In this document: positions 1 through 64,000 of the stretch, in pieces | How positions within the stretch are numbered: the first letter of the stretch is position 1 | How the letters are laid out: every line of letters starts with the position of its first letter | Assembly: GCA_963555815.3 (NCBI GenBank) | Contig: CAUVWX020000001.1 | Span: 672,001-736,000, forward strand | Direction: 5' to 3' | DNA: 64,000 bases | Source: a bacterium | Lineage (GTDB): Bacteria > UBA8248 > JACPRG01 > G963555815 | Notes under the pieces: generated by a model | What the model was told of the DNA's origin: nothing | Seen by the model: only the letters and a program-made list of their open reading frames with translations | The model's database searches: none | Made by a program: the position numbers and the translations under genes

Positions 1-1671
1 CAGCTCCTCCTCTCTGCCGACAGCCAGCAGGCCCGGGCCCACCTCTCGGACGTCAAGATAGAAAACCCGCCAGCCCCTCCTCCCTTTTGCATGCTCTTGA
101 AGAAGCACCTCGTGGGCTGCAAGCTGATGGGGGTTTCCCTCCGTGGGCTGGAACGGGCCCTCCATTTTCAACTGCAGAAGCGAGACCCTGTCGGCCGGAT
201 CGTGAAATATTTGCTCGTCGCCGAGGTCATGGGCAGGCACAGCAACATCATCCTGATAGAGGGCAAGACCGGGCTCATCATCAACACCCTCAAACCTGCC
301 CCGGCGACGAAGCAGATCAAGCGGCCGCTTCTGCGCGACCTCCCCTATGAGCCGCCGCCCCCTCAGGGGAGACAAGATCCCCTCGCCATCCAGGAGAAGG
401 AGTTCCTGGCCCTGGCCAATTCCCACCCACCAGGGGAGGAGGAGTGGCTCGTAAAAACCTTTGAGGGCCTGAGTCCGACAGCCGCCAGGGGGATCGCCCG
501 CCTCAACGTCAAGAAGGGGTGGTGGCCCGCCTTCCACGCCACGATGGAGCGAGTGGCCAAGGGGGAGTTTCGACCGGGCCTCCTGGTCAGCAACGAAGAC
601 CCAGAGGTCCTGACGGTCCTTCCCGCCGCCGACGGGGAGCAGGTGGTGGCCTTTGAGAGCATGAACGCCGCCGCCAATGATTTTTACGGCCACCGCGTGG
701 GGAGGGAGAAGATCGCCACCCGGCGCAAGGAGCTCCTCAAGAGAGTCCGAGCTCTCCTCGTCCGGCGCCGGAAGACGGCGAAGGCCATCCAGGGAGACCT
801 CGCGCGGGCGAAAGGGGCCGAGGCCATCAAACAAAAGGGGGACCTGCTCACTGCGAACTTTCAATCCATCTCCAAAGGGGCAACGTCTGTCACGCTGGCG
901 GACCCCGTGAGTGGCGAGATCGTGGAGATCACCCTGGAGCCTAGGCTCTCTCCCTCCGAGAACGTCCAGCGCTATTTCAGACGATACAAGAAGCTGAAAC
1001 GGTTGGTGGGATACGGACCCAAACGTCTAAAAGCCATAGAGACTTCAGTTCATCAACTTGAGATCACAGCGGCCGCCCTGGAGAAGGCCCCCGATCTGGA
1101 CACCCTTGAATCCCTGGCGAAGGAGACGGCCCTCGAAGGATCCGAAAATAAAAAGCCCGACAGGCCCAGCAAAAAACCGGCCCCCCCTCAGAGGGCCGCC
1201 GCCCCTAGGGCTAAAAAACGCCGGAAAGAGAAAGGACCTAAAGAGGACAAGGAGCCTAAAAAGGAGACGTCGCGAGCGGTTTCCTCCCCGGCCTGTCGTG
1301 TTCGCCTCGTCATGGACGGGTGGGAGATCCTGGTGGGAAAGAACAGCCGCGGCAACGACCGCCTCCTTCGGGAGGTCGCCCGGCCCAACGACCTGTGGCT
1401 TCACGCCGAAGGGTATCCCGGTTCCCACGTCCTCATCCAGCGAAAGGGCGCCAGGGGAGAGATCCCACTTCCGGTGCTAGAGGAAGCCGCTGGCCTCGCC
1501 GCCGCCCACAGCAAGGCCAACAAGGCCGGGAAGGTGGCCGTGGCTTATACCCAGGTCAAACACGTGCGCCGCGTGAAGGGTGGCCGGGCCGGCCAGGTCT
1601 CCTATACCGACGAGAAGACTCTCCTGATCCCACCGAAGGTTCTGGACAAAGAAGTGAAACAAAAAGGCTGA
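1..1671 (+). CDS. rqcH: Rqc2/RqcH (NFACT, FbpA-like) ribosome quality control protein, 5' end outside window
   Basis: Frame open from base 1; motifs EVMGRHSNIIL, ENVQRYFRRYKK, VGKNSRGND, WLHAEGYPGSHV typical of NFACT-N/NFACT-R. Confidence 0.9.
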   Translation, partial: QLLLSADSQQARAHLSDVKIENPPAPPPFCMLLKKHLVGCKLMGVSLRGLERALHFQLQKRDPVGRIVKYLLVAEVMGRHSNIILIEGKTGLIINTLKPAPATKQIKRPLLRDLPYEPPPPQGRQDPLAIQEKEFLALANSHPPGEEEWLVKTFEGLSPTAARGIARLNVKKGWWPAFHATMERVAKGEFRPGLLVSNEDPEVLTVLPAADGEQVVAFESMNAAANDFYGHRVGREKIATRRKELLKRVRALLVRRRKTAKAIQGDLARAKGAEAIKQKGDLLTANFQSISKGATSVTLADPVSGEIVEITLEPRLSPSENVQRYFRRYKKLKRLVGYGPKRLKAIETSVHQLEITAAALEKAPDLDTLESLAKETALEGSENKKPDRPSKKPAPPQRAAAPRAKKRRKEKGPKEDKEPKKETSRAVSSPACRVRLVMDGWEILVGKNSRGNDRLLREVARPNDLWLHAEGYPGSHVLIQRKGARGEIPLPVLEEAAGLAAAHSKANKAGKVAVAYTQVKHVRRVKGGRAGQVSYTDEKTLLIPPKVLDKEVKQKG

Positions 1672-1676
1672 TCAGC

Positions 1677-1712
1677 GTGTTTCAGATATAATAAGTGTTT
1701 CAGATATAATAA
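1677..1712 (+). repeat. Perfect 18-bp tandem duplication GTGTTTCAGATATAATAA x2 containing TATAAT
   Basis: Two adjacent identical copies (1677-1694, 1695-1712) just upstream of the RBS (AAAGGAG) of the WD40 gene. Confidence 0.9.
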
Positions 1713-1729
1713 GGCTAAAGGAGCAAAAG

Positions 1730-3799
1730 ATGCGTGCGCGCCGGTTTTGCCTTCAGGCCCTGATCGTCCTTCTTCCTGCCCTTCTTGCGTCTCTTGCCTT
1801 CTCCCAAGAAGTTCGGGTCCTCAAGGGGCATGGATATTCGGTCGCTTTTTCACCCGACGGCCGCCTCCTCGCCTCTGGGTCAGGGAAGACCATTCGCCTC
1901 TTGGAGGTCTCCTCAGGGGAAGAATTTAGGCGCTTTGAAGGATTTGGAGCCATTCAGACCGTCTCCTTTTCGCCTGATGGCCGCCTCCTGGCATCAGGGT
2001 CCGAGAGCGAGAATACGGTCCGTCTCTGGGAGGTCTCATCAGGAAGGGAGCTAAGGCGCCAGCGCCTTCTCGGGCATGAAGGCAAGGTCTCGTCCGTCAC
2101 CTTTTCACCCGATGGCCGTCTCCTGGCTTCAGGGTCATGGAACGACACCATCCGCCTCTGGGAGGTGTCCTCAGGGAACGAATTAAGGATCCTTGATGGA
2201 CATAGAGATATCGTCCACTCAGTCTCCTTTTCGCCCGACGGCAGCATCCTGGCATCAGGGGCAAGTGAAAAGACCATCCGCCTCTGGGAGGTCTCAACAG
2301 GGAGGGAGCTAAGACGCCTTGAGGGCCATGAAAATGGGGTCAACTCCGTCACCTTTTCACCCGATGGCCGTCTCCTGGCCTCAGGGTCATATGACCGAAC
2401 CATCCGCCTCTGGGAGGTCTCATCGGGGAAGGAAGTAAGGCGTTTTAAGGGGCATGGGGATGTGGTCAACTCCGTCTCCTTCTCGCCCGACGGCCGCCTT
2501 CTAGTCTCTGGGTCACGTGACAAAACCGTCCGCCTCTGGGAGGTGTCCTCGGGTAGAGAGCTGAGGCGCCTTGAGGGGCACAGAAACAATGTGTTAGCCG
2601 TCGTCTTTTCACCCGATGGCCGCCTCCTGGCGTCAGGGTCATGGGACCGAACCATCCGCCTCTGACCGATTTCCCCCGCTGGGGCTCCCGTCGTCGCCAA
2701 AGCGCCATCTCCTGCGCCTGCTCCGGAGCCTCCTCCCGTTGCCGAAGCACCTGCTCCTGCGTCGCGTGTCGAGCCCCCACGTCGGGACCCCATCCAAGGG
2801 CTTCTGGCCCGGGCGGATTCTCAGTTCTCGCGCAAGCACTACACGACGCCCGAAGGAGACAATGCTTTCGAGACCCTTCAGGAGGTTCTTAAGCTAGACC
2901 CTGGGAGCGAGCGGGCCCTCCAAAGGCTTCAGGAGATGGCGCAGATATATCGAGGTTGGGGCGACAAGGATCTTGCGCGGGGTAATTTTGAGCGGGCTCG
3001 GCAGAATTACGAGAAAATTCTTGTCCTCTTTCCTAAGGATCGGGAGGCCCGGGAACAGCTGGCGGCCGTTGACCAAGCTGAACAGGAAGAGGCCCGAAGG
3101 GTCGCCCGGGAGGAACATGAAGAGGGTCTTAGGAGGGAACAGGAAGAAGTGGCCTCTGTGCCGCCGGAAGAAAGGAAATGGAGGTCGGCGGGGTCGGGGT
3201 TCTTCCTGGCCGGGTCCACGCATATTGTGACGAGCAACCACGTCGTCCGGGACGTAGAGGAGATTCGAGTTTCCTTCCCCTCAGGCGAACAGTATCAGGG
3301 CAGCGTCGTCGCAAGAGACGCCAACAACGACCTGGCCCTCGTCCTTCTCCAAGGAATTCAACCGAAGAGCGGAGGCTTTGTCGCCGACCTGAGTGCTGAG
3401 GTCCAGGCCGGCGAGCGCATTCACGTCCTCGGCTACACCCTTGGCACAAACCTCAGCCGAAGCCCGAGCATCATCTCGGGACAGGTGAACGCCGCCACGG
3501 ATCTTGGGGACAACATCGCCCAGTTCCGGACGAATGCGCTCTTCAACGAGGGGAACAGCGGGGGGCCGGTCCTCAACGAGTTTGGCAAGCTTGTCGGGAT
3601 CGCCCGCGCGGGCCTGATACAGCAAGGGGTCGAGGGGATTCGCTTCGGCACCAAGCTTTCGGCGGCCTCCCTCCTTTTTGGCCAGGCGCAAATCGAGCGG
3701 GAGTTCACCATCCAGGTGACGCCGAGGGAAACTCCTATGCGCCCCCAAGAGATTTTCAGCGAATTCTCGCCTTTCGTGGTGTTGATTGAAACCCGTTAG
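1730..3799 (+). pseudogene. Secreted WD40-repeat / Pro-rich linker / TPR / trypsin-like serine protease, interrupted by in-frame TGA at 2663-2665
   Basis: Signal peptide and about 7 FSPDG...TIRLW repeats. The last TIRL-W codon is TGA instead of TGG. The frame continues into ORF 2936-3799 with the triad SNHVV, DLAL, GNSGGP. Confidence 0.8.
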
Positions 3800-3809
3800 A
3801 GGACGGTTC

Positions 3810-4709
3810 ATGAAATCTCTTTTTCTTCTCGTCTTTCTTTTTCTCTTTCCGGCCCACGGCCTTGCTCAGGACACCGACGTTACTGAGATGGCCCAGGAAG
3901 AAAAGCGCTCCATCGTGGTGGTGGCGGTGGGCGTGTACCCTTTTGGGGAGGATGACACCCTGGCAGGTGCGAGGGAGCGGGCTTACCAGAACGCCCTGTA
4001 GAGGGCCTGCGCTATGGCGGGGCTGAAGCTGAGTAGCGAGGCCCTGGTCCAAAACGAACTCCTGAAATACTCCATCCTCAAGACCGAGTCGGGCTGCAAT
4101 CAAAAGGTGATCGAACGTAAGGACCCCGAGCTTACCGAGCTTAGGTTGAGGCAGCCCGCGCGCGTCGAGGTGAAGGTCGAGGTCCTCTATACCCTCCTCG
4201 ACCAGGAGAACCGCCCCGTCTCTCCGGAATCCCTGGTCAACATCCCCGATGCCCCCCTCACCGTTAACGTCTGGACCGAGAAGAGGCGCTACCGGCAGGG
4301 AGAGCATATCGTCGTCTTCGTTCGGGGCAACAAGCCCTTCTACGGGAGAGTGGTGAGCATCAATCCACAGGGCATAAAATTCCTGCTTCTTCCAAATGAG
4401 TTTCGACCGGACAACTTCTTTGAAGGGGGAAAGAACTACCAGATCCCGGACGAGGACCAGGGGGATCGGTTCGACTTCACCGTTGGCGAGCCCCCGTACG
4501 GCCGCGAGCAGATCGTGGTCTTCGCCAGCTCAGTCCCCCAGGGAGACCTTCTGACCGCCCCCATCGCTGGCGGGGTCATCTCGGAGTTTCCGGGGACTCG
4601 AGAGGCCCTCGACTTGAGCGTGAGAAACTTGCAAGTGACTCCCGGAGCCGGGGCCGGTTCCGAGGCCGATTTCATCGAGGCCACCTGGACGATAGAGACT
4701 TCTCCTTAA
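3810..4709 (+). pseudogene. Secreted DUF4384-like domain protein interrupted by in-frame TAG at 3999-4001
   Basis: ORFs 3786-4001 and 4014-4709 are in the same frame; signal peptide; C-terminal VWTEKRRYRQGE...LLPN...PPYGREQIVVFAS pattern. Confidence 0.7.
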
Positions 4710-4893
4710 CCTGATCGGCGTCTCACACTTCCTCCACAGCTCAATCTAGCACCTCGCCAAGCGGGCGTTTTCCCTCTTCTGTTGGGCCGCCAGGGGCCCC
4801 TCAATTTTTCAGAAAAAACGGTAGTGGGTCGTTTTGATTGATTAATTAACGTGTTCGAGGGGGGGGGTGTTTTGAAAGGTTTTAGGGATCGTT

Positions 4894-4918
4894 AGTGCGT
4901 TATGCCGCTTAACGCACT
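4894..4918 (-). terminator. Hairpin downstream of doc gene
   Basis: AGTGCGTTA-N7-TAACGCACT 9-bp inverted repeat; no clear U tract. Confidence 0.45.
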
Positions 4919-4934
4919 TCGGAGAGCACGTTTT

Positions 4935-5375
4935 TCAAGGTCTAGCAAAGTCCCGCAAGGAACACCTTGGAGACAGCCACTCTTCGAATTCTTCTTTTCC
5001 CGTCTGTCCGTCTGCAATTTGAAGGAAAACCGCCGCAATTTCGCCTTGTTTGGCGTCTAATGAATATCCGTTTAAGCCCAGGAAACGGACTACACTGAGG
5101 GCGGCAATCCTCTTGTTGCCATCATTAAATGCGTGGGCTTGGCAGACATGAAATTCATAGGCAGCAGCCATCCCAAGAGGGAAAGAGTGTAAATATTCAC
5201 CGCCTGATGTAGCCCTCGCTTGGTGGATTGCGCTCTCAAGGGCGTTTCGATCTCTTAGCCCTGGCATTCCTCCAAATTCTTCAATAGCTGTCAAATGGGC
5301 CCCTATAACGTCTTCAATAAACAAAAAAGCGGGGCCGTAGCTTCTCACACGACCCCGCCCCGTTAAAACCATCAA
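4935..5375 (-). CDS. doc: Doc/Fic family toxin
   Basis: GGMPGLRD..LESA and Doc-type motif HAFNDGNKRIA; exact start uncertain. Confidence 0.88.
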   Translation of the reverse strand: MMVLTGRGRVRSYGPAFLFIEDVIGAHLTAIEEFGGMPGLRDRNALESAIHQARATSGGEYLHSFPLGMAAAYEFHVCQAHAFNDGNKRIAALSVVRFLGLNGYSLDAKQGEIAAVFLQIADGQTGKEEFEEWLSPRCSLRDFARP

Positions 5376-5376
5376 A

Positions 5377-5928
5377 CTAAAGATTTGCTAGGCTTTTAAA
5401 ATCTTCTCGGTATTTCTCTAGGCTCTCCTTGGTTACTTTCTCAAGAATTGCCTTTCGTCTGCACGCCATAGTCCCAACAATGTCTATACATTCATACTGC
5501 TTGGCCTTTACCATCGGTAGAGTAGAGTAGACATACTTAACGAATCTGCCCCACGGAAGCCTCCATGTGTCCTCAATAACCTTTCTTAGCACAATCTTTT
5601 CCTCGTTTGTAAGGGCTTCAGCGACAACCTGCTTTTGGAGATCGGTGGCTTTCCACTCATACCACCGCTTTTTATCGCCATACATGGTGACATCTTCGTG
5701 GATTTCAATCTTCTTCCCATCAAGAGACTCCACATAGGAATCACCGGCCCCAACAAATGGGCCATGGTTGTTAAAAATCCACCTTGTTTGCGTGAGTTGC
5801 TCTCCATTTCCCCACGCCCATTCAACATCTAGCAAGTAAATGAGCTTATCGAGCCTACCGCTCGTAAGCTCTTGGGGTCTGGGGTATTCTGAGACCAAGA
5901 AATCCACTAAGTCCGAGAATCTCGCCAC
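5377..5928 (-). CDS. Panacea (DUF4065/SocA-like) antitoxin with C-terminal Phd-like helix
   Basis: RLDKLIYLLD...W..NNHGPF...YVYSTLPM pattern; RBS GGAGGTG; coupled directly upstream of doc. Confidence 0.75.
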   Translation of the reverse strand: MARFSDLVDFLVSEYPRPQELTSGRLDKLIYLLDVEWAWGNGEQLTQTRWIFNNHGPFVGAGDSYVESLDGKKIEIHEDVTMYGDKKRWYEWKATDLQKQVVAEALTNEEKIVLRKVIEDTWRLPWGRFVKYVYSTLPMVKAKQYECIDIVGTMACRRKAILEKVTKESLEKYREDFKSLANL

Positions 5929-6039
5929 GGTTCGTCACCTCCACACTATTAATTTGGTAGATGGCGGTGAGGCACGTCAATAGCTTTTTCGCACTATGTA
6001 AAAAATATGGATTATTTTCTGCGTATCTATTAACACGCC

Positions 6040-6522
6040 ATGCCTCGGGGTCTATATTGTTTCTCAGCGTTTGACCTATTGGTAACCGGAGTGGATCCAA
6101 TAACTTTCAATGAGTCCGTAAAGAGCCAGATCGAAGTCCTCGCGGCTGGGGAGGCCCATATTCTAAGCACGATTGCTCCCCTACAAAAGGAGCTTGAGGA
6201 GATCAGGGCTCGGATGAACCACCTAGAAGGTTATTTGGCTGCCCTTGATTCGGGTGAGGCGCAAAAGGGCCTGAAAGAGAAAGAGCCCATAACGGATAAG
6301 ATTGTCCGTGTATTCGAAAGAGAAAAGCGTCCTCTTCACTACCTGGAGGTCTTGTCTTTGCTTAGGGAGCAGGAGGGGTTTGTTATGACTGGAAAAGACC
6401 CAAAGGCAAATATGACAGCAAAGCTAGCAGGAAGTGCAAGGTTTAGCCGTCTCGACCGTGGTATTTACGTTCTCACAGAGTGGACCAAACAAAATCAAAG
6501 AAAAGCCCCGCAGGAGGACTAA
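6040..6522 (+). CDS. Coiled-coil plus winged-HTH (HARE-HTH-like) protein
   Basis: N-terminal coiled coil, then PLHYLEV...GKDPKANMTAKL...RFSRLDRGIYVL; true start possibly GTG at about 6091. Confidence 0.65.
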   Translation: MPRGLYCFSAFDLLVTGVDPITFNESVKSQIEVLAAGEAHILSTIAPLQKELEEIRARMNHLEGYLAALDSGEAQKGLKEKEPITDKIVRVFEREKRPLHYLEVLSLLREQEGFVMTGKDPKANMTAKLAGSARFSRLDRGIYVLTEWTKQNQRKAPQED

Positions 6523-6536
6523 CCGTGCGGGGCTTT
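6502..6536. terminator. GC-rich hairpin at end of HTH gene
   Basis: AAAGCCCCGCA...TGCGGGGCTTT 11-bp inverted repeat. Confidence 0.55.
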
Positions 6537-6548
6537 GAAATTACTGGT

Positions 6549-6639
6549 GGATAGGGATAGGGGATAGTTCCCCTCGGGGACTTAAAATCCCACATAGTAT
6601 CCGGGCGGATATGCGGTTCGATTCCGCCCCTCTCCACCA
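6549..6639 (+). tRNA. Non-canonical 8/4 allo-tRNA-like gene, anticodon TAA
   Basis: Acceptor GGATAGGG/CCCTCTCC (8 bp, 1 mismatch); D-stem AGGGGA/TCCCCT with 4-nt loop; anticodon arm GGGA-CT[TAA]AA-TCCC; variable stem GTATCC/GGATAT; 4-bp T-stem GCGG-TTCGATT-CCGC; discriminator A plus CCA. Confidence 0.8.
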
Positions 6640-6810
6640 CCACAATATTTTTGGGTGGGCCTCAGCGGTAACTGAGGCCCCTGGCAACACCGCTTGGGAT
6701 GTGCCCCCTAGCGATGCACCCACCCTCTGACGAATTTAGGCTAAATCCCTCGATTCGTCAAGCATCCAACGGCGGGCATCACTCCCAGGCCCTTTTGGGA
6801 GTGCCTACCG

Positions 6811-7635
6811 ATGAACGTCCTGCCACTCAAGCGCAAGGCCCTGGTCCTGTCTGCCATTACCGAGGGCACCTCTATTCGGGGGGCCTCTCGGCTAACCGGC
6901 GTCCAGAAAAACACCATCATCAAGCTTATCTGCGACACAGCTGAGAAATGCTGGGCCATTTCAGACAGTAAACTCAATGGAATACAGGCAAACGATCTTC
7001 AATGTGATGAGCTTTGGAGCTTTGTCGGGAAAAGGGACAAGAGACTCTACGGCCACGAGAGGCCCTATCTCGGCAGCCAGTTCATCTTTGTGGCCCTTGA
7101 GGCTCAGACAAAACCGATCCCCTGCTTCACCGTTGGGAAGCGTGATCTCTATACAGCAACCAAATTTATGCGGGATCTAAGAAAAAGGGTCTCAGGTCGG
7201 CCTCAACTCACGACAGACGCCTTCCAGGCATATCACACAGCTGTCCGCTTAGCCTTTGGGTCCGACGTGGACTATGCTCGGCTGGCTAAATCCTTTGCCA
7301 ACAACGGGACCCCAAGGCGGGAAGGCTATGCCCCATCTGATTTCAGGGCGATTAAGCCTGTCGTAATTAGCGGGAACCCCGACCCAAATAAAATCTCAAC
7401 CTCTTACGTTGAAAGGCAAAATTTGACGCTGCGGATGCAGATGCGTAGGTTTACCAGATTAACCAACGCCTTCAGTAAAAAGCTCCCAAACCTTAGGGCT
7501 GCGCTATGGCTTCACTTCACCTACTACAATTTTTGCAGGGTGCATCAGATGCTGGGGGTTACTCCGGCTATGGCCTCAAATATTTCCGATTACCCCTGGA
7601 ATTGGAGGGAAATTCTGTCGTGGCAAGCCCAATAA
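6811..7635 (+). CDS. IS1-family DDE transposase (single ORF)
   Basis: N-terminal HTH (SIRGASRLTGVQKNTI); DDE motifs CDELWSFVGK, TTDAF, STSYVERQNLTLR; RRFTRLTNAFSKK. Confidence 0.88.
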   Translation: MNVLPLKRKALVLSAITEGTSIRGASRLTGVQKNTIIKLICDTAEKCWAISDSKLNGIQANDLQCDELWSFVGKRDKRLYGHERPYLGSQFIFVALEAQTKPIPCFTVGKRDLYTATKFMRDLRKRVSGRPQLTTDAFQAYHTAVRLAFGSDVDYARLAKSFANNGTPRREGYAPSDFRAIKPVVISGNPDPNKISTSYVERQNLTLRMQMRRFTRLTNAFSKKLPNLRAALWLHFTYYNFCRVHQMLGVTPAMASNISDYPWNWREILSWQAQ

Positions 7636-7709
7636 GGGACCGCAGAAAAGGGGCGCCTTTTATCCACCAGGAAAACGACCCACTACCGAAAAAACCTGTT
7701 GAAAAGTCT

Positions 7710-7738
7710 TTGATAAGGCGCAGTGCTTGCGGTATAAT
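7710..7738 (+). promoter_or_regulatory. sigma70-type dnaA promoter
   Basis: TTGATA-17 nt-TATAAT. Confidence 0.7.
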
Positions 7739-7862
7739 GGTATAGGTTTGAGAGAGCGTCCCCTGCCGAGTAAAAAGCGGCCCTTTCATAATGTTTTCAG
7801 AACCGACCTTCAGCTTTATAGCACCTACAGGGAAAACCTGGGGCGGAAGGGCCTCCGGAAAA

Positions 7863-7882
7863 GTTTCCACATCTGTTGATAA
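7863..7882. promoter_or_regulatory. Pair of DnaA boxes upstream of dnaA
   Basis: GTTTCCACA (7863-7871) and TGTTGATAA (7874-7882), each 8/9 to TTWTNCACA. Confidence 0.6.
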
Positions 7883-7945
7883 TCTGTTTGTGTGTGTGTT
7901 TTTAGGTAGATGTACCGTGTTGGCCTGGGGGATTTACACAGCATA

Positions 7946-9271
7946 ATGGAAGAGATTTGGAAAAACGCCCTTGATTCCCTCCGGAAAAGCGCCGGGGGGC
8001 ACTCCGTTGGGACCATGCTGGACCCCGTCAAACCCAAGTCCTTTGACGGGCAGACGTTGACCGTCGCGGTCCCAAACCGGTTCTTCCGGGACTACCTCAG
8101 CGAGCACTACGGGAAGGCCATCTCGGACGCCCTTCAGAAAATGGCCGGACAGCCCATTGGCTTTCACGTGGTCATAGAAGGAGACCCCCGCCGTCCTCGA
8201 GTTGTCGCCGACGAGACCCCGCCCGGGATCAACGAGACCCCCCAAAGCCCTCCGGTCTTTCTGAACGCCCGTTACACTTTCGAGAACTTCATGGTCGGGT
8301 CCTCTAACCAGTTCGCCCACGCAGCCGCCCAGGCTGTTGCCGAGAGCCCGGCGACCGCTTATAACCCCCTATTCATCTACGGGGCCGTTGGGCTGGGCAA
8401 GACCCACCTAATGCACGCTATCGGGCATTTCGTCTTTGAGCGAAACCCGCACGCGAAGCTATGTTACGTCTCCTCTGAGAGCTTCACCCTCGACCTTATC
8501 AACTCCATCCGCCACGATCGGATGGGTGAGTTTCGCAACCGGTACCGGAAGATGGACGTCCTCCTGGTTGATGACATCCAGTTTATCGCGGGGAAGGACC
8601 GGACCCAGGAGGAGTTTTTCCATACTTTCAACACCCTCTATGAGTCAAAAAAACAGATCGTTCTCTCTTGCGACAAATATCCCAAGGAGATGATGGACCT
8701 TGAGGAGCGACTGCGCTCTCGCTTCGAATGGGGGCTTGTGGCGGACATCCAACCACCAGACCTCGAAACCAAGGTCGCCATTTTCAATAAGAAGGCCGAA
8801 GAGAACGGGATTGAGATCCCCCCTGACGTGGCCCTTTACGTCGCGGGGAAGATCCGGGCGAACGTGCGGCAGCTCGAGGGATGCCTGATCCGCCTGGGCG
8901 CCTTCAGCTCTTTAACAAAAACACCCATTACCATAGCCCTGGCAGATAAGATCCTCCACCAGATACTCCAGGAGGAGGAGAAGGCTATCACCATCGAGAC
9001 TATCCAGAAGGCTGTGGCGCAATACTTCGGTCTCAAGGTGTCTGACCTCCGGTCAAAGAGGCGCCAGCGGACTATTTCTGAACCCCGCCAGATCGCCATG
9101 TTCTTGTCCAGGGAACTAACAAAGGCCTCTTTACCGGAGATTGGGCGCCGGTTTGGGGGGAAGGATCACAGCACAGTCATCCATTCGTGTAAAAAGATTC
9201 AGTCTGCCAGGGAAAGCAACCCGACTATCCAGGCGGCCATCGACCGAGTTCGGGCAACACTTGAGGTTTAA
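7946..9271 (+). CDS. dnaA: Chromosomal replication initiator DnaA
   Basis: YTFENF, YNPLFIYGAVGLGKTHL, LLVDDIQF, RSRFEWGL, GGKDHSTV; an alternative in-frame ATG lies at 7910. Confidence 0.98.
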   Translation: MEEIWKNALDSLRKSAGGHSVGTMLDPVKPKSFDGQTLTVAVPNRFFRDYLSEHYGKAISDALQKMAGQPIGFHVVIEGDPRRPRVVADETPPGINETPQSPPVFLNARYTFENFMVGSSNQFAHAAAQAVAESPATAYNPLFIYGAVGLGKTHLMHAIGHFVFERNPHAKLCYVSSESFTLDLINSIRHDRMGEFRNRYRKMDVLLVDDIQFIAGKDRTQEEFFHTFNTLYESKKQIVLSCDKYPKEMMDLEERLRSRFEWGLVADIQPPDLETKVAIFNKKAEENGIEIPPDVALYVAGKIRANVRQLEGCLIRLGAFSSLTKTPITIALADKILHQILQEEEKAITIETIQKAVAQYFGLKVSDLRSKRRQRTISEPRQIAMFLSRELTKASLPEIGRRFGGKDHSTVIHSCKKIQSARESNPTIQAAIDRVRATLEV

Positions 9272-11949
<2,678 letters not shown>

Positions 11950-12174
11950 GAGCGCCGGGCAGTTTTGAGTCAAGGGCCGCGGGCTGACACTGACGGCCCC
12001 TGCGGTGGCACAGGTAACACTCGCGCAACAAGACGATCAACCCGTCATCTTTCTTTGTAAAGGTCTCGGGCGAGCGCGGTTGCAGAAAAAGCCGTGGCTT
12101 CGCCCCATTGCCAGATAACTGGATGAGGGCTTGGGCAAACCGGCCCGGCTGAACACCTGAGCGAAAGGGCGTCT

Positions 12175-14691
12175 ATGAACCAAATCCAGGAGTCGCGCAT
12201 CCCGGTCCCCATCGAGGAGGAGATGAAATCCTCCTTCATGGACTACGCCATGAGCGTCATCATCGCTCGGGCGCTCCCGGATGTCCGGGATGGGCTAAAA
12301 CCTGTCCACCGGCGGATCCTGGTGACGCTGAACGACCTGAACCTTCGGCCAGGGCGGGGCTTCCGAAAGTGCGCCAAGATCGCCGGTGACGTCAGCGGGA
12401 ACTACCACCCCCACGGCGAGGCCATCGTCTATCCCTCTCTCGTCCGAATGGCCCAGGATTTCTCCCTTCGCTATCCCCTCGTCAAGGGCCAGGGGAATTT
12501 CGGATCGGTGGACGGGGATCCCCCTGCGGCCATGCGTTACACCGAGGCCCGTATGACGGCCCTCACTGAGGAGATGCTCCAGGACCTCGAGAGGGAAACA
12601 GTCGATTTCGTCCCGAACTACGATGAGACCCGCAGGGAGCCGGTTGTCCTCCCCTCGGCCATTCCGAATCTTGTCGTCAACGGCTCTGACGGAATCGCGG
12701 TCGGGATGGCCACCAAGATCCCGCCGCACAACCTCACGGAGGTGGTGGCGGGGATCATGGCCCTCTTGGACGACCCCGACCTGCCGCCGGAAGCCCTCCT
12801 GGCGCACATTCCGGGCCCCGACTTTCCGACGGGGGCCGTCATTTACGGGCGAAAAGGCATCCGGGACGCCTACCTGACGGGCCGAGGACTTCTACAGCTT
12901 CGCGCCCCAGCCTCTACCGAAAGGATAAAGCGGGCAGGGCGTGAGGTGGAAGCCATCATTATCAACGAGATCCCCTATCAGGTGAACAAGGCGAAGCTGA
13001 TCGAGCGGATCGCCGACCTGGTCCGAGACAAAAAGGTCGAGGGGATCTCGGACTTGCGGGACGAGTCGGACCGCGAGGGCATGCGGATTGTCATCGAGCT
13101 TAAGCGCGAGGGCGTCTTTTCGGTCACCCTGAACCAGCTCTATCGGCACACCCCCATGCAGGTCACCTTTGGGGTCATCCTTCTTGCCCTTGTGAACAAC
13201 CAGCCCCGCGTCCTCAATCTTAAGGAGCTTCTGGTCCACTTCATCAACCACCGCAAGGACGTGGTGGTTCGCCGGACCCAGTTCGACCTGAAGAAGGCCC
13301 AGGACCGGGCGCACATCCTGGAAGGGCTCCTGGTCGCCCTCGGGAAGATCGATGCCGTCATCAAGCTCATTCGGGGCTCCAAGACGGGCGAGGAGGCGCG
13401 CTCGGGTCTCATAGGACAATTCAAGATCACCCAGGTTCAGGCCCAGGCCATCCTGGAGATGAGGCTCCAGCGCTTGGTGGCTCTGGAGAGGAAGAAGATC
13501 GAGGCGGAACACCAGGAGCTCACAGAAAAGATCGCGCGCTTCAAGGCCATTCTGGCCGACGAGAAGCTGGTTGCCCGGGTCGTCCGAGAAGAGCTCCTCG
13601 AGGTCAAAAAGAAATACGGAGACGAGAGGCGGACGCAGATCGTAGATGAAACCTCCGAGATCACCTTCGAGGACACCCTCGTCGAAGAGGACATGGCGGT
13701 CACCATCAGCCGCTCGGGCTACATCAAACGGAACGCCGTCTCCCTCTATCGAAGCCAGCGACGAGGCGGCAAGGGCGTCCGGGGGATGGGGACCAAGGAG
13801 GAGGACATCGTAGAGGCCCTCTTCGTGGCTTCTACGCACGACACGGTCCTCTTCTTCACGAATCAGGGCCGCGTTCATTGGCTCAAGGTCTATCAGCTCC
13901 CGCAGGCCAGCAGGGCCGCCAAGGGAAAAAACATCGTCAACCTCCTTAAGCTGAAGGAGGGGGAGACCGTCTCCCAGACCCTCCCGGTGCGGGACTTTGA
14001 CGAAAAGAGGTTTGTCCTCATGGTGACGCGCAAGGGCGTGCTCAAGAAGACGGCCCTGTCGGCTTTTCGCCGGCCCAAGGCAGGGGGGATCATCGCCATC
14101 CAGCTCAGGGAGGGGGATGAGCTTGAGGCCGTGCGCCTCACGGATGGCCAGCGAGAGGTCTTCCTCGGCTCCAGCAAGGGAAAGGCCGTGCGCTTCTCTG
14201 AAGAACGGGTTCGCCCGATGGGGAGAACAGCGGCCGGCGTGAGGGGAATGGCCCTTGGACAGGGAGATGTCATCGTGGGGGCCGAAGTGGTCGCAGAGGG
14301 TTGCACCGTTCTCTCGGTGACGGAGAAAGGCTATGGGAAGCGGACTTCCCTTGAGGACTATCGCCTCACGAACCGTGGCGGAAAGGGGATCATCAACCTC
14401 AGGGTGGTCAAGAAGAACGGGCCCGTCGTGGGGATCATGCAGGTCTATGAGGATGACGAGTTCATCCTGATTACGTCGGGAGGACAGGTGATCCGCTCAA
14501 AGGTCAGGGATATTGCAGTCCATGGCCGGGGGACCCAGGGGGTCAAGGTCATCAACCTTGCGTCGGGAGACCGCGTCGTGGGGGTTGCTCGCCTGCCCGA
14601 ACAGGAGGAAACGGGCGAGCTGGCTCCCCAAGATGGGGATCAAATGCCCGGGTCCGAGGAAGGAAATAACGAGAAAGAGGCGAAACGCTAA
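12175..14691 (+). CDS. gyrA: DNA gyrase subunit A
   Basis: RALPDVRDGLKPVHRR, AAMRYTE, GyrA-box QRRGGKG. Confidence 0.98.
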   Translation: MNQIQESRIPVPIEEEMKSSFMDYAMSVIIARALPDVRDGLKPVHRRILVTLNDLNLRPGRGFRKCAKIAGDVSGNYHPHGEAIVYPSLVRMAQDFSLRYPLVKGQGNFGSVDGDPPAAMRYTEARMTALTEEMLQDLERETVDFVPNYDETRREPVVLPSAIPNLVVNGSDGIAVGMATKIPPHNLTEVVAGIMALLDDPDLPPEALLAHIPGPDFPTGAVIYGRKGIRDAYLTGRGLLQLRAPASTERIKRAGREVEAIIINEIPYQVNKAKLIERIADLVRDKKVEGISDLRDESDREGMRIVIELKREGVFSVTLNQLYRHTPMQVTFGVILLALVNNQPRVLNLKELLVHFINHRKDVVVRRTQFDLKKAQDRAHILEGLLVALGKIDAVIKLIRGSKTGEEARSGLIGQFKITQVQAQAILEMRLQRLVALERKKIEAEHQELTEKIARFKAILADEKLVARVVREELLEVKKKYGDERRTQIVDETSEITFEDTLVEEDMAVTISRSGYIKRNAVSLYRSQRRGGKGVRGMGTKEEDIVEALFVASTHDTVLFFTNQGRVHWLKVYQLPQASRAAKGKNIVNLLKLKEGETVSQTLPVRDFDEKRFVLMVTRKGVLKKTALSAFRRPKAGGIIAIQLREGDELEAVRLTDGQREVFLGSSKGKAVRFSEERVRPMGRTAAGVRGMALGQGDVIVGAEVVAEGCTVLSVTEKGYGKRTSLEDYRLTNRGGKGIINLRVVKKNGPVVGIMQVYEDDEFILITSGGQVIRSKVRDIAVHGRGTQGVKVINLASGDRVVGVARLPEQEETGELAPQDGDQMPGSEEGNNEKEAKR

Positions 14692-14812
14692 ACGCAATTC
14701 AAGGTCTTGTTCGCACCGCACAAAAGAAGCCTTTTCTTTTGGTAGTCAAGAGATAAGCCACCCAACTCCATGATTACCCACCCCCTTTCTTCAGGCGCTC
14801 CCCCTCTCGTAG

Positions 14813-14905
14813 TCAAGGCCGAATAGGGTCGCATTGGTTGAGCACCCACAAGAGGACGAGGGAGAACGCAATCAGATATAGAAGGCTCAGGCGGAACTTT
14901 CCCAT
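14813..14905 (-). CDS. Possible 30-aa small membrane protein
   Basis: MGKFRLSLLYLIAFSLVLLWVLNQCDPIRP*; basic N-terminus and hydrophobic stretch; weak RBS. Confidence 0.3.
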   Translation of the reverse strand: MGKFRLSLLYLIAFSLVLLWVLNQCDPIRP

Positions 14906-15041
14906 GGAGATCTTACGGCCCCCCCGGCCGCCGAAGGCGGAAGGCCCCTAAAGTCAATGGGAAAGAGAGGCCTTGCCGTTGACGGCGTCAATGCTCAATG
15001 TTAGCATGAGGGAGAACTTCGAAGGAAGGAATTCAAGGTCT

Positions 15042-16481
15042 ATGCTGGACATTAAGGCGATTCGCGAGGACCCGGATGGGTTTCAATCCGCCCTGGGCCG
15101 AAGGGGGGAGGGCTTTGATCTCTCCCAGGTCCTGGCGCTGGACGCTCGTCGTCGCGCACTCATCTCAGAGATTCAGACGCTCAAGGCGAAGCAAAAGGAG
15201 ATCTCTCGGACAATAGCCATCCCGCCGACAGGAGTTTCACCGGTTGGAGAACCGCCGCAGCCTGAGGAGGTAACCGGGGCAATCAGGGAACAGGCGAGGG
15301 CTTTGGCGGCGGAGGTGTCGGATACCGAGGGGAAGCTTCGCGCCGTCGAGGAAGATCTTCGGTCGGCCCTTCTTGAGATCTCGAACCTCCCCCACCCTTC
15401 CGCCCCCATGGGAAAAAGCGCGGAAGACAATGTGGAGGTTCGGCACTGGGGAGACCCCCCCAACTTTTCTTTTGAGCCCAAGGACCATGTCGTCATTGGG
15501 GAGCGGCTGGACATCATTGACTTCAAGCGGGCGGCCAAGATGGCCGGGGCCCGGTTCGCCGTCATGAAGGGGCTGGGAGCCGCCTTGGAAAGGGCCCTCT
15601 TGAATTTCATGCTGGACATGCACACCCGAAGGCATGGCTACACAGAGGTCCTCCCCCCCTTTCTGGTGAACGCGGAGAGCATGGAGGGGACTGGACAGCT
15701 GCCGAAGTTTGAGGGGGACCTGTTCAAGGTGGACGGGGGGGCGTTCTACCTGGTCCCTACGGGGGAAGTGCCGGTCACGAACATCCACCGGGAGGAGATC
15801 TTGAACGAGTGCAACCTCCCCGTGAAATATGCCGCCTACACCCCCTGCTTTCGGCGGGAGGCCGGCTCCTATGGAAGCGAGACCCGAGGGCTGATTCGCC
15901 AGCACCAGTTCAACAAGGTGGAGCTGGTGAAGTTCACGACCCCGGAGAGTTCGCATGACGAGCTGGAGAGCTTGACGAACGATGCCGAAGAAGTGCTGAG
16001 AAGGCTGGAGCTCCCCTTCCGCGTGGTGACGCTCTGCACGGCGGATCTTGGCTTTGCGGCGACCAAGACCTACGACATTGAGGTGTGGCTCCCCTCCCAG
16101 AAGGCCTATCGGGAGATCTCTTCGTGCAGCAATTTTGAGGCTTTTCAGGCACGGCGAGCGGGGATACGCTTCAAGCGGGAAGGGGGGAAACCCGAGTTTG
16201 TCCACACGCTGAATGGCTCCGGCCTCGCTATTGGGAGGACCGTTGTGGCCATCCTGGAGAATTTTCAGCAGGAGGACGGAAGCGTCATCATCCCAGAGGG
16301 TCTTCGGCCTTACATGGGTGGGGCCGCCGTCATCTCCCGGGGAAAGGGGAGTGCGAGCCCCTCTCGATCCGGGAAGCCGGCGGAGGCGCGCCAAGACCCT
16401 CCGAGAAAGCCTTCGAGGGATGCGACCCCTGCGAGGGGCGCAACCCCTTCTGCGAAAAACCCGGGTGCGAAGGGGAAATGA
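15042..16481 (+). CDS. serS: Serine--tRNA ligase
   Basis: MLDIKAIRE start, [39 protein letters not shown]. Confidence 0.97.
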
Positions 16482-16495
16482 GGAGCTTTCGGAAT

Positions 16496-16587
16496 GGAGG
16501 GATGGCCGAGCGGCTGAAGGCGGCGGTCTTGAAAACCGTTAGGGCCCGAGAGGACCCTCGGGGGTTCGAATCCCTCTCCCTCCGCCA
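16496..16587 (+). tRNA. tRNA-Ser (TGA)
   Basis: GGAGGGA...CT-TGA-AA anticodon loop, long variable arm, GGTTCGAATCC, ends GCCA. Confidence 0.95.
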
Positions 16588-16649
16588 AGAAGACAGCCCC
16601 GCATAGCGATTTCTGGAGCCAGGGCGGCCATTCTGGTGGCCCCGCAAGT

Positions 16650-16741
16650 GGAGAGGTGGCCGAGCGGCCGAAGGCACTCGCCTGCTAAGCGAGTGACCGC
16701 AGCAATGTGGTCCGAGGGTTCGAATCCCTCTCTCTCCGCCA
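16650..16741 (+). tRNA. tRNA-Ser (GCT)
   Basis: GGAGAGG...CT-GCT-AA anticodon loop, long variable arm, GGTTCGAATCC, ends GCCA. Confidence 0.95.
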
Positions 16742-17001
16742 CGCCCTTACATCTTTGATATTGCTACGTTTTTTGTGGATCTCGTCCCCGTTTTTCGCCC
16801 AAATCCCGGGCGCTTGCCGATGCTTTGGTGAGGGGCTTCGGTTGGCAGAGACGCTTCTGCGTGGCGTTGGCGTAGTGTTTTCACACGCCCGTCTCTCAAG
16901 CCCTTTTCAGTGGTACGGGTTTCGAGGGCGTCATCGGTTGACACGGTTCTCTATGATCTGTGCCCAGCGACAGAACCGGCCGGCTTGGGATGGACCGGAG
17001 A

Positions 17002-18753
17002 TTAAGCGGGCGCGAACCCGAGCCGCTTCCTCTGGGCTTCCCAACTGAGCGGCAGACGGGTGTTTCTCATGAGCTTTTCGGCGGTCAGCTCGGGCGGTTG
17101 CTGCCCGGCGACGATGGCGGTGGCGATGTCCGGGGCGAGGTAGCTCAGCCGCAGCAACCGGGTGACATAGGAGGGTGAGACGCCTTCGACCTCGGCGATC
17201 CGTTGCAGGGTGAGATCGGGGTTTTGCTCCAATCGATCCTGGATGGCGAAGGCGCGCAACAGCAGCCGGATCAGGCCCGGGGCGCACTTGGCATTGTTGC
17301 GGGCGCCGGGGACGACTAGTTTCATGCCCGTGCCAGCGCGCTTAAGGGCGATTGGAATATCCAGGATGATCGGATGTTTGGCTGGCTGAGCGTCCTGCCT
17401 CGATCTTTTTATTGAGACGACGTCCGGTCCTGCCAGGAGGGTGGCCAGGGCCCGCTCGCCGTCGATCTCGATCACGACGCGGGCGGACTCGACGATCACC
17501 CGCCGGAGAAGCGCATTGAGATAGGCCTTGGCCTGGTGCGGTTTCAGCTCAGGCCACCGGTCCGCGAGCGATTGCGCCTGGGTGATCAAGCTGGCATGAG
17601 CCGATGCCTCTTGAGGGTCTCCATCGATGACAGCGCTGATCGCGGCCGCATCAGCGAGCCAGTCCCTGAGACGGACAGTAACGAGGCCTTCGAGATCCGC
17701 CGCCGGGAGGCGCCACCCCTTGCGGCCGGGTCGCTTGCCCTCGAGGATGAGATGGCGGGAGACGTAGTAGCGATAGCGCCGTCCCTTCTTGACGGCATGG
17801 CTGGGTGAGAGGCCCTCGCCCTGCTCGTCAACGACCAGGCCCGTCAGCAGGCTCGGTTGCCGGGTCCCTTCTCGGCGCTCGCCGTTCGTGTTGGCGGCCA
17901 GGGTGGCTTGAACCTCATCCCACAGCGCTTCATCGACAATGGCCTCATGCTGGCCGGGATAGGCCTTGTCCTTGTGGACCATCTCGCCCCGGTAGAGGCG
18001 ATTGTGGAGCAGGTGATACAGCGCCCCGCGGTTGATGGGTTTGCCGCCGACAATACTGCCGTCGCGCCTCACTCGCCGCTTGCTGGTGACGCCTTCGGCG
18101 GCGAGCCGGTCGCGCAGTTCACGCACGGATTCGATTTCCCGGTACTGGCGGATGATAGACCGGACCGTTTCGGCCTCGGCCTTGTTGACGATGAGCTTTT
18201 TGTCCTTCACATCGTAGCCCAAGGGCGGGTTGCCGCCCATCCACATTCCCTTCTTCTTCGAGGCGGCGATCTTGTCGCGGATGCGTTCGCCCGTGACCTC
18301 GCGCTCGAACTGGGCGAAGGAGAGCAGGACGTTCAAGGTCAGACGCCCCATCGAGGTGGTGGTGTTGAACTGCTGGGTGACGGAGACGAACGAGACGTCC
18401 TTTCGGTCGAAGATCTCCACAAGCCGGGCAAAATCCGACAGCGTCCGGGTCAGCCGGTCGACCTTGTAGACGACGATCGTGTCGATCCGCCCGACCTTGA
18501 CATCGGCGAGCAGGCGTTGCAACGCCGGGCGCTCCAGGGTGGCGCCGGAGACGCCGCCATCGTCGTAACAGGTGGGCAGCACGATCCAGCCCTCGTGCTT
18601 CTGGCTCGCGATATAGGCCTCGCAGGCCTCCCGCTGCGCCTGCAGCGAGTTGAAGTCCTGCTCAAGGCCTTCTTCGGAGGATTTGCGGGTGTAGATGGCG
18701 CAGCGCACCGTGGCCAGACTCCTCGCCCGTGGTGATTTCCGATGCTCAGCCAT
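17002..18753 (-). CDS. Large serine recombinase
   Basis: RCAIYTRKSS, DDGGVSG, VYKVDRLTR, LLSFAQFERE, recombinase domain. Confidence 0.93.
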   Translation of the reverse strand: MAEHRKSPRARSLATVRCAIYTRKSSEEGLEQDFNSLQAQREACEAYIASQKHEGWIVLPTCYDDGGVSGATLERPALQRLLADVKVGRIDTIVVYKVDRLTRTLSDFARLVEIFDRKDVSFVSVTQQFNTTTSMGRLTLNVLLSFAQFEREVTGERIRDKIAASKKKGMWMGGNPPLGYDVKDKKLIVNKAEAETVRSIIRQYREIESVRELRDRLAAEGVTSKRRVRRDGSIVGGKPINRGALYHLLHNRLYRGEMVHKDKAYPGQHEAIVDEALWDEVQATLAANTNGERREGTRQPSLLTGLVVDEQGEGLSPSHAVKKGRRYRYYVSRHLILEGKRPGRKGWRLPAADLEGLVTVRLRDWLADAAAISAVIDGDPQEASAHASLITQAQSLADRWPELKPHQAKAYLNALLRRVIVESARVVIEIDGERALATLLAGPDVVSIKRSRQDAQPAKHPIILDIPIALKRAGTGMKLVVPGARNNAKCAPGLIRLLLRAFAIQDRLEQNPDLTLQRIAEVEGVSPSYVTRLLRLSYLAPDIATAIVAGQQPPELTAEKLMRNTRLPLSWEAQRKRLGFAPA

Positions 18754-19204
18754 GGTCCGCCGCCGATGCGATCTCGTCTGAAGGCCGCAGGCCGAAGAAG
18801 CGGGGACCGGACCAGTGCGCACCGGTGATCCGTTGGGCGATAGCGGTCAAGGAACCATAGGCCTCCCCGTCGTAATTGAAGCCGTCTTCGGTCGCGGTGA
18901 CGACATGGGTCCGGCCCTGCCATTCGCGCACCAGCCGTGTGCCGGGGCGCACCTTGGTGCCGTTGTCGGGGGCGACCCGGCCGGTCTCGGAGAAGGCTTT
19001 GGCCAGGGTCCGGAGACGCCGCTGCGTCGCACGGCTTAAGCCGCCATACACTTGCTCCTGGCGCTTGTAGGCGATCCCCCGGATAAGCAGGTCCCGGCTG
19101 AGCCGCCGGGGCGGGGGCGCCCGGTGATGGCGGCGCCATTCATCGCGCAGCGCCGGCAGGTCCATCTCCTGGATCTCGGTCATTTGGGTCTCGATCGTCG
19201 GCAT
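18746..19204 (-). CDS. DUF2924 domain protein
   Basis: PGTRLVREWQG, SLTAIAQRITGAHWSGPRFFGL. Confidence 0.88.
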   Translation of the reverse strand: MPTIETQMTEIQEMDLPALRDEWRRHHRAPPPRRLSRDLLIRGIAYKRQEQVYGGLSRATQRRLRTLAKAFSETGRVAPDNGTKVRPGTRLVREWQGRTHVVTATEDGFNYDGEAYGSLTAIAQRITGAHWSGPRFFGLRPSDEIASAADHG

Positions 19205-19848
19205 CTTGTGGCCTCCTCCGGGCAGGCTCGTCATCGATGATTGCCGCCCGGGTCACCTCCATTGACGCTCCGTTGCCCGGTGGAAGTCCAGTCCGAAAGC
19301 GAATTTATCAGGCTCGTGCAAAAAGGGAGGGCGTCTCTGTGTGGTGAAGCGGCTCATGAGCGTTCAATGTCGTCCGTTCGCAGGCTGTAAGCTTTTACGA
19401 ACGGCTCCGTCGATGAATCTCGCGGCGGCCACTGTTGGCCCCCTCAATGCAGTCATCGCGACTGAAACAGGGAGCCGCATATGTTAGCGTCATCTTCGGG
19501 GTAACAAGTATGGGAGTCACGGTGGGGATCCGTCGGTGCCTGCGTTGCCGGTCCCACTGCCAGCGCAGAAACTGCGTGGAACGGCCTCGAAGGCATGTTC
19601 GTCTGGTATCTCGGACCTCGAACGGGGGCTAAGTGCGCACGATACGCGTTTCAGGTACCTTGCCGCGGCCACCTCACCGCTGCGGCCGTTGCGGTGGCTG
19701 CCACCCCAGAAACCGGCGGCGAGGCCCCCACCCAACCCCGCTCGAAGTCCGCCTGCGTCCAGTCGCCGCACATCGGGCGGCACCGAGACCCAGCACCCGC
19801 AGGACATCCGGCTTCGTCACCAGCTCGGCGGGCGGCGTTCCAAGTCCA

Positions 19849-20238
19849 TCACGCTGTCTCCCCTTCCGCGATCAACTCCCGCAGGCCGCGCAGGTCCTCG
19901 TCGGTCAGCGGGGACAGGTCGGGCCGGGTCTCTTTAGGTACGTGTTTTTCCAGCTTCTCGGGCACGTGTTTATCGATCAACTGGAGCAGCTTGATCTGAT
20001 CGTTCATCGACCCGTGGAGCGCTTTCGAGACCAGGCTTTCCACCAGCGCCTCGAACACGGTCACCCGCCGCGTCCTGCCGTTCTCGCGGAGAGTCACCTT
20101 GCGGTCGATCACTTCCCGGATCACCGAGCGCTTGTTCCTGCGGCCCCTGGGCCGGCCCGCCGGGTTGCCCGACCGGCCTGGCTGGAACCGGTTCCGCTCC
20201 GGCGGTTTGCCGTAGCCGATCTCGTAGTCGTCCATCAT
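19849..20238 (-). CDS. DUF5681 domain protein
   Basis: YEIGYGKPP...FQPGRSGNPAGRPRG. Confidence 0.8.
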   Translation of the reverse strand: MMDDYEIGYGKPPERNRFQPGRSGNPAGRPRGRRNKRSVIREVIDRKVTLRENGRTRRVTVFEALVESLVSKALHGSMNDQIKLLQLIDKHVPEKLEKHVPKETRPDLSPLTDEDLRGLRELIAEGETA

Positions 20239-21590
20239 GGCGATTCCCGTTCGAGCTCGGCCAACGTCCGTCCGCTTTCGGTCTGCACCGGCTCCTGGCC
20301 TGTGAAGTCCCGGAAGCGCTTAAGCGTCGCGTCGACGTATTTCGGGTCGAGTTCGAGGCCGAAGCCGCGCCGGCCCGACCGCTCCGCCGCGAGCAGCGTG
20401 GTGCCCGAGCCGGAGAAGGCATCGAGCACGATGCCGCCGCGCCTCGAGCAGTCCAGGATGGCGTCTTCGACCAGCGCCACCGGCTTGACTGTCGGGTGCA
20501 TGGCCAGCTCGGCGTCGCGGTCCGCGCCGAAGGCGTTGACGCCGGCATAGTCCCATACATTGGTGCGGTAGCGCCCGTGCGCCCCCAGCGCGACGTTGTT
20601 GATGTGTGGCCCCCGCCCGGCCTTGAACACGGCGACTAGCTCGTGCTTGGAGCGGTACAGCGATCCCATCCCGCCGTTGGTCTTGTTCCAGACGCAGAGG
20701 TTCTTCAACTCCTCGTAGACCTTCCGTCCCGCCGTCAGCAGCTCGAACAGATGCCGCCAGTCCATGCACACGAAGTGGATGGCGCCGTCGTTGCTGTGCA
20801 ACGCGAGTTGGCGGAGCACCGTCTCGAGAAACGCCGTGAACTCCGCTTCCGACATCTCGCCCGCGGCCATGGCGAATTCCCCATGGCGCGCCCGGCCCCG
20901 GCCGCAGACATGGCCGTCGATGGGCACGTTGTAGGGCGGGTCGGTGAACACCATCTGGGCGATCTTGCCGTCCAGCAGGCGGTCATAGGCACCCGTCCGG
21001 GCCGCATCCGCGCACAACAGCCGGTGCCGGCCGAGCCGCCACAGATCACCGGGCCGGGTGATCGGCGCCGTGTCGTCGATCGCGGGCAACCGGTCGGCAT
21101 CGTCCTCGCTCCCGGCGCCGCTCAGTCCGGCGATCAGCGTATCGATCTCGGCCGTCTCGAAGCCCGTGATCTCGATGTCGAAGTCGAGGTCGATGGTCGT
21201 GAGCGTTTGCAGCTCAATCGCCAGGAGTTCCTCGTCCCAGCCCGCCAGCTCCGCCAGCCGGTTGTCGGCGATGAGGTACGCCCGCTTCTGCGCCTCGTTC
21301 AGGTCGCCAATGCAAATCGTGGGCACCTGGGACAGCCCGAGCCGCTTCGCCGCCTCAAGCCGGGCGTGCCCGGCCATCACCTGGCCGCGCTCGTCGACCA
21401 GGATCGGGTTGGTGAAGCCGAACGTGCGGATGCTGTCGGCGATCCGCCGGATCTGGCGTTCGGAATGCGTGCGCGGATTGCGCGCGTCGGGCTGGAGGGC
21501 CAATATCGACTGATAGGTGATCGACGGCCGGCTGTGGGCGCAATCGGACGTCGAGCGCGTCGGGGTTTCCGCTTTCGCTGTTTCCTTCAT
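20235..21590 (-). CDS. ParB/Srx-domain fused N6/N4 DNA methyltransferase
   Basis: NPRTHS...FGFTNPIL...AGHAR (ParB-like); FTDPPYN, HPTVKP, DAFSGSGTT. Confidence 0.9.
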   Translation of the reverse strand: MKETAKAETPTRSTSDCAHSRPSITYQSILALQPDARNPRTHSERQIRRIADSIRTFGFTNPILVDERGQVMAGHARLEAAKRLGLSQVPTICIGDLNEAQKRAYLIADNRLAELAGWDEELLAIELQTLTTIDLDFDIEITGFETAEIDTLIAGLSGAGSEDDADRLPAIDDTAPITRPGDLWRLGRHRLLCADAARTGAYDRLLDGKIAQMVFTDPPYNVPIDGHVCGRGRARHGEFAMAAGEMSEAEFTAFLETVLRQLALHSNDGAIHFVCMDWRHLFELLTAGRKVYEELKNLCVWNKTNGGMGSLYRSKHELVAVFKAGRGPHINNVALGAHGRYRTNVWDYAGVNAFGADRDAELAMHPTVKPVALVEDAILDCSRRGGIVLDAFSGSGTTLLAAERSGRRGFGLELDPKYVDATLKRFRDFTGQEPVQTESGRTLAELERESP

Positions 21591-21905
21591 CAAAAACCTC
21601 AATCGAGATCTATTAACATCCTAGAATTAGCTGCCGGTGCGCGACATCGCCGAGGATCCACCGAAGGATTGGACAGGGTTGACCAACGGTGGAGGAACCG
21701 CTCTCGTGAAGCGAAGTCGCATGGCGATAACATACCGGCTCTTGAAAGCTTTACTGTTGGACCTGATCGGTTCCAGTGCAGGATTTTTTTGGCGCATTTG
21801 GCAAAACCCTCGGGTCATAAGCGGACCATTCGGGGAGTCTAGTCACCGCTCGGCGGATTATCGAACTGATGATTCCGGCGGTAATGTTCGTTACGGCTCC
21901 AATGT

Positions 21906-22493
21906 TCATTTCGCCTTTTTCAACCGGGCAGTTATTTCATTTACGTCCCGTTTCATTTTCAGCCAGACGCTCAAGACCCCTTTGTAGGTCCGTCCCAATT
22001 CCTTTGCGACCGCATCGCAAGCCGAATGCCCCACGGAGGCGTCGTTGCGCGTCGCCGTCATCCCACGGCTGACCAGTTCGATGATCGCCTCCCAAATGAG
22101 CAGGTTTCGATGGTAGAGGCCTGATTTACTTGGACCCGTTTTCCGCTTCGGCGGCTCTATGTTGTCAGTCAGCACGTCGGCAATGAAAAGGCGCAAACCG
22201 TCCGCGAGCGGCACGTTGTTGCGCAGAAGGCACCCCGCGAAGACACACAGGGCATCCCACCACTCGCGATCCTGGTGGGCGAGTTTGATGTATTCCGCCA
22301 ACAGGCTGGGCAATAGGTCCGGTTTGCCCAAAGCCACAATAGCCAATTCCGAGCGCACCGGCCCGGCCGAAGTCACCGGTCCATCCCAGAGTGCCTCCCC
22401 GGACGGGTGGCCCGTCACAACCATGTGATCAGCTAAAGAGAGGTAAGCGCGAGCGATTTTCCTCGCGTCCTCGAACGTTATCGGCTCCGTCAT
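21906..22493 (-). CDS. Hypothetical protein
   Basis: 195-aa ORF with ATRN...SACDAVA motif; no function recognised. Confidence 0.55.
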   Translation of the reverse strand: MTEPITFEDARKIARAYLSLADHMVVTGHPSGEALWDGPVTSAGPVRSELAIVALGKPDLLPSLLAEYIKLAHQDREWWDALCVFAGCLLRNNVPLADGLRLFIADVLTDNIEPPKRKTGPSKSGLYHRNLLIWEAIIELVSRGMTATRNDASVGHSACDAVAKELGRTYKGVLSVWLKMKRDVNEITARLKKAK

Positions 22494-22518
22494 GGTCCCA
22501 CCATCGCGATACGGTGCA

Positions 22519-22792
22519 GCCTAGCAAAGCCTACAGACAATCCTTTCATCGAAGCCTTCAACAGTCACTTCCGAGCCGAGTGTCTCAATCAACACTGGTT
22601 CCCAGACCTGAAGGACGCCACAATGAAGATCAACGATTGGCGGCAGGACTACAATCAGATCCGACCCCATGGAGCCATCGGCAATCGGGTGCCAATGGAC
22701 CTCCTGAAACCGACCGATCCGCCAGGGCGAATCGGTCCAAAATAACCGGATCTCTGACCTCTCAAGTGGCCCAAGTCTCGGGTAGCAGACCA
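22519..22792 (+). mobile_element. IS3-family remnant (transposase C-terminus and right end)
   Basis: Translation FIEAFNSHFRAECLNQHWF...WRQDYNQIRPHGAIG with a frameshift; end ...GGGTAGCAGACCA. Confidence 0.7.
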
Positions 22793-22986
22793 TCAACGGG
22801 CAATACTCACCTTGGGGGTGGATCTATTTTTGGGAGGAGATTAGTTGTTCTTGGTGTCGGACTCCTCCGCGACCCCGTCCACGCACGCTCCGTAGCAGTA
22901 ATTTCAGGGGTCCATGGGGCCGTCCGAATTGGAGTGGGTAGTCGTTATTCGATCCGTAGGGCATTGTCACGTTAATCGTGTTGGGC

Positions 22987-24099
22987 GGCATTGGTGCATG
23001 AATCGGCGTAAGCGGGCACGCTAGCATCGGCGGAGGGATCCGGTCCATTATGGAGATCAAGGGGGCAACGTCATGGCCGCAGGGAAGTCGAGCCGAATCA
23101 ACCGCCAGTACAAGGCGAAGTACAGAATCCGGAACTGGAGGGAGTACGAGCGTGGCCTCAGGAGCCGCGGGGACGTCACGATCTGGCTGAGCGAGGATGC
23201 GATTGCCGCGTGGATACCACCGAAGAACGGTCTCCGCGGAGGGCAGCGTCGATACTCGAACCTCGCGATCCGGACCGCGTTGACGCTGCGGGTCGTCTTC
23301 GGCCTACCGCTTCGCCAGACGGAGGGGTTCCTGGACTCGCTGCTCAGCTTGATGGAGCCGCGACCTCAAGGCCCCGGACCACACCACCCTCTCGCGCCGG
23401 AACCAAATTGTTGTGGTGCCGCCCCTGACCCGAGCCCACGACGGCCCGATCGACCTGATCGTTGATTCCACAGGGCTGAAGATTCTGGGTCGCGGCGAAT
23501 GGAACGCGCACAAGTACAAGGCATTAAAGAAACGCCGGGATTGGCGGAAGCTGCACATCGGGGTGGATGCGGAGGGGTTCATTGTGGCGGCCGAGCTCAC
23601 AGCGAGCAGCCGGGACGACGCCTCCACACTCCCTGATCTTCTCGCCCCGCTCGAGGTTCCCATCCGGCGTTTCACGGCGGACGGGGCCTCCGACCACAGA
23701 TCGGTCTACGATCGGGCCAGCGCGGCCGGTACAGAGAACGTCGTGATTGTGATCCCCCCTCGTCGCTCTGCGCTGTCGGCGGTGCCCACCGACGGCCCCT
23801 GGGCGCAGCGTGACACGGCTCTTGAGAGGATTCGCAAGGTCGGGCGACGGGAGTGGCAGAAGGAGTCGGGCTACCGACAGCAGGCGCGCGTTGAGAACAG
23901 CTTCTTCCGATACAAGTCCATGTTCGGAGGCGACCTGAAGGCGAGGCACAGCAAGGCGCAACGCAGAGAAGCCGCGATCGGGTGTCACATCCTCAACCGG
24001 ATGGCCGAGCGCGGTAGGCCATCGTCGTACGCTCTTGGTAGGTGATGGACCTGTGAGTCGGGTTCGTTGCGGGCCAGTTCCGATTCATGCACCAACGCC
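22987..24099 (+). mobile_element. IS5-family (IS903-like) element with frameshifted transposase 23073-24045
   Basis: 20-bp IRs GGCATTGGTGCATGAATCGG / CCGATTCATGCACCAACGCC (1 mismatch); NWREYERGLRSRGD, DSTGLK, WRKLH; frameshift near 23360; no target duplication seen. Confidence 0.88.
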
Positions 24100-24126
24100 A
24101 GAGTAGTCCGATAAAGGCGCTCATCT

Positions 24127-26724
24127 TCATATCTCAAACACCTTCAGCACCTCGTCGCCATAGTGGTTGATGACCTTCACGGCGAACTTGCCCGTTTCAG
24201 GCTTGTCGAACGGCCGGCTCACCGTCTTGTACAGACTGCTCCAGGCTACTTCGTCGATCTCCGCCTGTAGCGCTTGTTTGAGCTTGTCATATGGTGCTTC
24301 GGCCCCTGTGAAGTAGGCGTGGTGCACGAAGAAGCTCTCGCCGTTGTAATTGGTATCTATGAACCAGCAGGCGATGTCGTCGGTGGAGGCGCTACGAATC
24401 TGCCCGGTGGTCGGGTCGTAGACATCGACGCCCTTGATCGTGGCGACGAGCTGGCCGTTCTTCTGCTTCTTGATGTCCATATCTGGCTCGCCGAAGACCA
24501 TGAAGAGGTTGCCGGCACCTGTCTTTTTGAGCAGTTCGTCGCCCATCGCCAGGTCGGGGTTCATCTTGGTGGGTAGGACGGTCAGCTTGCCGTAGCGCTT
24601 CACCTCTTCGGCGACGTGCGGGTCGAAGGCGAAGCCACAAACGATCAACATGTCAAAGTCTATGCCCTGCACCGCTTCCTTGGCAGCTTCCTTCACCTGC
24701 TGCGGGCTGACAGTGCCGTGTTCAGGGCCGATAGAGACAGCAACGCGCCGAGTCTTGCCGACAGCGTCGGTGCATTCACCCGTCGCGTGCAGCCATGTGC
24801 CGGCGTAGGGGTCAAGGCGGTCGAAGGCGAGGCGTTCGTCTTTGCGGGTGTTCTGCACGCCCGCCTTCTTGAGATTGTCCAAGACCATCGTCGCGAAGTC
24901 CTGCTGCTTGCGGGCTTCCTGTTCAGTGACAGTGCCGTTGTGATGTTCGTCGGCGGTAGAGAGCACTCGATGCGGCGAAAGGCTCTCCACCGAGAACGGC
25001 CCGCACACCCGCACGCGCTTGTTATCCTCGTAGGTCTGGTCGTAGAGCATTGCCGTCTCGGCCTGGCGGGCGACGACGACGCCGATCTGCTCGCGCGTCA
25101 TGCCTTCCTTGATATCCGGGTTGTTAGCGATGGATCCGAGCGTCAAGTGCGGAACACGCTTATATACAAAGCCCTTGCGTATGTCACCTCCGGTCTTGTA
25201 TTCGGGCGGTATCTTGCCGGTCAGTCTGGCTTCCTTCTTAATACCTTCGGGTGAGTCGGCCAGCAAGTAGTACGGGTACCTCGCGGCCATCATACGGGTA
25301 CGCGCCAGCGCTAGGGCGATGCGGCTGGTGTCACAGGTGATCCAGCGCCGCCCCCGCTGCTCGGCGACGTAGGCGGTCGTGCCACTGCCGCAGGTCGGGT
25401 CGAGCACCAAGTCGCCGGGGTCGGTGGTCATCAGTAGGCAGCGCTCGACGACTTTCGTACTGGTTTGGACGACATACTCCTTATCAGTGGCCCCCTGCGT
25501 GTCCATCCACATATGGCTAATTTCTTGGACCGGATAATCATCAAAGTACAGTTTGTAGCGGAGGGAATTGCCTGTAAAGAATAGCCGGTTAGCTATGAGC
25601 AGTTTTTGCATTCCTTCGAGATTCGTCTTCCAACTTTTGCCGCCAGATGGAAAGAACTTCTGGCCAGCGAACTCGAATTCGAAGACGCACGATTCTGTAC
25701 GTCCTGACGAAGTGAGGTTCATTGATTGGAAGAGTCTTCCACCTGGAGGGACAGTGCCATCGTCACCTAATTTGGCACGGGATAGACACTTGCCCGAAGG
25801 CAGTTCAACATATCCATAGTCTCCGGCGTTCGAATCGTTACGGCTCGTAAATAACCTTTTGAATTTTGTCTGCTTGGAGTCCTTCCCGTACCACATGAGG
25901 TAATCGCACATCGTAAAAATATACGTCTCGCCGAGCGGCATCTTTTTTCTGAAAGCGATATTGGCAATGAAGTTCTCACTCCCAAATACTTCATCCAGCA
26001 CGCAGCGCACTAGATGCACGTTCTCATCACCAATTTGCACGAAGACGCTGCCGGTCTCTGTGAGAAGGCTCCGAGCCACCACCAACCGGTCACGCAGGTA
26101 CGCCAGGTAAGAGTGAATGCCCAGCCTCCAAGTATCACGGAACGCGCGTACCTGTTCAGGCTGGCGCGTAGCGTCCTCGGCCCTGTCCCTAACCTCGCGC
26201 TTGCGGGTGCTCACCTGCCAGTTGGAGCCGAACTTGATGCCATAGGGCGGATCGAGGTAAATGGTCTGCACCTTGCCCTTGAGGCCTTCCTTCTCGGCCA
26301 GAGAGGTCATCACCAACAGCGAATCGCCCAGGATGAGTCGGTTGGACCAGTTCTGCTTGTGGTGGTAAAAGTCGATCTTCTGCGCGAAGTCAGCCGGGCC
26401 GCCGTTGAAGTCGGCGAAGAGGCTCGTCTGGTCACCGCCGGGCTGCTCAGTGCGAGGCAACGCGTCAATGATAGCCTGCGGGTGAATCTTTTCCTGGATG
26501 TAGATCGGCACCACGGGGACGGCGAGATCTTCCCGGTCCTGTTCGTCCTTTCCCTTCCAGACCAGTTGTGGGTCGAGGGAAGAATCGCGCGGGTAGAGCA
26601 TTGTTTTTGGGGCAAGTTCTTCGTCGGCAACGAAGTCGCGCAGTTCCTCTGTGGGAATATTGGCGCGCTTATCTTTGTGCCGGATGGATTCGACTATCTT
26701 GCGAGTGTTCTTTTTCTTAGCCAT
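24127..26724 (-). CDS. mod: Type III restriction-modification methyltransferase (Mod)
   Basis: IYLDPPYGIKF, DPTCGSGTT; overlaps res stop. Confidence 0.9.
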   Translation of the reverse strand: MAKKKNTRKIVESIRHKDKRANIPTEELRDFVADEELAPKTMLYPRDSSLDPQLVWKGKDEQDREDLAVPVVPIYIQEKIHPQAIIDALPRTEQPGGDQTSLFADFNGGPADFAQKIDFYHHKQNWSNRLILGDSLLVMTSLAEKEGLKGKVQTIYLDPPYGIKFGSNWQVSTRKREVRDRAEDATRQPEQVRAFRDTWRLGIHSYLAYLRDRLVVARSLLTETGSVFVQIGDENVHLVRCVLDEVFGSENFIANIAFRKKMPLGETYIFTMCDYLMWYGKDSKQTKFKRLFTSRNDSNAGDYGYVELPSGKCLSRAKLGDDGTVPPGGRLFQSMNLTSSGRTESCVFEFEFAGQKFFPSGGKSWKTNLEGMQKLLIANRLFFTGNSLRYKLYFDDYPVQEISHMWMDTQGATDKEYVVQTSTKVVERCLLMTTDPGDLVLDPTCGSGTTAYVAEQRGRRWITCDTSRIALALARTRMMAARYPYYLLADSPEGIKKEARLTGKIPPEYKTGGDIRKGFVYKRVPHLTLGSIANNPDIKEGMTREQIGVVVARQAETAMLYDQTYEDNKRVRVCGPFSVESLSPHRVLSTADEHHNGTVTEQEARKQQDFATMVLDNLKKAGVQNTRKDERLAFDRLDPYAGTWLHATGECTDAVGKTRRVAVSIGPEHGTVSPQQVKEAAKEAVQGIDFDMLIVCGFAFDPHVAEEVKRYGKLTVLPTKMNPDLAMGDELLKKTGAGNLFMVFGEPDMDIKKQKNGQLVATIKGVDVYDPTTGQIRSASTDDIACWFIDTNYNGESFFVHHAYFTGAEAPYDKLKQALQAEIDEVAWSSLYKTVSRPFDKPETGKFAVKVINHYGDEVLKVFEI

Positions 26725-29722
26725 GCACGACTTCCTTTGTTGGCTCTATGTGCAGCTGTTTCAGAAAGCCGCGGATTAGATTCTGTGCGTCCCAAGGATC
26801 AGCGACTTCGAGAAATGCCCAGCGCCCGAACCCGCCATGATTGTTGATAGCCGACACCCACAACGAGCGCGCCGTGGCGACCTTGGCGGCCTTGTCTTTC
26901 TTCTTCTCTCCGGTCACTTCGACGATCAGGTTCAAGAGGTCATCCGGGCCGCGACCGTCTTCAATGCAGGCGACGAAGTCGGGGATGTAGTTCTTCTCCT
27001 CGCCGTTTAGCGTGTAGGGGATGGTGAAGCCGAGGTTGTGATTTTTGACGTAGTGGATGACCTCGGGCATGTTTTCCAGGGCTTCGGCCATTTTCTGCTC
27101 CCACGAGTCGGTATCGGCGACGACGTGGGAGATGTGGCACTTGTCGGCGCGGGTTGCAAAGACGGGCCGGGTAGTGTCGAAGTCAACATAACGGGTGGAG
27201 CCGATGGTGTCATACGGTCGCAGGATGGGCTGGAACGCTGCCGTGCCGTCCGTCGAGGCGACGATAGCCTTGTAAATACGGTCTGCGGCGTGGTGCGCTA
27301 ATTCGGTCAGCAGCAGCAGTTGCGGGAAGCTGTTGTCCTTGAGCGTGACGCATTCGTTGAGCCAGCATTTGGCAATGCCGAGCAGTTGCGGGAAGAACCA
27401 TGGCTTGTCGTTGCCGTTGTCGTCGCGGAAGTATTTTTCCAGCGTGAGCTTGGCCAGCAGGAAGGCCACTTCGTTGGCCCGGCGGCGCTTGAGATCGTCG
27501 AGGGTGTGGATGCTGGACTCGCCGACGATGGGCGCGTTCTCGGTCTGGGTGGGGATGTCGGCAGTGGAAAGCGTGAGATTGGATTCGTCGGTGAAGGTCG
27601 CGGTGAGGCGTTCACCTGCCACGTCGTAGCGGTAGCCGAGCAGCCGGGGAAAGGTGATCTCGCAGTCGATGCGGCTTTCCAGGGCGCGGACGCGAGTGGG
27701 CAGCGGTCCGGTCTTGGGGTTTGTGGTTGCGCCGCTGCAGGGGATGAAAGAAAACGGCACACCATAAACTTCGGCGTATTCGGGGCTGAAACGCCCCTTT
27801 GCGTCAGCGGCATAACTCATGCGCCGCAGGGCGCGCCCGACCACCTGCTCGCATAGCAATTGCGTTCCGAAGGCGCGTACGCCAAGAACATGGGTGACGG
27901 TGTTGGCATCCCAGCCCTCGGTGAGCATGGAGACGCTGACCACGCACTTCACTTGCTCGCCGAGTTTGCCGGCCTTGCCCACGGTGTTCATGACCTCACG
28001 AAGAAGGTCTTTGTCGGTCAGATTCTCCGCATCGCGGCCGGGGAAGCGTGCTCGGTATTCAGCCTTGAATTCTTCGATTTCTCGGGCGGCGACCTTCTTG
28101 AATTCGTTGCTCATTGATTCGCCGGATTCGAGTTGTTGGCTGTCCACCCGGACGCTGCTCGGGCGTTGTAGCCAGCCACCTTTGCCGTCGTCGTTGCAGA
28201 AGATGGGCAGTTGCCCGGCCTGGACGATAGTTTCTTCGCCGATCTGCTTTTCCCATCCGGCAACAAAGTCGAAGACCAACTTGGAGACGTTGGTGTCGTT
28301 GCAGACGACGATGAACACCGGCGGCGTGATACCGCGTGCTCGGGCTTCGGTATTTTTCTCCCACAGGCGGTAATACTTCTCGTAGTTGCCGTAGAGACTG
28401 AGTAGCGCACCTTGCAGTTCGATGGGGAGATTCGGTTCGCCCCCCAACTTATCGGTTTTGTGGCCCTTTTTGGGTAGATGCTCGCGGATGCGGAGCCACA
28501 GGTCGCGGTAGGTGGGCTGCGCACCTGTCATCGAGTCATCAGCCACCGGCACGCGCGGCACTTTGACGACACCGGCCTCGATGGCGTCAATTAGCGAAAA
28601 ATCCGAGACCACCCACGGGAAAAGTGTGCCTTCGGAATAGCCCGAACCACGCAGAAAAAACGGCGTGGCCGAAAGATCGTAAATGGCCTTCACTCCGATC
28701 TTGGTCTTCACGGCCTCTAGGCCGGAAATCCAGACGCGAGCCTCTTGGTCGCGTTGCTTGGCTTCAACGCGATCATCGCCGGTGAGTTTTTCATCCTCGG
28801 CGTCGGGTTTGCGGCGGTAGCAATGATGGGCCTCGTCGTTAAAGACGATGATGTTCTTTTTGGTTCTCAACTCGCGGCAGACGCGGCGCACCATCTGGTC
28901 GGGAGTCTCGGTGAACGGACTTGACGGCCCATCGGCGAGAATCGACTTCGTGATCTTTCCGGCGGCAACTCTCTCGCGCAGTTGGAAGGTGTGGTAGTTG
29001 GTGATGATGATTTTGGCTTGTCCGAGCTGGTCCTGCAGTTGGGCCGGGACAATGTCACGCTGGCGGTAGTAATTGTCTGGGTCGTTCGGCAACAGCACGC
29101 GTAGCCGGTCGCGGATGGTGATGCCGGGCGTGACGATCAGGAAGGTGTCGGAAAAGCGGGCGTCCTGCGGGTTGGTGCGCTTGTTGAGAGTGTGCCAAGC
29201 GATGAGCATGGCCATGACGACGGTTTTGCCTGAGCCGGTTGCCATCTTGAACGCCGTACGCGGCAGTCCGGGGTTCGATGTATCGTTCGCCTCGCGTATC
29301 GCGTTCTCTATCCATGCATCCCCGTACTTCTTTGCCACCTCGGCAATGTAGATAGCGGTTTCAAGGGCTTCGGTCTGGCAGAAGAATAGTTTCTTCTCGC
29401 GGTTGGGGTCGGTCCAATAGGCAATCAACCCTCCGGTAGTCGCCGTCACGCCAACGTAGCCGCCCTTGCGCCATAATGCGACGCGGCGACGGATATCGTT
29501 GACGAGCTTGTTTTCTTCGATGCGATCCTGCGTCCATTCCGTGTCGAACTGAAGGTGTTTGGACCCCTTTTTCTTTGGCCTCGCTATGGGTACGAAGTAC
29601 GAACTGGTCCGGCGGCCGTCGGCGATCTCGTCGGTGATGCCCTCGTCGCTAAACCTGAAATGGCGGGTCGGCTCGTCGAAAGGCGAGTTGATGATCGGGT
29701 TCTCGATGACAACTTGGCTCAT
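26717..29722 (-). CDS. res: Type III restriction endonuclease/helicase (Res)
   Basis: MATGSGKT, DEAHH, LSATP, LTEGWD, QVVGRALRR, C-terminal YIPDF...EVTG nuclease. Confidence 0.9.
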   Translation of the reverse strand: MSQVVIENPIINSPFDEPTRHFRFSDEGITDEIADGRRTSSYFVPIARPKKKGSKHLQFDTEWTQDRIEENKLVNDIRRRVALWRKGGYVGVTATTGGLIAYWTDPNREKKLFFCQTEALETAIYIAEVAKKYGDAWIENAIREANDTSNPGLPRTAFKMATGSGKTVVMAMLIAWHTLNKRTNPQDARFSDTFLIVTPGITIRDRLRVLLPNDPDNYYRQRDIVPAQLQDQLGQAKIIITNYHTFQLRERVAAGKITKSILADGPSSPFTETPDQMVRRVCRELRTKKNIIVFNDEAHHCYRRKPDAEDEKLTGDDRVEAKQRDQEARVWISGLEAVKTKIGVKAIYDLSATPFFLRGSGYSEGTLFPWVVSDFSLIDAIEAGVVKVPRVPVADDSMTGAQPTYRDLWLRIREHLPKKGHKTDKLGGEPNLPIELQGALLSLYGNYEKYYRLWEKNTEARARGITPPVFIVVCNDTNVSKLVFDFVAGWEKQIGEETIVQAGQLPIFCNDDGKGGWLQRPSSVRVDSQQLESGESMSNEFKKVAAREIEEFKAEYRARFPGRDAENLTDKDLLREVMNTVGKAGKLGEQVKCVVSVSMLTEGWDANTVTHVLGVRAFGTQLLCEQVVGRALRRMSYAADAKGRFSPEYAEVYGVPFSFIPCSGATTNPKTGPLPTRVRALESRIDCEITFPRLLGYRYDVAGERLTATFTDESNLTLSTADIPTQTENAPIVGESSIHTLDDLKRRRANEVAFLLAKLTLEKYFRDDNGNDKPWFFPQLLGIAKCWLNECVTLKDNSFPQLLLLTELAHHAADRIYKAIVASTDGTAAFQPILRPYDTIGSTRYVDFDTTRPVFATRADKCHISHVVADTDSWEQKMAEALENMPEVIHYVKNHNLGFTIPYTLNGEEKNYIPDFVACIEDGRGPDDLLNLIVEVTGEKKKDKAAKVATARSLWVSAINNHGGFGRWAFLEVADPWDAQNLIRGFLKQLHIEPTKEVVHG

Positions 29723-29873
29723 TTCGGCATGCCCGCGAAGTGTGTAAGCTCTTGCACGGTGTCGAGTCCGTCAATCCAATGAGGTTGGGGAATTGTGCAA
29801 GACAATGCCCCCATGCTTCGCGAGCATCGTCTCGATGAGCTTGCCAGACTATCTCTCGGCTCGGTCGTTCCGC

Positions 29874-30296
29874 TCATGCGCCGTTCCATGGGTCGAATAT
29901 TTCGATCCCCATGTCGTCAAAGTCACGAATGTTGCGCGTTGCCAAGGCCATACCGCGCGCCCGAGCAATCGTCGCGATCTGGCAATCGGCTTGCGCGATC
30001 GGCCGGCCCCGTCGACGCCGTGCGGCGGCGATCCCGGCATAGGCGCGCGCCGCGCCACTGTCGAACGGCAGGATACGATTCGCAAAGCCCGTTTCCAGCA
30101 TCCGATCGAGGCCCGCCGCAAGGCCGTCCCGGCGCTTGCCCGGCGGCATGACCGCAAGACCGAAGCGCAACTCGGCCTCGGTCACCGCCGTCAGAAACAG
30201 GCTCGATGTCGCACGTTCTGCGACCCACGACGCAATCACGGGATCGGGCGCCGGGCGCATCAACTCGGACACGACATTGGTATCGAGAACAAACAT
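29874..30296 (-). CDS. vapC: PIN-domain toxin (VapC/FitB-like)
   Basis: LDTNVVSE, ADCQIA, LATRNIRDF. Confidence 0.9.
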   Translation of the reverse strand: MFVLDTNVVSELMRPAPDPVIASWVAERATSSLFLTAVTEAELRFGLAVMPPGKRRDGLAAGLDRMLETGFANRILPFDSGAARAYAGIAAARRRRGRPIAQADCQIATIARARGMALATRNIRDFDDMGIEIFDPWNGA

Positions 30297-30305
30297 CGGC
30301 GAGCC

Positions 30306-30548
30306 TCAACTGAAGTCGGGAGGCTCGCGCATCGGTTCGCGTGGCGGTAGTTCGAGGTCCACGCCACCCAATGGCGCAAAGCACTCTTGGATGAAACTAG
30401 CTAGGTTCTCAGGTTCGGCTTTCCGGCCGATCGCCTCGCGCAGGATGACCCGTGCCTCCTCTTCCATCGAACGACCGTTGGCGGATGCGCGAATCCGAAG
30501 TCGGGTCTTCACATCGTCGTCGAGGTGGCGGATCGTGATGCTCGCCAT
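30306..30548 (-). CDS. FitA-like ribbon-helix-helix antitoxin
   Basis: MASITIRHLDD...GRSMEEEARVIL; RBS GGAGGTG; upstream of PIN toxin. Confidence 0.88.
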   Translation of the reverse strand: MASITIRHLDDDVKTRLRIRASANGRSMEEEARVILREAIGRKAEPENLASFIQECFAPLGGVDLELPPREPMREPPDFS

Positions 30549-31089
30549 TGTTACACCTCCTTGTCTGTAACAAGCTTATACGACGATTGCGTTGCAATCA
30601 AGGCCGTCGCCTGTGCATCCAGGTAAAGAGCGCGTGGCTGACGTCCGAGCAGAAGTGGTCACACCAGGAGCTTGTTCCCGTAATCCGCTTAGGACCGGAA
30701 ACGATCGTGGAGTGTAAGAAGGTTGAGGCATGGCTAAAGACGTTTCGTGAATGGGACATGGCTCAGTCGGCACGGTCGCCATCCCGGACAGGGTAGCCAA
30801 CGGCGTGCTCGGTCGGCTCGGCAGCCTTCCTGCAGGGATTGATTCAGGGACGGGAGCGACCCTCCGGGAGGGTGGCATGGGCGTGCACATGACCACCCTC
30901 TGGAATGCCGACCCAGGCAGTCCAAATAGGGGGATCGCTCCCGTCCATCCTCATCGACAGACAGGCCCAACTCCTGGGCGGCCTTCCGCCGCTCGGCGTC
31001 TGCGGCCTCTTTTCCGTCCCGAACCCGCGCCGTCTCGCTGCGTCGAGCGACGGCGCTCTTCAGCTCCGCGTCGATGCGGATGCGCCGGA

Positions 31090-31206
31090 TGGAAGCTCCT
31101 TGGCGGCGGCGACACGCGTGCGCACCTCGGAGAGAGATGTCTCTGCGCCGTCGGAAAGCGCCTTAAGAACCGGGAGCATGAACGATTGAAAGTCAGGGAC
31201 GGGCAT
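31090..31206 (-). pseudogene. Mrr restriction protein N-terminal fragment
   Basis: MPVPDFQSFMLPVLKALSDG...; similarity lost after about 38 aa. Confidence 0.65.
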
Positions 31207-31747
31207 CTGTCTTCGCTCCTCTACGCCGCCGTTTGCCGGGGCTTCACGCGATCGGCGATCTGACGGCCCTCGTCGATCTCGGCCCTGCTCGTTCGCGTTG
31301 CGCCGTCCTCGCTGCCCGGCCGGTGCGCTGCGGTAGCAGTGGCTAACCGGTTCCCGCGTGACACCCCACACTCATGGGAATTGTATGGGAATTATATCGA
31401 AAAGTACCATTCCGCTCTTTGCCTGATTAACTATGCCATTGTTGAATTGACAACGCGGGGCGTCTGGCTCGCTCCTGAGAGTGCTTTCTAGGTTCCTGCT
31501 TCTTTGCCGATGGCGCAGACCTGAACGAATGGATGGTTCGCCGGGGTCACGCTCTGGCGTACCGCGAATACTCGACCCGCTACGTTGAAGCCGAGTAGCG
31601 CGGCCCGTCAGGAAAAGCTCGGCATGTGGGGGGGGTAAGTTTATCGAGCCGTGGACTAAAGATAACATTTCACATTTGCATTAGACAAGGACACCGGATC
31701 TGTTGTTGTTAGTCATCGCAAAAAATACTAGGCGGAGGGGACAGGCA

Positions 31748-32200
31748 ATGAACAGACTACCTCTTCTGTTCTCGTTCAAAGAGATGGTCTTTGGGGATGG
31801 TTTTCTGGCAGAAGTCGTTGCGAAGGGCCGAATGTTGGCAGAAAAAGAAAAGGGTGGCGTTTGGATCTACGGTGTTCAGCCCGGCGGTTTGTCCGCAGGG
31901 GGTAAAGACGAAAACCAAGCTTATATGGAATTCAAAAGCACGTTCATAGAAATTCTGTCTCATATGGCTAAGAAATCGACTTACGAGGAATTCAAGGAAG
32001 AGGCCCGCAAGTTTTTCCACGAAGTCTGTGACCCGACGTTGGAAGACTGGAAGGCATCAGTCATAGAGATTCGTAAAAAAACCACTAATCCGACAACCTT
32101 CAAATCGGAGAGCGCGGAATCGCCGAGAAGCATTAGAGTCAAGCGTATATGTTCCGTCAGCAAGAAGACAACGCATGAAGAGACGGTATTGGCGGCGTAG
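31748..32200 (+). CDS. HicB-like antitoxin / hypothetical
   Basis: VQPGGLSAGGKDENQAYMEF resembles the HicB RNase H-like core; coupled to the HicA-like ORF. Confidence 0.45.
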   Translation: MNRLPLLFSFKEMVFGDGFLAEVVAKGRMLAEKEKGGVWIYGVQPGGLSAGGKDENQAYMEFKSTFIEILSHMAKKSTYEEFKEEARKFFHEVCDPTLEDWKASVIEIRKKTTNPTTFKSESAESPRSIRVKRICSVSKKTTHEETVLAA

Positions 32201-32202
32201 AC

Positions 32203-32460
32203 ATGTCCTCTTTTGGCAGAGTCAAGTTGACAACAGTTTGGAAGATGCTACAAAAATGTGCTTCCGATTACGAGGCCATTGAGGGAGAGCACTACTACGA
32301 GATCAGATACAAAGGAAAAACCTTTCTCCGTTTGTCAACAAGTCCACACAAGAAGAATAAGAATCAGTCTGAAATTGAAATAGGCCATGTCAGACAGATG
32401 GTTCGACACCTTGATATTGATTCTGCCTGTGCAAAAAAAGAATTGCCTGCCCTTAGGTAA
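32203..32460 (+). CDS. HicA-like toxin / hypothetical
   Basis: 85 aa, basic, GEH..., PH..., GHVRQMVRHLDI pattern. Confidence 0.5.
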   Translation: MSSFGRVKLTTVWKMLQKCASDYEAIEGEHYYEIRYKGKTFLRLSTSPHKKNKNQSEIEIGHVRQMVRHLDIDSACAKKELPALR

Positions 32461-32533
32461 ACCGCCACTCTTAACCCCCTTCAAGCGCAAATCTCCTAAT
32501 TGTTTTAAGGGGATTACGAAATGTTGTTTTGGG

Positions 32534-32974
32534 TTATAATTCCCTAAAGGAAATATCAAGGTTCTTCCCAATGCTCTTTCGGCCCCAGCCACGCGCCCCG
32601 TGGACGTGCGGCCACGCTCGGCGCGAGATTTTGGCGCTATCGAGCCATGTGCCTGGAAGCTGTTCAAGTCCGCACCTCGTCATGGCGCGTTCAAACGCTA
32701 CGCGGTCGAATGCCGTATGGCTCACCAGTACCGAGCCACGCAAACGACGGCGTAACTCATCGCGCACTTCGGGCAGAGCGGGACTGCCCCTGGCGGTGGA
32801 TTCGTCGATCCCGTGAATCTCGATGTTCCATGGGTCGAACCAATTCTCGGGATCGGTCAGGGTCTTCCATTGGTCTCGGATTTCGCCGTCTCGGACATGG
32901 GCAACCCCAATTTGGCAGATGCTGGCGCGATCTGCGTTGGCGGTTTCCACGTCGATGAAATTGAACGTCAGCAT
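32534..32974 (-). pseudogene. DEDDh 3'-5' exonuclease (DnaQ-like), C-terminally truncated
   Basis: IDVETAN, ICQIG, HTAFD, WLDS; ExoIII HxAxxD motif missing. Confidence 0.7.
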
Positions 32975-33169
32975 GCTTGGTCGTCCCGCGACATCATCTC
33001 CGTAGTATAACCAACGATACCGTCCGCGCCCACATCGCGCGCGAAGGTGCGCGATGTCTTCGGTTTGCGCGTGGAAGTTGTCCGGGTTCGCAGAGAGCCG
33101 GAAACCATGGGGAACCCGTCCTTCGCGCGGCCGGCACTTCAGCATCCGATGCACCGCTTAGAGGCCGAA

Positions 33170-33335
33170 GTCCGGATGTCCCGCACCCTGGTCGGCAAGC
33201 TGCTCGGGCACCGACGACACGCCGCCACATGATACGCACGCCCCTGCCTCCCCGGCACCGGCAGGCAGGTCCGACGACGACCGCCTTGTCGAGGCCGCCG
33301 AGCACGTCGGCAAAGCTATTGCGGCGGCGATGGTG
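33170..33335 (+). pseudogene. Tyrosine integrase C-terminal remnant
   Basis: VGKLLGHRRHAAT*YA followed out of frame by AAEHVGKAIAAAM. Confidence 0.5.
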
Positions 33336-33508
33336 GAACAGGGCGGGCCGGCCGCCGCAGGCACCAAGGCAATCGTGGAAAACGCGCCGGAAGGGGAAAT
33401 CGTTGTCGGGCGCGAGCGCTGGTTCCTCGTCAAAGAGAAACGGACGAATATAAAGGTTTCTACTCGAATGGAAGTGGATGAGTTTTATGTGCTTGAGCTT
33501 CTGGAGGA

Positions 33509-33730
33509 TCAAGCCTTTGCTTGACGCCGTTTCTCGGCCAATTTCTCTTGGCGCCGTTCCTCGGTCACCCGGATATAATCTTCAATCTGTTCCGGCGTCG
33601 GGACGGGCAAGCCGCCCTTGATATATTCTTCTGAAGACCAGGGGGTCCCATCCGCATGCCATACGAGTTGGCCCCATGGCTCAGCGAAGCGTTTTCCGAG
33701 TTCGTTTCCGGGAGTCATATCTGTATACAT
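33509..33730 (-). CDS. Hypothetical protein (73 aa)
   Basis: ORF with plausible composition; no motif recognised. Confidence 0.4.
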   Translation of the reverse strand: MYTDMTPGNELGKRFAEPWGQLVWHADGTPWSSEEYIKGGLPVPTPEQIEDYIRVTEERRQEKLAEKRRQAKA

Positions 33731-33814
33731 AACGCTAGGGGTTGATGGAATGCGTGTTTTCCATGTCCCTTGGCGGTGGGATCAGAACTTCCGCCGCCGG
33801 AGGATGGCTATCGC

Positions 33815-34687
33815 TCAAAACCTGTATTTCATGGCGAGGCTCAATCCCCAGAACTGGATATCGTCTGTCTGTACCCCGTAGAGAATTGGATCACCGCCGG
33901 GGCCGGTGAGCGACGCATGGCTGCGAAGTTGGTCCCAGGATTTCCCGTCGACCTCGAATTCGCCGTAATCGGCCCAGCGAAACTTCAGCCCCAGCGTGAC
34001 CCGGTCGCGGAGCGGATAATCCACACCGCCGATCAACTGGTAACCGAACACATCATCCGAAAACATCTCTTTGGCGACGGTGGCCGTTCCGGCAAGAGGC
34101 CCCTCCAACTCCGTAGACCGCGTGAAGTTGGCGGAATAATCAAGCGAGACGTGTGACCAGCCAAATCCCACTCCGACATACGGTGTAAACTTCGTGTCGA
34201 TGGGGATGGGGATGTCATAATAACCATTGACGAAGATATTGTGGGATCCAAGGCCGCCGAGCCTGGCGGAAGAGGTGATAACTTCCCTAAAAGCTTTCAA
34301 GTTCGTCACGCCATCGAACGAGGACTCGTTCTCATCGTCATGGGCCGTGGTGCGATAGAAATACTCCCCCTCGATTCTGAAGTCTCTGAAGCGGTAGCCC
34401 AACGCGAGGCCGGACAAGACGCCTGCAGCCCCGTCAAACGCGTTCTTCCAGCCGTTCCCGCGTGTCGAACAACCGGCATTGCTCGGATCACCTCCGAGGA
34501 ACCCATCGCACGCTGAGCTGGAGAGGAAATCGTTGTCCTGGCCGGATAGCGTGACCTCCGGAGAGATCGCCAGCCCCAGCTCCAGGCCGCCATACCATCC
34601 GTTCGACTCGGCGGCGTTGGCGGACAGTAACGGCATCGTCGCCAGGAAAAGAGCGACCGCTCCCAACTTCATCCTTAATGATTTCAT
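33815..34687 (-). CDS. Outer-membrane beta-barrel protein (OmpA-like/Msp2-like)
   Basis: Signal peptide, RIEGEY, NGYYD, PYVGVGFG, C-terminal YRF. Confidence 0.8.
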   Translation of the reverse strand: MKSLRMKLGAVALFLATMPLLSANAAESNGWYGGLELGLAISPEVTLSGQDNDFLSSSACDGFLGGDPSNAGCSTRGNGWKNAFDGAAGVLSGLALGYRFRDFRIEGEYFYRTTAHDDENESSFDGVTNLKAFREVITSSARLGGLGSHNIFVNGYYDIPIPIDTKFTPYVGVGFGWSHVSLDYSANFTRSTELEGPLAGTATVAKEMFSDDVFGYQLIGGVDYPLRDRVTLGLKFRWADYGEFEVDGKSWDQLRSHASLTGPGGDPILYGVQTDDIQFWGLSLAMKYRF

Positions 34688-34999
34688 CCTGAAACTCCTC
34701 CTCCCCGATGGGCGGTTCTGCTCATGCCGAAGGCTCGCCAGCCGTGCCGCCCGAAGCACGCGCAAACCCAACATCGACGAAGTAGGACTCGACCCCGCCG
34801 CCCGTTTCGTGTCCGCTCCCGCCATCATTTCTATTATCTCCGAAAACAGCACGCACGTGCAAGACCCGCCGCCCCCGCGACATCGACCATGGCATGAGTG
34901 ACCCCCAACGATGACCAGGCCGGTGCGCATTATGCGACGGGCGCGTGGCCGGGCGGAACCAGGCCGGCGACATCGCCGCAAACGCCATGCGTTCCACCG

Positions 35000-35227
35000 T
35001 CATCGCCGGCGCCCTGCGATGATCTTCCCGCCCCCTTCCGTTGGGTGGACCACCTTGACGTCGCCGAAACGGACGAAGTACATGTTGTCGCCGACGTCGC
35101 CCATGTGACAAACAGGCTGGTGGATCCCCACCTGCTTCACCACCACGTGCTGGGCCACCAGGGCCAGGTCTTCCTCACTGAGGGATAGCAAGAGGGCGAT
35201 CTGGCGAAGCTCGGAAGCTAGACTCAT
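35000..35227 (-). pseudogene. Cyclic-nucleotide-binding domain protein, truncated at island edge
   Basis: LSEEDL...GDVGDNMYFVRFGDVKV; downstream GE motif missing. Confidence 0.65.
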
Positions 35228-35520
35228 AGGGAAGGTCCCGTCAGGACAGGAGTTGTGGGATGTACACCTCGACCAAGAACACGTTTGTAGCCTATCAAGA
35301 CCACCCAAAGCAAAATTTCCGCACATTTTTTTTTCATATACCACCTTTCCCCCCTGCCCATCAACCCTGGGGGGATCTCCCGGCGATTGAGATGGATGAG
35401 GCGTTGGGCAAGAGAAACCCCTGAGGGACGAAAGGGGCCCTTTCATCTTGACAGGGTGTGAGATATCCATAGGTTATAGGGACCAAAGGGACTTCTAGGG
35501 AATATGGAAGAGGTGGGCTA

Positions 35521-36777
35521 ATGGGGAGAGAAATGCGCTGGGCCACCGGGGTTGCGGTGGTCCTCCTTCTGCTGAGCGGATGCGGACCTGGCGCCTCCTC
35601 TTCAGACACACTTTCCGGAATCATCACGGTGGCGCCGGAGTTTGGAACCGAGGCCCCGGCGAGGGGGCTCCTTCTAATCGTTGCTCGGCCTTCGGCTCCG
35701 GGAGCTGAGGGCCCCTCTTCGGAACCCCCCCTGGCCCTGCAACGGATCCGGGACCCCAAATTTCCCCTCACCTATTACCTCAGCCGCGAAGACCGGCTAA
35801 ATCCCTCGGACCCCGAGGACCGATTCACCGGACCCGTCTATATCCAGGTTTTCCTGGACGGGAGAGGGGTAGCGGATCGTAGCGATTCGGTTCGCCTCGA
35901 GGGAAGTCACGAAAGAAACCCGGTCTGGGTGGGAGACCACGAGGCGCATGTTGTCCTTCGAAAACGCCAGGAAGCGGGCGTTCCGCGTTGGGTGTCGGAG
36001 GTCGTTGCTTTGGGAAACCGGCGACCTCGGGGCCGCGCGCACCCGGAGGGACCTCCCCCTGAGCGGGCGGAGACGGCGACTTTAGGCCGGGGTGTCTCTG
36101 GGACGATTCGCCTGGCCTCTGATCTGAGAGAGGCGGTCTCCCCTGGGGCGGTTCTCTTCATCATCCTGAGACAGGGAGGGGGTCCACCCCTGGCGGTTAA
36201 ACGGGTCTCACAACCACGGTTCCCCCTCGCATATTCCGTGGGGGAGGAAGATCGCATGATCGCCGAAGAAGGGGCCTTCGAGGGGTCCGTAGACATTGTG
36301 GCGCGCCTGGACCGGGACGGGGTGGCCGGGCCGCCCGAGCCCGGGGACCTGGAGGGACGCTTGCAAGGGGCAGTCATCGGGAACCAGGAGGTCAACATCG
36401 TCATTGACAATCGCTTTGGTGCAGTTGAATCGCCGACCTTGGGCCGGACGGTCTCTGGAACGATTCAACTCTCCCCCGAGCTGCGGCAAGAAATCTCTCC
36501 TGAGGCCGTGCTCTTCATCATCCTGAGACAGGGGAGAGGGCCACCCTTGGCGGTGAAGCGGATCTTCCAACCGCAGTTCCCACTGGCGTATTCCGTGGGG
36601 GCGGAAGATCGCATGGCGGCGCGGGGGCGGGCCTTTGAGGGGCCTGTGGAGGTGGTGGCCCGTCTGGACCGGGACGGAACGGCCGGGTTGCCTGGGCCAG
36701 GGGACCTGGAGGGACGCTTAGAAGGGGTGGTTATCGGGGACGGGGAGGTGAACGTCCTCATCAATAGGCAGTATTAA
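35521..36777 (+). CDS. Lipoprotein with three CcmI/CycH C-terminal-like domains
   Basis: Lipobox LSGC; repeated SGTI...LFII...GPPLAVKR..P.FPL.Y...ARLDRDG...GDLEG. Confidence 0.7.
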   Translation: MGREMRWATGVAVVLLLLSGCGPGASSSDTLSGIITVAPEFGTEAPARGLLLIVARPSAPGAEGPSSEPPLALQRIRDPKFPLTYYLSREDRLNPSDPEDRFTGPVYIQVFLDGRGVADRSDSVRLEGSHERNPVWVGDHEAHVVLRKRQEAGVPRWVSEVVALGNRRPRGRAHPEGPPPERAETATLGRGVSGTIRLASDLREAVSPGAVLFIILRQGGGPPLAVKRVSQPRFPLAYSVGEEDRMIAEEGAFEGSVDIVARLDRDGVAGPPEPGDLEGRLQGAVIGNQEVNIVIDNRFGAVESPTLGRTVSGTIQLSPELRQEISPEAVLFIILRQGRGPPLAVKRIFQPQFPLAYSVGAEDRMAARGRAFEGPVEVVARLDRDGTAGLPGPGDLEGRLEGVVIGDGEVNVLINRQY

Positions 36778-36851
36778 TCGATTTTAAACGGATTAAAGGG
36801 TTTCGAGCAGCAGACTATAGTCTGAATTCTGGAAGGAATTTCAGCGGTGGG

Positions 36852-36935
36852 GCCGAAGTGGCGGAATTGGTAGACGCGCTAGGTTCAGGGTCTAGTGGGG
36901 GCAACCCCGTGGGAGTTCGAGTCTCCCCTTCGGCA
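36852..36935 (+). tRNA. tRNA-Leu (CAG)
   Basis: GCCGAAG...TT-CAG-GG loop, variable arm, GTTCGAGTC, CTTCGGC-A; CCA not encoded. Confidence 0.92.
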
Positions 36936-37136
36936 CCCATTCGCCAATCGGTGAGATTGTCCTTCCAATCCATGTAAAATATGATTTAGTGTCTGGTGGA
37001 CAGGAGGCGAAGGCCACCGGTCGCTCTTGAGCGACGGGTGAGACCCTAAGGAGCTTTGAGGACGTCGGTCCGCCGGAGACGTCCTCCTTTTTGTACCCAA
37101 CGAGAAAGTTTATCTCTAGAGGAAAAAAAGCGCCGA

Positions 37137-39656
37137 ATGAAGCGACACGGTCAGGTCAGACGCTATCTCCCCCCGTTGATCGGGCTTGGCTTCCTGCTTT
37201 TGGCCTACGCCGTTGCGTCGAGTCAGGGGACGTCAGCCGCGACCCATGGCGTAGAAAGGGCCTTTCATGTCTTTAGCTTTCTGAGCGACCCCCTGTTTAC
37301 CCCCCTTGAGCGTTTTGCCCTCTTCACCGTCCTGGCGGTCGCCCTGGCGGGGCTTGCCTATGCGGCCCTTCTGGCAAGGCAGATTCGGAGTGCTGACAAC
37401 GGGACAGAGAAGATGCAGCAAGTCGCTATGGCCATTCGCACCGGCGCTAATTCGTACCTGGCCCGGCAGCTGAAGACGGTCGTCCTCCTCGTCCTCGTCC
37501 TCACGGCCATTCTCTATTTCGTCGCCGTGGGCTCGGCGGGCCAGGAGGTCGCAGCGGGGCGGGCCTTTGCCTTCCTGATGGGGGCCACCTTCTCCGGCAT
37601 GGTGGGCTTCGTGGGGATGCGCTTTGCGACGACGGGAAATCTCCGGGTGGCCTCTGCCGCGCGTCATAGCTTTGGGGGGGCCCTTCAGCTGGGCTACAGG
37701 ACGGGGACCATCACGGGGATGCTGACAGACGGCCTCGGGCTTCTTGGGGGGACCATTATCTTTATGGCTTTCGGGGAGAGGGCCTTCGAGGTCCTCTTGG
37801 GGTTTGGTTTTGGCGCGACGCTTCTCGCCCTCTTCATGCGTGTCGGCGGCGGGATCTACACCAAAGGGGCAGACGTCGGGGCCGACCTCGTCGGCAAGAT
37901 CGAGAAAGACATCCCCGAGGACGACCCCCGAAACGCGGCCACCATCGCCGACAACGTCGGGGACAACGTGGGGGACTGCGCCGGTATGGCGGCGGACATC
38001 TTCGAGTCTTATGAGGTGACCATTGTGGCCGCCATGATCCTCGGCTGGGCGAGCTTCGGCCACAAAGGGGTCATCTTTCCCCTCTTGGTGAGGGCGACGG
38101 GGGTCGTGGCCTCTATCATCGGGACCTATCTGGTGCGGGCCGGTGACAAGGGGGACGTGAAGGCGGCCATGCGCTCCATCAACGTGGGCTTCTGGGTCTC
38201 CTCGGTCATCTCCGTCATCGGTTTTTTTCTGATCGGCTTTTACTACCTGAATTTCACTGAGCAGGATCTTCGCATCCTGGTCCAGCTCCGGGGCGAGGAC
38301 GTCCTTCAGATCATGCACGTGGGGCTCGACATGCGGCCTGCGTGGACGACCTTCATCGGGATTCTCCTGGCCATCGCCCTGAATCGGTCCACGGAGTATT
38401 TCACGGGGACCCAATTCTCTCCGGTCAAAGGGCTCGCCAAGGCTTGCCAGACAGGACACGCCACCAACATCATTCAGGGGTTTGCCGTCGGTTATGAGAG
38501 CGCCGTCTCGGCCATTCTGGTGATTGCGGCTGCCATCTTCGGTTCGGTATTGGTTTATCAGGGGACCTCGCCCATCTTTGTGGCCTATGGCGTTGCCATG
38601 TGCGGGATCGGGATGCTGACCCTCACGGGCAACACCCTCTCCATGGATGTATTCGGTCCTGTGGCCGACAACGCCAACGGCATCGGGGAGATGGCTTACG
38701 ACCGAGAGGAGATGGGGGAGAAGAACTACAAGGAAGCCCGCCAGACCCTGGCTGATCTGGACGCCGTCGGCAACACGACCAAGGCCATCACCAAGGGGAT
38801 CGCCATTGGCTCCGCGGTCATCGCAGCGGTGTCCCTCTTTGCAAGCTTCGTTACTATCTTGGCGGGGGGATCGGAGGGGGCGGTGGGGCAGATCAGCTTG
38901 GCGCAGTATTACGAGGGGGCCGCAAAGCTCTCGGTCGCCATCCCGGAGGTCTTCATCGGCCTCCTCATTGGGGGGGCCATCCCCTTCCTCTTCAGCTCCA
39001 TGTTGATCCGCGCTGTGGGACGCGCGGGCGCTCTCATCGTTAGGGAGGTTCGCGCTCAGTTCAGGGATAAGGAGATATGGGAAGGGACTAAGACCCCCGA
39101 CTATGGCCGCGTCGTTGGGATCTGCACGGCCACGGCCCAGAAGGAGCTCATCGGCCCGGGACTTCTCGCCATCCTGACGCCGGTGCTGGTGGGATTCCTG
39201 CTGGGGCCTTTTGCCCTGGGCGGTTTTCTGGCCGGACTCATCCTCTCTGGGCAGCTCCTAGCCGTCTTTATGGCCAACGCGGGAGGGGCCTGGGACAACG
39301 CCAAGAAGATCATTGAGGACGGCCTCTATGGCGGAAAGGGCAGTGAGTCCCACAAGGCCGGGGTGACCGGAGACACCGTCGGAGACCCTCTCAAGGACAC
39401 CGCCGGTCCGGCCATCAACCCTCTCATCAAGGTCATGAACCTGGTCTCTCTTCTGGCCCTGCCGCTCGTACTCAGGTACAACATCACCCAGGGAGTGAGC
39501 CCCGGCGCCATCTCCTGGACCGTCATCGGCATTGCTCTGCTGGCCATCCTGTGGGCGGTTTGGCAATCCCGGCGGGAGACGGCGGAGATGCACCTGATGG
39601 AGGTTGCGGGGGAAGACCAAGCACCCGCAGGAAGCTCTCCTCCTTCCGAGGCTTGA
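37137..39656 (+). CDS. hppA: Membrane-bound H+-translocating pyrophosphatase, K+-independent type
   Basis: GGGIYTKGADVGADLVGKIE, DNVGDNVGD, GNTTKA (Lys diagnostic), GDTVGDPLKD. Confidence 0.95.
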   Translation: MKRHGQVRRYLPPLIGLGFLLLAYAVASSQGTSAATHGVERAFHVFSFLSDPLFTPLERFALFTVLAVALAGLAYAALLARQIRSADNGTEKMQQVAMAIRTGANSYLARQLKTVVLLVLVLTAILYFVAVGSAGQEVAAGRAFAFLMGATFSGMVGFVGMRFATTGNLRVASAARHSFGGALQLGYRTGTITGMLTDGLGLLGGTIIFMAFGERAFEVLLGFGFGATLLALFMRVGGGIYTKGADVGADLVGKIEKDIPEDDPRNAATIADNVGDNVGDCAGMAADIFESYEVTIVAAMILGWASFGHKGVIFPLLVRATGVVASIIGTYLVRAGDKGDVKAAMRSINVGFWVSSVISVIGFFLIGFYYLNFTEQDLRILVQLRGEDVLQIMHVGLDMRPAWTTFIGILLAIALNRSTEYFTGTQFSPVKGLAKACQTGHATNIIQGFAVGYESAVSAILVIAAAIFGSVLVYQGTSPIFVAYGVAMCGIGMLTLTGNTLSMDVFGPVADNANGIGEMAYDREEMGEKNYKEARQTLADLDAVGNTTKAITKGIAIGSAVIAAVSLFASFVTILAGGSEGAVGQISLAQYYEGAAKLSVAIPEVFIGLLIGGAIPFLFSSMLIRAVGRAGALIVREVRAQFRDKEIWEGTKTPDYGRVVGICTATAQKELIGPGLLAILTPVLVGFLLGPFALGGFLAGLILSGQLLAVFMANAGGAWDNAKKIIEDGLYGGKGSESHKAGVTGDTVGDPLKDTAGPAINPLIKVMNLVSLLALPLVLRYNITQGVSPGAISWTVIGIALLAILWAVWQSRRETAEMHLMEVAGEDQAPAGSSPPSEA

Positions 39657-39691
39657 CGAAGGGAACCAGCCGCTTAAGAGGGAGAGGTGGT

Positions 39692-40582
39692 ATGGTCGCT
39701 GAGTCCAGGTATCACCGTTCTTGGCACTATCGCGTGATGGCGGAGCAGCCGGAGTTGCTCGCGGAATTTCCCGCCGAGATGCTCCCTCCCGCCACCCTCA
39801 AAAAGCTCAAAGAGACGCCCAGCCTCGCCCTCGGGGAGATCGCCGGCCGGGACGCCATTGCCGCCATCATCCAACTTGTGGAGGAGGGAAAGGTGGGGGC
39901 GGTCTTGCCGACCGTGGCCTACAATGGGGCCCAGTGTGGGGAACTCGAAAGCATTTACCATGCTCAGGAAATCCTGTCCAAGCGCCTGGGGAAAGATCGG
40001 CTCTTCGAGCCCCTGTTCCTCGGTTCTCCCAAGTTCTGGCAGGCCCTCACCCTTCGCTTTGTGGACGAGCTGCAAGAGCGCTTTGGTTTCTTCACCCCCT
40101 ACGTGGGCTGTCATCTTTACGTCCACGCCGTCCGGATCCCTCTAGCGAAGAAGCTGGGCTGTCGGTTCATCATCTCGGGAGAGCGGGAATCCCATGACGG
40201 GGCTGTGAAGCTCACCCAAACCCCGGCTGTGCTTGACGCCTACCGGAATGCCGTGGCCGAGTTTGGGCTGGAACTCCTTCAACCCCTGCGGGATGTGGAA
40301 CGGGGAGGGGCGGTGGTCGAGATCCTGAAGGAGGATTGGGCCCAGGGAAAACGCCAACTCCGTTGCGCCCTCAGCGGCAACTACAAAGACTCAGACGGGT
40401 GCGTGGATTTCGGAGAAGGACGCCGATTCAGCGACGAGAAGTCCCGCCACTTCCTTGACGCCTACGCCGTCCCCCTGACCCGAAGGATCCTGACCAAGCT
40501 CTGCCGGGGAGAGCAGGTGGGTTATGAAGCCGAAGCGGCCGCCTGCCTTGCCGCCTTAAAGGGCGTTCCCGCCTGCAGTTGA
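39692..40582 (+). CDS. Conserved hypothetical, possible PP-loop/adenine nucleotide alpha-hydrolase-like
   Basis: EIAGRDAIAA, GCHLYVH, ISGERESHDG. Confidence 0.5.
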   Translation: MVAESRYHRSWHYRVMAEQPELLAEFPAEMLPPATLKKLKETPSLALGEIAGRDAIAAIIQLVEEGKVGAVLPTVAYNGAQCGELESIYHAQEILSKRLGKDRLFEPLFLGSPKFWQALTLRFVDELQERFGFFTPYVGCHLYVHAVRIPLAKKLGCRFIISGERESHDGAVKLTQTPAVLDAYRNAVAEFGLELLQPLRDVERGGAVVEILKEDWAQGKRQLRCALSGNYKDSDGCVDFGEGRRFSDEKSRHFLDAYAVPLTRRILTKLCRGEQVGYEAEAAACLAALKGVPACS

Positions 40583-40742
40583 CGCGCTCCCCTGGACCGA
40601 GACCAAATGGTTCAGAGAACGAGATAAAGATCCGCACGTCTTCCTAGAACCAGGAGGGGGGTTGGAAGGCGCTCGCCTTAGGCGGGGTGTTACCTTCATA
40701 TGAACCCCCACCTCCCGCAGGGGTGGTACCGCTTCTACCTTC

Positions 40743-41063
40743 TCAAGTGCCCCACGCCTCAAGCCCCCCCTTGAGGGCCGAGACCTTGAGATAACCCTTT
40801 TCCATCAGTCTGACCACCGAACCGGCGGACGAGCCTTCGCCCCCTCAGGTACAGTAGAGGACAATATGCTGCTCCGGGCTTAAGATCTCATGGCGTTGGT
40901 CGAGTTCTTCTTTGGGGATGGAGATGGCCCCCGACACGTGGCGGCTTCGGAAGCTCTCAGTGCTCCGCGCGTCCACGATGACCAGGTCGGCGCCCTTCCG
41001 CCTGAGTTCTTGGACTTCCAGGGGGATGATTCGGGAAATCTGTTCAGCGGTTACCGTCGTCAT
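40743..41063 (-). CDS. Rhodanese-like protein, probable selenoprotein (CxU, UGA at 40845-40847)
   Basis: RBS AAAGGAGG; IVDARS...HVSGAISIP...IVLYCT-TGA-GGEGSSA...ALKGGLEAW completes the fold; SECIS-like hairpin follows. Confidence 0.85.
40814..40828 (-). promoter_or_regulatory. SECIS-like hairpin (rhodanese)
   Basis: CCGCC-GGTTC-GGTGG, loop at +22 from UGA. Confidence 0.7.
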
Positions 41064-41387
41064 TCGAAATACCCTCCTTTCTGAATAACCCATCCTTCTG
41101 CATGAGCGATGGATGGCGAGAGATACGCCCTTGCCTATCCCTCCCTTACCTCCTCCCCCAGGCCTCGGTGAGGGCAGAAGGTTCCTCGAAGGAACCCTTT
41201 CTTCGGACCCCGATCCAGACTCGCACGAATAAGCTAACCATCTCATTGTCTCATGGTCTCTCAAATGACAAGGTGCTATCTAACGATAGTGTCCTGATTT
41301 CAGGGGTCAGACCGTTCGGCCCAAAAGGGAAGTCGAGGTATGCCTGGATTCGGTGCTGATAACGTCTAGCGTCAAAAGGAGGCATCC

Positions 41388-41795
41388 ATGAGGCGAGCTT
41401 TAATTCTCTCGCTGCCCTTGGCGGTGGGGATCGTGGTGGGGATGATAGGTGATCGGGTTTTCAGTGGCCAACGCGAGCCGATGAAGCGGACCATCCTCCT
41501 CAAAACAGATCTGGCCGGGCTGGAGGGGAAAGAAGGGATTGTGTTGCTCACAGAGTTCAATCCCCAGGCCACTACGGGAAGACACTATCACCACGGCCAC
41601 GAGTTTGCGCACGTCTTGGAAGGCTCTGGGACCTTCGAGGTGGAAGGAAAAACCGTCATCTTTAAGCCGGGGGACACCTTCCATATCCCTCCCAACCAGG
41701 TGCACAATGTCAAGAACAACGGCACGGCCCCGGTGAGGGCCCTGGTGTTCGTCATTCACGAAAAGGGCGAGCCCATCGCTGTCCCGGAGAAGTAG
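41388..41795 (+). CDS. Cupin domain protein
   Basis: HYHHGHE and PGDTFHIPPNQVH cupin motifs. Confidence 0.88.
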   Translation: MRRALILSLPLAVGIVVGMIGDRVFSGQREPMKRTILLKTDLAGLEGKEGIVLLTEFNPQATTGRHYHHGHEFAHVLEGSGTFEVEGKTVIFKPGDTFHIPPNQVHNVKNNGTAPVRALVFVIHEKGEPIAVPEK

Positions 41796-41909
41796 TTGAA
41801 CCAGCAAACACGCCGAAGATTCCCGATGAAGTGGCCGTCTTTCCAGCGGCCGTTCCATTGCCCACACCCCGTCTTGACACACCGGAAAGGGCGGGTTACA
41901 TTTGGCCCA

Positions 41910-43127
41910 ATGCGAAGTGAAGGGTGGTCCTCAAAGGTGTTTCGTTTCCCCTACTCGTTTTCTTCTCCCATTGCCTGGCGAGGGGTCCTGGTCTTTCTTC
42001 TCCTTATTGCGCTCCTCGTCCCCGTTTTCTCTGTGTCAGCCCAGGAGGCCGAAGAGGCTGAGGAAGAGCCCCCCTACCAATCGGCCTTCATGATAGAGGC
42101 TGAAACGGGGCATATCCTTTTCGCCCACGAGCCTGACCAAAGACTGCTCCCCGCCTCCATCGTGAAGATGATGCTGATGCTAATCGTGATGGAGATGGCG
42201 GAGCGCGGAGAGGCCGACCTCGACGCGCCGATCCGGACCTCTGCTGACGCCAGTCGCATCGGTGGATCCCAGGTCTTCCTGAAGGACGGCGAGGTGTTCC
42301 CCTTGCGGGAGCTTCTGAAGGCTGTGGTGATCGCGTCGGCCAACGATGCCGCTGTGGCTATCGCCGAAGGAGTTGTTGGGGCGACCGAGGAATTTGTGGA
42401 GATCATGAACGAGCGAGCCGAGGAGCTTGGAATGACGGGGACCCGCTACACCAATGTCCACGGTCTCCCCGCAGGGCCAAGGCAGGAGGAAAATTTTACG
42501 ACGGCCAGAGACATCGCCCTCCTTGCCCAGCAGCTCACCCGTTTTCCTCTCCTGCTGGAGTGGGGGTCCACCTTCCGGGACGAGTTTCGGAACGGTGAGT
42601 TCACCCTCTACAACACGAACGACCTGGTTCGGACCTTTTCCGGCGTGGACGGCTTCAAGACAGGCCATCTCGAAGAGGCCGGCTTCAATCTGTCCGCCAC
42701 GGCCGATAGAGGCGGGCTTCGCCTCATCTCGGTGGTCCTTGGAAGCCCCTCTTCCTCCGCCCGCTTCAAGGCGACGAGGGGTCTTCTTGCAAGGGGGTTT
42801 CGCCGCTATAAGAAGGTCACTCTCTTTTCAGAAGGGGACCCGGTTGGAGACGCCGTCCTCGTCGCCAAAGGGGAAAAGAGGGCGACGACGCTCACCGTCG
42901 GGGAGCCCGTGAAATTCGTCATCCAGCGCAAGGACGAAAGCCGGATCACCACCCGACGGAAACTCCCCGAGCCCCTGGAGGCCCCCCTTGCAAAGGGACA
43001 AAGGGTCGGGGAGCTTGAGATTATCGTCGGGGACCAGGTGATTAAAACCGCGCCCCTCCTGGCCAGCGAAGAGATCGGCCAGGCGAGTCTCATTAGAAGG
43101 TTCATCGACTTCTTTAACTTTAGGTAG
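41910..43127 (+). CDS. dacA: D-alanyl-D-alanine carboxypeptidase (peptidase S11)
   Basis: PASIVK (SxxK), SAN, KTG; PBP5 C-terminal domain. Confidence 0.9.
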   Translation: MRSEGWSSKVFRFPYSFSSPIAWRGVLVFLLLIALLVPVFSVSAQEAEEAEEEPPYQSAFMIEAETGHILFAHEPDQRLLPASIVKMMLMLIVMEMAERGEADLDAPIRTSADASRIGGSQVFLKDGEVFPLRELLKAVVIASANDAAVAIAEGVVGATEEFVEIMNERAEELGMTGTRYTNVHGLPAGPRQEENFTTARDIALLAQQLTRFPLLLEWGSTFRDEFRNGEFTLYNTNDLVRTFSGVDGFKTGHLEEAGFNLSATADRGGLRLISVVLGSPSSSARFKATRGLLARGFRRYKKVTLFSEGDPVGDAVLVAKGEKRATTLTVGEPVKFVIQRKDESRITTRRKLPEPLEAPLAKGQRVGELEIIVGDQVIKTAPLLASEEIGQASLIRRFIDFFNFR

Positions 43128-43157
43128 GTTTCCCTCCTCCTTTCTGATATCTCCCCC

Positions 43158-44300
43158 ATGGCACAGGAAGATATTCGCTTGGCCCGGCTCATCGCCGAGG
43201 AGATCGGCGAGGGCAGAATGACCTTCGCCGACTTCATGGAGCGAGCCCTCTATCACCCAACGCTCGGCTACTACATGAGGCAAGAGCCTCCGGGGGGCCG
43301 CGCGCAGGATTACTATACGAGCCCCGAGGTGGGCCGCCTCTTTGGGAGTTGTCTTGCGCGACAGCTCGGGGAGATGTGGCGTCTCCTCGGTCGGCCCGAG
43401 CCCTTCTTCTTGGTGGAGCTGGGGGCGGGGCGGGGTCTTCTCAGCGAAGACGTCCTGAGGGCCCTTGAAGAGGACAGAGAGTGTCTTGACGCGACCTCCT
43501 GGGTGCTGGTTGAGGTGAGCCCCGCCAGGCTAAGCGAGGCACGTCAGCGGCTCCTCTTGTCTTCGCGGCAGGAAAAGATTTTCGTCGAAGACCTGAGCGG
43601 ATGGGAGCCCCCTGAAGCGGGCGCCGCCTGCTTTTTCTCCAACGAGCTCCTCGATGCCCTTCCGGTCCACAGGGTCTGCCAGGAGGGCTCGCGCCTCCGG
43701 GAGATCTACGTCAGACAAGAAGGGGGGAGATTCTATGAGGAGGCGGGTGAACCCTCGAGCCCGGAGTTGGAATCCTACCTGCAGGATCTTCACATGAAGC
43801 TCCCCGAGGGGGTGAGGACCGAGATTTGCCTAAAGACCATTGAGTGGATGAAGGAAGTGGGCAGGAAGCTCAAACGAGGATTCATCATCACCATTGACTA
43901 CGGCCACCCGGCAACGGAACTCTATTCGCTCCTCAGGCCCCAGGGGACTCTTGTTTGCTATTACCGGCACACCGCCCACGAGAACCCCTACGTCCGGGTG
44001 GGGGGCCAAGACATCACGGCCCATGTGGATTTCACCCACCTCGCCCGGGCCGGGAGGGAAGCGGGGGTTCAGCTGACGGGATTCACCGACCAGCTCCACT
44101 TTCTCATGGGCCTGGGCGCCCCGGAGCTTGCCTCGAAGGTTTTTGGGGGAGACACCCTCCGCCAGTCTCTGGCCCTAAAAACCCTCCTTTTGCCGGGGGG
44201 GCTCGGGGGGACGATGAAGATCCTCATCCAGCACAAGGGGGATTTTTCCGGCGCCCTCTCGGGCCTGAAGTCTTCTCCCTTTAGAAATAGTGAGTTATAG
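43158..44300 (+). CDS. MidA/NDUFAF7-family SAM-dependent methyltransferase
   Basis: DYYTSPE, ELGAGRG, NELLDALP, IDYG, QDITAHVDF. Confidence 0.9.
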   Translation: MAQEDIRLARLIAEEIGEGRMTFADFMERALYHPTLGYYMRQEPPGGRAQDYYTSPEVGRLFGSCLARQLGEMWRLLGRPEPFFLVELGAGRGLLSEDVLRALEEDRECLDATSWVLVEVSPARLSEARQRLLLSSRQEKIFVEDLSGWEPPEAGAACFFSNELLDALPVHRVCQEGSRLREIYVRQEGGRFYEEAGEPSSPELESYLQDLHMKLPEGVRTEICLKTIEWMKEVGRKLKRGFIITIDYGHPATELYSLLRPQGTLVCYYRHTAHENPYVRVGGQDITAHVDFTHLARAGREAGVQLTGFTDQLHFLMGLGAPELASKVFGGDTLRQSLALKTLLLPGGLGGTMKILIQHKGDFSGALSGLKSSPFRNSEL

Positions 44301-44344
44301 GATGGACCGGGGTTTTGGCCCCTCACCCTAAGACGATTTGGCCT

Positions 44345-44373
44345 TGACAGGAAAAGAAGCAAGGGCTAAATTT
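44345..44373 (+). promoter_or_regulatory. sigma70 promoter of Rrf2 gene
   Basis: TTGACA-17 nt-TAAATT. Confidence 0.55.
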
Positions 44374-44421
44374 TTGATATCTCCGGCCGATTAAGTCGTA
44401 CTTAGGACAAGGAGTCATCCC

Positions 44422-45123
44422 GTGCAGATGCAGATCAGTCGTCGAGTGGACTACGCCCTCAGGGCAATGGGGGTTTTGGCGGCCCAGCCCCCGGGGAAGG
44501 TCACGAATCTCTCCGAGATTGCTCAGGCAGGGGGGATTCCGAGCCGGTTTCTTGAGAAGATCATGAGGCCGCTTGTGAACCACGGCTACGTCAAGGCCCA
44601 CCTTGGCCCCAGGGGGGGATACACCATCGCCCGCAAGGCGGATGAGATCACCTTCAAGGAGGTCATTGAGTCCGTCGAGGGCCCTATCGCCGTCAACGAG
44701 TGCATCCCCTTTGCGGAGGCCTGCACTCAGTCGGCACATTGTTATCAGCTGCCCATCTGGAGAAAGCTCCAGGGGGCCATTGAGGAAATGCTCCTTGAGC
44801 ATACGATTGGGGAATTGGTCAGCCAGTCGGCCGGGTGGCGGAACGGCCAGGAGCCCTGGAAACGGGAGGAATTTCTATCGCCCTCTTTGGTTGTAGAGGG
44901 TGAGGGGTCAACCAAGCCCGGGTCAGGCTTACGCCAGGCCCGGCCTAGAAACCTCGGAGGACCTCCCTTGGGAAGCGAAACGAGCGAGGCCGTCATGGTG
45001 GGAATGTTGAAGCTTAATCCCACGCCGGGAAGCAGGACAGGCTTTCTGGGGAACCCATCCGAGGAGAGGGGGGGAACAAAAGGTGAGATGCCCAAAATGC
45101 GAGGGCCTGATGATCCCCTTTAA
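44422..45123 (+). CDS. Rrf2-family regulator with three Cys and a C-terminal extension
   Basis: DYALRA, GPRGGY, VEG; C-x5-C-x5-C. Confidence 0.85.
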   Translation: MQMQISRRVDYALRAMGVLAAQPPGKVTNLSEIAQAGGIPSRFLEKIMRPLVNHGYVKAHLGPRGGYTIARKADEITFKEVIESVEGPIAVNECIPFAEACTQSAHCYQLPIWRKLQGAIEEMLLEHTIGELVSQSAGWRNGQEPWKREEFLSPSLVVEGEGSTKPGSGLRQARPRNLGGPPLGSETSEAVMVGMLKLNPTPGSRTGFLGNPSEERGGTKGEMPKMRGPDDPL

Positions 45124-45292
45124 GCATTATGGTTTTGGATCGGATTTGGCTGGGTCATTTTACGGATGGCACTGTATTCACTGCGGAGAGATCTTGGACG
45201 CGGTCATCGTCGAAAACCGCGCCCAGGCCCAGATGGCCATAGGGGGCAAGGAGCCTGTGGTCCTCAAGCGGAGGCGGGTTGTGATCCGCTGA
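45083..45292 (+). CDS. Small zinc-ribbon protein
   Basis: CPKC.GLM...W.CIHCGEILD. Confidence 0.7.
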   Translation: MRCPKCEGLMIPFKHYGFGSDLAGSFYGWHCIHCGEILDAVIVENRAQAQMAIGGKEPVVLKRRRVVIR

Positions 45293-45322
45293 GGGTCTGG
45301 AAGAAGGGATTTTTAGAAGGCG

Positions 45323-45357
45323 AGGCCCCTGGGAGAAACCCCGGGGGCTTTTCCTTT
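45323..45357 (+). terminator. Rho-independent terminator
   Basis: AGGCCCCTGGG/CCCGGGGGCTT stem followed by T-rich tail. Confidence 0.65.
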
Positions 45358-45568
45358 GTGGGCAGAAATTGAACTTTTAGTGATTAGTCCGGTCGGTCGG
45401 GCGAGGGTGTGGTCACGAAGAAGCTGATTAAGATGAAGACCAGGATTTTCTTCACCGGTTCTCCCCCCCAATAGAAACCGGCCGTCAATTCCCAGGTCAA
45501 GGTCGAAGCCTAAAAATTTGGCCACAAATCAGCGGTTTTGGTCAAGGCCTTTTCGCCCGGGGGAGGCC

Positions 45569-46567
45569 CTATTTCTCCCCTGATGGGGCCTCTTCCCTTC
45601 TCTCAAGCTCCCTGAGAAGGGGGGTCTTATAGATCTGGCGATCCAGTGAACGGTGGCGGGGCGTGAAGGGCTCCGCCCCCCGGTCCCGCTCCACGGCCCT
45701 CTCGAATATCTGGACCTTGGCGTCCAGGTCGTCGGCGTAGTGGAGGGCCAGGGCCTCCAGGGTCTGGGGGACTCGGGGGGAGTTCCACTCGGGACGCCCC
45801 TGGTGGCTCAAGACGAGATGTTCAAGCTCTACGAGATCTTCCTCAGGGAAATCTGGTATTTCTTTTGCCTTCTCCCGGACCATGTCTCGCCCCTGGATGA
45901 TGTGGCCGATGAGGCGGCCGGAGGTCGTGTAGTGGGTCTCCCCCTCGAAGGAGAGCTCCTTCAGCTTCCCGATGTCGTGGAGAATGGCGCCTGCAAGGAG
46001 GAGGTCCCGGCGGACAGGGTATTTCTCGGCGAGATAAAGACAGGTCCGCGTCACTGAGAGGGTGTGCTCAAGGAGCCCCCCGACGAAGGGGTGGTGGTGA
46101 TATTGGGAGGCGGGGGCCCTGCAGAAAGCCTCCCGGTGGCCCGACAAAAGTTCGAGCACGAGATCCTTGATGGGAGCAGAGAAGGTTTCTCCAATCCCCA
46201 CGATCTCTGACCACATGGCCTCGACATCGTAAGCGGTCCTCTCTTCGAAATGGTCCTCTTTAAAGCCATAGGCCCGGTCCTCTTCGGTCACCCGGCGGAT
46301 CTTTTTCAGGACGAGCTGAGGGGTCTCCTGATAAAGCTCCACCTGGCCTGCGACGGCGACGAAATCCCCCCGGGTCAGATCCTCCCCATCCCCGTAGTCC
46401 CACACCTTGGCCTGGATTTCACCCGTTTTGTCCTTCAGCTTGAGGTCAAGATAGGGTTTGCCGCCCCGGGTTTCCTTGACCTGGATGAAGCTGATGCGGA
46501 AAAAGCCGTTGATGTGTTCCTTGGGCTTCAGGTCCGCTACATATTTGAGGTGAGTCCCGTCAGACAT
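45569..46567 (-). CDS. 3'-5' exoribonuclease YhaM family (OB + HD)
   Basis: DKTGEIQAKVW, HH..GGLLEH, LHDIGK, GHI, SHQG, ADDLDAK. Confidence 0.9.
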   Translation of the reverse strand: MSDGTHLKYVADLKPKEHINGFFRISFIQVKETRGGKPYLDLKLKDKTGEIQAKVWDYGDGEDLTRGDFVAVAGQVELYQETPQLVLKKIRRVTEEDRAYGFKEDHFEERTAYDVEAMWSEIVGIGETFSAPIKDLVLELLSGHREAFCRAPASQYHHHPFVGGLLEHTLSVTRTCLYLAEKYPVRRDLLLAGAILHDIGKLKELSFEGETHYTTSGRLIGHIIQGRDMVREKAKEIPDFPEEDLVELEHLVLSHQGRPEWNSPRVPQTLEALALHYADDLDAKVQIFERAVERDRGAEPFTPRHRSLDRQIYKTPLLRELERREEAPSGEK

Positions 46568-46570
46568 CGG

Positions 46571-46984
46571 TTATCTCGTAGATTGGGTCTCGACAAGCTC
46601 GATCAGAACGCCTGAGGCGGTCTTCGGGTGAAAGAAGCAGATGAGATGTCCGAGGATCCCCGGGCGAGGCTCTGGGTCGATGGGCTGAAGGCCCTTCTCA
46701 ACGAGGGTTTTCATGGCGGCCCGGATATCCTCCACCTGGTAGGCCAAGTGGTGAAGCCCTTCCCCGCGCTTTTTAAGAAAGCGGCCCAGGACGCTCTCTT
46801 CTCTGAGGGGGGCGAGGAACTCTATCACGCTGTCTCCGATCTCCACGAGTGCGGCGTCGACCTCACCGTTAAAGTTCGGATGGCGGCTTCGGACCTTTCC
46901 ACCAAGGGCGGACTCGTAGAGGGAGACGGTCGCCTCGAGATCTCGGACGCCCACCCCGATGTGATCCAGCTTTCCCAGTTTCAT
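46571..46984 (-). CDS. mce: Methylmalonyl-CoA epimerase / VOC family
   Basis: DHIGVGV, GEGLHHLAY, FFHPK...GVLIELVE. Confidence 0.85.
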   Translation of the reverse strand: MKLGKLDHIGVGVRDLEATVSLYESALGGKVRSRHPNFNGEVDAALVEIGDSVIEFLAPLREESVLGRFLKKRGEGLHHLAYQVEDIRAAMKTLVEKGLQPIDPEPRPGILGHLICFFHPKTASGVLIELVETQSTR

Positions 46985-47015
46985 CCTCAGGCCTTTCAGG
47001 GATCAAATTCAGGTC

Positions 47016-48089
47016 TCATCCTTCCGAGGCCAGACGGGGCGATTCATTTCGCCACACCTCGGGCGTCTCGCCCAGTTTTGGCCGGACGATCCCCCTCTCC
47101 GTAATGATGGCGTCCACCAGCGAGGCCGGTGTGATGTCAAAAGCGGGGTTGAACACCTCCACCCCCTCGGGGCAGATGCGTTTTCCTCCGATGTGCGTCA
47201 CTTCCTCGGGCGCCCTCTCCTCGATGGGGATTTCCTCTCCGGACGGAAGACTAAAATCGATGGTCGAAAGGGGCGCCGCCACATAAAAGGGGAGACTGTT
47301 TTCCCGGGCGAGGACGGCCACCGTGTAGGTCCCGATCTTGTTGGCCACATCCCCATTCCGTGCGATGCGGTCCGCCCCGACGATGACGGCGTGGACGTCG
47401 CCGCGCCGCATGCAATAGCCGGCCATGTTGTCCGTGATGAGAACGATCGGGATCCCCTCCTTCTTGAGCTCCCAGGCGGTGAGGCGGGAGCCCTGAAGAA
47501 AGGGGCGGGTTTCGTCTACATAGACCAGGGAGAGCTTTCCCTGCCGGAAGGCAGAGCGAATGACCCCCCCCGCCGTCCCGTATCCCGCTGTGGCCAAAGA
47601 CCCGGCGTTGCAATGGGTCAGAAGCCGGGACCCGGCCGACAGGAGCGAGGCGCCTTGTTCCCCAATCCTGTGGTTGATGGCGATATCCTCCTCCTTGACC
47701 CGGTGGGCCTCCGCGAGGAGCCGGTCTGCGAACCCCTGAGTCCCCGCCCCGGACGCCAGGGCATTGCGGGCGGTCTGCAGGAGACGATGGGCGGCCCAGG
47801 CGAGGTTGACAGCGGTCGGCCGTGTTCCCTTGAGGGACTCGGCGGCCCTCTCCAGGTGGAGCAGAAGATCCTGGGGCGTTCGGTCTGAGACCTCCTTCGC
47901 TGCCAGGGCCATCCCATAGGCCGCCGCCACTCCGATAGCCGGGGCCCCCCGGACGACCATGGTGCGAATCGCCTCGCCCACTTCCCCACAGTCCCTGCAC
48001 GAGATGTAGGTCTCCTCCCCCGGCAGCTTCCTCTGGTCGAGGAGGAGGAGGGCGCCCTCCCGGAATTCAAGAGTTTGGACATTCGACAT
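47016..48089 (-). CDS. mtnA: S-methyl-5-thioribose-1-phosphate isomerase
   Basis: VRGAPAIG, RPTAVNL, THCNAG, DETRP, ANKIGT. Confidence 0.95.
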   Translation of the reverse strand: MSNVQTLEFREGALLLLDQRKLPGEETYISCRDCGEVGEAIRTMVVRGAPAIGVAAAYGMALAAKEVSDRTPQDLLLHLERAAESLKGTRPTAVNLAWAAHRLLQTARNALASGAGTQGFADRLLAEAHRVKEEDIAINHRIGEQGASLLSAGSRLLTHCNAGSLATAGYGTAGGVIRSAFRQGKLSLVYVDETRPFLQGSRLTAWELKKEGIPIVLITDNMAGYCMRRGDVHAVIVGADRIARNGDVANKIGTYTVAVLARENSLPFYVAAPLSTIDFSLPSGEEIPIEERAPEEVTHIGGKRICPEGVEVFNPAFDITPASLVDAIITERGIVRPKLGETPEVWRNESPRLASEG

Positions 48090-48178
48090 GGGTTGAATCC
48101 ACTCTCCAGACGGTGTTGTGTTCAGACTCCGATTGGTTTTGTCGAGGGCGCCCCCTCTTTGCCTTTTCCGGGCGTTCC

Positions 48179-48655
48179 TCATTCCTGCGGTTCCTCGTCT
48201 GGGGTGTTCTGCTGCTCTTCCATGTCCAGCATGCGGAGGTGGGTCTCCAGCATGGCACGGAGGTTGAGGATGAACTGCTTTCTTCGCCTGATGAGATCCG
48301 TCAGGTCATCGGTCACGTTTTTGACCTGAAAGCGGGAGGAGTGGATGATCTCGTCGGCCTTCAGGTTGGCGTTTCTCAGGACGAGTTCGGCCTCCTTCTT
48401 GGCGTGGAGGGTGATCTCCTCCTTCATGACCTGGGCGGAGAGGAGGGTCTTCTTCAGGTTGGCCTCGTTTTCCCGATAGCCTCCCGTCTCCTGCTGGTGC
48501 TTGGCGAGATCGTCCTTCAAGCGGGCGTTCTCCCGACCCAGCTCATCCAGCTCCTCGGCCACCATCTCGAGGAAGGCGTCCACCTCCTGAGGGTCAAAAC
48601 CCCGAAACTTGACTGTAAACCTCTGTTGCCGGACATCAACTGGCGCGATCTTCAT
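48179..48655 (-). CDS. divIVA: DivIVA domain protein
   Basis: FRGFDPQEVDAFL plus coiled coil. Confidence 0.85.
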   Translation of the reverse strand: MKIAPVDVRQQRFTVKFRGFDPQEVDAFLEMVAEELDELGRENARLKDDLAKHQQETGGYRENEANLKKTLLSAQVMKEEITLHAKKEAELVLRNANLKADEIIHSSRFQVKNVTDDLTDLIRRRKQFILNLRAMLETHLRMLDMEEQQNTPDEEPQE

Positions 48656-48685
48656 GCGCCTCTCTCCTTGAGGCTGTTCCATCTT

Positions 48686-48982
48686 CTACCTCAATTGAAA
48701 CGCCAGATCCCTTAATGAGGACACCGCAAAGGACTGAAGAAAGATGATGATGAGAATGACGATGAGAGGAGAAAAATCGATCCCGTATCCGAAGGGAAGA
48801 CGGGTTCGAATGGGATACAGGATGGGCTCCGTGATCGCGTAGAGGATCTGGACAAGGGAGTTGTAGGGGTCCGGGCTGAACCAGGAGATGATGGCCCGAA
48901 TAACGATAATGAACATGTAGATCCTGAGGATGATGCCGAGAATGGTGGCGATGGCCCCAAGAAGGTTTCCCAAGATAAACAC
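48686..48982 (-). CDS. yggT: YggT family membrane protein
   Basis: ISWFSPDPYN, TEP, IDFSP. Confidence 0.9.
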   Translation of the reverse strand: MFILGNLLGAIATILGIILRIYMFIIVIRAIISWFSPDPYNSLVQILYAITEPILYPIRTRLPFGYGIDFSPLIVILIIIFLQSFAVSSLRDLAFQLR

Positions 48983-48985
48983 AGT

Positions 48986-49801
48986 TTACTCCCTGCGGCC
49001 CAGTTCCTGGGAGCGGCGGGTGGCCGCCTCCACCGCGTCGATGAGAGAGCTCCGAAGAGACCCCGCCTCCAGGGCCTCCAAACCCGCGACGGTGGTCCCC
49101 CCAGGGGAGGACACCATCTCCTTGATCTGGCTGGGATGTCTTCCGGTCTCCAGGACCATCTGGGCGGTCCCGGCCACTGTTTGGGCCGCCAGGGTCAACG
49201 CCACCTCGCGCGGGAGGCCCATCTTGACCCCCCCGTCGGCCAGGGCCTCCACCACGACCGCCACAAAGGCGGGGCCGCTGCCCGAGAGGCCAGTGACCGC
49301 GTCCATCAGGCCTTCCTCGACCTCCAGGGCCTGGCCCACGGAATTGAGGATGGTCACTACCAGGTCCAGATCCTTTTTATTTGCCTTGCTCCCCAGGGCC
49401 ACCCCCGCCGCCCCCCTTCCGATGAGGGCCGGCGTGTTGGGCATCACCCTAATCACCCGCCCTCGACCGCCGAGACCCTCTTCGACAACGCGAATGGGGA
49501 CGCCCGCGGCGATGGTGACGACGAGCTGATCGTCCTTCACCACACCGGAGAGACCTCTCAAGGCGCTGGTCATCTGCTGTGGCTTAATCGCCAGGAGGAT
49601 GACCTCGGCCCCTTTCGCCGCCTGGGCGTTATCCGGGCAGACCAAAACCTGATAGGTCTTGCGAAGGGACTCCAGGCGAGCCGGGAGAACGTCCGAGACC
49701 AGGATACTTGAGGGGGGGATAGAGTCCGCGCGAATGAGACCCCCGATAAGGGCCTCGCCCATGTTGCCCCCGCCGATGACGGCAAGGTGCCCATTTTTCA
49801 A
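48986..49801 (-). CDS. proC: Pyrroline-5-carboxylate reductase
   Basis: [29 protein letters not shown]; start uncertain. Confidence 0.95.
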
Positions 49802-49835
49802 TATCCCTCTTGTCTTTCGCTGAGGCAATTTGGAC

Positions 49836-50528
49836 TCACTCCCGGGGGCCGAAGATGGCCGATCCGATCCGAACCGAAGTGGCCCCCTCCTCAATGGCGA
49901 CCTCGAAATCAGCCGTCATTCCCATCGAGAGCTCCTGGACCTCGTGAAAGCCCTTGTCGACGAGGTTGTCTCGAAGCCTTCGAAGGGCTTGAAACCAGGG
50001 GCGGCTTTCCTCCGGACGCTTGGGACGGGGGGGCATGGTCATCAGGCCTCGCAGTTGAAGATGGGGAAGGCCCCTGAGGGCCTCTGCCAGGACCGGGACC
50101 TCTTCAGGCCGGCAGCCGTGCTTGCCGCTCTCCCCCGCCACGTTGACCTGGAGAAGGACGTCCATCTTAGTTCCCTCGGCCTGTGCGCAACGCGCCAGGG
50201 TCTCGATGAGGGGAAGGCTGTCAACCGAGTGGATGAGCTCGAAGAGCCCAACGACGCGGCGGACCTTGTTTCGCTGGAGATGGCCGACCAGATGCCACCG
50301 GGGCCGAAGACCCTCCCCGTCCAGCTGGGCGGCCTTCTGCACCGCCTCTTGGACCCGGTTTTCTCCGAACCACTGGACGCCCGCCTCGAGGGCCTCCCGG
50401 ATGAGGGGAACAGGGACCGTCTTCGTGACACTGATCAGTCGGACCTCATCCGGCCCTCGGCCAGCCCTGCGGGCGGCGTCGGTGATCCGGGCCCGGACCT
50501 CCACCAGATTATCAGCGATCTGCCCCAT
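49836..50528 (-). CDS. yggS: PLP homeostasis protein YggS
   Basis: [34 protein letters not shown]. Confidence 0.95.
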
Positions 50529-50758
50529 TTCCTAAGACCAGCTGAACCCTACGCGATAGTTTATCTCATAATTGCCCGTTGGGGCCCGTGCAAAAGGTAT
50601 TTTATAGAGTGTCGGGAATTATTCTCCCATGAGGCCTGTTTGCCTATCCATGGGATTGGGATAGTGTTTCTTTTGTGCTTTTCGTATAATTGATGAAAAA
50701 TAAGAGTTCTTACCTCCTTATTGTTAAGCGATTATAGCTCCAAGCGAGGGGGAGTGTC

Positions 50759-52847
50759 ATGCAGATATCTCTACGGGCTTGAAGCATACCGATGGTTTTT
50801 TTGCTCTTCTTGGCTGCTTGTGCCGGACAGCGGGGCACCACCACTGTGGACGTAGGCGGGCACGAGGTGTCCTGTGTGGAGCCTCCAGCTGAGGCGAGGC
50901 GGACCCTAAAGCTCAGCGCCAACGTGGAAGGAATCGCGGGGATCGCCGGGGCTGGAGGCTCCATCGAAACCAAATGGCAGCGGATTCGAGGGGTTTCGCC
51001 AAGGGGGGCAGACTTCGACGTTATCTCCTACCAGCCCTGCTTGGCTTACGCACAGGGTCTTCTCTTTCAGGATGCTTATGAGCAGATGCTCTACGGCGCT
51101 GCCCAGCCTGCAGGCGAGGACGGCGGTTCCTTTCGAAAGAAATGGGTCCTGACGGGGAACGTCTTTGTGGAAGGGAAAACGGGCCAGGCGGTTGAGGGTG
51201 CCGAGATAGAGCTCACACTGGAACCTCTTCGGTTTACCGCCACGGGCGCAGACGGGGCCTTCTGCGTCACCATGCTGGGACGGGACGAGGGACGCACGGC
51301 CTCGTTGCGTGTCCGAAAAGATGGTTTTGAACTTTACACGAGGAGTTCTATTCGGCTGACGCCGACCTTGGGGGCCCTGGACATTCCGCTTGTGCCTGTC
51401 CTCCCCACCTTCTTCTGTTGAGGGGCGGATCTATGACCCCGCCGATCCGGACCGAGGGGTCGAAGGGGCAGAGGTCGCGGTGGAGACCCGTCCGAGGGTC
51501 GTGGTTCGCTCCCTCTTGGAGGGCCGGTTCCGGGTGGAAATCCCCAGCGAAGCCGAGAATGAACCCCTGACCCTTCAGGTGAGGAAAGGGGGTTTTAACA
51601 CCTTCAAACAGGATTTCCGTTTCGAGCGCAAGATGGCTCCGATAGATATCGCCCTCGTCCGCGAGGCCTTCGTCTTCCGGGGCGTCATCGTGGCCGGCGA
51701 CCAGCAGGGACAGCCGGTGGAGGGGGCCCAGGTGACCCTATCGCTGGATCCCCCCGTTCGGGTCCGCACCAAGAGCGACGGGGGCTTTCTCTTCAAAATT
51801 CCCCAGGAGTATAACGACCAGTTTCGCTCTCTCCGGGTGGAGAAAGAGGGCTATGAGATCGCTATGGGGGATTTCCGGTTGCAGCAAGAGGGCCAGCAGA
51901 TCGAGGTCACCCTGGAGCGGGAACAGGCATACGGCCTCTACGAAGATGGGTTGAGCTTCATGAAGGAGGGGAAATTTCGCGCGGCCGCCGAGGCCTTCGC
52001 CGACGCCAACCATCAGTGGGGCCGTGCCCTGGAAGAGCAAGACTCCTTTGACCAGGCGGTCGAGAAGTACAGGCGGGCCACCGAGCTGGACTCCAACCGT
52101 TCCGATTACGAGCTCGCCCTCGCTCAAACCCTTCGAGCGCTGCAGAATCTGCAAGAGGCCACTGCACACTACGAGCGCGCACTGGAGATCAAGCCCGATC
52201 TCTTTGAAGCCTGCAAGCAACTGGCCGATGTCCTTTTTGACCGGGGGGCACAGTCGAACGACACGGCACTGGTGGAAAGAGCCATCGAGACCCGTCAGCG
52301 GTGTCAGGCCCTCGAGGAACAAGGCTTTGCACCCTCCGGGGAAGAAAGCCCCGTGCCCTTCAGGGCTCAAAAAGAAGACCCCTTCCAGGTGGCCGGGATT
52401 GTCCCCTCTCCAGAGTCCAATTCCCTGGGCGTTCTAAAGACGCTGGAAGGCCAGGTGGTCCCCTTGGAGGCGTTTCGGGGGAGGGTGGTCCTTTTGACTT
52501 TCTGGGCCACCTGGTGCGGCCCCTGCCGAGAGCAGATGGCCTTGCTGGAGAGTCTCTACCGTCAGTTCGAGGGAGAAGATTTCACCGTCCTCGCCGTCTC
52601 CATCGGCGCTGAGGGCCCTGGGCCCGTCAGGGGCTTTGCAGAAGAGTTGAATTTCACCTTTCCCATCTTCCACGATTCCCAGAAGGAACTGGCCTCCCAG
52701 TTCGGCGTAGCGAGCTTGCCGACCACGCACCTCATCGACCGCGAGGGGAGAGTCCTCGGGCATGTTACCGGACGCCGCGAGTGGGACACGGGGTCGATGC
52801 GAGCCCTCTTGAAGTCTCTCCTCGACGAGGGAAGGGGGGATGGGTAG
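50759..52847 (+). pseudogene. Lipoprotein with carboxypeptidase-regulatory-like repeats, TPR and C-terminal TlpA thioredoxin; disrupted
   Basis: RBS-proximal ATG 50759 hits in-frame TGA at 50780-50782; lipobox LAAC; frameshift near 51410 between repeated GxxVEGA domains; FWATWCGPC. Confidence 0.7.
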
Positions 52848-52868
52848 AATCCCTGTTTCAGCATCAAA

Positions 52869-53960
52869 ATGATGGACAGCCGGTTGAGGGCAGTGGGTGT
52901 GGATAGCTTGTCCTATCAGCTTACTGAGCGCCATCAGCGGGTCCTCATGGCGGTTATCCGCAGTTTTGTGGAGGGGGCCGAGCCTGTAGGTTCGCGTACG
53001 CTCTCCCGGAGCCATCTGCGGGAGCTGAGCCCGGCCACCATCCGAAATGTTATGGCGGACCTCGAAGAAATGGGGTACCTCGATCAACCCCACCATTCTG
53101 CAGGCCGGGTTTCCACGGAAAAGGCCTATCGTCTTTACGTGAACAGCTTGGGGCCTCTCCCCGTGGTCTCCAGGGCGGACACGGATTGGATTCGGAAGGG
53201 ATATCCTAAGCGCGTCCGCTCTGTGGGTGAGCTAATGGACTCCACCTCCAAGGTCCTTTCGACCATGACCCGGCAGGCCAGTCTCGTATTTCTCTCCAAT
53301 TTGTCCAAGACCGTCTTCAAACAGGTTCGGTTCATCAAGCGACATCCCTTTCGGGCTCTCGTGGTCTTGGTGTCTCAGGGGGGGTTGGTGGAGCACAAGG
53401 CCATCCAGCTGGATGAGGATCTCTCCCAGGACTACTTGGACAAGGTGGCCACCTATCTCAACGAAGAGTACTCCGGGATGAGCCTCCGGCAGGTCCGCCA
53501 GAAGATCTATCTCAGGATGGAAGAGCAGAAGAGACAGTTCGACGTACTCTACCGCGAGGCCTTGAAACTCAGTCAGAAGGCTTTTCTCGAGGACGAGGGG
53601 GAAGAAGAGGACACCATCTACCTCGGAGGGGCCTACCATATCCTCACTCAGCCCGAATTCAAGGCCGACGTCGGCAAGATGAGGGCCCTCTTTGAAACCT
53701 TCGAGGAGAAGAGCAGGCTCATGGCTATCCTGGACAAGTGCCTGGCCTCCAGAGGGATGACGGTCTTCATCGGATCGGAAAACGAGATTGCGTCGATGGA
53801 GGATTGCGCCCTCATTGCACGGACCTACGGGGATGAGGAAGCCCTCCTGGGAACCCTTGGGGTCGTGGGGCCAAAGCGCATGGAGTACCCCCGGATCATG
53901 GCCTTGGTGGATCACACGGCCCGGACCCTCAGCCACCTCCTCGCCGTAAGCGCCTTTTAG
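52869..53960 (+). CDS. hrcA: Heat-inducible transcription repressor HrcA
   Basis: EPVGSRTL, SPATIRNVMADLEEMGYL.QPH.SAGR, GVVGPKRM.Y. Confidence 0.95.
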   Translation: MMDSRLRAVGVDSLSYQLTERHQRVLMAVIRSFVEGAEPVGSRTLSRSHLRELSPATIRNVMADLEEMGYLDQPHHSAGRVSTEKAYRLYVNSLGPLPVVSRADTDWIRKGYPKRVRSVGELMDSTSKVLSTMTRQASLVFLSNLSKTVFKQVRFIKRHPFRALVVLVSQGGLVEHKAIQLDEDLSQDYLDKVATYLNEEYSGMSLRQVRQKIYLRMEEQKRQFDVLYREALKLSQKAFLEDEGEEEDTIYLGGAYHILTQPEFKADVGKMRALFETFEEKSRLMAILDKCLASRGMTVFIGSENEIASMEDCALIARTYGDEEALLGTLGVVGPKRMEYPRIMALVDHTARTLSHLLAVSAF

Positions 53961-54032
53961 AGATCTCGCTGAAGAATCAACTGAAGAGATCCTCCTTTCA
54001 GGTCGAAGAGCGCGTCTTCGTAGGAGTTCCCC

Positions 54033-54701
54033 ATGAAGTCAGAGGATCAGGGACAAGAGGAGAATCCCCTCCCAAAAATCTCGGGCAGGTCCGTCTCTGA
54101 GCCACATGAGACCGCGCCGGGCGAGACAGAACCTGCTCCTGCTGACCCCGCCCTGGCTCTTGAGGCCAAGACTAAAGAGGTCGAGGCCCTCCAAGAGCAA
54201 CTCCTTCGCCTTCGGGCCGATTTCGACAATTTCAGGAAGCGCGGGACCCGAGAGAGGGAAGAACAGCGCCTTTCCACCGCAGAGCAGCTCATTCGGGTGA
54301 TCCTTCCCACTCTGGACAACCTGGAAAGGGCCGTCGAGGCGTTTTCTGATTCCGAGCCCTCGGCCATGCGGGAGGGGCTCGAGCTCATCCTGAAGGGTCT
54401 TCGAGAGGCCCTCGAGCGTGAAGGTCTTGCCGTCATCCCGGCCCTCCACCATCCCTTTGACCCCTCCCGCCATGAGGCGGTCCGGGTTATTGAGACGGGG
54501 GACCATCCTGAGGGCCTGGTCCTCGAGGAGGCCCAAAGGGGGTATTGTCTGAAGGACCGAGTCGTCCGGCCCGCCCGAGTGGTCGTGGCCAAAAACCCCC
54601 AACAGGAAGGAAGAGACATCCGGCTTTGGCTCTCTTTGCTGGGAGTCCCGCACACAAAAAGCAAGGGCATCAGAGGTTCTTCATTCTCCGGTGCCGGGTG
54701 A
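54033..54701 (+). CDS. grpE: Nucleotide exchange factor GrpE
   Basis: ADFDNFRKR, FDPSRHEA, GY...RVVRPARVVV. Confidence 0.92.
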   Translation: MKSEDQGQEENPLPKISGRSVSEPHETAPGETEPAPADPALALEAKTKEVEALQEQLLRLRADFDNFRKRGTREREEQRLSTAEQLIRVILPTLDNLERAVEAFSDSEPSAMREGLELILKGLREALEREGLAVIPALHHPFDPSRHEAVRVIETGDHPEGLVLEEAQRGYCLKDRVVRPARVVVAKNPQQEGRDIRLWLSLLGVPHTKSKGIRGSSFSGAG

Positions 54702-54744
54702 GAAGACTTCGGGCGGGCGGGACTGGCTCCGAGGAGATCGCCGA

Positions 54745-56007
54745 GTGAAAGTCCTCGTCATCGGGGGTGGGGGAAGAGAGCACGCCCTCGTGTGGAAGAT
54801 CCGCCAGAGCCCCCTCGTGGATGAGGTTTTCGTCGCGCCCGGAAACGCGGGCACCGCCGCCGTGGGGCGCAATCTGGAGATCTCGGCCGGGGACATCGAG
54901 GGCCTCCTTGATTTTGCCCGCGCCGAAGGGATAGGGCTCACCGTTGTTGGGCCTGAGGCCCCCCTCATGGAGGGGGTGGTGGACCGCTTTCAGGCCGAGG
55001 GGCTCCTCATCTTTGGGCCGAAACGGGAGCCAGCCCAAATCGAGGGCTCGAAAAGCTTCGCAAAGTCCCTGATGGGCCGGGCCGGGGTCCCAACGGCCGG
55101 GCACCAGGTTTTTTCCAAAATGGAAGAGGCCCTCGCGTATGTCAGGGGACTCCCCCCGGGAGGGCTCGTCGTCAAAGCCGACGGCCTCGCCGCGGGAAAG
55201 GGCGTCATGGTGTGTTCGTCCACAGAGGAAGCCGGAGAGGCGCTTCGAAGACTCATGGAAGAGAGAAGTCTTGAGGCCGCTTGCCAAAAAGTTGTCGTCG
55301 AAGAACGTCTCTTTGGGAAAGAGCTTTCCGTCTTCTCCTTCTGTGACGGGGCGAGGGTGGTCTTGCTGGGTTCCGCGCAGGATTACAAACCCATCGGCGA
55401 TGGGGACACAGGACCTAACACGGGCGGCATGGGGGCGTATTCTCCCGTACCCTGGGTGGGGGGTGAACTTGTGGAAGAGATCGTCTCGACCCGTCACCGA
55501 CCGGTGGCCCAGGCCCTTTCTGAACAGGAGACCCCTTATCAGGGGATGCTCTACGGGGGGTTCATGATCACCGAAGAGGGCCCGAAGGTCCTTGAGTTCA
55601 ACGCCCGGTTTGGAGACCCGGAGACTCAGCCCCTCCTCCTTCGCCTCGAGGAAGATCTTTTGCCCTGGCTTCTGACAACCGCCGAGGGGAGGCTGGAGGA
55701 GCGAAAAATCCGTCTCAGGAAGGAGGCCGCCGTCTGCGTCGTCATGGCCTCCCAGGGATACCCGGGGAAATATGAGACGGGAAAAGAGATCTCGGGTCTT
55801 GATGAAATTGCAGAGAGGGAGGACGTGGTCGTCTTTCACGCCGGGACTGTCCAGAAGGGTGATCGAGTGCTGACGGCGGGAGGCCGGGTCTTGGGGGTGA
55901 CCGCACTTGGGAAGGACCTTTCGTCGGCCCGCTCCCTTGCCTATGAGGCGGTCTCAAAGATCTCTTTTGAAGGGGCCTACGTCCGCAAGGATATCGGGAA
56001 GTTGTAG
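54745..56007 (+). CDS. purD: Phosphoribosylamine--glycine ligase
   Basis: GGGGREHAL, KADGLAAGKGV, GPNTGGMGAY, EFNARFGDPE. Confidence 0.97.
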   Translation: MKVLVIGGGGREHALVWKIRQSPLVDEVFVAPGNAGTAAVGRNLEISAGDIEGLLDFARAEGIGLTVVGPEAPLMEGVVDRFQAEGLLIFGPKREPAQIEGSKSFAKSLMGRAGVPTAGHQVFSKMEEALAYVRGLPPGGLVVKADGLAAGKGVMVCSSTEEAGEALRRLMEERSLEAACQKVVVEERLFGKELSVFSFCDGARVVLLGSAQDYKPIGDGDTGPNTGGMGAYSPVPWVGGELVEEIVSTRHRPVAQALSEQETPYQGMLYGGFMITEEGPKVLEFNARFGDPETQPLLLRLEEDLLPWLLTTAEGRLEERKIRLRKEAAVCVVMASQGYPGKYETGKEISGLDEIAEREDVVVFHAGTVQKGDRVLTAGGRVLGVTALGKDLSSARSLAYEAVSKISFEGAYVRKDIGKL

Positions 56008-56051
56008 CGGGGTGAAAGTGGGTCTTGGGATGGTGAGCGCGAGGCCCCGGA

Positions 56052-56468
56052 GTGAGTGACCACCATAAGAGCGCAAGGTTGTCCGCTAGGCTCTGGGAAG
56101 AATCTCTAGAGCGTCTGGGATATCTTGTCGCCCAAGGCGATTTTCAAGAAGCCGAGACCCTGGCCCTTCGCCTCAAGGAGGAGAGAGAGAAAGAAAACCT
56201 CTGGCCTCCGGCCGCCCTCGACGGGCTTCCCCTCTACGTCTTTGAGCCAGCTGACGGCGGGGAGGGGAATCTCAAGCTGGGGAAGTGGGTGGACGCCCTA
56301 AATCGCCTCATGCACAAGACCGTCGAGGGGGAATTTCAAGAGGTGGCCCGCGTTGCGGGCGTGATGAAGGGCTACGCTGACGCCTACACGTCTCTCGTGA
56401 AGCCCAAGAAAACACTTGCCGAAAAGCTCCCCGGCCTCACCTGCCGTCTCTCCCCACGGTCGTCCTAA
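56052..56468 (+). CDS. Hypothetical protein
   Basis: 138-aa ORF with host-like codon style. Confidence 0.55.
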   Translation: MSDHHKSARLSARLWEESLERLGYLVAQGDFQEAETLALRLKEEREKENLWPPAALDGLPLYVFEPADGGEGNLKLGKWVDALNRLMHKTVEGEFQEVARVAGVMKGYADAYTSLVKPKKTLAEKLPGLTCRLSPRSS

Positions 56469-56603
56469 ATCAAGGGCCCTTTGGCCCCCAAAAGGCCAGA
56501 TTTTCAGCCTCGACGCGGGTTTTTTCGACTCTTCCTCAAATGGAAAGCGCCCTTAAAAAATAAAAGACTCTCCCTGCCGGGCCTTTCTGCTGCCGGAGGG
56601 TCC

Positions 56604-57392
56604 TCAGAGATCATAGGGGACCATCTCCCGGCCGATCTCCACCCCGGGCCCAAAGGTCTTTTGGGCGTCCTGAAGGAGGGACTTCTCCTCATCCGGCGTC
56701 TTGGCTGCGATGTGAACCAGGATAAGCCGTTTCGCCCTTGCTTGGGCCGCAAGCTCTCCCGCTTCCTCCCCCGACGAGTGGCCCCGAAGGTCCTCGCCCG
56801 GGGCCCGGGTCGCCTCCATTACCAGGGTGTCTGCCTCAAGGGCGAGCCGCACCAAACTCTCGCACGGCGCGGTATCAGATGAGTAGGCGAGGGAACGGCC
56901 AGAGGAGTCCTCAAACCGAAGGGCGGTAACCTCCGCGTCCCCATGAGAGACCGGCGAGACAGTGACTCGATAGGTTTCTGCCTCCACCGCCAGGTGCCTC
57001 TCCCGAAGGTCCAGTTCTTCTATTCGAAGCTCGAAGGGGAGTTTTTTCTCCTTTCGAAAATCGAAAAGACGGGCAAGCTCCTCCAAGAGGGTGCAGCTCT
57101 CAGGAGGAGCCAGGACCCAGAGGCGCTCCTGTCGCGTGGGCCGGTACGTCGAAAGGGAGTGGAGAAGGGAGGGAAACCCATAGGTGTGGTCCACGTGGGC
57201 GTGGGTCACGATCACCCGCTTGAGGTCCACGGGGTCCAGTCCGAGGCGGAGGATTTTCTGTATGGGGCTGGCTGAGCAGTCGATGAGCGTGAGCTCTCCC
57301 CCCAGGCGGACCAGGAGAGAGGTGTTGTCCCGCTTCGCCATAGGCCGGGCGGAGGAGGTGCCAAGAAGGAAAAACTGAGTCCTGTCCGCCAA
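56604..57392 (-). CDS. Metallo-beta-lactamase fold hydrolase, RNase Z-like
   Basis: LGTSSA.P, THAHVDH, YSSDT, EAT, HSS, LILVH. Confidence 0.85.
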   Translation of the reverse strand: MADRTQFFLLGTSSARPMAKRDNTSLLVRLGGELTLIDCSASPIQKILRLGLDPVDLKRVIVTHAHVDHTYGFPSLLHSLSTYRPTRQERLWVLAPPESCTLLEELARLFDFRKEKKLPFELRIEELDLRERHLAVEAETYRVTVSPVSHGDAEVTALRFEDSSGRSLAYSSDTAPCESLVRLALEADTLVMEATRAPGEDLRGHSSGEEAGELAAQARAKRLILVHIAAKTPDEEKSLLQDAQKTFGPGVEIGREMVPYDL

Positions 57393-57570
57393 AGTTCCCT
57401 CGTGAGAAGCAAAGGGGGGATGAGTCAGGAAACGTGGGGAGCCTGAAAGCTATCAGGAGAGGTGGGGCCTGTCAACGCTCCAGGGCCCCGCGGAGCCTAG
57501 AAACCTTTTTGTCATAATTTTATCACAGATACATGGCTTTTTGACTTATTTTGGCGGATTTTAGATTGGA

Positions 57571-57597
57571 CTAGCAAGCTGAGCCGTAGAGTGCTAA
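57571..57597. promoter_or_regulatory. Degenerate CIRCE operator upstream of groESL
   Basis: CTAGCAAGC-N9-GAGTGCTAA vs consensus TTAGCACTC-N9-GAGTGCTAA. Confidence 0.7.
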
Positions 57598-57707
57598 TAT
57601 GGCAAATAAGCTTATGTATCAGTTGTGGGGCGCCGAGTCCTTGACGGGACACAGCGCCCCTAAAATGTTGGTTCAGCAAGGTTCACCCGTCTAGGAGGAT
57701 GTCGCCA

Positions 57708-59632
<1,925 letters not shown>

Positions 59633-59652
59633 GGTAGGGTCCTTCAATTTGA

Positions 59653-59689
59653 GGCCCGCGCCCCCGTATGGGGTGCGGGCTTTTTTTTT
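59653..59689 (+). terminator. Rho-independent terminator of groESL
   Basis: GCCCGCGCCCC/GGGGTGCGGGC stem followed by T9. Confidence 0.9.
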
Positions 59690-59852
59690 GCGAACATAAC
59701 AGGGTGGAAGTGCGGTGAGAAGGGGACGCTTCATTCATGGGCGAGAGGCGACACGCAGGAGATTGACGGCAATTTGAACAGGGGGGCGATTGGGTCTATA
59801 TTCTATATAGTAAAGGGGTTAGCACACTGTCTTTTCGGTAAGAAGGGGCACC

Positions 59853-60887
59853 ATGAGAAGTTGGACTCTTTATCTCTCCATGCTTATCTCGGTCCTCCTT
59901 CACGGGCTTGTGCCGGTTTTTTTGCTCGTCCTCGCGAAAGTCACCTTTGAGCGCGAACTCCCGGAGGAACGAAGGCCCATTCAGGTCCGGGTCCTCGTGC
60001 CAGACGTGGCAGAGGGGGCCCTTCACGAGGCGGGGCTCTCTGGATTGACCTCCAGAAAGACCCCGGAGACCCCCACCCTGGTCCGCGAGGACAAGACGGC
60101 TCCGGAGGAAAGGAGCACCCCCCCTGTCCTGACGCCCTCGGCCGAGGACTCCATCGAGAGAGAGCAACCCCTTGAACCGGCCCCTCCGGCCATTGCCCTG
60201 CTGGATGTGGAGGTCCCAGATGAAGAGAGAGCACCTCCCGTCCTGACACCCCTGGCCGAGGACCCCGTGGCCAGGGTGTTGCCCGAGGCGGTCCCACCTC
60301 CGGCCCTCGTACCCATAGAGCCTGACGAAAAGCCCAGAGAAGTTTCCCCTCCCTTGGAAGCCCCAGAGGACCAAGAACTCTCCTCATTCGAGGTGCCGCC
60401 GACCCCTTCCGAGGCCTCCCTGTCCAGCGAGGTCACCCCCCCTCGGAGTCTCGCGGAGCTCTCCACCAAGGAGATCATTGAAAGGTACGCCACAGAGGAG
60501 CCCCCCTCTCGCGAGGAGCCTGAGGAAAGCCAGCCAGATCTGGCCTCAATAGGCAAGGGGGAAGTGGAGGATCTCTCCCTGGACACTCCAGACCCTCTCT
60601 TTCAGACCTACTTCGCGAAAATTCGCCTCAAGATTCAGCGAGAGCTTCACTATCCTTCTGAGGCGGAGAGGCAGCAGATTCAGGGACAATCCCTGGTCCG
60701 GTTCGTCCTCGTGGCGAGCGGAGATGTGGCGAAACTCAGGGTCCTGGATCCCTCAGGCCACCCCATTCTGGATGAAGCCAGTATCTCCGCCATTCGCAAC
60801 GCCTCTCCCTTTGGGCCCTTCCCGGACAACATCCGCGCGAAATGGCGCCAGCTGCCCATCAGGGCTAAATTTAGATTCGGGCAATAA
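59853..60887 (+). CDS. TonB family protein
   Basis: N-terminal TM with S.LLH, Pro/Glu-rich linker, YP..A...QG...SG..ILD.A...A.PF.PFP. Confidence 0.85.
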   Translation: MRSWTLYLSMLISVLLHGLVPVFLLVLAKVTFERELPEERRPIQVRVLVPDVAEGALHEAGLSGLTSRKTPETPTLVREDKTAPEERSTPPVLTPSAEDSIEREQPLEPAPPAIALLDVEVPDEERAPPVLTPLAEDPVARVLPEAVPPPALVPIEPDEKPREVSPPLEAPEDQELSSFEVPPTPSEASLSSEVTPPRSLAELSTKEIIERYATEEPPSREEPEESQPDLASIGKGEVEDLSLDTPDPLFQTYFAKIRLKIQRELHYPSEAERQQIQGQSLVRFVLVASGDVAKLRVLDPSGHPILDEASISAIRNASPFGPFPDNIRAKWRQLPIRAKFRFGQ

Positions 60888-60900
60888 AACACTCTTGTCC

Positions 60901-61320
60901 GTGAACCGGTTTTCCATTGTGCCCACGACGGCCGATCTTGCCATTGAGGCCTTCGGAGGGACGCTGAAGGAGCTTTTCGCCCAGCTCGGCCTTGGCCTCT
61001 TCAGCATCATGTGCGACCTGGAGACTGTGCGGCCCAGGGAGACACTGGAGGTAGCGGTCGAGGCCCCGAGCCGGGAAGCCCTCCTCGTTAACTGGGTGAA
61101 CGAGCTCATTTATCTCCACGAGGTGAATCAGTTTTTCGCTTGCAAGGTTCGGGTGGGTCAGATGACGGACAAGGAGATTAAAGCGGAGCTTCTGGGGGAA
61201 AAGGTGGACCCAGAGCGCCATGCTCTTCTCACCGAGGTCAAGGCCGCGACCTACCACGAGCTGACCCTCGAGCAGGTGGCGTCGCAAGGCTGGCGGGCCT
61301 ACGTCCTGGTGGACATCTAG
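60901..61320 (+). CDS. Archease
   Basis: TTADL, LLVNWVNELIY, EVKAATYH, C-terminal VDI. Confidence 0.9.
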   Translation: MNRFSIVPTTADLAIEAFGGTLKELFAQLGLGLFSIMCDLETVRPRETLEVAVEAPSREALLVNWVNELIYLHEVNQFFACKVRVGQMTDKEIKAELLGEKVDPERHALLTEVKAATYHELTLEQVASQGWRAYVLVDI

Positions 61321-61333
61321 GGGAAAGGAAGGA

Positions 61334-62782
61334 ATGGAAGTCCCCATCGTCAAGTTGGACGATTATCGCTACGAGATCCCCAAGAGTTATAAGCCGGAGA
61401 TGAGGGTCCCGGGGCGGGTCTACGCCAACGAGAAGATGCTCAAAGACATCTTGAAGGACCGGTGTCTGGAGCAGGTCGCCAATGGGGCAACGTTGCCGGG
61501 GATCGTCGAGGCCTCTATTGCCATGCCGGACATCCACTTCGGCTATGGGCTCCCCATTGGAGGGGTGGTGGCGACCGATGTGGGCGAGGGGGGGGTCGTG
61601 AGCCCCGGAGGGGTCGGCTTTGACATCAACTGTGGGGTCAGGCTCCTTCGAACTCATCTTCACGTGGACGACGTGGGGAAACGCCTAAGAGACCTTGTGC
61701 AGGCCCTCTATCACGGGGTCCCGGCAGGGGTGGGCTCTAGACGCGACCTGAGTCTTGGCCCGGCTGACATGGCCGGCGTCCTCACGAAAGGGGCGAAGTG
61801 GGCCGTTGAGCAGGGCTATGGAAGCTCAGCGGATCTTCCCCACATCGAGTCTGAGGGGGCCCTCCCAGGTGCGGATCCCGATCAGGTGAGCCAAAAAGCC
61901 CTTGAGCGCGGCCGGCGCCAGGTGGGGACCCTCGGGTCCGGAAATCACTTCCTGGAGATCCAGATGGTCGATACCGTCTATGACGATCGGATAGGAGACG
62001 CCTTCGGCCTCTTCCCGGGGGAGATCGTCGTCATGATCCACACGGGCTCAAGGGGTTTTGGACACCAGGTGTGCACGGACCATCTGGCCCTCATGGAGAG
62101 GGTCATGACGAAGTACGACATCCGGCTCCCTGACCGCCAGCTCGCCTGCGCGCCTCTCAGCTCCCAGGAAGGGCAGAGTTACCTGGGGGCCATGCGGGCT
62201 GCCGCCAACTTCGCCTTTGCAAACCGACAGTGCATCCGGGGGGCGATTGAGAAGGCCTTCCTTAAGACCCTCCAAATTTCTCCCCGGGACCTTGGAATGA
62301 TCACCCTCTATGACGTGGCCCACAACATCGTCAAGGAGGAAGAGCACCAGGTGGGCGGAAAGCCCCGCCGTCTTGCCGTTCACCGTAAGGGGGCGACCCG
62401 GGCCTTTCCCCCGGGACATGGCGAGATCCCGGAGGACTACCGCGCGGTGGGCCAGCCCGTCCTCATCCCCGGCGATATGGGGCGCTACTCCTTCGTCCTG
62501 GCGGGGACGGCGGGCTCGATGGCCGAGTGTTTTGGGAGCACGTGCCACGGGGCCGGAAGGAGGCTGAGCCGCCACGCCGCGAGGAAGGCCGCCAGGGGAA
62601 GAAATCTGCACCGGGAGATGGAGGACCGGGGGGTCATCGTGATGGCCTCGGGGCGGGCGACCGTGGCGGAAGAGATGCCCGAGGCCTACAAAGATGTGGC
62701 CGACGTGGTGGACGTGGTGGACCGGGCCGGGATTGCGGCCAAAGTGGCCCGCCTTCGGCCCATCGGATGTGTAAAGGGGTGA
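61334..62782 (+). CDS. rtcB: RNA ligase RtcB
   Basis: MPDIHFGYG, GFDINCG, GNHFLE, HTGSRG, HRKGAT, PGDMG, STCHGAGR. Confidence 0.96.
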   Translation: MEVPIVKLDDYRYEIPKSYKPEMRVPGRVYANEKMLKDILKDRCLEQVANGATLPGIVEASIAMPDIHFGYGLPIGGVVATDVGEGGVVSPGGVGFDINCGVRLLRTHLHVDDVGKRLRDLVQALYHGVPAGVGSRRDLSLGPADMAGVLTKGAKWAVEQGYGSSADLPHIESEGALPGADPDQVSQKALERGRRQVGTLGSGNHFLEIQMVDTVYDDRIGDAFGLFPGEIVVMIHTGSRGFGHQVCTDHLALMERVMTKYDIRLPDRQLACAPLSSQEGQSYLGAMRAAANFAFANRQCIRGAIEKAFLKTLQISPRDLGMITLYDVAHNIVKEEEHQVGGKPRRLAVHRKGATRAFPPGHGEIPEDYRAVGQPVLIPGDMGRYSFVLAGTAGSMAECFGSTCHGAGRRLSRHAARKAARGRNLHREMEDRGVIVMASGRATVAEEMPEAYKDVADVVDVVDRAGIAAKVARLRPIGCVKG

Positions 62783-62933
62783 GTTTTCTGGCCTTTATGA
62801 AAGATTGAGTACTAGTGTTGGGTGAATCTTTTTGAAAAAAGGAGGGTCTAATATAATGGGAGACTCTTCAGAAGTTGGCTCCTCTGGAACTGAGTTATCA
62901 AAGGGCAGCTAGCCCTTATAGAGAAAGAATTCA

Positions 62934-63287
62934 ATGAGTAGAGGAAAATTCGCCTTTGTCGGCTTGGTGTTATCGAGCCTTGTCTCTAGCGCCTGCTGAA
63001 TTGGCCCTGCTCTGGCCCTAGGTCTTGGGGCCTCGACGTTGGGCGCGGTAGGCAGCCTGATGGCTGTTTACCGTCCCTACTTCATCTCTCTCGCCGTCCT
63101 ATCACTGGCTTGGACGTTTTACCGGGCCTTCAGGCCGAAGCTGATGGTTGCACGGGGAAAAGGCATCCGAGCGGTCCTGGCCGCCCTTCGGCCCACGCAG
63201 CGGGAAGCGCCCGTCTTCCTGGGGGCTGGGCTCGTTATTTTGCTGGTCCTCTTCCCCTATTGGGGAAGGCCTCTATTCTTGGGCTAA
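62934..63287 (+). CDS. MerT-like membrane transporter, probable selenoprotein (CU, UGA at 62997-62999)
   Basis: ...SSAC-TGA-IGP matches the MerT ACCxGP motif; downstream YRPYF and FPY; SECIS-like hairpin follows. Confidence 0.82.
63014..63032 (+). promoter_or_regulatory. SECIS-like hairpin (MerT-like gene)
   Basis: GGCCCTA-GGTCT-TGGGGCC, loop at +22 from UGA. Confidence 0.72.
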
Positions 63288-63423
63288 CGGGTCCGGAGAA
63301 ATAGCGCCAAGGAATTGGGATAGAAGTCTGAGCGAACAGAAAAATCCCTGAAAAAATTATCCTCCCTTTAAAAATTTAAAAATTAACCCTTTGGGTCCCT
63401 GGAGCCAGGAAATGCAGGGGGAG

Positions 63424-64000
63424 CTATTGGGGGGCCCGGCGCATCTTGAACTCTTGGTCCGGGTGCATGAGGATCCAGTGGTAGAAGCGTTTTAGGAGGA
63501 ACTGAAAATGCCTTCGGGAGCGGATCCCAAGGAGGTTCTTGAAAAAGATATGGGGCCGAAGATAGAAGAGGAGGAAAGCCTTTCGTTGAAGGCTCTTGAG
63601 CTCCTTACGTGTCGTGCCCTCGGGGACATAGGCCGCGTTCATGAAATAAAAGCGCCGCCAGTCCACCTTGTCGAGCTCCCCTTGCGCCTCGATCTGGCGG
63701 TGGCTCTCTGTGCCGGGCAGGGGGAGGTAGGTGAAAAAGTTGGCCCGCGTGAGGTCAAGCTGCCTGGAGAAGCGGATGGTCTGCTCCATCTCCGCTCTCG
63801 TCTCTCCGGGATAGCCCAGAATGAAGAAGCCGGCCACTTCCATCCCCGCCGCTCTCACCATCTTGAGGTTTGTCCGAATCTTCTCGACCGTGAGACTCTT
63901 CTTCATGAGGGTCAGCACGCGGTCCGATCCTGATTCGATTCCAACCGAGATGAGATAGACCCCCGCCCGCTTCATGAGTTTCAGGAGGTCTGGGTCTACC
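63424..64000 (-). CDS. Radical SAM protein (B12-binding class-like), C-terminal part; 5' end outside window
   Basis: GIESGS.RVL..MKK, FILGYPGET, PLPGT; frame open to window edge. Confidence 0.8.
   Translation of the reverse strand, partial: VDPDLLKLMKRAGVYLISVGIESGSDRVLTLMKKSLTVEKIRTNLKMVRAAGMEVAGFFILGYPGETRAEMEQTIRFSRQLDLTRANFFTYLPLPGTESHRQIEAQGELDKVDWRRFYFMNAAYVPEGTTRKELKSLQRKAFLLFYLRPHIFFKNLLGIRSRRHFQFLLKRFYHWILMHPDQEFKMRRAPQ

Follow-up and report, generated by a model that had tools for sequence, protein, structure and literature searches.

In Streptomyces, the bldA gene encodes a tRNA-Leu(UAA) that controls genes containing TTA codons, and in this system a rare codon serves as a translational switch. 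The transposon IS10 limits its own transposase with a trans-acting RNA, RNA-OUT, which mediates multicopy inhibition. Non-canonical tRNAs of the (8/4) allo-tRNA class are characterized by an 8/4 branch, a long D stem with a tetraloop and a long variable arm (PMC5389517; review PMC7609411). The available part of the former study also describes a tRNA-Sec-like score and a non-serine anticodon, with 8/4 UAA forms among those listed. It reports that allo-tRNAs use EF-Tu in E. coli, that a UAA allo-tRNA inserted serine at UUA, and that induction of an allo-tRNA killed E. coli (Mukai et al., 2017, PMC5389517). As that paper notes, allo-tRNA genes can lie close to toxin-antitoxin genes and, in one case, to a gene related to transposons; 7/5 leucine-bodied UUA tRNAs were also recorded. 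What allo-tRNAs and other mismatched tRNAs do in nature has been a question since 2017. In addition, pairs of a Panacea antitoxin (PanA) upstream of a toxin with a Doc motif have been described; a C. doosanense pair was validated, and Panacea-Fic/Doc pairs were often found near transposases in the part of the study available (Kurata et al., 2022, PMC8832971).

The window, i.e., the whole stretch of 64,000 nucleotides that was analyzed, contains a cargo-bearing IS1-type transposon of 2.9 kb with ends at 4820 and 7687. It is bounded by perfect inverted repeats of 16 bp (left, 4820..4835, plus strand, of the GGTAGTG type common to the family; right, 7672..7687, minus strand), and the 8-bp target duplication GAAAAAAC is present on both flanks (4812..4819 and 7688..7695, plus strand), the right copy just upstream of the dnaA promoter region. 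These boundaries had been proposed in a first-pass annotation, together with a search for an empty site in related strains as a check, and a site with a single GAAAAAAC was found in G001, a same-genus genome from a sister species. The element is a real, bounded mobile unit and is present in one copy in the 2.08-Mb host genome. Its transposase gene (6811..7635, plus strand) is uninterrupted, as had also been claimed, and encodes a single-ORF IS1-family DDE transposase of 274 amino acids (PF03400 above cut-off). D66, D136, and E201 are present; among the relatives the two aspartates were found in 160/160 and the glutamate in 159/160. The element is one of a large family of IS1-type transposons with cargo, estimated at 6,200 stretches, and a repeat pair of the GGTAGTG type is present in 125/160 relatives. 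The closest described members of IS1 we take to be the single-ORF, passenger-carrying ones (ISMhu11 group, "transporter IS"), which likewise have repeats starting with GGT, an 8-bp duplication, an HTH plus DDE transposase and passengers upstream of the transposase. In contrast to these, the NF033558 score is below the cut-off here (64.8 versus 100 bits), an InsA/InsB frameshift is absent, and the passengers include a tRNA.

This tRNA gene (6549..6639, plus strand) has the anticodon UAA with A37, an A73 and an encoded CCA. The predicted fold has an 8-bp acceptor, a 6-bp D stem with a tetraloop, a long variable arm with a 6-bp stem and a 4-bp T stem. It was missed by ARAGORN, while the Rfam tRNA-Sec model scored 50.4 bits. 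A tRNA-Sec identity was ruled out by the UAA anticodon, by the branch of 8+4 = 12 bp (instead of UCA and 13 bp), and by the presence of the host's own tRNA-Sec outside the element, where the host tRNA-Leu(UAA) is also encoded. Judged by its predicted structure, the tRNA is an 8/4 allo-tRNA, a described class that is delivered by EF-Tu. The earlier expectation that it would need EF-Tu or SelB is supported for EF-Tu, which allo-tRNAs use in E. coli according to the part of PMC5389517 available, but not for SelB, given the 12-bp branch and the lack of a Sec anticodon. G73 or U73, which most allo-tRNA members have and which goes with serine identity, was not found, and the base at this position is A in this strain as well as in X5 and X7. 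All 16 UAA rows among the matches listed in sheet 1 of the PMC5389517 supplement have G73, and the accessible part of PMC9976931 states that G73 is important for serylation in vivo and that the alanine, leucine and serine synthetases do not depend on the anticodon. G1-C72, G2-C71, and the long variable arm are present, LeuRS D-loop features are absent, and the anticodon arm is almost identical to that of the host tRNA-Leu(UAA); with A73, the tRNA may be of serine or leucine identity. A further difference to the allo-tRNAs in the available part of PMC5389517 is the location in a fixed slot inside an element that is bounded by repeats and a target duplication.

The tRNA gene lies between a gene for a protein with a coiled coil and a winged HTH (6100..6522, plus strand) and the transposase gene, and a putative sigma70-like promoter (6030..6058, plus strand, 10/12) precedes all three. 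The promoter is kept in the nearest relative, L226, there with a consensus -35 box. The HARE-HTH-like domain scored just below the cut-off (PF05066, 23.8 versus 25.9 bits), and a PDB search with the HTH alignment yielded only coiled coils and weak delta-subunit matches. The protein, which is 58% identical to its L226 counterpart, is likely a regulator. None of its 16 leucine codons is TTA. A hairpin predicted from the sequence spans its stop codon directly ahead of the tRNA (6502..6536, plus strand) and was also found at this position in the elements B, C, and L226. The region from the tRNA to the transposase start (6645..6810, plus strand) is a conserved structured leader, also present in relatives without a tRNA, and both sides had changed in 11/24 predicted pairs (7 sequences).

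The remaining cargo is divergent, with panacea and doc on the minus strand, as had been noted, opposite to the HTH, tRNA and transposase genes. The SocA-like Panacea antitoxin gene (5377..5928; PF13274, 33.3 bits, cut-off 25.7) is adjacent to the gene of a Doc-type toxin (4935..5372, with the start ATG at 5372 or GTG at 5348), which has a PF02661 domain, the motif HAFNDGNKR, a TIGR01550 score of 47.6 bits (cut-off 38.65) and a phmmer E-value of 1.3e-8 against P1 Doc. This is a predicted type II toxin-antitoxin pair of a described pairing. Like the pairs in the available part of PMC8832971, it has Panacea upstream of the Doc-motif toxin; unlike them, it has a terminator-like hairpin with 14 pairs and a U tail (5326..5361, minus strand) between antitoxin and toxin, which covers the toxin start. 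This hairpin, which has a counterpart at the equivalent position in L226, would likely keep the toxin level under that of the antitoxin. The Panacea of L226 is 44% identical, and its Doc homologue is truncated. A full PADLOC anti-phage system was not detected; Doc gave only partial Fic-type matches, and Panacea and the HTH protein gave none.

A tRNA occupies the slot in 25 distinct relatives, while about four fifths of the family members have none. For these counts a strict cloverleaf finder was not used because it missed B and C, and ARAGORN at low threshold yielded noise. The body is of alanine, leucine or serine type in 23/25, the slot and strand are fixed in 22/25, the anticodon starts with U in 20/25, stop anticodons are found in 17/25, and a cognate anticodon in 0/25. 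L226 has Panacea-Doc, HTH, tRNA and transposase in identical order, but its tRNA is 7/5 and Ser-bodied with UAU. The closest tRNA homologue, in L231, has G73 and UAG and lies beside a RelE/HigA-like pair. The family cargo is rich in toxin-antitoxin, restriction, and defense-like genes. A plasmid search returned 19 records, a viral scan with the B transposase alone one locus, and a metagenome scan with a degenerate pattern 18 loci, none with the transposase.

The match of anticodon and transposase codon recurs in relatives of two transposon families. The only UUR codons of the transposase are Leu147 (TTA), Leu205 (TTG), and Leu217 (TTA, 7459-7461), and position 217 is leucine in 161/162 transposases. 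All five elements with a leucine anticodon have the matching codon 217, TTA here and CTA in the UAG elements L229, L231, L237, and L240, compared to 8 TTA and 12 CTA in 129 tRNA-less elements. At Leu158, CTA was found in 4/4 UAG elements versus 6/158 others. The Fisher p values for Leu217 and Leu158 are 1.4e-4 and 7.6e-6, or 1.2e-3 and 1.2e-4 when three lineages are counted, and kin are not independent in these counts. Among the relatives whose anticodon is a different one, the three nearest (C, L226, and L227) have CTG as codon 217; in 28 elements with unrelated anticodons TTA occurred six and CTA three times, and the tRNA-less L230 has CTA. For this element alone, TTA217 is one event, and a single-element test against all conserved leucine columns was not significant (0.31). 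ATA codons number 4-8 in 5/6 UAU elements versus about one in GC3-matched controls. In the unrelated IS1595 family, column 299 is CCA in 7/9 elements with a Leu-bodied UGG tRNA and in 2/68 others (p 5e-7, tree-free); this column may be constrained as DNA. A restoration of a conserved leucine there was rejected as unproven, the column being Pro in 42, Ser in 31 and Leu in 2 of 120 homologues, and a Leu-bodied tRNA predicted near L258 (TCA at 299) was not found. The matching codon is absent from L116, and L078 and L105 have no excess of it. A transposase target was not found for the stop-anticodon tRNAs, an internal TAA occurring only in L055; gating of the transposase or cargo by ochre tRNAs at in-frame stops was rejected after no instances were found, and transposase stops are TAA or TAG in 9/17 UUA loci and 75/131 tRNA-less loci, i.e., without bias.

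In the IS1 elements the amino acid of the tRNA body is never the consensus at columns with the matching codon, and therefore miscoding would remove rather than restore a needed residue. Our leading, though tentative, reading, to which we give somewhat less than an even chance, is that the private allo-tRNA miscodes the element's own transposase via UUA at Leu217 and is a built-in brake. A host enzyme would charge the tRNA with serine, EF-Tu would deliver it, and serine at essential leucines would spoil part of the transposase. HTH, tRNA and transposase would be on one transcript, with the promoter under HTH control. Maturation of the tRNA would lag behind transposase synthesis, resulting in a transposition pulse in a new host and then in a trans-acting shut-off. 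The choice of a rare codon would spare the host, in which TTA is the rarest sense codon (918/440,881) and UAA, UAU, and UAG decode the first, third, and fifth rarest codons. The A73 is a leucine determinant, which is a point against a serine-charged brake. Compared to bldA and IS10 RNA-OUT, what sets this tRNA apart is its location on the mobile element, its non-canonical body and a predicted action by miscoding instead of by supplying a decoder or by base-pairing. It is tempting to speculate, again at slightly below even probability, that in two unrelated transposon families anticodon-blind tRNAs were taken up again and again to serve the element privately in decoding a single codon of its own transposase, that anticodon and codon change together, and that such codon-level self-regulation is the natural job, and the transposon the vehicle, of allo-tRNAs. 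With this element, allo-tRNAs acquire a well-defined vehicle, a constant genetic position and a specific, testable target codon, Leu217. If the reading is correct, transposons would have a novel means of restricting or timing their own transposition, and miscoding and stop-suppressor tRNAs would cross phyla in small transposons overlooked by gene callers. The available part of PMC5389517 describes no match of anticodon and transposase codon, and a literature search for a transposon-tRNA or transposase-codon link, with subscription journals and bioRxiv supplements outside its scope, returned only allo-tRNA papers. The combination had been called unrecognized; this stands for the transposase-codon link in the literature searched, but not for allo-tRNAs near toxin-antitoxin or transposon genes and Panacea-Fic/Doc near transposases, which are published in the parts of the papers available.

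Codon placement would also fit if a leucine-charged tRNA, with its A73 and canonical UAA loop, supplied a scarce UUA decoder for the transposase and possibly Doc, in a bldA-like positive control. The A73 shared with X5 and X7, the host-like anticodon arm and the TTA codons of Doc (4/14 leucine codons, among them codon 3, which precedes the terminator) are in line with this. However, the host already has a tRNA-Leu(UAA), neither A15-U48 nor the A20a context is present in the allo D arm (available part of PMC9976931), and no relative has a body that fits its anticodon, with examples in Ser bodies that have G73 and in an Ala body that combines G3.U70 with UAG. Moreover, the TTA share of the leucine codons in this element (7/78) does not exceed that in B (5/42) and C (4/47), which have no UAA tRNA, and a test for codon supply to the cargo gave no support. 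We regard this explanation as unlikely. The lethality of allo-tRNA induction in E. coli (available part of PMC5389517), the U-initial anticodons, the defense-like cargo and the rarity of the host codons targeted by UAA, UAU, and UAG could also point to an inducible poison of A-ending codons, which AT-rich phages use frequently; a failure of HTH repression would set it free. Yet the target codon is overrepresented in the transposase of the element itself instead of being purged from it, TAA is not avoided in the genes next to stop-anticodon elements (23/60 versus 120/473), and flank GC is no different (p 0.30), leaving the AT-rich-invader test without support; we consider such a defense quite improbable.

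Little probability is likewise given to a captured passenger, i.e., a functionless copy of a host tRNA gene near which the element landed and whose anticodon drifted to the least harmful one. Among 120 elements, eight distinct ones have a host-type tRNA gene no more than 100 nt away. Mapped onto the transposase tree, the tRNA label changes 15 times, with 10 or more of these changes forced, and this strain has lost the HTH start and bears two damaging changes in the tRNA. But drift would not predict the fixed slot and strand, the anticodon-blind bodies, the complete lack of cognate anticodons or the covariation with transposase codons. The first-pass annotation had coupled Doc and the tRNA as translation-directed components; a dedicated module of the two acting via EF-Tu appears very unlikely. 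The two do co-occur elsewhere, since the whole layout recurs once, in L226, so that the complete lack of co-occurrence which that annotation had named as a refutation was not observed, and both host tuf genes carry 6 TTA in 28 leucine codons. Nevertheless, the modules are shuffled: the tRNA type differs between this element and L226, a tRNA is present in only 2/8 Panacea-bearing elements (160-locus set), and other tRNA elements hold RelE/HigA-like, restriction or no toxin genes. The transcription units are also divergent, and a TTA-rich tuf (5 TTA) is found in the element-free G001 as well. Taken together, the tRNA likely modulates the transposition of its own element, probably as a brake, instead of partnering the toxin, and Panacea-Doc is likely a separate, exchangeable cargo that keeps the element in place.

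The element had also been described as recently inserted and intact, which holds only in part: the identical insertion is present at the identical site in strains that are about 1% apart, in which the HTH start, the tRNA or the transposase has decayed. The HTH start codon at 6100 is ATA here and ATG in the runs X7 and X8. In the tRNA, position 4 is U here and G in X7 and X8, and position 18 is A here and G in X7 and X8 (D-loop UAGU versus UGGU); the acceptor has 7/8 pairs with a U4.C69 mismatch, compared to 8/8 in X5, X7, and X8. The catalytic triad is intact here, while X7 and X8 have E201K and R212C, and 13 non-synonymous versus 2 synonymous changes distinguish the transposases. Probably, the tRNA-transposase circuit is decaying in this strain. 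In the RNA library X18 one contig of 227 nt lies inside panacea, too weak to show transcription, and nothing covers the tRNA. The strain differences in panacea are two synonymous and no non-synonymous changes.

The bounds of the IS1-family transposon (4820-7687) were borne out: perfect 16-bp inverted repeats stand at its ends, flanked by duplicated GAAAAAAC, and a same-genus genome (G001) matches both flanks with one GAAAAAAC. The gene positions in the first-pass annotation (Panacea, Doc, HARE-HTH-like, IS1-type transposase) were also confirmed. The element is present in a single copy in its genome, has a GC content of about 50% versus 60% for the genome, and is directly followed by the dnaA promoter region. 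A promoter-like site stands 5' of the HTH gene, and the interval from panacea to doc holds a terminator-like hairpin. Farther downstream (7910-14691), gyrB and then gyrA directly follow dnaA, and neither dnaN nor recF intervenes.

The tRNA of the element was not detected by ARAGORN and is labelled tRNA-Sec by Rfam; the host genome encodes a separate tRNA-Sec and tRNA-Leu(UAA) of its own. Its acceptor has 8 bp, its D stem 6 bp and a tetraloop, and its T stem 4 bp; the anticodon is UAA, the variable arm is long, and A73 is followed by CCA. It is an allo-tRNA of the 8/4 class of Mukai et al. 2017 (PMC5389517). That paper demonstrated delivery of allo-tRNAs by EF-Tu, and reports that a 9/3 allo-tRNA with UAA inserted Ser at UUA, that induction was toxic, and that allo-tRNA genes lie close to toxin-antitoxin genes and one transposon-related gene. 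Sheet 1 of its supplement holds at least 16 rows with anticodon UAA, all with G73 among the matches listed, in contrast to A73 in the window tRNA. A73 is among the determinants of Leu identity, whereas for Ser the variable arm counts, together with the pairs G1-C72 and G2-C71 (PMC9976931). Because A73 favours Leu and the latter features favour Ser, both are candidate charges, and Ser would be put first. CCACCA is encoded in the tRNA gene, and base pairing is possible between the CCA end and the 5' leader (6545-6550 with 6634-6642).

Panacea-Doc and the tRNA had been proposed to form one translation-directed unit. Fic/Doc toxins are validated partners of Panacea, and such pairs are frequently near transposases (PMC8832971). 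Relatives were searched in 51 genomes of the phylum, and 6 of the 12 near-full-length loci outside the window's own genome have a tRNA inside the element. The layout of the window element recurs in L226 (same family; transposase 57%, HTH 58% versus the window element), with the order truncated doc, hairpin, panacea, shared promoter region, HTH, tRNA, transposase. However, its tRNA has a 7/5 Ser body with UAU, unlike the 8/4 UAA tRNA of the window, the tRNA closest to the latter (L231; 8/4, G73, UAG) adjoins a RelE/HigA-like pair, and only two of eight Panacea-bearing elements in a 160-locus set contain a tRNA. It follows that the tRNA belongs to the transposon, as one of its modules, and not to the toxin. 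A conserved, covarying RNA leader precedes the transposase start (6645-6810, and L226-L231), even in relatives devoid of a tRNA.

The family set comprised 160 loci that encode a related transposase, 80 of them from genomes and 80 from viral sequences. A terminal repeat pair was found in 125 and a perfect target duplication in 100 (98 of them 8 bp), and the median element length is 3.2 kb. Many of the 145 cargo representatives scanned match toxin-antitoxin, restriction or defence families; a PADLOC comparison covered 30 representatives. An element-type tRNA is present in 29 loci, and removal of L135 and L140-142 left 25 distinct elements. The tRNA lies on the transposase strand, at most about 900 nt upstream, in 22 of these, and is enclosed by the detected repeat pair in 19. 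The bodies are Ala (15, with G3.U70 and A73), Leu (4), Ser (4), Gln-like (1) and Arg-like (1), and the anticodons UUA (14), UAU (4), CUA (2), and UCA, UGA, GGA, CGG and CCC (1 each), with a less certain loop assignment in four short tRNAs; in none of the 25 is the anticodon cognate to the body. On the transposase tree (159 rows) the tRNA label has to change 15 times, and no fewer than 10 of these changes are forced.

The window's own genome contains two further tRNA elements, B (IS1595, L001) and C (IS1, L002), each with a Leu-bodied UGG tRNA 5' of the transposase, and a third IS1 element without a tRNA. Element B (L001 5277-8443; G000:C1, ~813.3-816.4 kb) has an 8-bp duplication and a degenerate tRNA. 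At 7276 its transposase stop overlaps a sequence identical to the 16-bp repeat of the window element, and the IS1 element L041 has an HTH gene related to its own, which points to a putative exchange of modules between the two families.

The component parts are of kinds already known; ISMhu11, transporter IS, bldA and RNA-OUT are among the closest described systems. A tie of a transposon tRNA to one fixed codon in the transposase gene of the same element was not found in the literature searched, whose coverage left out most subscription journals, and such a link might, at somewhat under even chances, be a new regulatory principle. Among 162 transposases (12 duplicates removed) position 217 is Leu in 161, and in each of the five elements whose tRNA has a Leu anticodon the codon there is the exact match (TTA in the window element, CTA in four UAG elements), versus 8 TTA and 12 CTA in 129 tRNA-less elements; related elements are not independent in these counts. 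CTA at Leu158 occurs in 4/4 UAG elements versus 6/158 others. The window transposase has three UUR codons among 26 Leu codons, two of which encode near-invariant residues beside the catalytic E201 (Leu205 TTG, Leu217 TTA), and the HTH gene of the window element has no TTA codon. Five of six UAU elements have 4-8 ATA codons versus about one in matched controls, and in IS1595 column 299 is CCA in seven of the nine elements that carry a UGG tRNA with a Leu body (repeat enclosure demonstrated for four of the nine) versus 2/68 (77 rows). Against the link, 9 of the 28 elements whose anticodon is a different one likewise have TTA or CTA at 217, L230 has CTA there without a tRNA, three sense-anticodon elements exhibit no excess of the matching codon, and no transposase target was found for the stop-anticodon majority. 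In IS1 elements the codon never falls in a column whose consensus residue is the amino acid of the tRNA body, so that miscoding would damage the transposase and could act as a brake; for the window copy the opposite sign is possible because of A73.

Nine short Ala-identity tRNAs with an ochre anticodon (L025, L030, L057, L058, L066, L100, L114, L146, L173) have weak anticodon loops and often lack an encoded CCA, and no target was found for them. In six UUA elements same-strand upstream genes terminate in TAA or TAG. Both tuf genes of the window's own genome (G000:C1 19197-20390 and 35873-37066) have 6 TTA and 13 TTG in 28 Leu codons, while TTA makes up 1.9% of Leu codons genome-wide; tuf of G001 has 5 TTA, and the tuf motif reads GHVQHGK in both.

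Contigs from three sequencing runs of three studies (X5, X7, X8) carry the window element at the same site. Those of X7 and X8 cover the whole stretch and differ by about 1%, equally inside and outside the element, and an empty-site joint was not seen in them. Their alleles have a perfect acceptor stem, a UGGU loop and an ATG start of the HTH gene, and their transposase carries E201K and R212C. The window allele has an intact catalytic triad, but its tRNA is damaged and its HTH start is ATA. Non-synonymous/synonymous differences are 13/2 for the transposase, 0/2 for panacea and 3/1 for doc, small numbers that would fit a settled element with a decaying mobility module and a retained antitoxin.

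In element C (L002 5286-7253) the HTH frame passes through the entire tRNA, and in L237 it terminates within the tRNA, so that maturation of the tRNA would sever the HTH message upstream of its stop codon. L237, L240 and L333 each contain two irregular tRNAs, which recall the polycistrons described in PMC5389517. A host-type tRNA gene lies within 100 nt of 8 distinct elements of 120 in the main set (L049, L062, L065, L068, L089, L106, L134, L149), as also in L240, and insertion beside host tRNA genes is a possible route of tRNA capture. The tRNA-like 3' halves in L233 (4733-4816 and 5444-5527), L234 (4709-4797) and L235 (4522-4609), in G000 and G001, are probably integration-site duplicates of tRNA-Leu.

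Follow-up and report, generated by a model that had tools for sequence, protein, structure and literature searches.

The window analysed here, a stretch of 64,000 nucleotides of bacterial DNA, contains a genuine allo-tRNA gene with a UAA (Leu) anticodon, an A73 variant of an RNA class that is already known, in which only A73 is unusual. The gene is carried by a clearly bounded transposon of the IS1 type, and the evidence for a link between such genes and the transposase gene comes from the level of the element family, while the charging of the tRNA is predicted from its sequence. Taken together, IS1-type cargo elements from many bacterial phyla may carry an interchangeable tRNA of mistaken identity, together with a matching codon that has co-evolved at fixed, sensitive sites of the transposase gene, and the two may form a translational switch that works by deliberate mistranslation, with the window gene as its UAA member. 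We put this forward tentatively, as a real possibility and not as an expectation.

Structure and classification of the allo-tRNA gene

The cloverleaf was the minimum-energy fold of the 91-nt gene (z = -3.04; 1 of 200 shuffles was equally stable), and the 8/4 model (-36.3 kcal/mol) was more stable than the 7/5 (-31.7) and 9/3 (-33.2) models, with gaps of 4.6 and 3.1 kcal/mol, respectively. Folding thus confirmed the complete cloverleaf that a first-pass annotation had proposed, with its 8-bp acceptor stem, 6-bp D-stem, long variable arm, 4-bp T-stem, A73 and encoded CCA, and its assignment to the 8/4 allo-tRNAs with a non-Ser anticodon was also right. Of the features of that class, a 12-bp acceptor branch split 8/4, a Sec-like long D-stem with a tetraloop (6 bp and 4 nt) and a long variable arm were found. 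The G73 or U73 that is typical, but not universal, among allo-tRNAs is replaced by A73.

The gene shares with tRNA-Sec (RF01852) the long D-stem with a tetraloop and the long variable arm, and it scored 50.4 bits with the Rfam model, just over the cut-off of 47; ARAGORN made no call at 6549-6639. However, the gene differs from tRNA-Sec in having a 12-bp instead of a 13-bp branch, UAA instead of UCA as its anticodon, and A73, and the host tRNA-Sec gene lies elsewhere. The Sec score is no proof of a Sec origin, because the ordinary tRNA-Leu(UAA) of the host scored 48 bits with the same model and its true tRNA-Sec 73.6 bits. A Sec origin of the anticodon arm was rejected, since the arm is identical to that of the host tRNA-Leu(UAA) at 15 of 15 bases; the earlier remark that the anticodon is one base from the Sec TCA is correct as to its letters but uninformative for the same reason. 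The anticodon stem of allo-tRNAs is longer than canonical; here no more than 4 of its pairs are of the Watson-Crick type, and the G:A pair noted earlier at its top (G28:A44) is about equal in energy to a bulged A44 with a G28-C45 pair.

Comparison of sequencing runs revealed allelic variation. Position 6552 was a G in 5 of the 6 covering runs (X2, X3, X5, X6 and X8) and a T in X1 only, and X2, which comes from the same sample as X1, has the G; the window may derive from these two runs. The majority allele completes the acceptor stem, with 8 of 8 pairs; the U4:C69 mismatch that had been raised as a caveat is a minority allele or an error. Similarly, the absence of GG from the D-loop holds for the TAGT of the window but not for runs X6 and X8, from two other studies, in which position 6566 is a G (2 of 6 runs) and the loop reads TGGT. 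A73 was constant in X1, X2, X3, X5 and X6 among the differences listed (16 of 17 for X6).

The closest homolog is a sister gene (L086/L092; L084 is the same as L092), which keeps all acceptor, D and T pairs; two of the six pairs in its D-stem and one of the four in its T-stem carry compensatory changes. The sister gene differs in having G73 and an irregular UAG loop, and A73, A18 and U4 of the window copy each deviate from it. A pattern scan of metagenomes gave 1 match (L086), two patterns run on viral contigs gave none, and blastn against plasmids and phages revealed no homolog. A search of 61 genomes yielded one true homolog beyond the gene's own copy (L084) and one match to the T-arm of a canonical tRNA. 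With a looser pattern in 401 + 351 genomes, the matches were mainly the D-loop of ordinary tRNA-Ser genes, with one real match (L208); a tightened pattern in 401 genomes gave 4 matches, namely L249, L250, L251, which is a tRNA-cluster locus without an IS1 transposase match, and L252, a probable ordinary tRNA-Leu. No second 8/4 UAA gene was found in the metagenomes, viral contigs, plasmids, phages and genomes searched. At the gathering score, Rfam returned nothing in 17 loci, and it is unusable as a detector because these included L005 and L084, which hold allo-type genes. In the acidobacterial genome of L251, we also noted three odd long-arm tRNAs (L251:1500-2300) with UUA, UGA-like and UCA-like loops.

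Among the matches listed from the supplement of Mukai et al. 2017 (PMC5389517), 16 rows have a UAA anticodon, of which 15 are 'major' (8/4 by our reading) and one is 9/3, all with G73; the same supplement includes an A73 row of the 9/3 type. In the portions of that work considered here, the 8/4 UAA allo-tRNAs resemble the window gene in their 8/4 branch, long D-stem with a tetraloop, long variable arm, Leu anticodon and toxin-antitoxin or transposon neighbours, and they differ from it in having G73 instead of A73. The same portions of the text, figures aside, place allo-tRNAs near toxin-antitoxin systems and report one overlap with a transposon-related gene, but give neither element ends nor a codon link.

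The IS1-type element and its cargo

The tRNA gene lies inside a 2,868-bp IS1-type element (4820-7687), the features of which are collected in Table 1. An empty site with a single copy of the duplicated 8 bp is present in G001, a genome of the same genus, and the element occurs in one copy only in its own genome. The inverted ends match at 16 of 16 bp, an 8-bp duplication flanks them and passenger genes lie between them, so that the element agrees with the transporter IS (tIS) of the IS1 family, which, in the part of the source considered (PMC9330008), likewise have a single DDE transposase, short inverted ends, an 8-bp duplication and passenger genes. It differs in that its passengers include a mismatched tRNA and a conserved structured leader. 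The best NCBIfam match of the transposase was IS1 (NF033558), at 64.8 bits, below the cut-off of 100. ISMhu11 is the name of a tIS subgroup within the IS1 family. The setting of the tRNA as transposon cargo, with its codon apparently tied to the transposase gene, was absent from the first-pass annotation.

Table 1. Features of the IS1-type element and of its tRNA gene (window coordinates).
Feature	Position	Strand	Remarks
Left target-site duplication, 8 bp	4812..4819	.	From sequence; single copy in the empty site of G001
Left terminal inverted repeat, 16 bp	4820..4835	+	Perfect match to 7672-7687
Doc/Fic-family toxin gene, cargo	4935..5375	-	Pfam Fic, E 8e-11; TIGR01550 DOC_P1 above cut-off; true start maybe a few codons inside
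Panacea (SocA-like) antitoxin gene, cargo	5377..5928	-	Pfam PF13274 above cut-off
Coiled-coil and HARE-HTH-like gene upstream of the tRNA, candidate regulator	6040..6522	+	Pfam PF05066, E 6e-5, just under cut-off
GC-rich hairpin between HTH gene and tRNA, putatively terminator- or processing-like	6502..6536	.	From sequence
8/4 allo-tRNA gene	6549..6639	+	Anticodon UAA 6583-6585; A73 6636; encoded CCA; alleles at 6552, 6566 and 6596 in other runs
Acceptor stem, 8 bp	6549-6556/6628-6635		CCA 6637-6639
D-stem, 6 bp	6559-6564/6569-6574		Loop TAGT (4 nt)
Anticodon loop, 7 nt	6581-6587
V-stem, 6 bp	6597-6602/6607-6612		Pair probabilities 0.6-0.7
T-stem, 4 bp	6613-6616/6624-6627
Conserved structured leader, tRNA to transposase start	6646..6810	+	Seven-way alignment
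Single-ORF IS1-type DDE transposase, 274 aa	6811..7635	+	Pfam DDE_Tnp_IS1 (PF03400) above cut-off
TTA codon 147 of transposase	7249..7251	+	Variable column
TTA codon 217 of transposase	7459..7461	+	Leu in 135/136 background homologs
Right terminal inverted repeat	7672..7687	-
Right target-site duplication	7688..7695	.	About 215 bp upstream of dnaA (7910)

No synthetase gene was found among the genes between the element ends. A close homolog of the HARE-HTH-like gene occupies the same slot of element L090, and hairpins similar to that before the window tRNA were recognised by eye 5' of the tRNA in L090, L091, L094 and L103. The leader has 24 consensus pairs, 12 of them with changes on both sides, in a seven-way alignment made without a shuffle control, and it showed no Rfam match over 6646-6810. 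This stretch of about 165 nt is conserved in L090, L091, L092, L093, L094 and L099, even though L093 and L099 are without a tRNA, and its last hairpin may cover the ribosome-binding site. A promoter scan stayed at chance level (2 found vs. 1.1 +/- 1.0 expected). The contig of RNA run X18 covers only 5425-5651 and not the tRNA, and contigs cannot show expression.

The surroundings provided further observations. The element lies about 215 bp upstream of dnaA (window 7688-7910) and may affect the dnaA promoter, and contigs from three or more studies (X2, X3, X8 or X6) have it at the dnaA site. Low-depth contigs of run X12 carry a 1-nt deletion at 5300 and a 5-nt deletion at 5517, in the doc and antitoxin genes, which could be explained by errors or by decay of the allele. 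The serS gene, followed by two canonical tRNA-Ser genes (window 14973-16741), is located some 7 kb downstream of the element, a neighbourhood that gave no sign beyond chance.

Cargo anticodons and transposase codons across the family

Relatives of the transposase were collected from genome, viral and handle searches, one of which contributed the best 80 of 570. After the removal of duplicate loci and of transposase stretches <200 aa, collapse at 90% identity reduced 185 entries to 170; one false structural match (L013) was dropped before counting. L027, an ochre-type tRNA locus, and L199, a background locus, come from the unpublished genomes G061 and G099, and no main claim rests on them alone. 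The structural scan gave an upstream match in 35 of 184 loci, compared with 3 of 184 downstream control stretches (269 vs. 207 kb). A tRNA-like gene was found near 34 of the 170 non-redundant transposases, and at least 19 of these 34 genes lie between inverted ends with a duplication. Most of the cargo tRNAs combine a Ser-type (G73, long arm), Ala-type (G3:U70, A73) or Leu-type body with the anticodon of another amino acid, and it is for Ser, Leu and Ala that bacterial synthetases recognise tRNAs without relying on the anticodon. In the focal clade, which has a support of 0.99, the anticodon found in the slot is UAA, UAG (two cases), UAU or UGG, and the slot may also be empty. Weakening features such as C33, 6-nt loops and a missing CCA are common in the set. 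In this connection, G33 has been reported to curb a natural mistranslating tRNA.

Short tRNA-like RNAs of 68-72 nt with G3:U70, A73 and a reduced D-arm lie upstream of the transposase in L011, L016, L043, L044, L065, L107, L121, L153 and L064, mostly with a TAC or TAG triplet at or near loop positions 35-37. The Ser-type UAU tRNA of L091 is directly preceded by a half-tRNA (acceptor and T-arm, CCA, G3:U70), which lies some 310-280 nt 5' of where the transposase begins. Stop-codon anticodons (UUA, CUA, UCA) occur in L027, L146-L149, L168, L196 and L080 with no matching in-frame transposase stop; read-through of a transposase stop by an ochre-type cargo tRNA was rejected, the TAA in the L027 match falling outside the aligned frame.

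The genome of the window contains two more odd tRNAs, both just upstream of a transposase. One (L002:4009-4096, minus strand; G000:C1 981508-981595) has a Leu-type body, a UGG (Pro) loop and C33, and lies in a second IS1-type element with 16-bp ends and an 8-bp duplication, in which all 3 transposase CCA codons fall at columns 168-183. The other (L001:3218-3304, plus strand; G000:C1 814217-814303) has a Leu-type body and a Pro-type loop and lies between an ORF and an IS1595 transposase, at the 3' end of which an exact copy of the focal 16-bp end was found, so the tRNA slot may extend to IS1595; the two CCA codons of the IS1595 element, at 128 and 299, are not comparable to the IS1 columns. A structural scan revealed no tRNA in a third IS1-type copy in the same genome.

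We then compared cargo anticodons with the codons of the adjoining transposases, with columns given in the numbering of the focal transposase. In nine UAC-type RNAs the triplet stands at or near 35-37 and not at 34-36; in the expected-count tests, neither test nor background included the seven cargo RNAs whose anticodons are of the stop type or unclear (L027, L146, L168, L196, L064, L140 and L080), and L103, a near-copy of L097, was left out of the column 156-188 and lineage counts. CTA was found at column 158 in 5 of 6 UAG elements and 5 of 166 others, and at column 217 in 4 of 6 and 16 of 166, respectively. Likewise, GTA stood at column 159 in 9 of 11 UAC-type elements (8 of 160 others), and ATA at the same column in 3 of 5 UAU elements (10 of 166 others). 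Across 29 elements, the codon matching an element's own anticodon was seen 55 times in columns 156-188 against 16.4 expected, and 30 times outside them against 53.3, an interval that was chosen after the data had been seen, with anticodons assigned by hand and kin that are not independent; shuffling of the labels gave p = 5e-5 for these columns. In 16 of 17 lineages, the count exceeded that of the three nearest relatives without that anticodon, and whole-gene counts were mildly raised (86 vs. 67). In nine UAC-type elements, GTA also appeared purged from the rest of the transposase (4 seen vs. 26.5 expected).

Predictions drawn from this link had mixed outcomes. The held-out locus L208, found by the tRNA pattern only, has CTA at 158, 161, 179 and 217, as predicted; for the UAG locus L250, found in the same way, the prediction failed, as its transposase has no CTA; and L249, the third locus found by the tRNA pattern alone, is cut off at the contig end, which left the window element as the only UAA element found with a complete transposase. 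The own codon was absent from columns 156-188 in L123 and L190. The reverse prediction mostly failed: about 40 elements were selected for an internal stop or for a rare codon in one of the columns 158, 159 and 217, none of them with a strict-scan match, and a relaxed scan yielded 6 credible tRNAs (L052, L140, L080, L198, and L017 and L025, which were already ARAGORN calls).

The codon-bearing columns fit the standard amino acid and not Ser or Ala, although polar residues are tolerated at column 159, where Ala would thus not have to do harm. Because of the fit to the standard residue, local recoding of the transposase was rejected, and mis-insertion would damage the protein instead of recoding it. 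The codon match at fixed places of the transposase thus suggests that the tRNA may act as a built-in brake on jumping. The case for the codon link rests on the family and not on the window copy. In the window transposase, TTA accounts for 2 of 26 Leu codons (1.5 expected), at 147 and 217, neither within 156-188, and column 158 holds CTG. TTA at 217, which occurs in 14 of 170 other transposases (p ~0.09), is not significant for the window element alone, but it is in line with CTA217 of the UAG sisters. In the open literature, which leaves most subscription journals outside its scope, we found no description of IS1-borne mismatched tRNAs or of such a codon link.

Predicted charging and possible roles

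The bacterial tRNA-Ser identity elements G1-C72, G2-C71 and long variable arm are present, and the Ser-type acceptor pairs are common to all host tRNA-Ser genes, but A73 replaces the G73 of tRNA-Ser. For tRNA-Leu, A73 agrees, whereas the D-loop elements A15-U48, A20a and G18G19 are missing, the D-loop being a tetraloop with G18 in 2 of 6 runs only; the tRNA-Leu genes of the host have C2 and a Leu-type D-loop. The G3:U70 of tRNA-Ala is replaced by A3-U70. According to the sections considered of one source (PMC9976931), Leu identity in E. coli needs A15-U48, G18G19 and A20a, with A73 as the main Leu determinant, the importance of G73 for Ser is seen in vivo but not in vitro, and bacterial SerRS and LeuRS do not rely on the anticodon. 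The same is stated for bacterial AlaRS in the parts of PMC5389517 considered, which also report that a 9/3 allo-tRNA(UAA) and an 8/4 allo-tRNA(GAG) put Ser at Leu codons in E. coli.

The first-pass annotation had offered two options, leucine supply for UUA codons or serylation with mistranslation of UUA. Serylation is favoured, being suggested by the Ser-type body, the absence of Leu elements and the insertion of Ser by Leu-anticodon allo-tRNAs in E. coli, although A73 argues for weak or mixed charging. Leucine supply is probably the weaker option, because the host has its own tRNA-Leu(UAA), the acceptor pairs are Ser-type, A15-U48 and A20a are lacking and most bodies of relatives mismatch their anticodons.

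On these grounds, the preferred explanation is that the allo-tRNA of the IS1-type transposon acts as a weak missense tRNA that places Ser at UUA and brakes its own transposase, with its charging and expression predicted; we regard this as the best of the readings, though as somewhat less likely than not, and A73 is the main argument against it. The tRNA would be transcribed with the leader and the transposase and cut out by the tRNA-processing enzymes of the host. SerRS would then charge it through the long variable arm and G1-C72/G2-C71/A3-U70, more poorly than a G73 copy and perhaps along with some leucine, and the product would compete with the host tRNA-Leu(UAA) at UUA, perhaps also at UUG by wobble. 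Ser at Leu217, 16 residues past E201, presumably the third catalytic residue, would leave the transposase inactive. Host genes would be largely spared, because TTA makes up 1.9% of host Leu codons; at 2.1 per 1000 in 894 long ORFs, it is the rarest sense codon of the host.

Since Leu identity depends mainly on A73, and base 73 is reported to switch between Leu and Ser in some contexts in the sections considered of PMC9976931, the window copy might instead have been switched to Leu, as a cognate private tRNA for UUA in the transposase and doc or as a detoxified, formerly serylated tRNA. Unlike positions 4 and 18, A73 is stable, the anticodon arm is that of the host tRNA-Leu(UAA), TTA217 falls on a near-invariant Leu, and doc has 4 TTA among 15 Leu codons. 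We consider this explanation unlikely, if worth keeping in view: the host already has a tRNA-Leu(UAA), A15-U48 and A20a have no place in a 6-bp D-stem with a tetraloop, G18 is absent from the window allele, and the G73 sister and Ser- and Ala-type relatives share the codon link without Leu identity. The TTA use of the element (7 of 78 Leu codons) may also owe something to its lower GC.

The RNA might also act without any wrong residue, either on ribosomes, which it would stall, drop or shift when they reach the matching codon, or on the mRNA of leader and transposase, as a signal for its processing. The packing of the own codon into a short interval with depletion elsewhere fits such a role, as do the many relatives whose anticodon loop has 6 nt or is shifted, whose D-arm is short or whose gene does not encode CCA, and the leader conserved even in tRNA-less elements. 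An AAR follows codon 159, NNA_AAG being a known -1 shift motif (PMC5009743, in the part considered), and six variants of allo-tRNA(UAU) showed no activity in translation in E. coli (PMC5389517, parts considered). But no arm is missing from the window copy, whose anticodon loop has the regular 7 nt and whose CCA end is complete, AAR follows neither TTA codon of its transposase, and a pure processing role leaves the anticodon-codon link unaccounted for; we think that this explanation probably does not hold.

Another scenario makes the RNA a toxin or anti-phage effector, whose induced mistranslation of rare NUA codons would harm AT-rich foreign genes or the host, with the transposase link secondary. 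Induced allo-tRNAs arrested and killed E. coli (PMC5389517, parts considered), toxin-antitoxin cargo is present in the window element and in L086, and the five rarest sense codons of the host include TTA, ATA, GTA and CTA, but the fixed transposase columns of the codon are left unaccounted for, which makes this scenario improbable. Equally improbable is a decaying passenger without current function, to which the three departures from the sister gene and the single element copy would point, since U4 and A18 are alleles with intact G4 and G18 in other runs and all stems, the anticodon loop, the CCA and the open transposase frame are kept.

Two other known systems are close to that of the window. 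The bldA tRNA-Leu(UAA) of Streptomyces controls TTA genes as their sole cognate canonical tRNA and turns them on. In both cases a tRNA with a UAA anticodon, in a GC-rich host that seldom uses TTA, would serve to switch translation; in the window, however, the tRNA is additional to a canonical tRNA-Leu(UAA) of the host, and its body is likely not of the Leu type. With tRNA-ProX/ProRSx of Streptomyces and Kitasatospora, as described in the part considered of PMC11415595, the window system would share a body and an anticodon of different identity and an encoded mistranslation; tRNA-ProX has Pro identity and its own synthetase, whereas the window gene is mobile cargo with no synthetase in its element.

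Standard tRNA callers of the ARAGORN and Rfam type overlook or mislabel such genes. Allo-tRNAs mistranslate in E. coli, yet no natural job has been known for them since 2017, and a 2024 review states that little is known of host use of mistranslating tRNAs. The element ends, the empty site and the named transposase codons make the question of function directly testable. If the proposed switch is true, it would be the first natural function for allo-tRNAs and for the wider group of Ser-, Ala- and Leu-bodied mismatched tRNAs, and it would represent an unusual route of self-limitation for an insertion sequence.
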